From Podarcis cretensis (taxonomy: Eukaryota): a stretch of 64,000 nucleotides of DNA. Below the pieces are notes generated by a model, which saw only the letters and a program-made list of their open reading frames with translations, was not told the origin of the DNA and ran no database searches. Location: positions 15,872,001 through 15,936,000 of the forward strand of contig OX638166.1 of NCBI GenBank assembly GCA_951804945.1, given 5' to 3'. Positions 1 through 64,000 of the stretch are shown in pieces. How positions within the stretch are numbered: position 1 is the first letter of the stretch; each line of letters opens with the position of its first letter. The translations under genes were made by a program, and so were the position numbers.

Positions 1-766
1 GGATGCAGTGGCAAACTGTGGTTTGCCACAAACTAGAAAGTACTTAATTAAGCAGATTATAAGAAAATGGTCAAAAGTGATAACTGAATTCTGGGCCATG
101 GACACACTGGGCAGGTTCTCGCTCTGTAACTGATAAAGCCTGTTGGGATTCCTTAGCCAGTCAGTGTGAAATTTTAAACAGGGAAAGGAGTCGTTAATTT
201 AAGTCTTACTTATTCAAAGCTGTCTCAGCATTGGGAGTCAGTATGTAAGTTGAATGCACAGCTTTGTATTAGTAGGCTGTGCGTATACTTTATTTATGGC
301 AAGCTTCACTGGAAAATGACATGCCTTTGTAACATGCAAAGTGCAATACCCACAATTATCTCTTCTATTGCCACTTTCACTGTGATTTTTCCTTTTCAAC
401 ATTCCCTTGGAAATACCGATTTGCAGATAGACAATTCAGGCACACCAGCAATTAACTCATTTTCAGTCACAAAATGAGCAGTTTTGTTCTGGCGTCTAAC
501 TATTGCAAGCTTCTGTTTATTTCCTTTTAGATGTTGCCTACCATAGCTTCCAGTTTATTTAACTTCCTCACATATGCTAATATAAATAAAAACAGTACAG
601 GTCCTATCTACAAATGCTGAACAAAGCAACAGTAACAAAATTGTTTTGCTTTATGTGATCTTAGTAATACATTTAATCCCGTGTAAAAAAAGAGAAAAGG
701 AAGGCGAATGTGTTTGAAGTTGCTGGCTATGGAAATGTCTAGAACAATTACTTTTAAATAACTTAG

Positions 767-914
767 AATAGCTCAGTTGGTAGAGCATGAGACTCATAAT
801 CTCAGGGTTGTGGGTTTGAGTCCCATGATGGGTGAAATATTCCTGCATTGTAGAGGGGTGGACTAGAAGAACCTTATTGTTTCTTCCAACTCTACAATGC
901 CATGAATCTATGAA
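767..914 (+). mobile_element. tRNA-derived SINE with CR1-type 3' tail (Squam2-like)
   Basis: tRNA-like head TAGCTCAGTTGGTAGAGC...GGTTTGAGTCCC followed by GGACTAGA...TTCCAACTCTAC...CTATGA tail; related copies at ~12.3-12.8k, 25.14-25.27k (-) and 49.37-49.49k (-). Confidence 0.7.
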
Positions 915-1200
915 CATGTTTTTTAAAAACAACAACAAATACCACCTACAAATTTCAGTAGGATGCAAACCTCGTTCCTAAACCTGATTGAAATCTCACC
1001 TAAGAGTGCAGTCCTAAACCCACTTACCTGGGAGTAAGCCTCACAGTTGGATTTACTTCTGAGTAGACATGTTTCGGATTGTGCAGCAAATTCCTTTTTA
1101 CCTGCAACTTTCCTTTTATGCTTCAGTGTAGTCAGAACAATCGCAACACCCCTACCATACAATGAGAATTCAGCTAGATCGGTAAAGAAAAAGCAATTTA

Positions 1201-1426
1201 CAGTGGTACCTCGGGTTACATACGCTTCAGGTTACAGACTCGACTAACCCAGAAATAGTACCTTGGGTTAAGAACTTTGCTTCAGGATGAGAACAGAAAT
1301 CGTGCTCCGGTGGCATGACGGCAGCGGGAGGCCCCATTAGCTAAAGTTGTGCTTCAGGTTAAGAACAGTTTCAGGTAAAGAACGGACCTCCAGAATGAAT
1401 TAAGTACTTAACCCGAGGTATCACTG
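1201..1426. mobile_element. Tc1/mariner (Tigger-like) MITE
   Basis: TIR CAGTGGTACCTCGGGTTA...TAACCCGAGGTATCACTG flanked by TA; repeated family in the window. Confidence 0.85.
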
Positions 1427-1435
1427 TATATGCAC

Positions 1436-1789
1436 ATGTGTGGCGCTGTGGTCTAAACCGCTGAGCCTCTTGACAGTTCAAATCCCCGCAATGGAGTGAG
1501 CTCCCGTTGCTCTGTCCCAGCTCCTGCCAACCTAGCAGTTCGAAAGCACGCCAGTAAAAGTAGATAAATAGGTACTGCTGTGGCGGGAAGGTAAACAGTG
1601 TTTCCTTGCGCTCTGGTTTCCGTCACGGTGTTCCATTGCGCCAGAAACAGTTTAGTCATGCCGGCCACATGAGCCAGAAAGCTGTCTATGGACAAACACT
1701 GGCTCCCTTGGCCTGAAAGCGAGATGACCGCTGCCACCCCATAGTCGCCTTTGACTGGACTTAAATGTCCAGGGGTCCTTTACCTTTAC
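1436..1789 (+). mobile_element. Sauria SINE (Squam1)
   Basis: TGGCGCTGTGG head, CTGCCAACCTAGCAGTTCGAAAGCAC core, GTAGATAAATAGGTAC, CCTTTACCTTTAC tail. Confidence 0.85.
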
Positions 1790-1949
1790 ATTTTATAACA
1801 TCGTGCCACCAGATGGCGATGTGGAGTGCCGTTTTTCTCCACCTGTTTTCCCTGTTTAAATTTACAACGTGTTTAACTGAAACACATCATTGATGTGTCC
1901 AGATCCAGCCCCAGTTTCCAGGCTATGATTTTCTTATACTTGGATATAT

Positions 1950-2163
1950 TCAGGAGTAGGAAGAAGCAATTCATGGAGATAACTTCTTTCAGTGGCTATT
2001 GACCATGATGGCTGTGCTCTGCCTCCGTAGGCATTATCCTTCTGAATGCCAGTTGCTGGAAACCACCAGAGAGGGTTGTGCTCTTGCACACTGGTCCTGC
2101 TTTTGGGCTTTACAGAGGCATCTGGTTGGCCACTGTGAGACTAGCATGCTGGACTAGAAGGGC
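1950..2163 (+). mobile_element. CR1-like LINE 3' fragment
   Basis: CATGATGGCT...TGAATGCCAGTTGCTG...CATCTGGTTGGCCACTGTGAGA...TGCTGGACTAGA; similar to 2810-3012 and 3686-3760. Confidence 0.55.
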
Positions 2164-2405
2164 CATTGTGGTGTAGTGGTTAAGAGTGGTAGACTCGTAA
2201 TCTGGTGAACCGGGTTCGCTTCCCCACTCCTCCACATGCAGCTGCTGGGTGACCTTGGCCAGTCACACTTCTCTGAAGTCTCTCAGCCCCACTCACCTCA
2301 CAGAGTGTTTGTTGTGGGGGAGGAAGGGAAAGGAGAATGTTAGCCGCTTTGAGACTCCTGAAGGGGAGTGAAAGGCGGGATATCAAATCCAGACTCTTCT
2401 TCTTA
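2164..2405 (+). mobile_element. Squam3-type tRNA-derived SINE
   Basis: A box TGGTGTAGTGG, B box GGGTTCGCTTCC, core GCTGGGTGACCTTGG...CTCTCAGCCCCACTCACCTCACAG, L2-like tail ending (CTT)n. Confidence 0.8.
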
Positions 2406-2532
2406 TTTACCAGGCTCCTCTTACGAAAGATCTGTACAATATTATGTGTGGTATGGAGAAAGTGGGGAGTGAAACATTTCTCTCGCTTTCTCACAATACC
2501 AAGAACTCAGGGTCATCCAGGGAAGCCAAATA

Positions 2533-2792
2533 CAGTCATACCTCATGTTACGTTTGCTTCAGGTTACGTTCTTTCAGGTTACATCCCGCAGCGACCCAGA
2601 AATACAAGAAAGGGTTACTTCCGGGTTTCGCCGCTCGCGCATGTGCAGACGCGCCAAATGATGTCACGCACATGCACAGAAGCAGCGAATTGCAACCCGC
2701 GCGTGTGCAGACGTGCCACTGCGGGTTGCGCTCTTTTCATGTTGCAAACAGGCCTCCGGAAAGGATCCCGTTCGCAACCAGAGGTACCACTG
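2533..2792. mobile_element. Tc1/mariner (Tigger-like) MITE
   Basis: TA|CAGTCATACCTC...GAGGTACCACTG|TA. Confidence 0.75.
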
Positions 2793-2809
2793 TATTGGTA
2801 GATTCCGGA

Positions 2810-3012
2810 CACACAAAAGGAAGTACTTTTTCACACAGAGCCTACAGACATCACTGCTAGAAGGTGCAGTGATGGCCCCCAACTTGGATGGATTTTAAAG
2901 GGGTTAAGACAAAGTCTGTCAGTGGCTACTAGTCATGATGGCTGTGTACTGCATCTAGTATCAAAGATGCTATACTTCTGAATGCCAGTTGCTTTGGGAC
3001 ACAAATGGTTGC
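2810..3012 (+). mobile_element. CR1 LINE 3' fragment, interrupted by the element at 3013 and resuming ~3686-3760
   Basis: AAAAGGAAGTACTTTTTCACACAG...GTGATGGCC..CAACTTGGATGG..TTTAAAGGGG, typical CR1 ORF2 end and 3'UTR. Confidence 0.6.
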
Positions 3013-3685
3013 CAGGGTTTGAAATTAGCCAGGCACCAGACATGTTGTGCACCTTCCTTTCGATGACTTGCAGCCAAGTGAAGATGCCAGGGTGGCGTCT
3101 GACAGCTCCACCACCTTGGAGGTGCATGCCTGGGGATCATTGGATCTGGACTGTTTTCACACACTAATACCCCACCCTGTAGAATTCTATCAGTTATGTT
3201 TTATCTGCCAATTCAGAATGAATTTCTGGAACCAAAATGCTTTTTCTGTGCTGCCTGAGCAGGAGCAGCCACCATTAAGAAAAAGAGGTCGGAATAAGCC
3301 AATATATGTGGACTGTCCCTGGACCAAGTGACTTTTCTTCTTTTAAGTTCTCAAAGCACTTAACCTAGCTCAGGGTTGTCATCTTAACTAGCCAGATGTT
3401 TACGGTAACTGAGAATCAATCACAGCTGTCATTTGAAAAATAAGACTTTAGAGCAGCCTTTCTCAACCTGTGGGTCCCCAGATGTTGTTGAACTACAACT
3501 CCCATCACCCCTAGCTAGCAAGGCCAGAGCTCAGGGATGATGGGAGTTGTAGTCCAACAACATCTGGGGACCCACAGGTTGAGAACCGCTGCTTTAGAGC
3601 AACTAAGCATTCCATTTTGGTGGCTATAATCATGGTTTAAGGAGCCATTTGGCCCTTAGCTTATATATCTGAGTTTCTAACACTG
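3013..3685. mobile_element. Non-autonomous DNA transposon (hAT-like), copy 1
   Basis: Ends CAGGGTTTGAAATT / AGTTTCTAACACTG; colinear with 43974-44618; a related 5' end also occurs at 6148. Confidence 0.75.
3454..3591. mobile_element. Palindromic hAT MITE (138 bp) nested in the previous element
   Basis: Near-perfect hairpin; exact 8-bp TSD CTTTAGAG (3446-3453, 3592-3599). Confidence 0.9.
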
Positions 3686-4211
3686 CATTGGTGGAACTCA
3701 CGTGCTACTTGTGGTCTTCCCATTTGCATCTGATTGGCCACTATGAAAACAGGATGCACACCTGTAGTACACCAATGCTGCCAGCCTGGGAGCTCCTCTG
3801 ACATTGCCACCATCCCACCCTGTCCCAGTGAGTTCCAGCATTTCCATTCCATCCATCTCGCACATTACTGCTGTTTGCCCCAGTTTTCCCGTTAAATTTA
3901 GAAAAAGGGCACACTGGGGACTGAGAGCGACCTGAAAAATAACCGCTCTTCCTGGTGCACTTCAGGATACTTCCATCTCATTCTGCTGCATGTGTAGTCA
4001 AGGCTCTGGTTCTATACTGAAGTGAAACTAAGGATACCCTCTAATGCCAGGCAAGACTAGTGGGGAAGTTCAAGGACCAGGCTTGCACAGGCAATATGGC
4101 CACTAAAGTAAATTAGATGGTCAGTAAATTGGTCGCAAAGCCAGCGTAGCTGCCATGTTCACCAGAACCTCGCAAAGAAAATATACACATTTCCTGGCCA
4201 CCAGATAGATA

Positions 4212-4757
4212 CCGTCTTTTTCGCTCCATAGGGCGCACCTGACCATAGGGTGCACCTAGTTTTCAGAGGGGGAAATCAAGGGGAAAAAATATGATCCCCC
4301 CCCCAGCTTTGGAGCAGCGGACAGGCTGTGCGCAGCCTGTGCACTTCTCCCAGACCTTCTGCCTGCTATTGCGGGAGGTGGGGGAATTCCCCCACCTCCC
4401 GCAAAAGCCCACAGGAGCTGTGCTGCTCCTGTAGGCTTTTCGACCAGGAGGGAGAAGGGACTGACACGGCCAGTCAGTCCCTTGTCCTTCCTCGGGGAAA
4501 ACCCCCAAGAGCGTGCGGCTTTTGCGTGCTTTTGCGGGAGGTGGGGGAATTCCACGGCTCCTGCGGGCTTTTCTACGAGGAGGGAGAAGGGACTGACTGG
4601 CCACATCAGTCCCTTCTCCCTCCTGGGGAGAAGCCCCCAAGAGCCGCGGGGGCTTTTTCTACCTGCTTCCCCGCTGCATTCGCTCCATAAGACGCACACA
4701 CATTTTCCCTTACATTTTAGGAGGGAAAAAGTTCGTCTTATGGAGCGAAAAATACGG
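4212..4757. mobile_element. Tc1/mariner (Tc2/pogo-like) non-autonomous element
   Basis: TA|CCGTCTTTTTCGCTCCATA...TATGGAGCGAAAAATACGG|TA; GC-rich interior with duplicated internal palindromes. Confidence 0.85.
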
Positions 4758-6807
4758 TAACTCCTTGTGCAACTGGCATCTCCATACAGAAGCTCAGTTG
4801 GGCAGAGGTTCTGTTTGTACAATTTAAAAAGAAAGGAAGAATTGCACAGATGTGGCATAGCAGGGTACAGAGACTGTTCCTCTTATTCAGCATTCTGATT
4901 TTCTGCTCATCCCTGCTGGATATATGAAGCAGGGCTATCTGAAGCCATTTTTGTATTTTCACATCCTAATGGATGTTTCGGATCTTTTCAGAGCAGAACC
5001 CTGATAGTAGGGGTGGATAACCTTTTGGTGCTCCAGATGTTGTTTGACTCTAGCTCTCTCAACAGCCCCAGGTAGCATGGCCAAATGAGTGTGTAGTCCA
5101 GCAGCATTATGTAGGGCTACAGGTTTGCCACTCCTGATTTATGATGCCCTTCGATAATGGGAGTAATGGATCTTCGAACAAAGCTCTTAATATTTCATTT
5201 CAGTCCAGAGGTGCATGTGCACCACAAGGCATACATAGAGTTCCTCCATGCACAGGCCTTCCACATTCATTTCAGTGCGAAAAAGCTGAAAACAAAGGCA
5301 TACATGTATAAAAGTGAATTAGAAACAAGATGGGCTTGGGGACTTCGCTCTGCGTTGCATCTTCAGCCTGTTGCTAATCACAGGGTTGTTTAGAAGCACA
5401 GAATGAGAAAAAAGGCTATATAGCTATCTTTTGTTTGATCAAAATATCTGCTCACTGTTCATTAATTCTGAATTCCTAGTTTAATTTCCTGCTCCTCGAG
5501 TATTTGCCTTAGACTCAACTCTTCTAATCCAAGCTATAACTGCTCTAAAAACTCAAACTCATAACTTGGAAGTGAGGGGAGGGACAGTTGCTATCATTCA
5601 AAGAAACAATAGTAAATATATGCATTCTATAAAAAAAAACATTTTTGGAAGGTGAGAATAAAGGAATTTCCTCCTCCACCCTCGCTATTGCTAAGCTGTA
5701 ATCTAATATTGTCGAAAAGGCATAGGAGGGAGGAAGGAATAGAGAGGTCTCACTTATCCTCAGGATATCGCTTTGTGTTTTCAGTCTGAAGCTCCTAAGG
5801 TTACAATTCTTGCCAAAAGCATTTAAAAAAACAAAACATGGTTGTAGCTGAATGGTTGGGGATTTATCTTTTTTTACCAAGAAGCCACTTGAATTGGATG
5901 GGCACATGCTACTGTTAATTTTAGAGTGTTTGGTTACTTATCTCATGCTCCAGTGCCAATTAAATATTATATTTATGCTCTTTATGTCCAGAATTTCATA
6001 AAATCACATTTTGATAGAAATAATTAACACTATGCATTTATTTATTTTTTAAGATGTCTAACAGGGGTATCCCAATTACAGTTCAATTCCATCTCCTCAT
6101 CTTAATACCAAATTACACAGGATCCTGTTGCAGAGTTCACCAGGACCCAGGGTTTGAAATTAGCAGGGTGCCAGACTCATTTTGCACCTGAAGATTCTCT
6201 ATTTGCATGCACCTCAAAAAGCCTGGGTGCCATTTTTTGCACCTGGCTGGCACTCAAGGATTACTGAAATGTATGTGCTTTGAAGCCTCAAAGTATACAT
6301 TTAGGATAGACAATATGTTAAGGAGTTTAACAATAAAGAGTAGAGTGTTTTGAAAACTGAAGTACGGTACCAATATTTTTATTGTAAGCACCAAATTAAA
6401 CATGTATTGAAAAATTCTGCTAAAAATGTGATATTAACAATGTGTCACTTATGTGAATCGTATATTAGTTCATGCTTATCAAAATAATAAGTAAAAAGTG
6501 TTGCAAGGAAATACTAAGTTATAAAATGTCAAAAAAGGGAAATATGTAAGTTAGGCAGAGCAAGTCCAAAACATTTTGCTGCCTGAGGCACACAAGATTC
6601 CCACCGTTGTACAGAAGCTGCCTAAACAGCCACTAAGTCTTTACTTCAACAATGGCATTGGGAAAGTGTATCTGAGGGAAGCAAGCTCACTTAGAGGGTG
6701 CAGGAGGTGCTCTAAGACCTTACTGCTGCTGCTCCTTCTTCCCACCACCCCACATCTGCTCCTGGAGATGACTGCCTCGGTCTCCTGCCATTTGGTACTC
6801 AGTGAGG

Positions 6808-7905
6808 AATCATAGAATCATAGAGTTGGAAGAGACCACAAGGGCCATCGAGTCCAACCCCCTGCCAAGCAGGAAACACCATCAGAGCACTCCTGACATA
6901 TGGTTGTCAAGCCTCTGCTTATTTTTTTTTTAATGATATTTATTAAAGTTTCGAATAAACACATATAAACACAAACACAAGCAACAATAAAAACATACAT
7001 AAACCAACAAACAAAACAAAAACAAGTATAAGTTCAAACCTTATTTTCTAAACCTAATTTCACCGACCTCCTCACACCTCCCCCTTCTGTATCCTAATCT
7101 CATTTATCTTATCAGTAAATCCATTCCCATTTTTCCCATAGTTTTTAGTAGTTCTATTCTTTTTTCCTTAATCAACGCCCCTGCAAACCTCTAATTTTTA
7201 AACCCATATCTTTTTAGCCTTCATTAATTTTATAATGTTTATTAAGGTAGTCTTTGAACTTCTTCCAATCTTCTTCCACTGTCTCTTTGTCCTGGTCTCG
7301 GATTCTGCCAGTCATCTCTGCCAGTCCCATATAGTCTGTCATCTTCATCTGCCATTCTTCCAGAGTGGGTAGATCTGGTGTCTTCCAATACTTTGCGATA
7401 AGAATCCTTGCTGCTGTAGTAGCGTACATAAAAAAAGTTCTGTCCTTCTTTAACACCACATGGCTTACCATACCCAGGAGAAAGGCCTCTGGTTTCTTCA
7501 GGAAGGTATATTTAAGTACCTTTTTCATTTCATTTCCCAGAAAGCCTTAATCCTTGGGCATGTCCACCAGAGGTGAAAGAATGTACCTTCATTTTCTTTA
7601 CATTTCCAACATTTGTTGTCTGATAAGTGGTAAATTTTTGCAAGCTTGACTGGGGTCATGTACCACCTATAGATCATTTTCATTATATTCTCTCTCAGGG
7701 CATTACATGCCGTAAATTTCATACCGGTGGTCCACAACCTTTCCCAGTCTGTCAAGCCTCTGCTTAAAGACCTCCAAAGAAGGAGACTCCACCACACTCC
7801 TTGGCAGCAAATTCCACTATCGAACAGCTCTTACTGTCAAGAAGTTCTTCCTAATGTTTAGGTGGAATCTTCTTTCTTGTAGTTTGGAACCATTGCTCCG
7901 TGTCC
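6808..7905 (-). mobile_element. CR1 LINE 3' fragment split by an L1 insertion
   Basis: (AATCATAG)n tail at 6808, TCCAACCCCCTG, continuing after 7750 (AAGTTCTTCCTAATGTT). Confidence 0.8.
6922..7749 (-). mobile_element. 5'-truncated L1/Tx1-clade LINE (ORF2 C-terminus, frameshifted, plus 3'UTR)
   Basis: ORFs 7525-7797 and 7214-7528 contain CWKC...GTFFHLWWTC and YATTAARILIAKYWK; T-rich tail at 6922; 17-bp TSD TGTCAAGCCTCTGCTTA (6905-6921, 7750-7766). Confidence 0.9.
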
Positions 7906-7913
7906 GCATAGCG

Positions 7914-8481
7914 CAGAGGTTTTCAACCTTTATGAGTCCACGGCTCCGTTGACCAACTATGTTCTTTCTGTGGCACCCCTGTGAGGCTCAGGAGCCCTGT
8001 TGTGTCACCCTTTACCTGCAGAGCTGGCAGCCCCTCACCCTTTCTCTCCCCCCTCCCCTTGTGGAGTGTTCCCTCAGCCTCCTCTCCTCTCTCCTTGGGC
8101 CCTTGGGCCTCTTCCTAACACTGCCCCACAGGGGCCTGGGACTTGTCTGTTCATTCCCAACAGCAAGGGCTGGCAGACTGGCTGGCTGGGCTTCCTTGCC
8201 TGCCTGCTTGTTTGCTTGCTTGCTTGCTCCGAAGCTGCCTCTGCTCCTGGCAACCAGCATCCCCTGGCCAGCCCCAGAGGCACCATTTGCCTGAGGAGCT
8301 TGTAGCCAGGGCTGCTGCTGCTGCAACAAATAGCCACACAAGCCTTTGGGAGGCAGAGATGTGAGAGGGCATCAGAGGAAGGAGGGAAGGAAAGAGGGAC
8401 AGAGGCCAGAGTTGCCTGCGTCACCCCGACCATCATTCAAGGCACCCCATGGGGCCACGGCACACTGGTTGAAAACCACTG
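7914..8481. mobile_element. hAT (Charlie-like) non-autonomous element
   Basis: TIR CAGAGGTTTTCAACC / GGTTGAAAACCACTG; 8-bp TSD GCATAGCG/ACATAGTG. Confidence 0.8.
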
Positions 8482-9950
8482 ACATAGTGTGTTTTTACAG
8501 TTGTGACTAGGTATGGCATGTTGCTTGCACTGGATGCCCCTCTGAAGCTGACTGACATGGCATCAGAGTGGCATCTTCTAACGATAGAAGTTTGTGGTTA
8601 AATATATGTCTCTGAAGTCTGTTGTGTATTGCTTATCTTGGGTTAAAATCTGCACATTGCATTAGTTTAATTGTAATTTTATATGCTAATAGGTATACCT
8701 TTCCTTCTGCCATGCCTGATTTCAATTCTTCCATGCCTTGCTTCTCTTTTAGTTAACCTTCCTGTATCTCCCTTTTTCCTGATACTTTACCAATCCATTA
8801 GAATTTGTTCACTTTTGTCCTACTGGGACTTACCTTGTGGAAGTTCATCAGATCTTCACTCGGGAACCTTGCTTCTGATCTCAGTCCAATAAAACATGAT
8901 TTATTAGACTGAGAACGCACAATTTGCCTTCTTCACCTTCTCACCTGAGGAACTGTGGTTCAACTCCCAACAGCAAACCAGGCTACCCAATCCACTGGTT
9001 GATTCTGATATTCAGACTTGTAAGAAGAAATTAAACTACAGTATAATTTCCTGCCTTTGATGAAACACGAAACTATGGTTTAATAAACCTCTTAAAATAT
9101 TTTGTGTTGTTCACCTGCTAAACTGTGGCAGGTGAAATTTGATAACTGTTTTGCAAAATTGAGCTGCCATGTGAGAAATATGGTTGTGTGTGTGTGTGTG
9201 TCAGTTCTCAGATTGCAAAATCCAATAGGAAAGCACCATTGCATGCCAACTTCTAGCATATTGCCAACATCAAATGGTAAGAGTTCTGAAACTTTCATGT
9301 AAAAGTTGCTTTATTCAAGAAGAGAAAAGTAACCCTTCGGCCTCTTCCACCGCATTAAGACAGGATTTCTGTTATCTTTTCAGCCCTGAATAGTGGTCCC
9401 CCAAGTCATCTTTAATGAGGGTGGGAAATCACTTTGCTACAATTAATTACCCACAGCCTCTGGACATATAGAAAAGCCAACTCACAACCACTAGAGAATT
9501 ATGCTTAAAATTTGCCTTTTGTACTGCTTGAAATAAATAGTATAGCATGGTTTTTGTCCAGGGGTGTGTCTGTTGTCACCCAAACAAATAAAACGCTTCC
9601 TCCGTTTTGGGTGGAGTACCAAAGAAAGGCCTTCTGCAGATGCAGAATTAATGAGATGTTGTTGATTTTGGGTGGTGGAGGGGAGGAACCGAATTAGAGG
9701 AAATGTGAGTGTTTCCTTGCACAGTCTTGGATGATGACGACAGGAAGCAACTGTTTTGGTGACCGGATTGGATCATGTAACTCTATGTACAAGGAATCCG
9801 GGAAGAGAGGCTGAGAACATTCCACATCACAACAGCACGGGATCATGAGACCAACTACATCCCAACCTTTAGTCCCACTGGCTGGATAATTGAGTTATAT
9901 AAATAAATGGTTAAGTTATCAATGCCTCTGATGCAAATGTTTAAAATGTA

Positions 9951-10192
9951 CAGTGGTACCTCAGGTTACATATGCTTCAGGTTACATATGCTTCAGGCTA
10001 CACACTCCACTAACCCAGAAATAGTGCTTCAGGTTAAGAACTTTGCTTTAGGATAAGAACAGAAATCGGTCTCTGGCGGCGCAGCGACAGCAGGAGGCCC
10101 CATTAGCTAAAGTGGTGCTTCAGGTTAAGAACAGTTTCAGGTTAAGAACGGACCTCCGGAACGAATTAAGTACTTAACCCGAGGTACCACTG
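9951..10192. mobile_element. Tc1/mariner (Tigger-like) MITE
   Basis: Same family as 1201-1426, TA-flanked, with an internal 16-bp tandem duplication. Confidence 0.85.
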
Positions 10193-12423
10193 TATTTTAT
10201 TTTGTGCTAACTTTTGCTAAGTTTGGATTTCCCCCTTTTTAGAAAAGCTATCCATCTTAAAATAGCTCTCTATACATGCAGGGATTTTGTATTGTTTTGT
10301 TTTGTTTCAAGAGGCATATGTTTTTAAATGATAATGTTGCTGCCATTTATCAGGGTGGGTTTTTGTTTTGGTTTTAGCTTTCTGTATGCATTGTATTTTC
10401 ATGACCTTGTGAGCTGCCTTGAGTCTGCTGTGCCCTAAAAGGCAGCCTATAAATGATTTTATAAATTATAGCCCCACCACAGTTATGCTGAGAGACAGCA
10501 ACAATCAGAGGAATTTCAAGAACTGGACAGCCAAGACTCTGTAATTGGACATATTCAGACTTACGCATGCAGAGAAAAGGAAAATAATTAGAGCACCTCA
10601 TTTGAAATCCTATGGAAAGATAGATAAGGCATTAACATGAAGAGTAATCACTAAAAATGCAGCTTTTATCTTAATGATTAATATACCAACTGAAATGTAA
10701 TTAGATATGAATAAAAATATGAACCACAGCAATATAAGAACTAGACAGAAAACATTGATCAAGGAGTGTGGGGAACCACTTTGATTAAATTGTATACATT
10801 TGGAATTAAAAGGAATTATTTTGATATTATTTGGAATCTGTATAATTGGCAAAACTGTAGTATTATTGAGTAAATATTGGGAAATTAATAGAAAAATTAA
10901 AAAATAGAAACAATTTTATAAAATAAATCACAAGTGTCTGCAATACTGTACGATCTGAGCAATTAGAGCAGAGTAGCATAGGGGAATTCCTTCATGGTTA
11001 AATCTTAACTTGATTTTCTATACCTACACTGACTTTTTTAAAAAAATAATAATAATATGGTTTTATATGTGTGCAGTCTAATCTATTAAGATGCATATGG
11101 TTCAGTTTTCTATAGACAACCAGGATTTTAAAGTTCCTTTAAAGTTTGCAGTGCTTTATGGAACCAGATGTGGCTTTCATCAGTTTAGCTAGTTGGTTCA
11201 GCATTTGTTTGTTTCGTCTGTAAATGCAGCAACTTCAATGGACAATGAAACGTTTTTGGTATAGAAAAATGCTAGCTAAGCTCAACCCACCTTAGTAATT
11301 TTCAGAGGGTTAAGGAAAGTGTGAAATGCATCATAATGTGATGCCTTCCTTGAAGATTGACACAGTGGAATGAAAGCTCTTGGGGATATTCAGAACTTCA
11401 TTTTGTCTTTCAAGTATGAACCCCAGCTTGACCTTCATCAGTGATGCAGTTCCAGGGGGGAAATCCTTTGGACTGGGAAATTTTGTACTGTATATGCATC
11501 ATGAAATTTTCTAGGTAATTCTAGAGGAATTATCTAAATTAGCATATTTATTTTACTTGCATTTAGTAAACAAAGCTAAAGCTTTGACACTCCCAAGCTT
11601 ACCTAATATCATACTTGTAGTTGGCATTCGTTCATTGTTACTAAGGAACTTTAAAAGCTGAATTTTTTCCACAGAAAGATAAAGCACTGGGGCGGGGGAA
11701 TCCGCCCCCATATCGTTCACCCTCATATTCAGAGGAGAGAAAACTACAACATGGATTGTATATGCGAAACAAGTCCTCTTGTAAACGTCTGCTTTGCTAA
11801 TACAATGCTAATTTTTTCGCTGATTTTAAATATAGTGAATGAACTTAACTAGCTTAATCTTTTAAGTCCCAAATTCTGTAAAAAGATTCTTTATCAAATT
11901 AGATTTGGTGACTTTGAGAATATGCTAATTAAACATTTGCATAGGAATTGAAAGAGCAAATAATTCGGCTGGCGGCATTAAATGTGAAAGGCTGATCCAA
12001 AATTATGCTTGCCCTATGGAGATTTAAGCAGCCCACTCTTTGGTGAGGAGGAGGTCACATACCAAAGACATAAGCTCAAGGGCAGTGGAAGAGGTTTAAA
12101 GTGCAGTTAATTTTGTCTACAGATATGGCACCAATTCTTTCGTTAGGGTAGAACTGGCTGGCTGTTAAATAACCAATTTGTGGCTTAATTTGTGGCACAT
12201 TGTTTATTTTCATAATTTATATCCCATCCTTTCAACAACCATTTCATGCTAACGTGTAGAGGCAGAACAAAAGATAACAGTGTTCAAAAGATCTAAAAGC
12301 TTTTTATTATAATCATCATCATCATGGCATGGGTAGCTCAGTTGGTTACAGCATGTTGCTGATAATGTCAAGGTTGCAAGATCGATCCCCACATGGGACA
12401 GTTGCATATTCCGGCACCTCAGG

Positions 12424-12638
12424 TGTTAAATAGTGGGTAGACATAGCAGACGACTTGTAAGCTGGAACAGAACTGAACAGCAAACAGCTCAGCTGGCCTG
12501 CTTTTATAGGCAGCCGGCTGTCAACATTGTAGCAACACCAACCCAGGGTTTCCCACCTAAAATAACTGATGTGGACCTGAGTGAAAACTATATACACAAT
12601 ACTCCTAGTGGCCAGGGTGAGAACTTCAATACATAACA
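12424..12638 (-). mobile_element. Solo LTR, family A
   Basis: TGTTA...TAACA termini; TSD TCAGG/GCAGG; homologous to 21320-21563 and 30128-30385. Confidence 0.75.
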
Positions 12639-12656
12639 GCAGGGGTTGGGTTAGAT

Positions 12657-12779
12657 CAGGGTTATTCCAAACTTGGGTCTCCAGCTGTTTTTTGGACTAC
12701 AGTTCCATCATCCGTTACTACTGGGATGATGGGAGTTGTAGTTCAAGAACAGCTGGAGAACCAAGTTTGGGAAACCGTG
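12657..12779. mobile_element. Palindromic hAT MITE
   Basis: CCAAACTTGGGTCTCCAGCTG...CAGCTGGAGAACCAAGTTTGG inverted repeat; degenerate TSD GGTTAGAT/GACTAGAT. Confidence 0.8.
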
Positions 12780-12998
12780 GACTAGATGATTCTCAGGATC
12801 CATTGCAACTCTACAGTTCTTTGATTCTATTAATCTAATTTAGAACAGAATCACAAACCTGTTTAAAAGTTCAGAAATTAGTTGTTCAAAAGTTTAAGAA
12901 ACATGCCTAAAATAGCACTGTTAAGGCAATTGGTTCATCATCTTACCCACTGCTGTCTGCTCTGGCTGACAGTGGTTTTCCAGGGTCTCAGTCAAGGG

Positions 12999-13266
12999 CA
13001 GGGGTCAGCAAACTTTTTCAACAGGGGGCCGGTGCACTGTCCCTCAAACCTTGTGGGGCCGGACTTTCATTCATTATTATTATTTGAAGAAAAATAATAA
13101 TAATGAACTAATTCCTGTGTCCCACAAATAACCCAGAGATTCATTTTAAATAAAAGGACACATTCTACTCATGTAAAAACACGCTGATTCCCAGACCGTC
13201 CGCGAGTCGGATTTAGAAGGCGATTGGGCTGCATCCAGCCCACGGGCCTTAGGTTGCCTACCCATG
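12999..13266. mobile_element. hAT (MER58/Charlie-like) MITE family B, copy 1
   Basis: CAGGGGTCAGCAAAC...GTTGCCTACCCATG; TSD GTCAAGGG/GTTAAGGG. Confidence 0.85.
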
Positions 13267-14299
13267 GTTAAGGGCATTCTCAGCCATGCCACATGAGTTG
13301 CTTTAAATAAGATGCTAGGGAATGAACATGGAACCTTCTCTGTGCAAGTTATGCGCTATGCCACTGACCTGTGGTCCCTGTAGTGGCCTTCCATTGCTCG
13401 GAGGCGGGGGGGATTTTTCTGTAAATGTAATTAATACCTTGGCAGAAATACATTGTCATCTCATGAGACAGAGAGAATTCAAACATTTTTTATTGCAAGT
13501 AATCAAACCTTAGCATACAGAAATGTTGCTGAGATCCATGGATTTTTAACATGGAACTACTGGGTTTTTCTTGGGACTCAGCTATATGGGCAAAGAAAAA
13601 ATGCTTTATATGTGTTGTTTATGCATACTAACACTCCGACACCAGATGGCGCTGTGGAGTTCCCATTTTGCTAACCCGATTTCTCATACAAAAGTTTGGC
13701 AACATGTTTAAATGAAACACTTATTTGATGTGTCTAGAGATCCAGCCTTGGTACGGTGTGGAGAACAACTGTAATTGTAGGCATAGTCTTAGTTCTTCCC
13801 TCCCTTGACGTGTGGCCTTCCATATAACCATTTCTTGTTAATATTGCTCCTGGCATTTACCTTTTAAACTTAAATTTTCAGTTTGACATTTTGCTTTTGT
13901 TCAGCTCTAATCTTTAGCTCCTGCTGCTTCACCTGGAAATTCCTATGTTCACTTGTCTGTAGCTCTGCCTCCAACTTATGCTGCAGAAAATGTCAAGAGA
14001 GCAGGTGGAACTAGCAAATACCATTTCCTTTCTATGCAGAGGAGAATAAAATGTTAAATGGTTCTATACATGAAATGTTTGCTTTGCAACTTTCTCCCAC
14101 CTTCTGGCATCAGATGTGAGAAACAATAGGCTACCTGCATTATTATTCTACCACAAGTTATGGCTTCAGGCTAAGGGAGAAATGACATTCTAAATGAACC
14201 CGTATGTGTATGGCTCCCATGCTCCCCTACATGAGCACCAGCGTGCATGGCCAATAGTCAGGGATGATGGGAGTTGTAGTCTAGCATCTTATGGTAAAC

Positions 14300-14672
14300 A
14301 AAGGTAAAGGACGCCTGGATGGTTAAGTCTGGTCAAAGGCGACTGTGGAGTTGCAGCGCTCATCTCGCTTTCAGGCCTAGAGAACTAGCGTTTGTCCACA
14401 GACACCTTTCCGGGTCATGTGGCCAGCATGACTAAACCGCTTCTGGTGCAATGGAACACCATGACGGAATCCAGAGCGCACGGAAACGCCGTTTACCTTC
14501 CCGCCACAGCGATACCTATTTATCTGCTTGCACTGGCGTGCTTTTGAACTGCTAGGTTGGCAGGAGCTGGGACAGAGCAACAGGAGCTCACCTTGTTGTG
14601 CGGATTTGAACCGCCAACCTTCTGATCGGCAAGCCCAAGAGGCTCAGTGGTTTAGACCACAGCGCCACCCAC
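14300..14672 (-). mobile_element. Sauria SINE nested in a small MITE
   Basis: AAAGGTAAAGG tail, GAACTGCTAGGTTGGCAG core, ACCACAGCGCCACC head. Confidence 0.85.
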
Positions 14673-15593
14673 ATCTTATGGAGGGCCACAGCTTCCCCAC
14701 ACTTGCTCTACAAGAGGCTTATAATGCACCCTTTGGAAAGTACTGATGTACTCAGTACTTGCATTTTGTCAAACTTTCAAAGGAATGGCTTGAGAATTGC
14801 AAACCTATAGTGATCTTAAATTAGAATCATAACCACATCTAAGGTGCAGCTGATATAGAGACAGCTTGTTGCATAATGCCATAGGGAAAGTTATTGTGTG
14901 TTCGCAAAAGTCGGCATCTATATCAAAACACCAATATATAAATAGCTGAGCTACATTGAGTTACTGTCAAAACATGGGGTGTTTGTAAGATTGTTGTTTC
15001 TCCCCAGGTTTACACAACTTTTACACCGTTCATCATCTTTAAGGAATCTAGACCCATCTAAAAGTTGCAAAATTCCTATTGACGCAAAAAGTGGAACAGT
15101 CACGATCTTACAGGAGAGGCGGCAGGATTATTTCAAAAGAAAATAATCTCTGAATGATGACATAGCCAAAATAAATTTAAGTGGGGAAAAAGATAGCTTA
15201 ATGTGTTTATATGACCTTAAGGTGTTTATTTGACTCTTACATGAGTTGTACAGCCCATCCCCTTTCTTGGCTGGAAATGCATAATGATATTCTTGTAAAG
15301 CTCTCCTATAATAAATATAGGTTAGAGGTCTGTTTCTAACCATCAGAAGAGTGAAACTCTGAAACACTTTCAAATAATGGAGCATGTGTTTTAATTTGAT
15401 GGCACAGTGTTGGTTTTGTAGGCCGTAACTTCTTAGAGAAAGACATGGCTGGAGGGGTGGATAAATGATGGCGTGGATTGTGCTTTTAAAGAGCTGAGAA
15501 CAGTTAATATTCCTTTTTGTAGGTGTGTAAATGCTTGGGTCAGAATTCTTTTCTGCCAGGATGTTAGCCTTCTTCAGGCATTCAGCCAGATTA

Positions 15594-15945
15594 AAAAGGT
15601 AAAGGGACCCCTGACCATTAGGTCCAGTCGAGACCGACTCTGGGGTTGTGGCGCTCATCTCGATTTATTGGCCGAGGGAGCTGGCATACAGCTTCCAGGT
15701 CATGTGGCCAGCATGACTAAGCCGCTTCTGGCGAACCAGAGCAGAGCACGGAAACACTGTTTACCTTCCCGCCGGAGCAGTACCTATTTATCTACTTGCA
15801 CTTTGACTTGCTTTCGAACTGCTAGGTTGGCAGGAGCTTGGACCGAGCAACAGGAGCTCACTCCATCATGGGGATTCAAACCACTGACTTCCTGATTGGC
15901 AAGTCCTAGGCTCTGTGGTTTAACCCACAGCACCACCCGCGTCCC
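15594..15945 (-). mobile_element. Sauria SINE, full length
   Basis: Consensus-like sequence; 14-bp TSD ATTCAGCCAGATTA (15580-15593, 15946-15959). Confidence 0.92.
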
Positions 15946-16084
15946 ATTCAGCCAGATTACTTAAGGGTAAATATACCCTTATAGAGGGATGGGAGCACTC
16001 AAGTCATCCCTGTCCCAATGGCACTGGACATGTTCCCTCCACTCTCTTTACCCCCATATATATATATATATAGAGAGAGAGAGA

Positions 16085-16310
16085 ATTTCCATTTCAAATT
16101 CTCATCTGTTCCCACTCCCTCCAATACAATTCCTTTATCATTTTTTTCCTTCTACTACGCCTATCTCGAACCCTGCCCACGATTTCATTTGTTTTAAGTT
16201 CTATTCCAAGTAGTCCAAAAAGGGACTCCATTCTTCCACAAACAGTTCATCCTTTTTATCTCTTTATATTGCTGTCAGCTTCGCTGTTTCTGCATAGTCT
16301 GCAACTTTTA
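16085..16310 (-). mobile_element. L1/Tx1-like 3' fragment
   Basis: Minus strand reads ...DYAETAKLTAI...DELFVEEWSPFLDY, resembling the ORF2 end seen at 7214-7330. Confidence 0.55.
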
Positions 16311-16669
16311 AAACATTTCCCTTCCCTTGCGGCCTTCATGTGTTAAGCAGAGAAGTCTGAAGGGGGTTTGTAAGCTGGTTTCCTGACATTGTAAGGGTGA
16401 TTTTAAGCACATTTAGGCGAACACCCTTACAAAAACTCATCAGGCCTTTGTGCTAAACATGAGAAGATTGAGGGTGGAGGAGGCACTAATGAAGAGTTTG
16501 GAGTTATTGCAGACAGGCATACCCCCATCCCTCTCCAAACTTTTGCCCTCGTGTGTCCGAGCTGAATGCCTGAAGTGAATTACTGAGAATCCTTGATCTG
16601 TAATAGTAGTGTCAGGTTTCTGCCAGAAATTATACAAGTGCCTTTCTCAGAACATTTCTTTTGTGTGTG

Positions 16670-16988
16670 CATATACTCCAACATTTCTCCAATGATGTTG
16701 ATTATGGTGGTTTTACTGTTTATACTTCACCCATCTGACTGGGTTGCCCCACTCTGGGTAGCTTCCAACATATATAAAAACATAATAAAACATTAAACTT
16801 TAAAAAAAAAAAACCTTCCCCATACAGGGTTGCCTTCAGGTAGCTCAGGGGTTGGATAGCTCCATACCCTCCCAACATTTGTCCCATGAAAATAGGAAAA
16901 GTGGGACATTCTGGGATTAGATGAGAAATCAGGACTGCTTCTGTAAATCTGGGACTGTCGCTGGAAAATAGGGACACTTGGAGGTCTG
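16670..16988. mobile_element. DNA-transposon-like element containing an L2 3' tail, copy 1
   Basis: Ends CATATACTCCAA / TTGGAGGTCTG; reverse-complement homology to 52393-52770. Confidence 0.6.
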
Positions 16989-19127
16989 TTTTTGTGGCTG
17001 GACCTTGAGGCAGAATGCCAGCCTATTGGCACCTGTGGGTAAATTATCCTAATGTAGGATAGCTGAAGAGGGTTTTCATCATGGCTATCTTGGCAGCAGG
17101 TAAGCTCCATGTAAGTGTGTCCATGATTGTAGCTTGTGGCTAGAATCTTGTGCACAGATTCCTTGAGGTCTGTGAGATAATATTTCAGCATATGTAGATG
17201 GGTTTAGGATTGCAAGCCTAACAGGCAGGGATGATGGGAGTGTACTTAAGTTTAAAGAGTTTGAGAAGGATACTTCACCCTCCCCCCTTTTTTTTTGAAG
17301 GGGAGGAGAAATCCCCAGTTGGGATTACGTGCTGAGAAATGTGTTCATACTGCAAGGTTTATCTTGTTTTGATGGTATTTCACTTGAATCTCTACTTAGA
17401 AACCAACAGAGCACTTCCTCTCTGGCTCTGCAAAGCTATTCTTAAACAATGCTAATCAACAAGTGGCAGGATTTTCCTCATAAACACATCTTCTAGGAAG
17501 TAAAGTCAGGGCACTTAGGCTACACAGCACAGATTCCAGCTGCAAAGTCAATAATTGTTGTAATCCTTTCCCCCCCTCACAGGTTTGCTTTCAAGACAGA
17601 CATTTGGAATAGTTCAAGTATTCGGCCTAAATGATCAAAGTGCAACATGTTTTAATTGTGCACTTCTTTTAAAAAAAGTCAAGTGTGTATGTGTCAACCA
17701 TGTGCATCACATAGTTCATCTGCCCAATGTTGGCTTCCTGCTGTGTCTTCCTGTCGGCTGGCTTTGCTTCCACATAATGTGTGAAATGGCCCTCGAAAAT
17801 ATGTGATTGATTAGTCGCTTTGGGAAATGAAGAAGCAAGAGCTGACATCTGGCATTTTCCTTTCAAGACTCATAGCATAGATGCTTTTGGAATCTTAAGT
17901 CTCCAATAAACTGAATGCCCACCAATGTGTGACCTGGGCTGGGCCACTAGGGTGGGGTAAGGAAAGTCCTGGTGCAGCCGCCACACGGCCTGAATGATTG
18001 TGGCAGACCTGCCTGTTGCCCTGATGTCTGACTGGCGAGTGCAAGAAAACAATCACACATAATAAATGATGTAACGAATGCCAGCCCTAGCTATGGAGCT
18101 GTTAAGGGAATTATTCCATTACTGGATCCCCAGGCTGCTGTTAATGCCACTAATACTCCCATCCATGAAAATAGCCCTTATCTTAAGTCACAATCTTTGG
18201 CTGTAGCAGCAGCAGCGGTTGTCAATCCTAATTGAAGTTGCTGGCGAAGCAGAAGCAATGGAGAGTTGAATGGTTACAATGCCTGGAGCCATGATTTAAA
18301 TACACAGTTCTCTGGTGGCTGGGGGGATGCTGTGAGCCTGCTCAAACTGCACCCTTTAGTTGCTCCTTAAAACATGAAATCTGGCACAAGGGAACACCCG
18401 CACTCGATAGCAAATTGATTCTGAACATGCATCTGTTATTGTACTCCTAGTCTGGACACACTGCATGGAACTAAGTGTCATGAATGCAGTTCTGCTCTTC
18501 ATAGCAGCCCCAGTCAATAAGGAACTGTGCAGCTCATTCTGAATTTCAAGCAGGGTTTTTATACATGTTTGTATGTTAACCCGTCTCCCTGACATGCTAC
18601 TATTTTGCTTTAAGGGAATGTCGCCTCTCCCTGGTCCCTTTTGCTTTCAAATGTGCAACACTCTGCCCACACAACTTGAAAAGGTGTAGTCCAGGAAAAG
18701 CAATGCTACTTTCTTCTGGTGAATGTATAGACTGGCTCTGAATGCATGCAATAAAAACTTGCTGTAAAACATTGCCAAAAAGCAAGGCAGGGAGAGGGAG
18801 TCTGTGGCCCTCCAGATGTTGTTGGACTACAGCTCACATCATCTCTAACCATTGGCCATGCTGGTTGGGACTGATGGGCATTAGACTTCATCTGTCAGAC
18901 TACTAGCTCCCCACTATTGATTTAGGAGATGGGGTTGTTGTTTAGTGCGTAGATTGATTATTTTATTTACACTGTACCTTGAACCATCCAGGCAACTTCA
19001 TCATGTGTACTGTATGTTCTTTGTTGTTGTACACTATATATTTTATATATGGAGTGTGTTAGTGTTCAGAGGGGCAATCGGTAACGGATTATCTTCTTAA
19101 AGTGCAGGACATACAGAAGTATATGAC

Positions 19128-19407
19128 CAGGGGCCAGCAAACTTTTTCAGCAGGGGGCCAGTCCACTGTCCCTCAGACCTTGTGGGAGCCAGACTATATT
19201 TTGAAAGAAAAAAAAATGAATGCCCCACAAATACCCCAGAGATGCATTTTAAATAAAAGGACACATTCTACTCATGTAAAAACATGCTGATTCCCAGACT
19301 GTCCGCGGGCTGGATTTAGAAGGCAATTTGGCTGGATTCAGCTCCCGGGTCTTAGTTTGCCTTAAAATAAAGGGGGGGAGGTAAAGGCCTTGGTTTGCCT
19401 ACCCATG
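19128..19407. mobile_element. hAT MITE family B, copy 2
   Basis: Exact 8-bp TSD TATATGAC (19120-19127, 19408-19415). Confidence 0.9.
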
Positions 19408-20124
19408 TATATGACCACAGTGTTCCCAATATTCCTATGATCTTAAGCATTGTATTTTTTATTTTTTTATTTTGATGTTCTGGCTCCCAATCACATAGGA
19501 GCCTAGGTATGAAAATATGTGCATGTTTGAATTTCAGTGCTCATAGAAAGATTGGCGTATGTGCTTACTTGTATTAACCCATCTGTGTCCTGTTTATTTC
19601 AGGTTTTACATTATTTGAGATTTGCCCTGGAGAAGACAAACTGGTGTGTGTGTGTGTGTGTGTTTATTTCTTTGCGCTGCCATTTAGTGCCAAGGAAATG
19701 AGCTCCAGGAATTTGGCTCAGGCAAAAGCTCTGGTAACTGTATCCAGGGCAAACGGTAGCACAAGCTGGTGCTTAATCATTCATTCATTAGTGCTGAGTA
19801 CTTTGTGCCTGAAAGGCAGATAGAGGGTAAGAAATGGTGTCAGTCTGTCTCAGAGGAGCACGCAGAAGATGAATTGGACAAGGGGAATGTCACTTTCTTG
19901 CATTTATCTTGTGCTGCTTCCTTAGCGTACAGCTGCTGCTCCCATCAGCTTGGGAGAAAATAGTAGCATTCTGACTTGCCTTTCTGAAAGCTCTCAATTG
20001 TCTTAAAATAAAAAGTTAATATGGTGTTTTAAGAATTTGCAATAAATAATAATAATGAACAGGAACCGACACAGTTCCACCTCAGCTAGAGCACTAATAT
20101 TGTTCTCTGCCGTGTGTACTTATG

Positions 20125-20530
20125 TACTTTATATACTAAAGGCCTTAAATGGCTAAGGGACTGCAATACCTCGAATCAGCGCTTCTCCCCATATGAACAG
20201 ACCAGGGCCCTGTGATCATAATCTGAAGCCCTTCTTTCTCCATGAGAGGTCTGGAGGGCGGCAACATGAAAATGGGCCTTTTTGTGGTGGCTCCTCCCCA
20301 CTTGTAGATGCTCTCCCAAGGGAGGCTTCCCTGGCGCCTTCATTACATGTCTTTAGGCATCCAGGGAAATAACATGTCTCTTCTCCCAGGTCTCTGGCTA
20401 ATTAAATAATTTATGACCTTTAAGGGGGGGGAGGGGAGTATTGTTTGTTTGTTTGTTTGTTATTGGGATATGTATTTTTCTATCATAAACTTTGGATGAA
20501 GGGCGGTTTAGAAATTTAATAAATAATAAC
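20125..20530 (+). mobile_element. Degenerate L2 LINE 3' fragment
   Basis: TAAAGGCCTTAAATGG..., GAAGCCCTTCT..., GTGGTGGCTCC..., GATGAAGGGCGGTTTAGAAATTTAATAAATAATAA tail. Confidence 0.55.
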
Positions 20531-20542
20531 AATGCTTTAGAG

Positions 20543-20663
20543 CAGTGTTTCCCAAACTTGGGTCTCCAGCTGGTTTTGGACTACAACTCCCATCATCCCT
20601 AGCTAGCAGGACCAGTGGTCAGGGATGATAGGAACTGTAGTCCAAAAACAGCTGGAGATGCTG
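20543..20663. mobile_element. Palindromic hAT MITE
   Basis: Exact 8-bp TSD CTTTAGAG (20535-20542, 20664-20671). Confidence 0.85.
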
Positions 20664-21319
20664 CTTTAGAGGAAGGGCTGCAGCTCAGAGGTGGAGCATC
20701 TTCTGTGCATCTAAGAAGGTTCCAAGTTCAATTCCTGGCATCCCCAGGCAGGGCTTGGAATGTCCCTGTATGTAACCGTGGTGAGTTGTTGTCGACCAGT
20801 GTAGACAATACTAGGCCACATTGACCAATGTTCTGACTTAAAACTTGTCAACTATAAGCATACGATTTCCCCCTCTTGTCTTTGACTTGCCAGTGGATTG
20901 TCCTTTCGACACTGTCAGTATTTCCCTGGGCTCATATCTCCTTAATACAAAATTATTTTGGTGCCCCAAAAGAACTCCAGCACCCACCCATAGCATAAAT
21001 TTCATTTGGAAGGCATACCATGGTGGACTCTTGAGTCACTGGGTTTCATAAGTTTAGCAGGGTCAAGATAGGAAACCACCCAAGGAAAACTGTGGTGTGC
21101 AAGAAAGGTTACTGGTGATTTAGAGTCCAGCAACTCTCTATTCTTCACGCAAATTACAGGTAGCGTGTTGGTTTATTGGGGAGAACAATCTCAAAGTAGC
21201 AGTGGGGAAATACCTTTCTAACAGCTGGTCTAATTATGTTGCACTAAGGGCTACTGGGGGAAAAGAAGTTATAGGCAATATTGGACTAAGTACGTAGATA
21301 AAAAGCTGTTGTTCAGTAT

Positions 21320-21563
21320 TGTTATGTAGTGAAGTTTCACCCTGGGCCAGCAGGGGGATACTGTATATAGTTTTCACTCAGGTCTGTAGATAGTTTTCAC
21401 TCAGGTCCATGTCAGTTATTTTAGGCGGGAAACACTGGGCTGTTGTTGCTACAATGTTGACAGCCGGCTGCCTGTTTGCAGTCAGTTCTATTCCATCTTA
21501 CAAAATAAAGAGCTACTTGGAGAAATCGCTGTGTCGTCTGCTATGTCAACCCACAACTTAACA
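21320..21563 (+). mobile_element. Solo LTR, family A
   Basis: TGTTA...TTAACA termini, AATAAA inside, exact 5-bp TSD AGTAT. Confidence 0.85.
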
Positions 21564-21591
21564 AGTATGGTACGTGTTTCTCATTTATAGG

Positions 21592-21623
<32 letters not shown>

Positions 21624-23153
21624 TTGATAAAATGTTATTAGTAGAGATGTGATATTTCTTTAACCTAGTATTCTTTCACGTAGTATTTTTGGGTAGCAGA
21701 TGGTGAAAGCAGTAAGAGTCTCTCTGACCAATATTTAATCTCCTGTCCCTCAAAAAACAAAAACAAAAAAGCAGTGAAATCTAACTTTATCCAGGCTGTG
21801 TGTGTGTGTGTGTGTTGCAGTTCTCCGCAAGTGCAGAATGTAATTCTGAATATAGAATTTACTTTCCTTCTCTAAGTTTTCATTTATTGTTATGATTATT
21901 TTTTTTAAAGATTAAAAAACAAAATTAAAAACAAGCCCTCCTCGTTGCAGAGTATATAGCGACTGATTTCTTCTCGCAAGCCACACCGTTTCCCAAATAA
22001 GATTATAAGTGGTAGTGGATCAGGGTCCCTCTTAGCTCCTTGTCCTTCCCAAAAGTAACAGAAGAAATTGTGTTAAGTTTACCAATGCAGGTAATGGAAT
22101 TCAGCTTGGTGCAGTATTTAGGTTTCTTTGGCACAGATTTTTATATGCACATCCTCGCCTCATTTCTCAGTCTGTTTGCAGTTCTGTTATGGTAACTACT
22201 GCTTGTAATCTGCCCTTCATTTCATACTGTGACCCAGCTTAATACACACATGGCACGGATGCTACATGGAATAATAATACTTCCCAAATCAGGTTGGGCA
22301 ACATACAGACATGTTCTGTTGTGTTACCAAATGAGCTGAATTTTGCTTCAGCCATACTCACATGTATGGCTAGTGCAGTGTGGTGACTGCTGCTCCTATT
22401 TTTATTGTAATTTGTTATTGCTCTGTTTTTCGTGATGATGTGTTAAGTATAAAAATATTACAGCGCCGGAACAAAGTGTATGGCTCATTGCTACTTTATC
22501 ACAGGAGCGCCATATGTTGGTTGCATTCCAAATTGTGTCACTGTGGTGGAACTTCTGAATCTTGGAATTGCCTGCACTTGTTCCTGTTTTAATTCTGGTT
22601 TCCCTGGGATATCTGGAACTGTTGCTGGATTGTCCAGCTGTAGTGAAATATGATCCAATGCTGAATAAAAAGATGGAAAATACAAACTCGACCGACAGTT
22701 CTAGTGATAAGCTCACAGCAGTAAACTAGGTAGCCAAGTGAAAATGTGCGAGAAGAATTATAAATATTGGTTATGGGAACGCTGATGCGAAAACCACGTT
22801 TTTTGTGTGTCTTTCTCTCATTCTCTCTTCTAGTTTTAATATATGTTTGGTAATGTTACATCTAGGACCCACCTATCTGCATGGCATCTGCATGGCATCT
22901 TCTTTCCTTTGGTGCTGCCCCAACTGATTAGAAGTACACACACAATTTGGTTGCAGCACCAACATTGGCACATGCAAATAGCACCATAAGAGAGAAGCTG
23001 CCAAGGAGTGTGTGAAGAATTATAGTTGTATGATATTGCCAACCTTCAGAACAGGAGGAGGGGAAGTGGATCTGGCTGGAGGACTTCCTCCTTAATTCCC
23101 ACCCACCCATCTCACCTTGGCAGACCATCTTTGACAATTCAGAGTTCACAAGA

Positions 23154-23467
23154 CTTCCGGGTTAGCGTCGGAGGAACGGGCTCCGTGGAAACTGGGTCTT
23201 CCCACCGCGGCGAAAGTGGGGACCCGTTAGAAATCCCAGGCGGAGAAGCCTGGGAACGTGGGGTTCAGCAGAGCACCAAGAGCGCCTCCCCCACTCGCGG
23301 GGAAACCCCCTTTTTGGGGCTCTGGAGCGGAGTGGGGTAAGCAGCGCGGTGCTGCGAACTGACTGCTACTTTCACGGAGGGAAGCCGCACAGCCATCGCC
23401 GGAGAGCGCTGACTTTTTCCTGGTGACAATTGGACTCTAAAACAAGTACCCGTGAGTAAAAATGGAA
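23154..23467 (+). mobile_element. CpG-rich retro-insertion, probably an L1 5'UTR fragment
   Basis: Begins (GA)CTTCCGGG; CpG-dense against an AT-rich background; exact 14-bp flanking direct repeat CAGAGTTCACAAGA (23140-23153, 23468-23481). Confidence 0.6.
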
Positions 23468-24856
23468 CAGAGTTCACAAGAGCTTGCTGTAATCCCTGAT
23501 CAGTGCTGCCAATGTCTTTGTCCCATTGGCTTCAGTAGGGATTTGCTGATGGGCACCTCCTTTGTGTAGCTAATCCCAGTGGGGCCTGATGCCGTTCAGC
23601 CCTGCTTCCAAAGAAACAATTGGGAACTCACTTTCAGAAGCCATTGTTCCTCTGTAGCCATGTCTTTCCCTGTTGCACACCTGACATCACAGATGGCATC
23701 AGGTGTGGGGCAGGGGTGTGTGGTTTGGGAAAATGACCTTGTGGACCAAATTGAGACTTGTGCCAGGATTAGTTAGGCCCACTAGCCAGAAGTTCTGTGC
23801 CTTGGATTTACCTGCTCTACACTAATGCATTTTTGCTGTGTATTTGGCAGAGAACACTATATTTGGTAAAAGTGGGAAAATACCATACAGAAAAGCCATG
23901 ATGAACTTTGAGAACAGTTGCTTGTCTTAGCAAGGTCTCAGGTACTTTCACCCGCCCTACTTAAATTAGTTTTACAGTACTTTGGTTTATGCAGATTTTA
24001 AGTAACAAGTTTGGTAGGGTTTGATAACAATGTCGCTGCTTAAGATTTCCATTTTTGAAACAGCTGGGGAAGACACTTCCTCAAATAACCAATCCACATA
24101 TCAAATCAGTTACCCAAATAACTGGTTTTGGCATAATTGACTTTTAGGATCAAGTCTTAAAGTCACCACTGTGTTTACGTGCTGCTTTCTAATTGAAGGT
24201 TTTCTTTAGAGATACGCTAGTCATTATTTAAGAAGGGTTGTAGCTGAAATGGCTTGTTATGTGAAGCATAAATAATAAAAGTGTGTGCTCTCTTTTCAAC
24301 ATCAGTTGTTTGTAGTCCAAGGCAGGAAGTGGAAAAGGAAAGGCTCTGCCTAAGTAAAATATCCAGTTGTTGATAATGTCTTGTTCTTTATGACTTCATA
24401 CATTCATAGAAATGCTGTTGAAAGAGCTACACTTGTACACAGCTGTTGTGAGGGGTGTTTGGCAAGCTTCCCTCCCCTCTCCTATTTAGGTTTTGTTCTT
24501 AAAGCTAGGCTGAAAACTCATGTGTCCCAGACATTATAAGTAGTGTTTGTAGAGTAGTGTTCTTTTTATATATGTGAAGCTAGTTTCCTTTTCCATGTTG
24601 TTTGTTCTCTTTTGGAGTATATCGACTGCTATGTTTCTTTGTCAACCATCTTGAACATTTGGGAAAGGAAGGGCATAAATGTTTTAAATAAGAGTGAGGT
24701 TTATGATTGGATGGTTTTGATGCGTTCATTATAAGAAATCTATCAACACTATAGGCGTTTTTAAATATGGGAGGGTTGGGTTTTGTTTTTGTTTTTGTTT
24801 TTTAAAAGGCATATTAATGGGTGGGGCCTATTTTCCTAATGGCTTATATCCCCTTA

Positions 24857-25068
24857 CAGTGGTACCTCGGGTTACAGACGCTTCAGGTTACAGACTCTGC
24901 TAACCCAGAAACAGTACCTCAGGTTAAGAACTTTGCTTCAGGATGAGAACAGAAGTCGTGCGGCAGCGGGAGGCACAATTAGCTAAAGTGGTATCTCAGG
25001 TTAAGAACAGTTTCAGGTTAAGAACGGACCTCCGGAATGAATTAAGTTCTTAACCCGAGGTACCACTG
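24857..25068. mobile_element. Tc1/mariner (Tigger-like) MITE
   Basis: TA|CAGTGGTACCTCGGGTTA...TAACCCGAGGTACCACTG|TA. Confidence 0.88.
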
Positions 25069-25134
25069 TATAAGGGAGAGTTCAGCCCAAATGGATGGGT
25101 ATACCAACCAGCATGCTGAATGCTTATAATTCAT

Positions 25135-25272
25135 TGAATCATAGATTTGGAAGGGACCCTGAGGATAATCTAGTCCAACCCACTGCGATGCAGGAATATA
25201 CAGTTGTCCCATTTGGGAATCGAACCTTCAACCTTGGCATTACCAGCTCCATGCTCTAACCAACTGAGCTAT
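25135..25272 (-). mobile_element. tRNA-derived SINE with CR1-type tail
   Basis: GAATCATAGA...TAGTCCAACCC...CTCTAACCAACTGAGCTA. Confidence 0.7.
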
Positions 25273-26024
25273 TGCTTGTCAAAACCTAGGCCATTTAGAG
25301 CAAATCTTCCTTCCTTAAAGTTAAAGAACGAAGTGTCTCATCCTAAAGACCAACAGATTTATTGTGGCATAAACTTTTGTGGGCTGGCACCCTTGTCTTA
25401 AATGTTATTTGCTAAAGAGTGTCACAGTATGGTTTGCATTTCCAGGGACAACAAACATGTTCCTTCAGCAGTTAGAGGAGTGTGAATACAGAGAAGAACA
25501 CTGAACTAAAAATGCCTTTACAGACCCAGCATGGTTTTTTTAATCGTTCACTGGCGAAACGTTCAGCTAGTATTCCTTACAGCTGTCCATGCATACCTAA
25601 TTGCTTGGCTTGTAAACATGGAGTTCAAGACTGGCAAATCCGCAGAATGGAGAAAAATGGCAAGTGTTCCATAAAGCCGCGCTGAATAAACAGATATGTT
25701 ATGGGGTTTACTCATGCTCCTCTGCGTACATTCATATGTATCTGTAGAGGCTATCATATTCAGAGGCACAAAGGCAGGCACCACTTCCTCTATGCCATTA
25801 ATCCCAAGTTCGCAAATTGCATAGGAAGAATGATGAACCATTATCTACTCATCTATCTGCACAGAGAATCAGTGCACATTATGTTTCTCTACAACTGCTG
25901 GCTTGGCATCTGTAGCTTTGCATTCTGGTAAAGGAGGGTCACCATGTTTTGAGCTGTTTGGGCAATGGAAGTTAAGCAGTGTGCACCCCAGATAGCAAAG
26001 CATGTTTTGGCTGAAACCCTAATC

Positions 26025-26874
26025 CAGGGGTCAGCAGACTTTTTCAGCAGGGGGCTGGTTCACTGTTCCTCAGACCTTGTGGGGGGCTGGACTATATTTT
26101 GAAGGAAAGAAAATGAACGAATTCCTATGCCCCACAAATAACCCAGAAATGCATTTTAAATAAAAGCACACATTCTACTCATGTAAAAACACCAGGCAGG
26201 CCCCACAAATAACCCAGAGATGCATTTTAAATAAAAGCACACATTCTACTCATGTAAAAACACGCTGATTCCTGGACCATCCGCAGGCCAGATTTAGAAG
26301 GCAATTTGGCAGGATCCAGCCCCCGGGTCTTAGTTTACCTTAAAAAAAGGGGAGGAGGTAAAGGACCCTTGACAGTTAAGTCCAGTCACGAACAACTCTG
26401 GGGTTGCGGCACTCATCTCGCTTTACTGGCCGAGGGGGGCCAATGTTTGTCCACAGACATTTTTTCCAGGTCATGTGGCCAGTCATGTGCCTAAGGTAAA
26501 GGTAAAGGTACCCCTGCCCGTACGGGCCAGTCTTGCCAGACTCTAGGGTTGTGCACTCATCTCACTCTAGAGGCCGGGAGCCAGCGCTGTCCGCAGACAC
26601 TTCCAGGTCACGTGGCCAGCGTCACAAGCTGCATCTGGCGAGCCAGCGCAGCACACGGAACGCCGTTTACCTTCCTGCTGGTAAGCGGTCCCTATTTATC
26701 TACTTGCACCCAGGGGTTCTTTCGAACTGCTAGGTTGGCAGGCGCTGGGACCAAGCGACGGGAGCGCACCCCGCCACGGGGATTCGAACCGCCGACCATG
26801 CGATCGGCAAGTCCTAGGCGCTGAGGCTTTTACCCACAGCGCCACCCGCGTCCCTAGTCATGTGCCTACCCATG
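26025..26874. mobile_element. hAT MITE family B, copy 3, carrying nested SINEs
   Basis: Exact 8-bp TSD CCCTAATC (26017-26024, 26875-26882); internal 71-bp-period duplication. Confidence 0.88.
26494..26854 (-). mobile_element. Sauria SINE, young variant subfamily
   Basis: CpG-rich; 13-bp TSD AGTCATGTGCCTA (26481-26493, 26856-26868). Confidence 0.9.
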
Positions 26875-27494
26875 CCCTAATCTTATAAATTAACTCAGTG
26901 GAATACTTGGTCTTGTTCCACCAGCATAGTACAGTGCCTATGTCTGCTGTTGGCATTTCAGAATCCAAATAATTGAATTGGTCACCAATAAAAGGCGGAG
27001 CTAATGCAGGCAGCTATGTGCTGTTGTTAGGAAGCCTTGATCTTTATGGTAAATGGATCACCAAGAGAATGGTTGCTGCAGCCCCTCCAGGCAACACTGA
27101 ATCTTCCAGCATTTCAAAGTCTCAAACCACATCAGGATATAGTATGCAGATTTGCCAAAAGAATGAAATACATTGCAATTATCAGTTAAGTGTGTTCATC
27201 CCCAAGGTAGGGAATAACTACTAAACTTGTGACTGTTACCCTAAATAAATAGCCAAGCTCAGTAGTTATGGGTTGACTGGAAGAAGAAAGCAGATGCAAG
27301 GTACCATTACAGAATGCTAGCATTGATATGCCCCTTAAAAGTTAAGATTTCCCTTCAGGCATTTTGCATAACTGCACCACAATAATCTAAATTTGCAGAA
27401 CCACAAGATATGCATGTGCTTTTTTCTGGATGTGTGCTAAATGCAGTTTTGAGTGCTGATTGTGATGAATCCCCTCTGTTGTTCTAAGCTTATA

Positions 27495-27552
27495 CCTAGT
27501 TTATGCCTATGCCTAGTTTATGCCTATGCCTAGTTTATGCCTATGCCTAGTT
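27495..27552. repeat. 17-bp tandem repeat, ~3.4 copies
   Basis: Unit CCTAGTTTATGCCTATG, perfect copies. Confidence 0.9.
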
Positions 27553-27990
27553 CTGCTCAGAATGATCATCTTGTATTGTTCATGATTTTTTGTGCAATAT
27601 TTCAAACAGCATTTACTACTGTGCATTTGGGGTTTAATTCTCTTCAAATAGGATAGGACTCTGTTGGGCACCTCATTGTTGATTTGGAGTGTAACCAATG
27701 TTGGACACACCTGTAACATGTACAGTAAAATTGCTCTAAGCATTGAGGCCCAGTGCAGAGAGAATTGGTTTGGCTGTAACTATCCAAAGTACTCAAGATT
27801 AGTAACCATGCTTTTGATATTGCTTTGCTTAGACAAACCACAGTTTGTCCCAGTTTGACCAGAACCCTGGAGGTACTCCCAACCTTTTTGCCCTGGTTGA
27901 GAGTGTTGCATACACTTCCATCTTCATGGGAATCTGTGCATAAGTATAACATATATTTAACACAAGTAGCCCTGTTTGCTGGAACTTGTA

Positions 27991-28230
27991 CAGTCAAACC
28001 TCGGTTGTTGAACGGCTCCGTTTTCAAACGTTTCGGCTTCTGAACGCCGAAAACCTGGAAGTAAATGCTCCGGTTTTCTAACGTTTTTTGGAAGCCGAAC
28101 TTCTGAAGCGACTTCCACTTTAGTGCAGGAAGCTCTTGCAACCAATCGGAAGCTGCACCTCAGTTGTCGAATATTTCAGAAGCCGAATGGGCTTCCAGAA
28201 AGGATTAGTTCGACAACCAACGTTTGACTG
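27991..28230. mobile_element. Tc1/mariner MITE
   Basis: TA|CAGTCAAACCTCGGTTGT...ACAACCAACGTTTGACTG|TA. Confidence 0.8.
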
Positions 28231-30127
28231 TATAATGTTATAAGACTTGCCTGCTGAATCTGGGAGTTTCCTTGTGTTCTCACAATTTTAAACTTCATAA
28301 TCCATAAAAGCACATTATTTTTGTGTGTGTTAGTTATTGCTGAGCTTTTAGTTCAATCGCTAATCTGGCAAGCAACATGAAATGCTTGGCCTATTCCAAT
28401 TTAGCATCTAGTCCCTTAGTATTTACTTTAGCGTGTGGCTTGTCCAGAGGAAGACACTATCTGCCCTTTCCCTTAAAAGGATGGAGATGAGTCAAGAGGT
28501 CATAACAGCTGCATGTTCCTGTGGGTAAACAGAGAGATGGGAACTGCTTCGGACTCTCCCCTCCATTCCTTGCATAGCAGATGCTTGAATATCATGCTGA
28601 TGAAAATAGCCAGAGAACATTTAACAACTTGACCCCCAAGACCGTGGCTAATTTCTCCCACCATCAGTGCTATCTTAAGCATCCATTTTACATAAACAAA
28701 AGCATGACTTGACCATCCATAATCTGCAGATACAATGTTTGGGCTGGTTATAAAATCACAAGAAGACACCTGTATTTTTTATTTATTTATTTTGCTGTAA
28801 TCAACACTCCATTGCCTAATGATCACTTTGATTTTTGCAGTCATATACACTTGGAGAACCTTACTTTAAAAATACTATGAATACAAACAATTCTTTACTT
28901 ATTTTTGATGCAACTGTGAGGGCTACTGATTTTCTTTTTAAGTAAAGGAAAGCTAGGAACACTGATGCAGAAGTGCTCCGTGAAGGCGCATTGCTCGCAT
29001 CTGTCTTCAATAATGAATAGGCTGGCATGGAATGTTGTCTCTGTAGTGCTAAGAATGTCTAAACTCTTAACCAGCTGCTGCTGCTAGATTAGGGTGTTTA
29101 TTACCGAGCTATTTCTAAAAAGGAAAAGAGAGAGAGGGGTAGTCGTCTTTTAACAACAACAACAACCCCAAACTCAAAACTTTTTTCTAGTTCTGTTTCA
29201 GATGAATCTGAATTAAGTGAGAGAGGAGGCAGGCACTGCATAAACTGCCATAACGCCTTTCAAACTCACAGTTATCCAGTTATCCAGACTTTGCAATGCA
29301 GTTCTCTAACCAACCAGTGTTTACAAAAATGCATATGCTAGGTAGAAGTGAATATATAAATGAATATATTAGTGAAGATAATATATGAAAATGCATTATA
29401 TCAGGAAAAATCGCTTAGGGGAAAAACATCTGTGCGTTACTACAACTGCGTACCCAAAAATGCATTTAATAGGAGGCATATGCACTAAAATGCTGAAGAA
29501 TTTCCTTGAAGATTTTATTTAAAAAGACAATTTGCAAATTACTGTAGAAATGTGGAGAACCGAATTGAAGACTGGGAAAATGAGAAACCGAGAGAACCAA
29601 AATTGACAGATTTTTTCATCCTTACTCTGCAGAGACCTCTTCCCTGTTGCATAGCAAACGAACCTTGTTGAACCCCAACAGAATGTTCCCTTTACTGAAA
29701 ACAGCCACTGGTGGCATTCTGGGGAAATGCTTTGAAACAGGAACTGAAGAGAGGGGAAATGTTATTTGCTCCCATTGCTGTTAGAGATGGAAGGAAGTGT
29801 ATCTATACTGGGATCCATGGGGCAGTAGGGGCAAGGATTTTATGCCATGCAATTCAGGATATTGTTTCCTGCATTCATAATGGATAGGATTGTCTTGAGT
29901 TCTTTTCCCCCCTACCCCCGCCTAAAAAAAAAAAAAAAAAAAAAAAAAGATATCTTAACACAGTTATCACTTCGGGAGAAATACTATTTGTCATTCTTGG
30001 TAAACCCCACCCCCTCACTAACTAGCTGTCTTGTCCAGTCCCACTTCAATACTACCTCCAAAACTAAGGTGAATTCTAGCCTATTAAGATCTTAGAACCA
30101 TGGGCCAGACCCAAAACTTACTCAGAC

Positions 30128-30385
30128 TGTTAAGTTGTGGGTGAACATATCAGACGACACAGCGATTCTTCAAACAGCTCTTGTTTATTCACAGGCCAGA
30201 ACAGAACTGAACTGAAGGGTTCAGCCAGCCTGCTTATATAGAGCTCCACTAGAACGCAACAGTAACAATTTTCTGTAACTATCCAATCACTGAACGTTAC
30301 TTTCAATCCCTTATTTGCATATGTGGACCTGAACTATCTACACTATCCCCCTGCTGGCCCAGGGTGAGAACTTCAGTACATAACA
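30128..30385 (-). mobile_element. Solo LTR, family A
   Basis: TGTTAA...TAACA termini; TSD CAGAC/CATAC; the minus strand has ATGCAAAT, TATATAA and AATAAA in LTR order. Confidence 0.82.
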
Positions 30386-30680
30386 CATACTCTGGCCTTT
30401 CTCTGTACCAGAAAATGTACATGAAGTTGTATAGCAGGTATTGCCATAGTGCCCGAAAAAAAGTCTCTGTAAATATCCCTCACAATTGGATTGGATATCA
30501 GGGTTGGAGGAGAGGTGCCAAGAGTTAGTTTCTCTTGAGTGTGTGCAGCAATGGCTTTCCCCATTGATGGGGTGGCTTGTTCAAATGGTTTGTTCAAATA
30601 AGTCAGCTTCATAACCCAGAGTTTGGACTTGGCTTGTTTGAAGCAAACCATAAATTAATATTAACTACAGTTTGGACCAA

Positions 30681-31044
30681 GGGACGCAGGTGGCGCTGTG
30701 GGTTAAAGCCTCAGTGCCTAGGACTTGCCGATCGAAAGGTCGGCGGTTCGAATCCCTGCGGCGGGGTGCGCTCCCGCTGCTCGGTCCCAGCGCCTGCCAA
30801 CCTAGCAGTTCGAAAGCACCTCCGGGTGCAAGTAGATAAATAGGGACCGCTTACCAGCGGGAAGGTAAACGGCGTTTCCGTGTGCGACTCTGACTCGCCA
30901 GAGCAGCGATGTCACGCTGGCCACGTGACCCGGAAGTGTCTCCGGACAGCGCTGGCCCCTGGCCTCTTAAGTGAGATGGGCGCACAACCCCAGAGTCTGT
31001 CAAGACTGGCCCGTATGGGCAGGGGTACCTTTACCTTTACCTTT
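30681..31044 (+). mobile_element. Sauria SINE, young variant subfamily
   Basis: 14-bp TSD TACAGTTTGGACCA; (ACCTTT)n tail. Confidence 0.92.
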
Positions 31045-32709
31045 TACAGTTTGGACCATGGTGGAAAAGGAGTGGGAAGATTGCCTGAGCTCGAGACTTG
31101 GCCACAGCTTATCCCCATCAAAAGGAATTATGCTTTATCATGATATCCAAACTGGCCCATGCAGTCTATTGTCAAACTACAGCTTGGAGAAGTGGGAGCT
31201 TCAGAGGTTATCATCCTATTTTTGCTAATTGAGTTTGAGCTAAGCTCTTCCCAGGAAAAAAAAGCCTCTTAGTGAATTACTTATTCAGTTCCTCTGGGTG
31301 CAAGTGTGATGGTTGTTACTGCAGCTTATAATTGAAGCACAAGAGACCTTTGAGAAATATAACTTCAGCTCTTTTCCTTGTGTTAAATGTTCCCAATGAA
31401 AACCAAACCAAGTAGCTGAGAAATTCAGTGTGCCTTTTGCCATTTGTTTGGTGAAGTTGCCAAAGATGTTTAGGTACACAGCGCCATGGCAGGTACTCTG
31501 CCTTTCGATGGAACAAGATTTGAGGGTAAGAAAATAATTTGCTTTGTGCTGTCTGAAATCACAATATTTTCTGAATTATGAGAAACATTTGTTGGCCTGT
31601 GTTGTTGTTGTTGTTGTTGTTTAAGAATGTGATGTATGATAACCAGTTTTCTTTCTGGTTTTCATTTTGCAATAATTATATGTTTATATAATATCACTGA
31701 TTATGCACATACAAGCAAATACATCTACTGACAAAACTGTGATCCCTATCTGAAATGTAAATGAGGAACAGTGTTATTAAAGGGGAAGAAGTTTTAATCT
31801 AATACTTTAATTTTATAATTCATTGTGCCAAGGATTTAAACAAAATGTTTCAGATTCCAGAACAGCATTGCACCCCCCACCAGCTCTGATTATTGCAAGT
31901 TTTTATTATGTTCTGTTGGTTTCAACAGAGAAATCTCTATCATTTTGACAAGTAGGATCTGTGTCAAGTTTTCATGTGTTAAGGGGATGCTGTGGAGGGT
32001 GGGCTGTTGTGCACAGAGACTCATGGAACATTGCACCCCTTGTTACTGAAAGCCAGGCCATCCTGTGTCTGTGGAAATAACATATTTTGTCATTGCCCAT
32101 GCTAGCATCCCCAAGTGCTTTACGCACACCCATAGGAATAACCAGCAAGTATTCACTTACGTAAGAGAAAGTTAAGGGGTGCCCTTGTGGACAATGAGAC
32201 TTATACTAGCTACCTGACCCTGGTGGCATTGGCCATTTGAGAATCAATAGCCTGCTGATTTGTGTGTAGCATCACCTTTTCATCTGCATTGACCCATGCA
32301 AGGTTCTGTTTCTTGGTCAGTTTGCAGTGTGACAGAATGTCAAGAACTATCATTGGTTGGCTGGTTGTTCCCTGCAGCTCAAGAGAGGTAAAAGGTGAGA
32401 TAAGCCAATGGCTGTTCATGCCTAGGAGTTTTGTGCAGGAGTGTACTGGTGATATTCCAGAGCATCCTTCCCCCAACTTGGTGCCTCCTGTTGTTTTGTA
32501 CAATTCACATCATCCCCAGCTGAGGCCGATGATGGCGGTACAATATTCCAAATCATCTTAAGGGCACCAGGTTGGGTAAGGCTTCACGGTGCCAGTTGCC
32601 AAGAGTTGGGTTGCCTGGGTTGTGGCAATTTCTGCAATTCCGAATGGAAGACTAGGGAATAGCAAGATCAGCATTGTACTTCTGAGAGAGCACTCCAGTG
32701 CTCATTGGA

Positions 32710-32762
32710 TTCTTCTTCTTCTTCCTCTTCTTCCTCCTTCTCCTCTTCCTCTTCTTCTTCCT
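32710..32762. repeat. (CTT/CCT)n polypyrimidine microsatellite
   Basis: Directly visible. Confidence 0.85.
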
Positions 32763-33854
32763 CACTTGCTTTCTCTTGCATAGTTTACTGCTACAGTGCT
32801 CCAGACAGGGGAGATGGGTGGAGCAGTAGTCTGGAAAAAACTCCTGAGGCACTGCAAAGTCTCCCATTCCAGTTCACACAGCATGGCAGTGTCTGAGAAG
32901 GGAACACTTCTCAGTTCCTTAAATTGTTTAATACTCCATCCGCCTTCTAAATCAGATTACCTTGAGGCCACGTGGATGAAAGATATATATTGCAACAGTA
33001 GTGCTGATATATATATATATATATATTTAGAATAGTGGGAGAGCAGGAAAGTTTGGAAAAGTCTTGATGTTTAATGTGGTGAGTGACTGGGAGATCATGT
33101 GGTTAACTGTGCAGTCCTATGCTAGTCTGCTCAGAAGCAAGTTTTACTCCCAAGTAAAAAGATAGTGCTACTGTGGTTTTATAATTTGTTGGAAGCCATT
33201 CAGAATGGCTGGGGCAATCTGGTCAGATGGGTGGCAAATAATTCATTGTTGTTGTTGCTACTGCTGCTGCTGCTGCATAAATATAATCTGGGAGATCTGC
33301 AGTTCACTTTTTCAACCTAGCTTAGAAATCACTAGATAAGTAAGTGGCATACTTCCTTTGGGAAGTTCTTGGCCACACTTTCTGAGTCTCCCATCTGTAA
33401 TACAGGCCAACCTTATAGGGTTGTTGTAAGGAATACAGTGAGGATGCCCTGACCCAGCCGTTGATAGGGGTTGACCGGGAAACAGCTTGGATCCAAAGCC
33501 GTCTCAGTCCCCCTTACACCCACAAACTAGGGAGAGATTTAGACCAGCTTAATGGAAGTTCATTGATTTAACTGGGTCTGTTCTGAGTAAGACCAATATT
33601 GGGTACCACCCAATATATTTTACTTAATTTGTTTCAAGCATGGTTCTAGTGACCTTCATCGTATCAGATTTCAGGGTGGTGGTGTACAACATAAAACTTG
33701 CTTTTAGTTCTTTTCATCTGTTTAGATCCTACCTTGTTTGTGTATGCTTCATTCATGTTTTTAATTAAAGGACAATGCAATTAATTGATGGAGCATATGG
33801 GGGAGGGTGCGGATAGAATAGCTGACATTAACCTGCTGCTATGATTAGGCAAAA

Positions 33855-34360
33855 GGGACGCGGGTGGAGCTGTGGGTTAAACCACAGAGCCTAGGACTTG
33901 CCGATCAGAAGGTCGTGGTTCGAATCCCTGCAACGGGGTGATGGCCGAGTTTGGGGATGCCTGGTGTAGACAATACTGAGTGAGATGGTCTGACTCCATA
34001 TAAGTCAGCTTCATCTGTTCTTGATCTCTGCTGCTCATAACCTGTTCAATGAACAAATGAGAGGGTTCGGCGGTTCGAATCCCCATGATGGGGTGAGCTC
34101 CCATTGCTCGATCCCTGCTCCTGCCAACCTAGCAGTTCAAAAGCACGTCAAAGTGCAAGTAGATAAATAGGTACCACTCCGGCGGGAAGGTAAACGGCGT
34201 TTCTGTGTGCTGCTCTGGTTCGCCAAAAGCGGCTTAGTCATACTAGCCACATGACCCAGAAGCTGTACGCTGGCTCCCTCGACCAATAAAGCGAGATGAG
34301 GGCCGCAACCCCAGAGTCGGTCACGACTGGACCTAATGGTCAAGGGTCCCTTTACCTTTA
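33855..34360 (+). mobile_element. Sauria SINE with an internal ~120-bp foreign segment
   Basis: 14-bp TSD CTATGATTAGGCAA (33839-33852, 34361-34374); B-box region present twice. Confidence 0.88.
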
Positions 34361-36988
34361 CTATGATTAGGCAAGGAGAACATGTCCTATGCAATTCTTT
34401 AGATATTACATGTGCAATAAGAAGTAGCTCTTTTTATTTACTTTTAAAGTTGGCTTAGTGTTTTTAATTGTTTTTAAGTGTTTTTAAGTGTTTTAAGTGT
34501 TTTTAGTGTTTTTAAGACTTTGAAAAGTCTTGGAAAATGCAGTTGGTAACAGAAGTGCAGGACTGCAAAGATTATTTTATTTATTTGTCTTCACAATGGA
34601 GAATAAGTTATATTTCTGAATGTACAACAGCAGTGTAAATCAGGTGCAATCTTTTTCACTTTCTGAGAGAAAGTGGGCACTACATGCCACATACCAATTT
34701 GTTTCCAGAGAGTTATAGGAGAAAATTCTTTCCCCCCCCAGAGAAGACGAAAGAGGAAATGGGCAGGCAGGGAGGGAGGAACCATGATGGGATGCAAGAA
34801 TGGGAGAGGCTTTTTGGAAACATCAAGAGCCACATAAAATGAAGCTAGGACTTCTTGTGGTTGCTGAGGCACAGGTTGCCAATCTGTGGTCTAAATAAAA
34901 GGATGACTTCTTTCTCTGTAATCCGTTTTTGTTTTTGTTTTGTTTTTTGTTTTTGTTGTTGCATTCATTCTTTATGGTGATCTCTGCCGTGTAACTAAAC
35001 AATGCATTAGTCAATCAACACATTCAAAGTACTTGGAAAAGAATTGCACTGGAAGCGTCAATGAGTGCAAAAAGGAACTTGGATGCTATCTTTAAGTTTC
35101 TGTTCAAAGAAGCTCTCTGGGGAACTTCTGCTGCTGACTGAAAACGTGATGTCACGTGCCCTAAATGTTTTCTTATCTTGCAAAACACTTTGCTTTGCTA
35201 GATATTTAGTTTCTCTTCAGGCTAGATGAGTGCCAAGACCCATGAGTGGTACTATGTGGAGGACTAAACCTCTAACGAAGTAGGCTTAAGGAAAGGAAAG
35301 TAAAATTGTGTTGTGAATCAGGGTGGGTTGGAGGGGGGTGTCCCTTACTGGACTGCTCCTTTTTCTGTAAATGGGTTTCCCCAAAGCAAAACAAAATTCC
35401 AGTAGCTTGCCACCAGACAGGACAAACCTCCTGCCATACCCATGTCCATTCAGCCATATGGGGGAGTTTTTGAGTCCTTTCCCCCAGGTCCTTGCCTTCC
35501 AAAACCAGCTCTAACATAAATAAACAATGAGAGGAGCTTTGGACTTAAGTTCCCAGCCCCAAACCATCACCAGAACTTGTGAAGTGTCTTTAGGACACAA
35601 AACGTAGACTAGTCATGCCATTTTAGCACACGGGGGGGGGGGGGGGATTGATGAGAAGTTCCAGATATTTGCCTTTTAAAATCACTATAGCCAGATGTCT
35701 AAATATAAATTACATTGGGAGGGGTTAACAGTAGAAGTTTAATAGAAGGCAACAATTAGGCTTGTAAATAAAATTACTAAAGCCAATCTAACTTAGCTGG
35801 CAAAGTTCCTTGCAGAGACAAATTTCTGAGAGGGAACCATCTTGGGACTTCTGATCACATGCTTCCCAAGAATGCAAAAGCTTGAGGGTAAAACTTCACA
35901 TATTTATGGGAATCTGAAGCCCATAGGAGCCAGTCTACTTCCTAAAACTGATCGGCGTTTGACCTGATGGCAAAATGAGACACATGTCTGATGGCAGTCG
36001 TTTCTTTGGCCAACCCAAAAATTACTGTGAGCCTAGTTGCACTTTCCTAGTGACTCTAAACTTACACTAAAGAAGGCTTGGCAGGGTCAGCTCTGTCAAG
36101 CCACTGGATGGGTGGAGATTCAAAGGCACAGGACAGGGTATGCTTATTCATTCCTCGTGGCTGTATCAGAATATAGGGGCTTCTCACAAGTTGGGTTCTC
36201 TGGAATGGTGCAAGTTTCACACCAACATTCTATGCAGCAGTAAATATCCATAAAGTGCTTGCTGATTTCCTAGACATGTAGAACTAAAAGCAACTACATT
36301 TCCCCACCCACCCATAAAACCAGAAATATTTTTTTCCCCTTGAATGTACTGTTGACCTGGGAAGAAGAAATTCCTGTTAGAGTGAATGTAGCATGCTGCT
36401 ATCATATTGCATAATCAGAATATTAGTTTGCACTGATAAAATAAACACATGAGACATATGGGACGGGAAACGTTTGTTTTAGTTGAATGGATCACTTTAA
36501 TAGCATATTGTTTTACAATGCTTCTTGTGGCTCTTTGTACTTTCGGTTAAGACAAGCAAACAAAAGCTAGAGCTTGCCAAAATATAACTCACATTATAAG
36601 AAAATTTCTGCTTGGCAGTTATTTGCCTTCCCTTCTTCTTCATTGTACAAGTGTGTTGGTGAAAGGTGCTCTTCATAGCCTGAGTAAAAAATGTAATAGT
36701 CCTGTTTATGCTACAAATGAAATTATATGTTACGATAGAAAGAAGTAGGTTCGAAAGCTGGAACCGAAGATGTGCTTGCATGGTAGATGGTGATGGAAAA
36801 TCCAATGTGGAAGGTTCTTTTCTTTTATTTCCAGTGCAGATAACTGACTCTAAAGATGTGCTGCTATGTTTTTGTATTTTTAGGATTTTAACATTTCTTA
36901 TTGCACTATATTTGCACCACATTTTCGTTTCTCAGTTTCATCATTATCGATACGGTATTTATTATTTTGTAAAACACTTAAGTTACTA

Positions 36989-37337
36989 GGTAAAGGTAAA
37001 GGGACCCCTGACCATTAGGTCCAGTCGTGGACGACTCTGGGGTTGCTCATCTCACTTTATTGGCCAAGGGAGCCGGCGTACAGCTTTCGGGTCATGTGGC
37101 TAGCATGACTAGGCCACTTCTGGAGAACCAGAGCAGCGCACGGAAACACCATTTACCTTCCCGCCGGAGCGGTACCTATTTATGTACTTGCATTTTGACG
37201 TGCTTTCGAACTGCTAGGTTGGCAAGAGCAGGGACCAAGCAATGGGAGCTCACCCCATCGCGGGGATTCGAACCACCGACCTTCTGATCTGCAAGTCCTA
37301 GGCTCTGTGGTTTAACCCACAGTGCCACCCATGTCCC
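36989..37337 (-). mobile_element. Sauria SINE
   Basis: Full length; degenerate TSD TTAAGTTACTA/TTAAGGTACTA. Confidence 0.9.
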
Positions 37338-39159
37338 TCCTTTAAGGTACTAATCGATGTATATTTTAAAAATGCAAATTTATATTTTAAAAATAAATAT
37401 ACAAGTGATGCTAATTCAAGCTTTCAGTTGGTTTTAGCACCACCACCACTAATAGTAGCTGACTTCATAGAGTCATGATCTGTTGCCAATCCCATTTTAA
37501 GGCACATCTTGCCTTCAGAATGAATAAAAGCTGCAAGATGTCAGTAGCAGCAAAAAAAAAAAAAAAAAAAAAAGTTTGGGAACCACTGCATTAACAACTT
37601 GGGACTGGTTCATCAATATTGACTAGTATTCAATTCAGCTTAAGTTTTACACAGAAGTGGACATCTTGAAATTATATATCCCGAGTTAGTCATGTTCATT
37701 AATTTCAGTGGGTCTACTGTGAATAAACCCAATTAAATACTACCCAATAATAATATTATTTTCCCCTAAGTAGCAGTACAGAGATTTTTTAGTGGAAATT
37801 AACCTGGATGCTCTACTATCCTATCCTGTCCTGCCCTGTCTATCCTATAGTTACTGTAGGTTTATATAACTGAAGCATTATCCCTGATACCCTAATTTTC
37901 TATGTGCAGGGAGGTTTCCCCCCAGCTCATAGCCAAGTATTCAGCCTTGAACCTGAAGTAGGTCATTTCAAGAGAGACTTTAACATTCAATCCTGCTGAG
38001 TGTTCAAACTAACACACAACTTTAGAATGTAGAAGAGAAGGCAAGTGTTGGCCAGAAGACCAGTAAATACTTGCTCACACAGCAACACGTCCCATTGAAT
38101 TATGTGCGGGTTATTAAGACTAAGTAACTGTGCATAGAATCTCAGCCTAAACATTCTATAGCTCAGAATAACAAGCAACACTGATTGATACCTGATTATA
38201 AAATGAAACATTTTTTAAAAAAAATCTAAAAATCACTCTTAGTTAATGTGTGATATGTCTCCATCTTGCTTTTTCAGTCCTGAGATTAGATTTGATGTCC
38301 ATGTTAAGAGAAAGACCATATAGGATGCTGCAAAATATGTCTATTTATAGGGAAATCCTATTATTCAGTTAATGGTTCCAGTGGTGTTTTTGCACAATGT
38401 ATGCCACATTTCATTCTGAAGACGCTAGCTCTCCATACATGTGCTTTTTTACTTGTATGAATGCCATTTCAGATTCAGTGCAGATAGACTGATTTGTAGA
38501 AAAGAATATACTGGGACAATTTCTCTTTCTCCCCTCCCCACCCCTCAAAAATAATGTAGCATCTACAGCTATTCTTTAGAGGCTTGTGTTCTCCAGTCTA
38601 CCCCATAATTGCATTAGCATGTAAATGTCTTGATGGCCTGGTTTCCTGTGCCATTAAACTGACTTCAGGCACCTTAGGATGCTTGCAATCGAGGGCAGTT
38701 CCTTTTTGGAAAACACCGTTGCATTGGATTGTTTTGCCTGCCACCCCAGACCGAGGTGAGGAGTTAAAACATTGTGCATTTCTTATGCCTGAAAATGAGC
38801 AACAAATAATGGGCACTGAAAATAAAAGGGAATGTTTTTTGTTCTCTTCTGAACTTGTATTTATAGCCCAGGGATTTCACATAATTGGTTTTGCTAGATA
38901 TAAATTATTGGAACACACTGCATTGTGTGAACTACACTTTCCTTAGGAACAATGAATGCTTCAGTTTCCCTCGCTATGATGAATTGTATAGCCTATATTT
39001 TCAAGCAACGGTATATGCACACTGTTTTGCTCATCTAGCTGACACTCGCTACAGATTTAAATTGGTTTTGATATTCGTTCCCTCTCCTCTGGGAAACCTG
39101 GGAACTATAGTAAAGTTGGAGGGGCAGAGAGAAGATACAGCACTCAGCACGACTACATA

Positions 39160-39379
39160 CAGTGGTACCTCGGGTTACAGACACTTCAGGTTACAGAAGC
39201 TTCAGGTTATAGACTCCACTAACCCAGAAATAGTACCTTGAGTTAAGAACTTTGCTTCAGGATGAGAACAGCAACAGCAAGAGGTCCCATTAGCTAAAGT
39301 GGTGCTTCAGGTTAAGAACAGTTTGAGGTTAAGAATGGACCTCCAGAACGAATTAAGTTCTTAACCCGAGGTACCACTG
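39160..39379. mobile_element. Tc1/mariner (Tigger-like) MITE
   Basis: Same TIRs as 1201-1426, TA-flanked. Confidence 0.88.
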
Positions 39380-40356
39380 TATGTAGATATGCCCTCATAC
39401 TATGATTTGTATACACCTGTTTTATCGTGTTTTTAATATTCTGATGGGAGCCACCCAGAGTGTCTGGGGAAACCCAGCCAAATGGACGGGGTATAAATAA
39501 TAAATTATTATTATTATATCATACTAAGTTAGGTGCCCTGATAACCATAAACTGAGAAGGGTTCAGGTGTATAAGTTGGGGCTTTCACCTTTTAAAAACA
39601 CATAAAAGCTGAGACCTCGTCTTTTCTGAGTAACATGGCCCAGTAGGAGGAACCAGCATTATTATTTTTTGCCAATCTCCACTCTGCACAGTTGCTCTGA
39701 ATTTTGAACAGCAATTACAATTTTGTATGTTGATCTCTATCATGATACAAAGTTGCATGAGGAGTTACATTTAAGTGGCAATCCTAAATATGCTTACTAG
39801 GAGTAAGCTGTATTTGAACAGGGTTTCAAATATTATTATTAATGTAAATATTATTAAGACTTATATACCGTCCTTCATCAAAATATCTCAGGGCAGTTCA
39901 CAAGACAAAAAACTAGATAAAAGCACAAATACAGTTCTACCTTGGAAATTGAATGGAATCCATTCCAGAAGTCAGTTTGACTTCCAAAACGTTGAAAAAC
40001 CAAAGCAAGGCGGAAGCTCCTGCAGCCAGTCGGAAGCCCTGTCAGACGTTCGGCTTCCAAAAATAGTTCGCAAACTGGAACAGTCACTTCTTGGTTTGTG
40101 GCGTTTGGGAACTATGCTATTTGACTTTCAAGGAAGTTAAAGCAGAAGCAACAAAACAATGCCACCCCAAGCACATTTAAAAGGCTGTAGAATATTAATC
40201 AGCTCAGGGCCTGGTTCAAGAGGAACATTTTTGCCTGGCACCTAGAAATAATGATGATGCCAGGTGAAACTCCCTGGGGAGAGCATACCACAAATGGGGA
40301 GCCAATACAGAAAAGGCCTGTTCTTGTGTTTCCGCCCTCCGGACCTCTCATGGAGA

Positions 40357-40416
<60 letters not shown>

Positions 40417-40520
40417 TTATTTATTTGTACCCCACCCATCTGGTTGGGTTTCCCCAGCCACTCTGGGCGGCTTCCAACAAAGATGAAAAATACACTAAAA
40501 TGTCACATATTAAAAACTTC
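40357..40520 (-). mobile_element. L2 3' tail with expanded (TTA)n microsatellite
   Basis: (ATT)n at 40357-40414 followed by TACCCCACCCATCTGG..GGGTTTCCCCAGCCACTCTGGGCGGCTTCCAACA. Confidence 0.75.
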
Positions 40521-41777
40521 CCTGAGAAGGCACATGAAGAAAGGCCTCCGATGATGAACACAGAGTCCAGGTTGGTTTATATGGGAAGAGGCGGTCCTCT
40601 TACATGCCTTGTAAAAAAGCGTCCCTCAGTGTGTTAAAATAATGACATTAATATTTCTTTGCTTCATATGCTGCCACCACTTCTGGGTTATTATTATTTT
40701 TTGCATTCAGCCTGCATCTTTCCTTTCCTTTTTACATCTTTCAGTACTGTGTACGTTTAGGATCCTCGTACAATCTTGCGAATCAGGGCTGCAACAGGAT
40801 AACTCTGCAGTTGCACCCCCATGTCGCTTTCTAAATTTAACATAACAAAATGATGTGATTTTTGTGGCTGCAGTCCGTTTATACATGGTAACATCATGCT
40901 TTCTGACAAAAAAATAGAGAGACTTGGGCTTTCAGTGGCATCACAAATTCTAATTGTGGGGCTAAGCAGGTTGGTTGCTTGGTTGGTTGCTTGGTTGGTT
41001 GATGGATTGATTTCTAGACCGTTTAACACATAGCCTTCCAAACTGTGTGTCACGACAGGTTAGTGTGTTGGCTGCAGTGTGTAGGTGTGTCGCCATGCAA
41101 ACACTCCCCGTGCTCCTCCAGGGGCTGGAAGGTGTTTAGTTTAACCTCTGGTTTGCTAGCAAAACTTAATTACTGTGTCGTGAAACAATGCATGTCTAAA
41201 AAGTGTGTCACTGACATGAAAAGGTTAGAAAGCTCTGGTTTAACATATTAAAAGTATTTCTAAGTTGTGTCAGGGTAGAATGTATTTGTATTCAATAGTG
41301 GACATAGTTGTTTTGTTTTATAACATAATGTTTCATAAAGGTGGCAAAACCAGTGGTAGGTCACTGTGAGCAGATACAATCTCCTGTAACTACAATTCCC
41401 ATCACCCTCAGCATGGCCAGTGATCAGGGATTATGGGAGTTGTAGTCCAACATCTGGAGGATGCCATGCTGGCTGCTCTTGCTGGACAGTTTGCACCACT
41501 TGCCATCCTGAAAACTGAAGCTGATACTTTCAAACTTTGAAATATTATGGTTTGGGTTTTATTTCAATTGTGTTTGGTTACAAATGGAGCTGAAACAACT
41601 GCCTTTGTGGGAGGTGGAAAGTGATGTCAGCGGCAGAGTGAGCCTTGCTAGAAGTTCCTATTTTGCTATACAGTACTGCAGAGACTCAGCCTGACATTTA
41701 CTTTCTAACATTTCTTTGTATGAATGGATTGAAGGCGGGGAGCTTGTGTGTGCTCTCTCCCCCTCTCTTTCCCTTTC

Positions 41778-41929
41778 TATAAACCAGCCCCCAGCCTTCT
41801 GACATCACAGTCCCATAAGGAGGCAGAGAAGGAATTTGATTTCAATGAGCTAAAAAAAGGAGTCTTTGTAGGGGGTGGGGGGGTGGGAGAGGCACGCGTC
41901 TGCTTCAAAGATCCTGGGCATCAAATGAG
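41778..41929 (+). promoter_or_regulatory. AKAP2: Candidate internal AKAP2 promoter and non-coding first exon
   Basis: TATAAA at 41778-41783; Inr-like CAGT with A at 41809 (31 nt from the TATA start); ATF/CRE-like TGACATCA at 41800 and its reverse complement near 41622; strong donor GAG|GTAAGC at 41929/41930; TE-poor context. Confidence 0.55.
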
Positions 41930-43973
41930 GTAAGCTCCTGTTTCTTATTCTTTCCTTACTCTAGACAGCACAGGTTGTCCTGTCGTTAAGTGTTTTGTTC
42001 CGAAGAGTGCGTTTTATCATAAAGGCTGCAGGCAGCGTGGTTGAGGTTTAAAAGAATATGTGGCTCCCGTCTGCTGCAAACTATGCGGTAACGGTTGCAA
42101 ATGTTATGTTTCCTTTTCCTGCCTTAATAACTTAAGACACTTCTTGCTTGTCCCAACCAAAATTAATCAGTTAGATGAAGTTAGCACGAGTGGAGGAAAT
42201 GCTCTGCGCCTTTGCAACATGCAGTTTTCAGAAGTAGCCTGTAATATTTTAGGAGAAATAGGTCTCTAAATGATTGCAGACCCATTTCTGAGCTACTCGG
42301 AACAGCCTCCTTCTCCTGCTGCTGCAGTGCAGTGTAATGTACTTGGGGTTATCAGCGGGATCATGCAGCTTTCTCCTCCTTTTCAAAGGGCTATTTTAAA
42401 ACACAGCTTATACTTTTCTGCTACATGAGACCTTCTTGAGTACAGCAAATGGATACTGGAGAAACACAATAGGGGTAGCTAGCCTCTTGGGTTTGTACAG
42501 CACTTGTGAGGTCTGTTTCTCCTTTGACTTCTCTCTCGCTCTCTCCCTTTCTAATAATGCACCCATTGATATAGAGAGTGTGTTTAATTGTGTCTGAAAA
42601 AGCAAGCATAGAATGGTGCCTTTATATCACCATTCTCCAAGCTGCCTCACACTGCTTCGCTATTTCTTTTCGTTCACTTAATTTAGTAGTTAAAACACTA
42701 TTTAGGATTGTTATCCCAAGTTCTTCTTGTTACCACTTAACTTGTTCACCGATGATTTATCAGTTTGTCTGGGAAAATTATTTATCTCTCCTCTTTCCTC
42801 CCTCCCCCCCAGTTGTTTTTAGTTCTCCCCCTTCTCACTTTCTTTAAATAGCATCTGTCTTGAGTTGTTTCTTGTTGTATGATATTCTGGAAACTAGACT
42901 TACCGTCTACAGTTTTAAAAAGTGCGCATCTGTCTTAACACAATTGCCTTCGAAAGATTAGACCATTTATTTTTATATAACCATTTTGGTGTGATAATAT
43001 ATACTTCAAACAATTTTTCATTTTGCTGGTTTGGTGTGGGGGCATCTTGCTTTCAACTTACACTAACCCCTCCAAATTTTCATATATTACCCTACCAGAC
43101 TTTTAGGAGATTCTTGTTCTGAATAGTTACTTTGCAACATGCTTGTTGAGTTTGTGCCTTCCTTTCATCATCCACCTTTTCTGCCTAATGCAACATTGAT
43201 GAAAATGTGTTAATCAAATAAGTACCTTAACATAAGCCAGATGTGCTGCTTCTGACTTCATTGATGGCTTTTCATCAGGAAATGGAGAATCGGTGGCTGC
43301 CGGGAGGGAGCAGCAGGAGGAGTGGGTTGGAGAAGGGAATGTCTTATTCATTAGGATTCCTTTGGTTCCTTTTGTCCATACAAGGAGGAGAAGAGCAGTT
43401 TCTAAATCAGGCTTCCAGTGAAATGAGCTGGCCTGGGGAATGGTTGGGCGAATGGTTAAGAAAACATAGGGAAATTACTGAGCTTATACTGCTAGTTAGT
43501 CGTCACATGGTAGGTCATATGTTATAGCCCAGATACACCAATGGCATGTAAAGAATTTGACGGCATCCTGTTATACTTCCTTCTTGAAAGCAGTGTTGGA
43601 AGTCATTCTTTATTAACCTTTCCACACCCCAAAAGAAATAGCTGGTTTTGTACTTCAGATATGAGTTTTTCACTAACAGCCACTACCCTTCAAAAATGAC
43701 AAAATGCTTTGAAAACCACAGTGAGATCCCAAAGGACTTCGTGACACAGGATGTGGTCTGCTTTTCTCTCTTTTTTTTACCCTTTCAAGAAAGAAATGAT
43801 AGCACACGCAAGCTCTTTAGCATGCCCAAAGTAGCTGTTTATGCCAATTTGCTGAGTTCAGCGTCCAGCAGATCTACTTTGCTTGTTTTGCCAAGACTCT
43901 GGGCTCATCTGCACTTCCATTTGTCCCATGATTTCTTCAGTTTGTCTTGTGATTTTATAGGCGTGGGTCTGAA

Positions 43974-44618
43974 CAGTTTTCAAAATTAGCCAGGCGCATT
44001 TTGCACCTGGCTATTGGCCACTTGCGACCATGTGAAGATTCCTGGGCGCCAGGATAGCACCTGAGATCTCCACCATCTGGAGGTGCATGCCTGGGGATCA
44101 TTGGATCTGGACTGTTTTCACACACTAGCAACACATCCTGTAGAATTCTATCACTTATGTTTTGTCTGCACAATGAGAATTAATTTCTGGAACCAAATTG
44201 CTTTTTCTGTACAGCCTGAGCAGTGAACAACGTTATAGTCAGTTATTGTAGTTTGTCTTCAGTTACCCAACCCCACTGCCCTGCTCACAGTTGTAAAGAG
44301 TATTCTTACATTATGAATGGTCCATGTCACCAATTAAAAAAGAGAGGTTGGAATAGGCCAATATATAATGTGGACTGTCCCTGGATCAAGTGACTTTTCT
44401 TTTTTAAGTTTTCAAAGCTCTTAACCTAGCTCAAGGTTGTCATCCGAGCTAGCCAGATGTTTAACTGAGAACCAATCACAGTCAATCCATCATTTTAAAA
44501 GTAAGACTTTAGAGCTGTCTTCCTCAAAATGGCAACTAGACATTCTGTTTTGGCGACTGCAGCCTTGGTTTAAGGAACCATTTGGCCCCTAGCTTACATA
44601 TCTGAGTTTCTAACCCTG
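43974..44618. mobile_element. Non-autonomous DNA transposon (hAT-like), copy 2
   Basis: Colinear with 3013-3685; ends GAGTTTCTAACCCTG; degenerate 8-bp TSD GGTCTGAA/GGCCTGAT. Confidence 0.78.
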
Positions 44619-45299
44619 GGCCTGATAGGTTTTCCTTTTGTCTCACCAACTTTCCCTTGGGGAAACCCACTGTATACCTCTGAAGAAAACCTGATTGGCA
44701 TTTGTTACAATTCAACAGTAAATAACAGGTTTTCCCAGGGAAAGTGACAGGGCAAACGAAAAACCTCTTGGACCATTTTTCCCATGCTGGGACTCCCAAT
44801 ACCAGAAGTGACTGAAGACAAAGGGGCTTGGCAAGAGATGCTGAATGGAGACAAGTCATGAGAGGGGAAGAGTTTAGCTTCCTTCACCCATGTACCCATT
44901 TTGCTTTGAAGGCTGGATGTCCCTCATCCTATTACTTCCTGGCTGGGTCCATTCTGGAAAGCACAACAGTTTGGCCTTAAGGTCCCAAATGTCCAAGCAG
45001 CGGATTTTTTCTTCCATCCTGATCACTGGAAGTTCCTTCCAAAAATGTGGCCCTATTGAAACAGTTGGATGCATTTGCAAGACCCAGGTTACACAGGTTC
45101 TTGCATGACAAGAGGTTGCAAGTAATTCAAAGTTGTTGGCTGTTTTGCTTTTTGATCCCTGTACTACCTCTGTTCTGATTTCCATACAAGCTCTGCTTCT
45201 CAGACACTAAACATTTTGTGGAATAGGAATTCCAAGAAGTGGGGGGTGGGGGGAATGTGCTAATAGTTTTCAAAAGCCACAAATAGTTGCAGTTTTACT

Positions 45300-45457
45300 C
45301 AGTGGCGTAGCGTGGGGGGTGCAGGGGGGGCCGGCCGCACCGGGCGCAACATCTGGGGGTTAGGGTTAGGGATAGGGTTAGGGGGCGCAAATCCAGGGTT
45401 AGGGGGCGCAAATTACTTGCCTTGCCCCGGGTGCTGACAACCCACGCTACGCCACTG
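45300..45457. mobile_element. Young hAT-type MITE containing TTAGGG repeats
   Basis: Perfect 17-bp TIR CAGTGGCGTAGCGTGGG; exact 8-bp TSD GTTTTACT (45292-45299, 45458-45465). Confidence 0.92.
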
Positions 45458-46042
45458 GTTTTACTACAGTACATTGCATAAATGTCACTGCTACATAGCA
45501 GCTGGAATCAAAAGGCAAAACAAGGCATGTGAGTGTGGAATATGCTACACTTACTAAAAATAACTCCTACGGAGTTTTAATTCTGATTACTTCAAGATGG
45601 CATCAGTAGAACTTTTGAGCACTGAAGCTATATGCTAATGTAGTGAAACTAGTCTGTTTGCATGATCTGTTCAGAGGGGAAGGTGGATTTCCATTTCAGG
45701 AATGGGCTCCCGTAAGGACAAAAAAATAAGTCTGATTAAATTTTTGTTTGTTTTACTATCACTGGCATCACTTTTTAACTGATGGAAAGGAAGTGTGGAC
45801 TCTCAAAAGGGACTTTCGCCCCCATTGACCTAATTAGTAATTACAAGCATGTTCAAGCATGGCTTTCTGATACATTATTCAAGCCTCATCCTGTGTATTC
45901 TCAAAAGTTTATATTATCCCTCCTTCTTATTCCTATGGCAAGAGCACCCATGCTCTAGAAAGGCTGCTATCTTTCTAGATACTCATGGTCCAACTCTAGA
46001 GTCTATGTGACAGTGTGAAAGAGAAACCCTAACTGTTGAATG

Positions 46043-46362
46043 AGTGTCTCCACTCCCATCGTTCTGCTCAGACACTGAGATCCAGCTCCGAGGGCCTTCT
46101 CGGTAGTGGCGCCTGCCCTGTGGAATGCCCTCCCATCAGATATCAAGGAAATAAACAACTACCTGACTTTTAGAAGACATCCGAAAGCAGCCTTTTAGGG
46201 AAGTTTTTAATGTTTGATGTTTTATCGTGTTTTTAATATTTGCAAGTAGATAAATAGGTACCGCTCTGGTGGGAAGGTAAAGGGCGTTTCTGTGCACTGC
46301 TCTGGTTTTGCCAGAAGTGGCTTAGTCATGCTGGCCACATGACCCGAAAAACTGTCTGCAGA
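46043..46362 (+). mobile_element. L2 3' fragment fused to an internal Sauria SINE fragment
   Basis: 46043-46240 matches 48527-48780; 46241-46362 is SINE core (GCAAGTAGATAAATAGGTACC). Confidence 0.75.
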
Positions 46363-46372
46363 AAAACTTCAA

Positions 46373-46376
<4 letters not shown>

Positions 46377-46414
<38 letters not shown>
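46377..46414. repeat. (TA)n microsatellite
   Basis: Directly visible. Confidence 0.95.
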
Positions 46415-46415
<1 letters not shown>

Positions 46416-47660
46416 CAGAAGCTGCTTTAATGGTGCTATAGCTGAGTTCTGATTTACTATGCAGAAGTAATTCTCATTTATTTTACTGGGTTCTAATAGC
46501 TAATATTAGGACCTATTTTTCTCACTTTACCTGGTATTTATTTTGACCCAATAATATGTCACATTTATATGGGGCATGGTCAAGTCAGACTTAAATCTTT
46601 CCCATAGAAATCTATGAGACATCACAATGGCTAAGCATGCCCTAAACACTCCCATTGAAATAAATGACATAGAAAACTCTGGTTGCTTCATGTTTGCTTT
46701 TTTAAAAACCAGTGTTTTATTTATTCATTCAACTTCTGTATCTGCTGTTTTTAATCTTGTGTTGGTTAGAGGCTTCTGGGCAACTATTTTCATTAGCCTC
46801 TTGTACATCTGGATTTGTAAACATATGTTTTAATTAAAAGGATGGTCACAATGGCAAGACCTTCAGGAACTGTGTAATGCCATAATTGCATGTCCTGATT
46901 TTAGGGTCTAAAATTTAGGTAGTCAGATGTGTATGAGAAAATTATGTAATGGGAATATTATCAGTATGAGGTTTCTTCTCTAATTATTTCACTAACTAGT
47001 AGTCAAACTCTTTTACCTTTTTGCTTTGTGTGCTAAACACAGAATAAGTTGTGAAATGACTGCAAAGCATCATATTTTAGTAAGGCAACAAGAGCAATCA
47101 GGGAAATGGAACAAGCTTGCAAAGCAACATCTGTTTTATTTTAATAGTTCATATTGCACCAAGACTTCAGTAACAGGGCAGATGACCTTTTCTCTGTGAA
47201 CAGAGTGGCCTTGGCTTCCCATTGTTAGGATGAAACCACGTATTACATGGTTGTTTTTCTTAGAGAAAATATATTTCAGAAAGAGGCAATTTTGAGTGGA
47301 ATGGTGGTCAGGGGAGGTTCCTCCTCTCCCCCCCTCCCTCCCTCTCTATCTCTCTCTCTCTCACCATGTATGTGACTTGTAATTCTGTCAATGTAATTAT
47401 TGAGTGTAGTGACACCGACAGAGAAGAACAGTATTCGGCAGCGGTAGGCAACTTGATACCCTCCAGTTGTTCTGGATTATAATTCCCATCCTCCCTGTTC
47501 ATTGGCCATATTCGCTGTGGCTGATGGGTGCTGGAGATGAGAACATCTAGAGGGTGCTTATGGGAAAAAAGACATAACATTCCAGATCACCCCCACGGAT
47601 AAGAGATTGGGAGTGGGGTGCAAGCTCCCTCTCTCTCCCTCCCTCCTCCCCTTTCTGGTG

Positions 47661-48095
47661 TGTAATGGTTATAAGGGGTTGCTTGTGCGTAAATTACCGC
47701 CACTCCTGGCTAGGTAGCCTGGTTAAACCTGTTCTGGCTGGACAGCCCTTCACTTCGTGGCTGTTCAGTCACTAGCAGAATCCGTCAGTGGGCGTTTCTT
47801 GAACTTCTTCCAGCAAAGAAGTTCTTTGACGCCAAGTCTACGCCTACTTTCCCTGCGTGGAAGTCTTCTGCGCAGGGTGGGTGTGGGTAGCGAAGGACCC
47901 GTGCTCTCCCCGCTGGTCTCCAGCGAAGAGTCTTGGAGACCCCTCCCCGATTCTGCCATCTGCCCTCCTCTATCCCTGGTGTTACGCTGATTTCCTTCCC
48001 CAGCCGATGAGCTCCCTCTCTCCCTGCTGGGCCCCTCTCCAGCATCGCTTGAGAGCCTTGCCTCCACCTCTGGCTCCGATGTCAGTTCCCTGACA
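47661..48095 (-). mobile_element. Solo LTR, family B (Gypsy-like, 435 bp)
   Basis: TG...CA termini (TGTAA...TGACA); exact 5-bp TSD TGGTG (47656-47660, 48096-48100); GC/CpG-rich. Confidence 0.8.
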
Positions 48096-48392
48096 TGGTG
48101 TAAATTCTCTTTCTGCTTCTTTCATCACCTTTACTATGATTTATCGTTATGTGTGCATGTGCTTATTCTGAGCAAAGTCCTTTCTCCTTAGCCAGAACTG
48201 GAAGCCAGGGTTTTAAAGCAGGGTTAGGACTGAACCATGGTTAACTGTACCTAACATCTGCTTCAGCTGCTTCTCCTGTTATAAGGAGTGCTTCCACAAG
48301 TCCTTTGCCACTGCCTACACATGCTGTGTCTTGTCTATGTCCATGCTACGTATGAACCACCAGTTGGATTCCACTTGTCCATAGAAGTCCAT

Positions 48393-48797
48393 GGGAGTGG
48401 CCACCGAGACCTTATAACTCCGGTCCTGAAAGACCTTCATTGGCTCCCAGTACATTTCCAAGCACAACTCAAAGTGTTGGTGCTGACCTTGAAAGCCCTA
48501 AACGGCCTCGGTCCAGTATACCTGAAGGAGCGTCTCCACCCCCATCATCCAGCCCAGACACTGAGGTCCAGTGCCGAGGGCCTTCTGGTGGTTCCCTCGC
48601 TGCGAGATGTGAGGTTACAGGGAACCAGGCAGAGGGCCTTCTTGGTAGTGGCGTCTGCCCTGTGGAACACCCTCCCATCAGATGTCAAGGCAATAAGCAA
48701 TTATTTTACTTTTAAAAGACAACTGAAGGCAGCCCTGTTTAGGGAAGTTTTAAATGTCTGATGCTGTATTGTTTTTAATATTCAGTTGGAAGCCACT
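48393..48797 (+). mobile_element. 5'-truncated L2 LINE (ORF2 C-terminus)
   Basis: Translation ITPVLKDLHWLPVHFQAQLKVLVLTLKALNGLGPVYL...RAF...ALWNTLP is the typical L2/CR1-group ORF2 end. Confidence 0.88.
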
Positions 48798-49857
48798 CTT
48801 GCAGGCAGAGTCCATTGATATGTCTATATAAGCAAACCCCGAAGCCCTTCATGAAAATCATCCAGTGTTTTTTTGCAGGGAGGAAAGAAATCTTGAGAAG
48901 CATCTCATCTAGTGTCCTTAGGTAGTGATATTACTGGCCAAACAGTAGGCAGCAGAGGGAATAGCATTCATCACTTCTTTTGCTCAGAGAAGTAATGGGT
49001 TACAGCCCAGTGCACATTCGCCTTTGCTGCAGTGTGTTCAAGCGCTAAGGAAGCATATTTTTTTTTCCAGCTTGCAGTGTGCCTGTTCTTGATCACTGTT
49101 CTAAACTGATGAGAGTTTTTGTTCTATATAAACAATGGTCTGATAGCTTTATTGGCCAGAGGCTAAGGTGATGTTTGATGTGTCACTGGGAGATCTGCGA
49201 ACATGTCAAAACTGTGAATGTTTATACGGAAGCACGTTTGTCTGTAATGCAACATATCCAGGAAAGGAGACAGGGAAATAACCCCTCATGGTCCTGTGTA
49301 GTCGTAGTATCTGTAGAAGCGTCAGAACTCTCAGATCTTGCAAGACTATATATTCGTTATTATAGAAATCACAGAACACTAGAGTTGGAAAGGACCACAA
49401 AGTTAATCTCTTTTCAACCTCTCTTTCACTCAAAGTGGGGCTCAAACCCACAACCCTGAGATTAAGAGTCTCGTGCTCTACCAGCTGAGCTATATGAGCA
49501 GCATTCAAACTGATAAAAATGGCTCTGTTGCAATAAGCGGTGGCAGGGGAACCTCCCTTAAAAGCTCCCATTTGCACTAAATGCAGCTTTTTTCTTATGT
49601 TCATTGCAGAGGGGGGATTTTTGTCAGGAACATGCCTAGGAAGGTTAAAGCCCCCCTCTCTAACACCGTTGTCCTAACGAGAATCTTCCCTCAACACTAC
49701 AAATAAAATTAAATCCCAGACATGGTTGCTAAACATGAAATAAAAGTAATGTCCTTTTTAACTGTTAGTTTGCTAACTGTCGCTAGATCATAGCCATATT
49801 TGGCATCCAGTATCTAAACTGGGGGGAAACCAAAGAATGTGACTCCTTACATGCGGT

Positions 49858-50503
49858 TTGCATTCACAGTCCCTACTATCAATGGGCCTCATTAAAGCAA
49901 AGAGTCTAATTGGCCAGCGCCTGAAAGACATTGAACGGCAAAACAACCTGACCATCTTAAAGAAACTGTGCCCATGGTATACCTACTTTCCCCCTTCTCA
50001 TTTTGACTCCCCAGCCTCATATTTGTCTAAATTAACCATCCCAAAATACAGACGTGCCTTTACATTGGCTAGATGGGATGTTCTTCCTTCTGCCGTACTC
50101 GAAGGTCGTTACCAAAAGACTCCATTTGAAAAACGACTCTGCCCATGTGGAGATGGTAACACGGAAACAGTGTCCCATGTCCTTCTATCCTGCCCTATTT
50201 ACAAAGACCTAAGGAATGAGATTATTACTCCACTTATTCTCTCCAACCCCGGCCGTTCACCAGACATTACACTGTATTTTCTCTTATCTGATACGGATAG
50301 TCAGATAACAGAGAAGGTCGCGAGGTACATCGAGAGAGCTGTGAAATTGAGGGCCACCATCTGAGTGACAGACTTGTTCATCTGACGGACCCCCTTTTGC
50401 CTGTTCTTTTCTTCTTTTTATTCTTATTTTTATTTTATTTTTAATTCTTGTCTAGCTGTGGCCTGTTGGCTTTGCTAATAAAGTTTTGATGATGATGATG
50501 ATG
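49858..50503 (+). mobile_element. 5'-truncated non-LTR retrotransposon (RTE-X-like): ORF C-terminus, 3'UTR and (GAT)n tail
   Basis: 168-aa open frame with YRRAFTLARWDVLPSAVLEGRY...RLCPCG...ETVSHVLLSCPIY (CCHC knuckle); AATAAA at ~50477 then (TGA)n. Confidence 0.75.
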
Positions 50504-52014
50504 ACAACTGCAAATTGAATATTTTAAATGCAAACACAAATTCTGCAATTGCAGGGGTTTTTTCCTTGATTTGTTTTGGTTCTAATTTCAAGCCGCATTT
50601 TTAGTTTCGTTATTTTGCTTGTAATAAAACTTTTCAAAAGAGCAATGTTTAATTTATGTCCTGATTTCTGCAAGATACTGCACACTTTCAACATATAGGT
50701 CTTTCATTCATTGCCTTAAAAAAAAACACCAACCACCCCTTCCTTTCTATTTAGTAGGGGCATAAGAAATCAAGGAGAGAGAGTGTGTTTTTCAGACCTT
50801 GTGCCATATTTATTAATAGCTACAGAAGTTGCAGTTCATAATAAAGAAGCTATTGTGAATCAGCAGTGTGGTTCACAGTCCTAACTTGTCATTTTAATTT
50901 TGAAACCTTTTAATTCCTTAGCCATGCCAAATTCCCTCAGGATGTAAATAGATCTGTAGTGGGTTCTAAACCTTTACACTAAAACATTAATTCTTTTTCA
51001 GCATGTGCTATTTTTCAGTTATATTTGAGTGTTTATCCTGATCTCATATTTCTTCCCCGAACATCAAAATGCAGTATTTTCAATACCAGTCTTTCAAATA
51101 AGTAAACAGATGTTACCAGCCCATTAAAAAGTTTCATTAAACCAACTCCCTACCTATACTAAATTTAATCATTTGTAGCCTTAAAGAAGGAGAGGAGTGA
51201 ATGAATAGAATTTTCCTGCTTGGTCACCTGGAGACTTTGTTTTTCACCACAGGTGACCAGATAGGTGAGTGGTTGCAATGCATTCTATCTAATTGTGCCC
51301 TTATGTGAAAGGAAAAAGTCTTTCCATAAACAGAAAAGCTTTTGATTTAACTGAAAGGGGAAGTGATATTTGCTGACTTCCTCTGCAGACTTCTACACCA
51401 CCTTCCACAATCCCATGAAATTGGTTTTCAGGGTCTGGAGGAGGGTATAAGGGGAAGGTGAATGTGAAAATTACCTCTCTCTTGCACAATGCCCTTCCAT
51501 TCACAGAAAGGGACAATTGGATCCCACCCTTTATCCAGTATTCTGGAAGAATCTCCTTATTTGTGAAGTGTAAATTAAGGTTCTAGTTCTGAGGAATCTT
51601 CTAAATCAAGGTTTCCCAAACTTGGGTCTCCAGCTGGTTTTGGACTACAACTCCCATCATCCTTGACCACTGATCCACTTGCCCAGAGGAGCTTTCCTTG
51701 AACAGCAGCCCAGCAAGCCATATTTGAAATTTGCATGAATGCTCAAAAGTGATTGTGATTGAGTTTGAGGTGGGAGGGAGAGAGAAAGATAGAAGTCTGT
51801 TGCTTAAAGAAAGTGTTCAAGAATTTGGTTGTGCCTAAAGTGGTACTGTGGGTTTTGGCCTATTGTATTTATCCAAGCTATGACGCAAAAGTTCAGAAAC
51901 CCAAGTTGTAATTTCTCAAAGTGACAATACCCGAAAGACTGCCCCCCATAGCCCTGTAAGATCACACATATCTTCTGGTGAAATTCTCTTTGTGGCACTG
52001 CACCCTACAGAATA

Positions 52015-52376
52015 GGGACATGGGTGGCACTGTGGTCTAAACCACAGAGCCTAGGGCTTGCCGATCGGAAGGTCGGCAGTTCGAATCCCCACTACAGGGT
52101 GAGCTCCCTTTGCTCAGTCCCTGCTCCTGCCTACCTAGCAGTTCAAAAACACGTCAAGTTCAAGTAGATAAATATGTACTGCTCCAGCAGGAAGGTAAAT
52201 GGAATTTCCACGTGCTGCTCTGGTCCACCAGAAGTGGCTTAGTCATTCTGGCCACATGACCTGGAAGCTGTCTGCGGACAAACACTGGCTCCCTCGGCCT
52301 ATAGAGCGAGATGAGCACGCAACCTTAGAGTTGTCCACGACTGGACTTAACGGTCAGGCGTACCTTTACCTTTACC
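52015..52376 (+). mobile_element. Sauria SINE
   Basis: TSD (ACC)CTACAGAATA; (ACCTTT)n tail. Confidence 0.9.
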
Positions 52377-52392
52377 CTACAGAATATTAAAG

Positions 52393-52770
52393 CAAACCCT
52401 TCAAGCGTTCCTATTTTCTAGGGATGTTCCTGGATTTACAGAAGCTGTCCTGGTTTCTGATTAGATCCCGGAATGTCCCACTTTCCCTTATGACATCCAT
52501 ATTTTCATTGGAAAAATGTTGGCGGGTTTGGAGTTATGTGACCCCTCACCCAAGGGGAAAGGTTACTATGCAACCTTTAGAATTCATCTGAAGGCAGCCT
52601 TGTATAGGGAAGTTTTTTTTTTAATGTTTAATGTTTTATTATGTTTTTATAAATGTTAGAAGCCACCCAGAGTGACTGGGGCAACCCAGTCTGATGGATG
52701 GGGTGGTCTTCTTCTTCTTCTTCTTCTTGAATGGGACGTTCCTATTTTTATTGGAGAAATGTTGGAGGGT
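52393..52770. mobile_element. DNA-transposon-like element containing an L2 3' tail, copy 2
   Basis: Reverse-complement homology to 16670-16988; terminal TGGAGGGT|ATG split by the element at 52772. Confidence 0.6.
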
Positions 52771-52771
52771 C

Positions 52772-53246
52772 CCGTAGTTTTCCATGCATAAGATGAGGGG
52801 TTTTTTTACTCTAAAAGATTGTTAAAAATGGGGGGGGGGGGTGTTCCGTCTTATACATGGATAGTGCAGAGTTGGGACAGGTGATTGCTTGCAGCCCTGA
52901 GCAAGAGTTTTTCTCTGGTGATCTGGGTGAATGGTGTATGCAGCCAGGGCTGCTTTGGACTGGCTGCTGCTGTGGCAGTTGGGTGGGTTATTGCGTGCTG
53001 CGTCAAGGGCTGCTGTGTATCGGCTGCCATTGCTGCCAGTGGGCGTGCGATTGGCGGCTGCTGGCTGTGATCTTGCAGGTGGTGGTGTGTTTTGCAGCAT
53101 TCTCCATTCGTGTGAGTGATTATCTGCATTCCCTCTCCCCAAAAAACTCAACAACTCTGGGCCATCTCCCCCCACTTTCTTAAATTGTAGTCCCCAAAAA
53201 CGGGGCATCTTATACACGGGGACATGTTATACACAGAAAAATATGG
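52772..53246. mobile_element. Tc1/mariner (Tc2/pogo-like) non-autonomous element
   Basis: CCGTAGTTTTCCATGCATAAGA...TTATACACAGAAAAATATGG|TA with subterminal TCTTATAC repeats. Confidence 0.7.
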
Positions 53247-53906
53247 TATGTTGTAGGTGGTGATTTGAAAACTTGCATTTCCTGTTATTGTTCCTGTACT
53301 ATGGGGTGTGTTTGCCTCTACCATACCTAAAACATCAGCTGCTTCAGGTCTCTTTTGGAGGCATATTATTTTGCCCAGGCTTTCCCTGATCCATAAGAAC
53401 AGGTTTTTCTGCTTTTATATGCTTTTTATACTGCTGTTTTAACAATTTTGTGCTATGTTTCTGTTTTAACCTTTTTTATTGGTTTAATGTTGTATACTGC
53501 TTAGAGGTGTGTTGTTGTTGTTTTTTAAAAAATGAGCAGTTTATAAATGCCTTTAAATTAAATGAATAAGGGGGGGGAAAGTTGCCTTGCATCTCACTGG
53601 GCTTTCTGTCACTTTAAAACAATGAACTGTGTGCATTTCCTCTTCCTCACCTGCAGAACGCATTTTAATTCACTGCGTCTCAAAAATGCTATGAAATATT
53701 GAAATGCAAAAGTCAACTGTTGTTGTACAGTTCTTTGTTTTTAAGTTGGTCAACACCCTCATATCGGCACTCAGTGACAAAACAAGCTGTTGCACCTAGC
53801 AATTAGTAAGTAGCAGCAATAACGAGCGCAGGTGGGAGATAATGAAGGTGGATATTTTACTGGATTTCAACTGTGGCTATATAATTATTATAACATTTTG
53901 CATGTA

Positions 53907-54128
53907 CAGTGGTATCTCTGGTTACGAATGCATCAGGTGACAAACTCTGCTAACCCGGAAGTAGCTGCTCCTGGTTGCGAACTTTGCCCCAGGATGCAGA
54001 CAGAAATCACACGCCAGATGTATGTACGCAGTGGCCCCATTAGCGAAAGCGCGCCTCAGGTTAAGAACGGTTTCAACTTAAGAACGGGCCTCCAGAACGA
54101 ATTAAGTTTGTAACCAGAGGTACCACTG
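53907..54128. mobile_element. Tc1/mariner (Tigger-like) MITE
   Basis: TA|CAGTGGTATCTCTGGTTAC...GTAACCAGAGGTACCACTG|TA. Confidence 0.85.
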
Positions 54129-54314
54129 TATATGTGAAAAGCATATTCTCTTTCTTTTCTAGAAGAATTTGTTTCCCGTTCTCATATAATGATTTACAGG
54201 GGGTTTTTTGCTGGGGGTGATGGTTGCTTTAGGCATTTTTTTGCATTACAAGGAATCTTATTTTTCCACAGAACTTCATGGTTGCTTCCCCCTCCCTTTC
54301 TATTTCCTCTATAG

Positions 54315-56750
<2,436 letters not shown>

Positions 56751-57850
56751 TGACAGCCGACGTGGTGCCCTTGATGTGTTTGTTACTGGACTCCAGTTCC
56801 CGTCAGCTCCAGCCAGAATGGCTATGTATTCCTCCAACATCTGGGTTGGGGCAGCAAATTGGCTATCGCTGGTGGAGACTAGGTTGCGCTCAGACTACAG
56901 CCTTTCTGTTTGGTTGCAAACTTTCACCCTAATGAAAAACTCCTCTAGCAGAGCAAGTTTTGCTGGATCAGACCAAGGGTCCCATCTATTCCCTGCATCC
57001 TCTTAGCAAAAATGGCATCCAGGTGCTTCAGGGTGCACATGACAGAACATGACATTATTTCCCCCTTCTTATTTGTTTGTCTCCATCATGTGGCCCTGAT
57101 CCTGCCATTCTGTTGAGTGATCATGGCTAGTTGCCACTGATAGATCACTGCATTTGCTTTTGTTTTTTGAAGTCACCCACTGCATCTTATGGCAGGGAGT
57201 AGGCTAATCTGCAGTGGGGTGGGGGAATCTCTTTGAGTTCCCTAGGAATAGGAATTCCAGAGAGTCTGTTGCGTACTGCTGGATATCTTGCCTGTATGAA
57301 TGATGGAACTGCAAGAAGAGCCTCAACTGAATATATTATGGCATGGGAAGGTGCATAAGGGAAAAGCACTTTATATCATTGCCTTCTGCTTTTGAAATGT
57401 AAATAAGTGGTGGTCCACCATCTCAATAATTTTGGGTACTTTTGTTTCCTTTGATTCCAGTAGGGGATGGAAAGCATGGGCGTAACTTTCCTATTGATAT
57501 CAGTAGATCTAATAACTATCTGTGGTACTTCCTAGAAAAGATAAATGATGTAGATGTAGAACAATAGTGTACAATGTAGATCAGATGATAGAGGGGAGGG
57601 AAATAGGCTACAAAGGAATGGGTGTGTCTTCAAAGTTATTTTTTCCATGTGGCATTCACTCCTGACCTTAATGTCATCTGTTGCAAGATGTCAGCCTTAA
57701 GGAACCTCCAGAAATTGGAACTGTGAGCTTCTGAGTTGAGAACAAACCTGATTAAAAGTGGACAAGCTGGCTGGCTGCATTTCAATGTCAGCAACTTTGG
57801 AAAGACTGCTAGATCCATCTTCAATAGCATTTCCAAACATGTGCTCGCAT

Positions 57851-58172
57851 CAGTGCCGGATTTACGTATAAGCTAAACAAGCTATAGTTTAGGACCCCAC
57901 TCTCTTGGGGGCCCCCAAAAAAATTAAAGGAAAAAACAACTAGATGTACATTTCCAAAATATAAGTTAAGTTCAACCTTTACTTTGATAAAATACATATT
58001 CCGTTATGTGCAAATGGCTTTAGACACCTATTAGGTCCATAAATTACCATATAGCATATATTCAACACAAAAAAACAGCGACAATTTGTTGTTGACAAAA
58101 GGCAGCTGGACATATAAAGGGCCCCATTACCTTCAGTAGCTTAGGGCCTCATCAGACCTAAATCTGGCCCTG
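57851..58172. mobile_element. hAT-type MITE
   Basis: TIR CAGTGCCGGATTTA / TAAATCTGGCCCTG; TSD GCTCGCAT/GCTTGCAT. Confidence 0.85.
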
Positions 58173-61100
58173 GCTTGCATTATTCTTCTAAGCTAATAAA
58201 TATTCTCACTCTATTTCACAACTTTGCAAGAAACAAAGAAGGTGAATAAATCATCTTTTTTTTTTACCCTGGCAAATGGCTAACAATAAAGCCTCATACA
58301 TCTCTTTGCTAGTTGGGAATGGAATTTGCTGCTCAGTCATATTTTCAGGTTTCAAGAAAGTGGTGAACTGCACAGATTATGTAGGTCAGGGAAGGGTTGT
58401 TTTGTTTTGCAATTTGCAGGAAACCTAGATGCTAGTAAAATGCTGGTGAAATGTGAGATACGGTTGAAAGGGAGGTAAACCTGGATTCATCTTTATTTAG
58501 AGAACAGGGAAGGTTCTGGGGAAAATATACAGGTTGGTTAGAAAGACAAACCTAAATAGGATGAATGCAAGAGTGAAGTGAACAGATAAGTAATGTATGT
58601 ATTGGTGGGTATACCTCTGTATTTGGTGCTTTTATCCTTCTCCCTCTGTAGCATTCCTTAGAAGTTCTGTGCGACACAGGGAAAAGACGCTATAAATAAG
58701 TCAAAAATTAGACTGCTATAATCAAGGGGGGAAATCCCTATGGGAAATAGCGTATAAAAATTTCCTGCTCTCTGTCGCCATCTGGTGCTGCATGTTTGTA
58801 GTGCATTCAAATTGTTGGGTTTGTTTTTTTTTACTATTGTAGCTGAGTCCGTAGTCGTTCACAGGCCTGATTTAAATGTTATGCTGGCCATGTTTAAAAA
58901 AAAAACTTGCTGGAAGCAACACTGAGAAATTGGATACTAATAATGTTGGGTGTAGTATATATTCTAAAATTTACTGATATTGTTAAACATCAAGAAGAGA
59001 GACAAAGTAATAGAAGTTTTGATGTAAAATTGTCTTTGTTATGCACTGGGACAATAAGGTACAAGCTTATTAGAAATCTTGTGAATCGCTAGAAATTATT
59101 GTTCTTTTTGTGTGCGTCTATTATTGCTTTCGGGATGGGATTTATAATTATTTTAGAATACTTAATATCTAGAAGATGTTATCAAGTGCATTGCACTGTA
59201 ATAATAACCAAGTGCCTTTTGGCATCTAAAGGCTGGCAAATGTATTGAAAGATGTTTTCATGGACTCTCGTGACACTTCTTCAGATGCAGCTTGAACTAC
59301 TACAACTTACAACTCAAACACCTTGACTATTTTAGTATAATTTTCTACAGAAAACCAGATAAGCCCTTATTTCATTTTCAGTTCTTTGCTGCTTTTAGTG
59401 CCTTGCTCTTATTGGACTACATTTTACAGTGTCTATAGAGTTCTCACCCTCCAGCTAACCGCATAACACACCTTTGCTGCTTTCTCTGATCTTCGTATTA
59501 TTTTCTTCACAGATATAACTGAGCTGAGGAAGAATTTACTACCCTGTATTCTTTTGTTACACTCAGGGCATTGTGCAGCTTTCAGTGAGGGACGGAACCA
59601 TCCATGTGTACCAGATGTCTCATCTGTGAACACCAGGAAATTCCTAACAGGAAATGACTGATGCCTCATGGCAGCTGTAGCTTTCCCCAAGCCTCCATTT
59701 ATGACCCCTATTAGTGTTCATGAATAAACAGTTGCTTCACAAAGACAGAAAGCAGGTTGCCGTTTTCGCTTCGGCTTCAGCTCACCCCCCATGTGTACAT
59801 ACATCTAAGGCTGCAAATCCTATATACCCATTTTACCTGGGAGAAAGCCCCACTGAAGTCAAGCATGCATACTTCTCAGTAGACATCTATTGTACTATAA
59901 ATTAATTAATTGACTGGGGAGAGTCCTGAGGCCCCTGGGACTGCCATTCTCCATCCCAATAGATCAGAGATCAAAGGATGTGAGTGGAAGGTGAATTCCC
60001 AGAAGGGTCTTAAAGGGACAGGGAAAAGATTCTCATTATTTTGCCAGGTAACTTAGGTGTGCATTGAACAAACCAGCTCATTCGGCCATAGCTCAACATT
60101 ATTTTTCTGCTGCTGAAATTCCATTCTTGCTAGGTTATTTTGGTATGTAAAGTGATGGGAACAAGTTCACTTCCCCCTTGCATGCATCTTTCTTTGCCAC
60201 AGAGGTGAGCTCAAGGTAGATTTCAGGCCGTTAGTAAACCATGCACAGCCCTCTGTTTGCTGGGATTCTTGCAGAGAATACTGGCCTAAGCAGACCTTGG
60301 TCTGATCCACTGCAGTGTTTCTTAATACCTTCAGCAAGAGTTGCATACTGTGGACCACTTAAATGCAGATTTGTTTCTGCCTAGACTGTCAAGACATTCT
60401 AATTACGTATTCTTGCTTTTTAAGGATAATGCCTATCAGTGGATCATGATGATACTATGCAAAAGTACAGCACAGATGGGGAAACTGGCCCTTCCAGAGG
60501 TTGTAGGAGTTTAGAAATCCTAGACAGTATGGTTGATGGTCAAAGCTTATGGGAGCTGTACCCCAGAAACATCTGGAGGGCCACAGGTTCCCCTTACCAT
60601 TCAACACCAAAGCTAGACTACTTCTGTTCTCCAAGAATCCCAGCAATTAGCAAGAACTAGGTGGTCCTCCAGTGGTTGATCTCTGCATTTTTTGCCAATG
60701 TGATACACATCTTTATTGCATTTTTTATCCTAGTCCCAGTGGAGACAATCCATTTCAGGTTGAACACTTCAAAGTTTGGTTAATTTCAGTTGGAGGAGGA
60801 AACAAAGCATGAACTTAACCCATTGAAATCTGTGGCACTTGAACATTCTTAACCTTGGCTAGATTCTGCAAAAACACAGATATAATACTGGCAGAGTATA
60901 ACAGACAATTTTAATGGCCCAAGATCTCTGTAAATTCAGATTTTCTTTTGTGTCGATCAAATTTAATTTAATTCCCAGGCAAATCTTCTAAAGATATTGT
61001 ACAAGTTTCCTCCCAGGATGAGTACTATAGTAGAAATGCTTGCTTTGTTTATAATCCATTTATTGTTTTGGTGGGGGGGGGGGGGAGGGAGGAGATGACA

Positions 61101-62415
61101 TTTGCAGTTCTTCTGGTAGCAAAATTTCAAAAATCTGTAGCAGGGGTGGGGAATCTTCGTCCCTCCAGATGTTGCAAAACTACAACTCCCACCATCCCTG
61201 GCTATTGGTCATGCTTGCCAGGGGTGATGGGAGTTCCTCAACATCTGTAGGCTCTCTGTATCTGATCTACAAACTCAAAAATAAGCACGCTTGGTCTCCT
61301 ATGTAATTCAAGGCTGCATTACCATGGTATTTGCTAGTTCCAGCCAGATTATCTGAAACCTTATATCAATGTAGCTGAGCTCTTCCCATTGTGGTAAATA
61401 AAAGCAATGGACCTCAGCTGTAAGTCATGTTGATATTCACTTCTTTCTTAAACCGACTATTCATTCTAAGCAGATATTTCTCTGTTTCTGCTCTGTCCCT
61501 GACCCCTAGTGGCCATAGTCATTCTGGCTCATTGGATGAGCTTCTCTTAAGATTTTTGTGTACGTTGGGTGCATAGAGATGAGGAAAATGTAGCCTGGGT
61601 ATTTTGTTAACCTATTCAGATAGCTAGATAGGTAGATGTCTGCTGTTGTCTTCAGGGAAATGTAATGGAAGCTTTCCTTTTATCCCTTTTTGATCATGTG
61701 AACTACTAATCATGTTGGACTCTAAACTCGTTTATCAGCTGCAGACACCATGGCCAGTGGTGATAGGAGCTGGAGTACAATAAGATCTAGAAGGTCACAG
61801 GTTTCCCACCACTGATGCAAAAGCTGATGACCAAGGCAATAGGAGCACCATATTGGGAAGTGGGAAGAGTCTTTCCCTTCTGCTTCTTTCAGACTCAATT
61901 CCTCAGATATACCCGCATCTCTACTACTTATTTAAAGAGTAGTAGCATGTTGTTTTAAATACATTGCAATTTGTTTTTGCAATTTAGCCTTGCATATAAA
62001 CAACATAAGGCAAATAAACCTTGCTAGCAAACTTGGCCTCCCCTACACTGAAGCCAATGAACCTAGCAAGCAGTTATTATATGCTCAAATGCAAAAAAAA
62101 CACACAAAATCACATTCAGTGTCCTATCCAGGAAGCATAATTCCACAACAATCCATCATTTTTAGAGCAGTGAAAATACTGTAGTGGTGTTTCCCCTGCT
62201 GTGATAAGATCAGCAGTTTTTGTTGTGGCATTTAAACTTGTTCAACCTTGCTGGCAGAACTTCACTTCTATCCATTTGTGGCTGTGTACATTAGACTTTA
62301 CTGTGACTGATATTTCCTAGGTTATAGCAGTGGTAGCCCACTTTCCAGGCAGGCATGCCAAATTCATTGATTGAGAGGGCAACATCTAGTGCAGAGTCCA
62401 GTGCATTCTGGTATA

Positions 62416-62881
62416 CAGTGGAACCTTGGTTCTCAAACTTAATCTGTTCCGGAAGTCTGTTTGACTCCCGAAACATTCAAAAACCAAGGCACGGCTTCCG
62501 ATTGGTGCAGGCATCCTGGAAACAATAGCCAACAGCCACATGGAAGGTTCAGCTTCCGAAAAATGTTCGAAAACCGGAACACTTACTTCTGTGTTTTGGC
62601 ATTCAGGAGCTGATTTGTTCGTCAAATAAGCTGTTCGAGAACCAAGGTTCCATTGTACAGTCAAACCTCAGTTGTCGAGTGTCTTGGAAGCTGAACAATT
62701 CGGAACCCAAACGCCGAAAACCCAGAAATAATTGCTTCCATTTTCGAACGTGCCTCCGAAGTTAAATGGCTTCCAAGGCCCATTTTTCCTTTTTTCCCAT
62801 TGACTTTGTAGCCAGCTCTTTCATCCTTGGTTTTCGGATGTCAAATGGAACAGATTAAGTTCAAAAACTGAGGTTCCACTG
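62416..62881. mobile_element. Two adjacent Tc1/mariner MITEs (62416-62655, 62658-62881)
   Basis: CAGTGGAACCTTGGTTCTC...GAGAACCAAGGTTCCATTG|TA|CAGTCAAACCTCAGTT...AACTGAGGTTCCACTG. Confidence 0.8.
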
Positions 62882-63096
62882 TGTATGAAAGTTCATTGGA
62901 ACAGTAGCATAGTACTTGAGAGGAAGGCAGGAGTGAAGGCCTGTATACCATAACCAACTCCAAAGGTAGCCCTACCTCTGACCTAAACTACCATAAGCGT
63001 CTGTCAAATTTCACAGAAACGTTTCTTAAATAAAAAAAATAGTTTGAGAATCTGAATGCAAAAATTCTGTCCTGGCCCTTCTTTCTTCTACCTTGA

Positions 63097-63501
<405 letters not shown>

Positions 63502-64000
63502 TAAAATTAACAAGTTTCTAAAACTTTTCTAGATCACCTTTCCAGAATTCAGCACAAGAAGGCAATGTGCAAGGCCAGTTTCAGGCACACTTATTATGGG
63601 CTCCGTTCTGAAAAGGGTCTTTTTAAACAGTGCCCTTTTGTTGGGAGCTTTTATAAAGAAAAAGCAGTGATAGCACTGATACCTGAAAAACTTGCCAAGG
63701 TTATTGGACGTTGCTCTTAATCAGAGCCATCTCCTGCGGCTGTAGGATCAAATATGAATTTATTTGGTCCTTTAACCATACCTTGCAGCATGTCCACAAG
63801 GAACCCTTTTCCTTTCGCTCCCTCTCAGAGATGAGGAGTGCACATTGAATATGGCTGGGACCCCCCCCCCCGGATTGTGTACTTTTGTGCAGGGCAGAAG
63901 GGGGTCCTAGCAGTAACACTGTGTTCTCCACTGTCCTCATGACTCCACTGTGGAGCTAAAATGCCATACTTAGATGCAGACGGATCCTCTCGCTTAGATG

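What the first reader, a model, noticed from the sequence alone, without database searches (positions are those of the whole stretch)
45292..45465. Young MITE carrying telomeric TTAGGG repeats (possible mobile interstitial telomere seed / G-quadruplex)
Seen: a 158-bp element with perfect 17-bp TIRs, an exact 8-bp TSD and undecayed CpGs. Its core is GGG-TTAGGG-TTAGGG-ATAGGG-TTAGGG (45357-45383) plus another TTAGGG at 45399, with AGGGTTAGGGGGCGCAAAT repeated at 21-bp spacing. Known: 8-bp TSDs mark hAT elements; (TTAGGG)n forms G-quadruplexes and is bound by shelterin TRF1/TRF2; squamates often have interstitial telomeric sequences. Inference: a recent hAT MITE family may be scattering telomere-protein or G4 sites through the genome, here ~3.4 kb downstream of the putative AKAP2 promoter.
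Basis: partly seen in the sequence, partly recalled or inferred. Interest (0 to 1): 0.7.

Follow-up and report, generated by a model that had tools for sequence, protein, structure and literature searches.

The report
Lizard mini-transposon with telomere-like repeats
This is a recently inserted copy of a small jumping DNA element with thousands of copies in this lizard genome; its telomere-like letters likely arose by copying slips inside the element, almost never grow beyond three perfect repeats, and are not shown to bind telomere proteins.

Summary
Observation confirmed: a 158-bp element with perfect 17-bp TIRs and an 8-bp TSD, in a PALM2-AKAP2 intron of a lacertid lizard. It is a non-autonomous hAT MITE: at least 4,735 exact 5' ends, 12 identical copies, and an empty site in 5 of 5 related organisms laid. 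I found a parent, a broken 6.8-kb hAT with the same ends and only one TTAGGG in the arm the MITE keeps. The tract is secondary: a 6-bp and then a 12-bp tandem duplication plus one G>A change. 3,336 copies carry (TTAGGG)2, about 70% of such sites in the assembly; 403 carry the four-hexamer G4-like tract; only 37 reach three perfect repeats, and the longest of 30 read has four. So the family does scatter telomere-like motifs, but it is not seeding telomere arrays, and shelterin binding is untested. Two side findings are more striking. The parent transposase is 92-98% identical to newt and toad proteins, which suggests horizontal transfer. A sister subfamily carries a captured piece of the GNAL first exon in at least 718 copies.

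The parts
45292..45299 (+). left 8-bp target-site duplication
   Evidence: relatives hold a single copy at the empty site
45300..45457 (+). 158-bp non-autonomous hAT MITE, internal-deletion derivative of the 6.8-kb element at G000:C8:14751650-14758483
45300..45316 (+). left 17-bp terminal inverted repeat
45300..45359 (+). 5' arm inherited from the parent hAT (57 of 60 aligned columns identical)
45355..45385 (+). telomere-like tract at the deletion junction; canonical four-tract G4 pattern, G4Hunter 1.88; longest perfect TTAGGG run 2
45361..45384 (+). 12-bp tandem duplication (45361-45372 and 45373-45384) with one G>A change at 45372, which makes the ATAGGG hexamer
   Evidence: exact tandem in copy L048; L048 and L043 differ by this one base; L048 without one unit matches 146-bp copies at 70 of 70 nt
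45374..45413 (+). two copies of the 19-nt subterminal motif (45374-45392, 45395-45413); relic of a duplicated 22-bp unit that has lost one base in this subfamily
45386..45457 (+). 3' arm inherited from the parent hAT (68 of 73 aligned columns identical), with the parent's single TTAGGG at 45399
45441..45457 (-). right 17-bp terminal inverted repeat
45458..45465 (+). right 8-bp target-site duplication
54315..56750 (+). context: large coding exon of PALM2-AKAP2; the MITE lies in the intron before it, G-rich strand in the sense direction
31466..31525 (+). context: an alternative first coding exon of AKAP2 (20 of 20 residues match a gecko isoform start)

Best explanation
The element is a young non-autonomous hAT MITE, present in thousands of copies, whose telomere-like tract likely arose by microhomology-guided slippage of one subterminal TTAGGG and is likely a passenger rather than a telomere seed. 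Shown: ends and both arms match a 6.8-kb broken hAT; copies have their own 8-bp TSDs; this insertion is absent from five related organisms; natural copies display each intermediate (1, 2, 4 hexamers; a G form and an A form). Inferred: an internal deletion joined the G-run of the 5' arm to the G-run before the 3' TTAGGG; a 6-bp duplication gave (TTAGGG)2, a 12-bp duplication gave four hexamers, a G>A change and a 1-bp loss gave this subfamily; the parent family's transposase then spread it in trans by cut-and-paste. Inferred and untested: the duplicated subterminal motif, which shares GGGCGCAA with the 5' arm, adds transposase-binding sites, which would explain why such variants spread. The tract is predicted to fold into a telomere-type G-quadruplex when single-stranded; no host function is shown.
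For: Family size 4,735 exact 5' 25-mers, reversed control 0. TSDs 28 of 30 exact. Parent L129 1651-8484 has both TIRs, an identical TSD and PF05699 plus a sub-cut-off PF14291 match; arms align 57/60 and 68/73; TTAGGG occurs at only two places in its 6,834 bp, one inside the retained arm. Copy L048 holds an exact 12-bp tandem; removing one unit matches L041 and L036 at 70 of 70 nt; L048 to L043 is one G>A. The same spot duplicates at unit sizes 6, 7, 12, 21, 22 and 33 among 30 copies, most of them out of telomerase register. Of 100 listed four-hexamer copies 71 read ATAGGG, 28 GTAGGG, 1 TTAGGG (counted by eye). No long arrays. Empty site in runs X1, X2, X4, X23, X15; filled in X19, X21, X22. 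hAT transposases bind subterminal repeats (PMC10368747, abstract and outline).
Against: No intact transposase of this family was found: one near-complete but broken copy and no other match above 47% identity among 150 of 188 candidates scored, so the mobilising enzyme is not in hand; a separate 4.4-kb hAT family with open 730-aa frames but different ends exists. The order of the slippage steps is parsimony, not a tree. The first 6-bp step cannot be told from one round of telomerase addition. The (TTAGGG)2 form is very abundant (3,336), which an advantage from host telomere proteins would also produce. Samples of 30 came from the first part of contig C1, not at random.
Confidence: 0.8

Rival explanations
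1. One reading: the MITE scatters working shelterin or G4 sites that affect chromatin or nearby genes, here AKAP2.
For: At least 403 copies carry a four-tract telomere-like motif; the family makes up about 70% of (TTAGGG)2 run ends (61 of 74 listed rows between C1:0.8 and 24 Mb match MITE positions, by eye). Human TRF2 binds non-telomeric G4s, and 465 of 1,956 peaks held an interstitial TTAGGG (PMC6879327, passages). This insertion separates organism F from five relatives.
Against: The copy has one YTAGGGTTR half-site (consensus recalled) and two TAGGGTT cores; about 49,000 half-sites are expected by chance in the genome. Earlier ChIP studies found under 200 TRF2 sites (as cited in PMC6879327). 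Copies show CpG decay like methylated DNA. Intronic position; promoter not established.
Confidence: 0.12
2. Telomerase added TTAGGG repeats at the break during repair of an excised parent, as proposed for short interstitial telomeric sequences, and copies act as seeds for further growth.
For: The tract sits exactly at the deletion junction, after a G-run. Short ITSs are attributed to telomerase at double-strand breaks, and reptiles keep somatic telomerase (PMC4529230, passages).
Against: The third hexamer is GTAGGG or ATAGGG in 99 of 100 listed copies and is explained by an exact 12-bp duplication; 7-, 22- and 33-bp duplications occur at the same motif; only 37 copies have three or more perfect repeats, longest 4 in 30 read.
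Confidence: 0.05
3. A one-off local expansion in a single insertion.
For: None beyond the tract being absent from most family members (27 of 30).
Against: 12 identical full copies on 9 contigs and 403 copies of the core.
Confidence: 0.01

Closest known systems
Non-autonomous hAT families of Anolis carolinensis (Novick et al., PMC3014272; passages and Table 1 rows seen)
   Same: Short internally deleted hAT derivatives with 8-bp TSDs and CAG-starting TIRs that far outnumber autonomous copies; some take up foreign DNA; several hATs arrived by horizontal transfer.
   Different: None of the TIRs in the table rows I saw matches this one; no telomere-like tract appears in the passages seen; no NTCTAGAN-type target preference here.
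hAT Tip group (Tip100, BuT2) and BuT2 MITEs (PMC3942097; passages)
   Same: 8-bp TSD, MITEs formed by internal deletion; the parent's relatives carry PF14291, PF27073 and PF05699 and are labelled TTF-type or ZMYM1-like.
   Different: Placement in the Tip group rests on my recall of that domain layout; no tree with named Tip members was built.
Short interstitial telomeric sequences (s-ITS) (PMC4529230; passages)
   Same: A few TTAGGG-like units inside a chromosome arm, below FISH detection, next to a transposable element.
   Different: Here the units lie inside the element and were copied with it; origin fits tandem slippage; perfect run is 2.
Multicopy Pack-TIRs such as Pack-hAT-N8_XT (Tan et al., PMC8277862; passages), for the sister subfamily
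   Same: A hAT MITE holding a few hundred bp of a host gene's 5' end, with microhomology at the breakpoints and distinct TSDs.
   Different: That survey of 100 genomes found 4 multicopy cases, with 3 and 5 copies in the examples seen; the GNAL-carrying subfamily has at least 718.

Membership tests
hAT non-autonomous element (MITE) | 8-bp target-site duplication, different at each copy | tested here: met
   28 of 30 exact, 2 with one mismatch; single copy at the empty site
hAT non-autonomous element (MITE) | short TIRs of 10-25 bp | tested here: met
   17 bp perfect; range from PMC3942097
hAT non-autonomous element (MITE) | ends shared with an element that encodes a hAT transposase | tested here: met
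   L129: same TIRs, own TSD, PF05699 E 9.9e-13; pieces map along an 841-aa relative
hAT non-autonomous element (MITE) | short, non-coding, high copy number, homogeneous subfamilies | tested here: met
   158 bp; 4,735 exact 5' ends; mean 2.5 differences in 15 length-158 copies
hAT non-autonomous element (MITE) | mobilised in trans by an intact transposase present today | tested here: inconclusive
   only a broken parent found; 150 of 188 candidates scored
hAT Tip group | transposase falls in the Tip clade of a hAT tree | not tested
   domain layout only; named Tip sequences were not in hand
already named Dfam/Repbase family | consensus match in a repeat library | not testable with these tools
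   no repeat library offered; paper searches listed nothing describing it
short interstitial telomeric sequence | run of exact TTAGGG units inserted at a chromosomal break | tested here: not met
   perfect run 2; tract is internal to the element and explained by tandem duplication
short interstitial telomeric sequence | bound by TRF1/TRF2 in vivo (a subset only) | not testable with these tools
   one half-site by a recalled consensus
telomere-type G-quadruplex motif | four G3 tracts with short loops | tested here: met
   45355-45385; G4Hunter 1.88
telomere-type G-quadruplex motif | folds in vitro or in vivo | not testable with these tools
   Strand folding gives the TIR stem only and does not model G4
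Pack-TIR (sister subfamily) | internal host sequence whose source lies outside any TIR element | tested here: met
   L188 2131-2487 sits in an open 198-codon first exon of GNAL
Pack-TIR (sister subfamily) | microhomology at breakpoints and distinct TSDs | tested here: met
   5-bp and 2-bp overlaps read; 27 of 30 loci had a TIR pair, 22 of these an exact TSD

The most novel reading that the evidence does not exclude
A hAT transposon shared by horizontal transfer between amphibians and lacertid lizards spawned a MITE family that built telomere-like repeats from scratch and became the main source of short interstitial TTAGGG sites in the genome; its 400-plus G4-forming copies recruit TRF2 or G4-binding proteins and give species-specific regulatory differences, while a sister subfamily spread a GNAL CpG-island exon fragment to over 700 places.
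Probability: 0.12. Interest if true: 0.75.

Novelty: new member of a known kind. Interest (0 to 1): 0.45.

Why it matters
The telomere-like tract is most likely a by-product, but it comes as a natural series (1, 2, 3, 4 hexamers in otherwise near-identical young insertions, hundreds to thousands of each of the common forms, some present in one species and absent in sister species). That makes a standing question directly testable in a reptile: how short an interstitial TTAGGG run or G4 can be and still recruit shelterin. It also shows a route to short interstitial telomere-like motifs that needs neither telomerase nor chromosome fusion. The side findings add weight: a likely amphibian-lizard horizontal transfer, and a gene-capturing subfamily about a hundred times more numerous than the multicopy vertebrate examples seen in the one survey I read.

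Tried and rejected
Single-copy or local expansion: rejected. Seeding of long arrays: rejected. The young 4.4-kb hAT family with open 730-aa frames (L121-L125) as parent: rejected, different ends and only 22-35% protein identity. PDB search with the parent's middle frame gave nothing useful. Pfam missed the AKAP2 exon; it was named. Paper searches listed nothing on a TTAGGG-bearing lizard hAT MITE or on this transfer (listings only); one search was swamped by 'hatchling'; these do not prove absence from print, and Dfam/Repbase could not be searched. The two 2011 TRF ChIP papers are not held, so I saw them only as cited in PMC6879327. No supplements were opened; Supplementary Data 1 of PMC8277862 may hold larger Pack-TIR copy numbers than the passages I saw. 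Earlier findings of the scan: none by sequence or words; two by place did not bear on the reading. Summed contig depths were not used as copy numbers.

Full report
Observation. The sequence is as described: a 158-bp element at 45300-45457 with perfect 17-bp TIRs and an exact 8-bp TSD. TTAGGG stands at 45360, 45366, 45378 and 45399, ATAGGG at 45372, and a 19-nt repeat recurs at spacing 21. A canonical G4 pattern covers 45355-45385. Folded as single-stranded DNA the element forms the TIR stem (z -3.6); that tool does not model quadruplexes.

Host and place. The long frame at 54315-56750 is the large exon of PALM2-AKAP2, 97% identical to a lacertid cluster, 84% to the next squamate and about 70% to turtles and birds. 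The host is therefore a lacertid lizard. The element is intronic, between an alternative first exon at 31466-31525 and the large exon. The promoter near 41.9 kb is plausible by eye but untested.

Family. The genome holds 12 identical and 28 further 99% copies among 40 scored of 644 candidates; 28 of 30 have exact, mutually different 8-bp TSDs. The first 25 bases occur exactly 4,735 times, reversed control 0, a lower bound. Thirty copies taken by this 5' end alone (the first 30 on C1) range from 119 to 554 bp; all 30 hold at least one TTAGGG, 11 hold (TTAGGG)2, 3 hold the four-hexamer tract. Genome-wide exact counts: junction with (TTAGGG)2, 3,336; four-hexamer core, 403; three or more perfect repeats, 37. 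In 30 of those 37, all inside the MITE, the run is 3 in 26 and 4 in 4. All run ends of (TTAGGG)2 after a G number 4,533, reversed control 43, so the family supplies about 70%; the two patterns are not strict subsets. By eye, 61 of 74 listed rows between C1:0.8 and 24 Mb match MITE positions, while the 26 rows in the first 0.35 Mb of C1 do not.

Youth. Fifteen length-158 sister copies (of 30 read; the other 15 differ in length and were left out) differ from the window copy by 2.5 bases on average, 43% at CpG; the exact-match selection biases this low. Of 23 runs listed I laid 8. Three samples of organism F have contigs running from both flanks into the element and no empty-site joint; organisms A, B, C, G and E each have a contig that skips exactly 166 bases with an 8-base overlap. 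Flanks of A differ from the window at 6 of 795 bases, no more than one F sample does (7 of 824), so the insertion is very recent. Contigs drop rare alleles, so fixation in F is not shown. All six organisms carry the family.

Parent. A search for the hAT dimerisation domain gave two loci with this family's TIR about 550 bp after the domain. L129 is a 6,834-bp element with both TIRs and its own TSD; L130 is a 3,757-bp deletion form. L129 holds PF05699 and a sub-cut-off PF14291 match; its transposase is broken by a stop, frame breaks and insertions. No other close copy of the middle region was found (150 of 188 candidates scored). The MITE's arms align to the parent's ends at 57 of 60 and 68 of 73 columns. 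The parent has TTAGGG at two places only, one in the retained arm.

Origin of the tract. Natural copies show the steps. L046 joins the 5' G-run directly to the single 3' TTAGGG. L033, L041 and L054 have a 6-bp tandem. L048 has an exact 12-bp tandem on top; dropping one unit matches L041 and L036 at 70 of 70 bases (1 and 2 mismatches to L054 and L038). L048 and L043 differ by one G>A, which turns GTAGGG into ATAGGG; the window's subfamily then lacks one C. Tandems containing TAGGG occur at unit sizes 6, 7, 12, 21, 22 and 33 among the 30 copies. Of 100 listed four-hexamer copies 71 have A, 28 G and 1 T at that place (by eye). This fits slippage on G-run and AAAT microhomology and not telomerase, which would write TTAGGG (established knowledge). 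The first 6-bp step alone cannot be assigned. The order of steps is inferred by parsimony.

How it works. Inferred: an internal deletion of the parent made short elements that kept both ends; a family transposase moved them in trans, giving 8-bp TSDs. The duplicated motif shares GGGCGCAA with the 5' arm. Hermes binds subterminal repeats through its N-terminal zinc finger (PMC10368747, abstract and outline), so extra copies of the motif may favour mobilisation; untested here. The tract should form a telomere-type G4 when single-stranded (G4Hunter 1.88), and it lies on the sense strand of AKAP2; genome-wide orientation is balanced (187 against 216). For shelterin, the copy has one half-site by a recalled consensus, against about 49,000 expected by chance. 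Human data cut both ways: under 200 TRF2 sites in early studies, thousands with G4 enrichment in a later one (PMC6879327, passages).

Side finding 1, likely horizontal transfer. A 260-aa piece of the parent is 96-97% identical to Pleurodeles waltl proteins and 93% (over 77% of the query) to Pelobates cultripes; the best named squamate hit is 53% (proteins of 456-2000 aa, 930 candidates). Against the 841-aa newt protein the end pieces give 194 of 210 and 207 of 212 identical; pieces across frame breaks or insertions score 71-96%. The clusters hold many Pleurodeles and Pelobates members and two from Pelodytes ibericus. A host gene is only about 70% identical already between this lizard and birds. 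DNA identity, dS, direction and the amphibian ends were not seen. Contamination is unlikely, as the element sits with a TSD in a 94-Mb contig and has thousands of derivatives. Searches listed no paper on it.

Side finding 2, gene capture. Four of the 30 copies (L034, L037, L045, L047) carry non-parental DNA that matches C7:43132131-43132487, a CpG island: 303 bp before the start codon and 18 codons of a 198-codon first exon ending in the G-alpha-s-class motif. An exon downstream matches G(olf) better than G(s), and the C6 paralogue the reverse, so the gene is GNAL. The junction pattern occurs 718 times. Of 30 loci read, 27 had a TIR pair; full-length inserts are 85-90% identical to the source with gaps; breakpoints show 5-bp and 2-bp overlaps. 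Tan et al. found four multicopy Pack-TIRs in 100 genomes (PMC8277862, passages; supplements not opened). Capture of filler DNA by hATs is also described in Anolis (PMC3014272, passages).

Verdict. An ordinary kind of element, a hAT MITE, with a real and quantified telomere-like by-product. The seed reading fails; the shelterin or G4 reading is open and now easy to test. I found no description in print in searches (listings only), and could not search repeat libraries. Papers seen: PMC4529230, PMC8277862, PMC6879327, PMC3014272, PMC3942097 as passages; PMC10368747 as abstract and outline; all others as listings. Interest 0.45, raised by the two side findings.

Noticed in passing
L129 1651-8484 (G000:C8:14751650-14758483, minus strand): Broken parent hAT whose transposase is 92-98% identical in its end pieces to multicopy proteins of Pleurodeles waltl, with close relatives in Pelobates cultripes and Pelodytes ibericus; likely horizontal transfer between amphibians and lacertids.
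   Followed up: partly
L188 2131-2487 (G000:C7:43132131-43132487); copies L037, L045, L047, L200-L229: A sister subfamily carries about 357 bp of the GNAL long first exon region (CpG island, start codon, 18 codons, and a splice-donor-like word) in at least 718 copies: a very high-copy Pack-TIR.
   Followed up: partly
L121 2866-7241, L122 2729-7102, L123, L124, L125: A second young hAT family, 4.4 kb, copies 97-99% alike, two with open 730-aa transposase frames and imperfect ends unlike this MITE's; possibly still active.
   Followed up: partly
L130 1621-5377 (G000:C8 near 1.10 Mb): A 3.76-kb deletion form of the parent in which a 29-bp internal unit has expanded into a minisatellite of about 2.3 kb.
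   Followed up: no
L044 (G000:C1:4.43 Mb): A 355-bp copy in which the 22-bp subterminal unit has grown to about ten copies: the element seeds minisatellites more readily than telomere arrays.
   Followed up: partly
L131 1920-2375 (G000:C5:36.16 Mb): An older relative of the parent's 3' end, 71-82% identical in DNA, suggesting an earlier wave of the same lineage.
   Followed up: no
G000:C1:27375-28356, 140452-140968, 216141-216210: Clusters of GTTAGGGTTAGGGG at 13-bp spacing near the start of C1: degenerate subtelomeric arrays, not matched to the MITE lists.
   Followed up: no
window 41778-41935: TATA-like word and a short stretch ending in a GT donor in phase with the large AKAP2 exon; possibly another first exon.
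   Followed up: partly
L187 5463-5706 (G000:C7 near 43.125 Mb): A family member sits in the GNAL first intron about 6.4 kb from the captured source, but it does not carry the captured piece.
   Followed up: no
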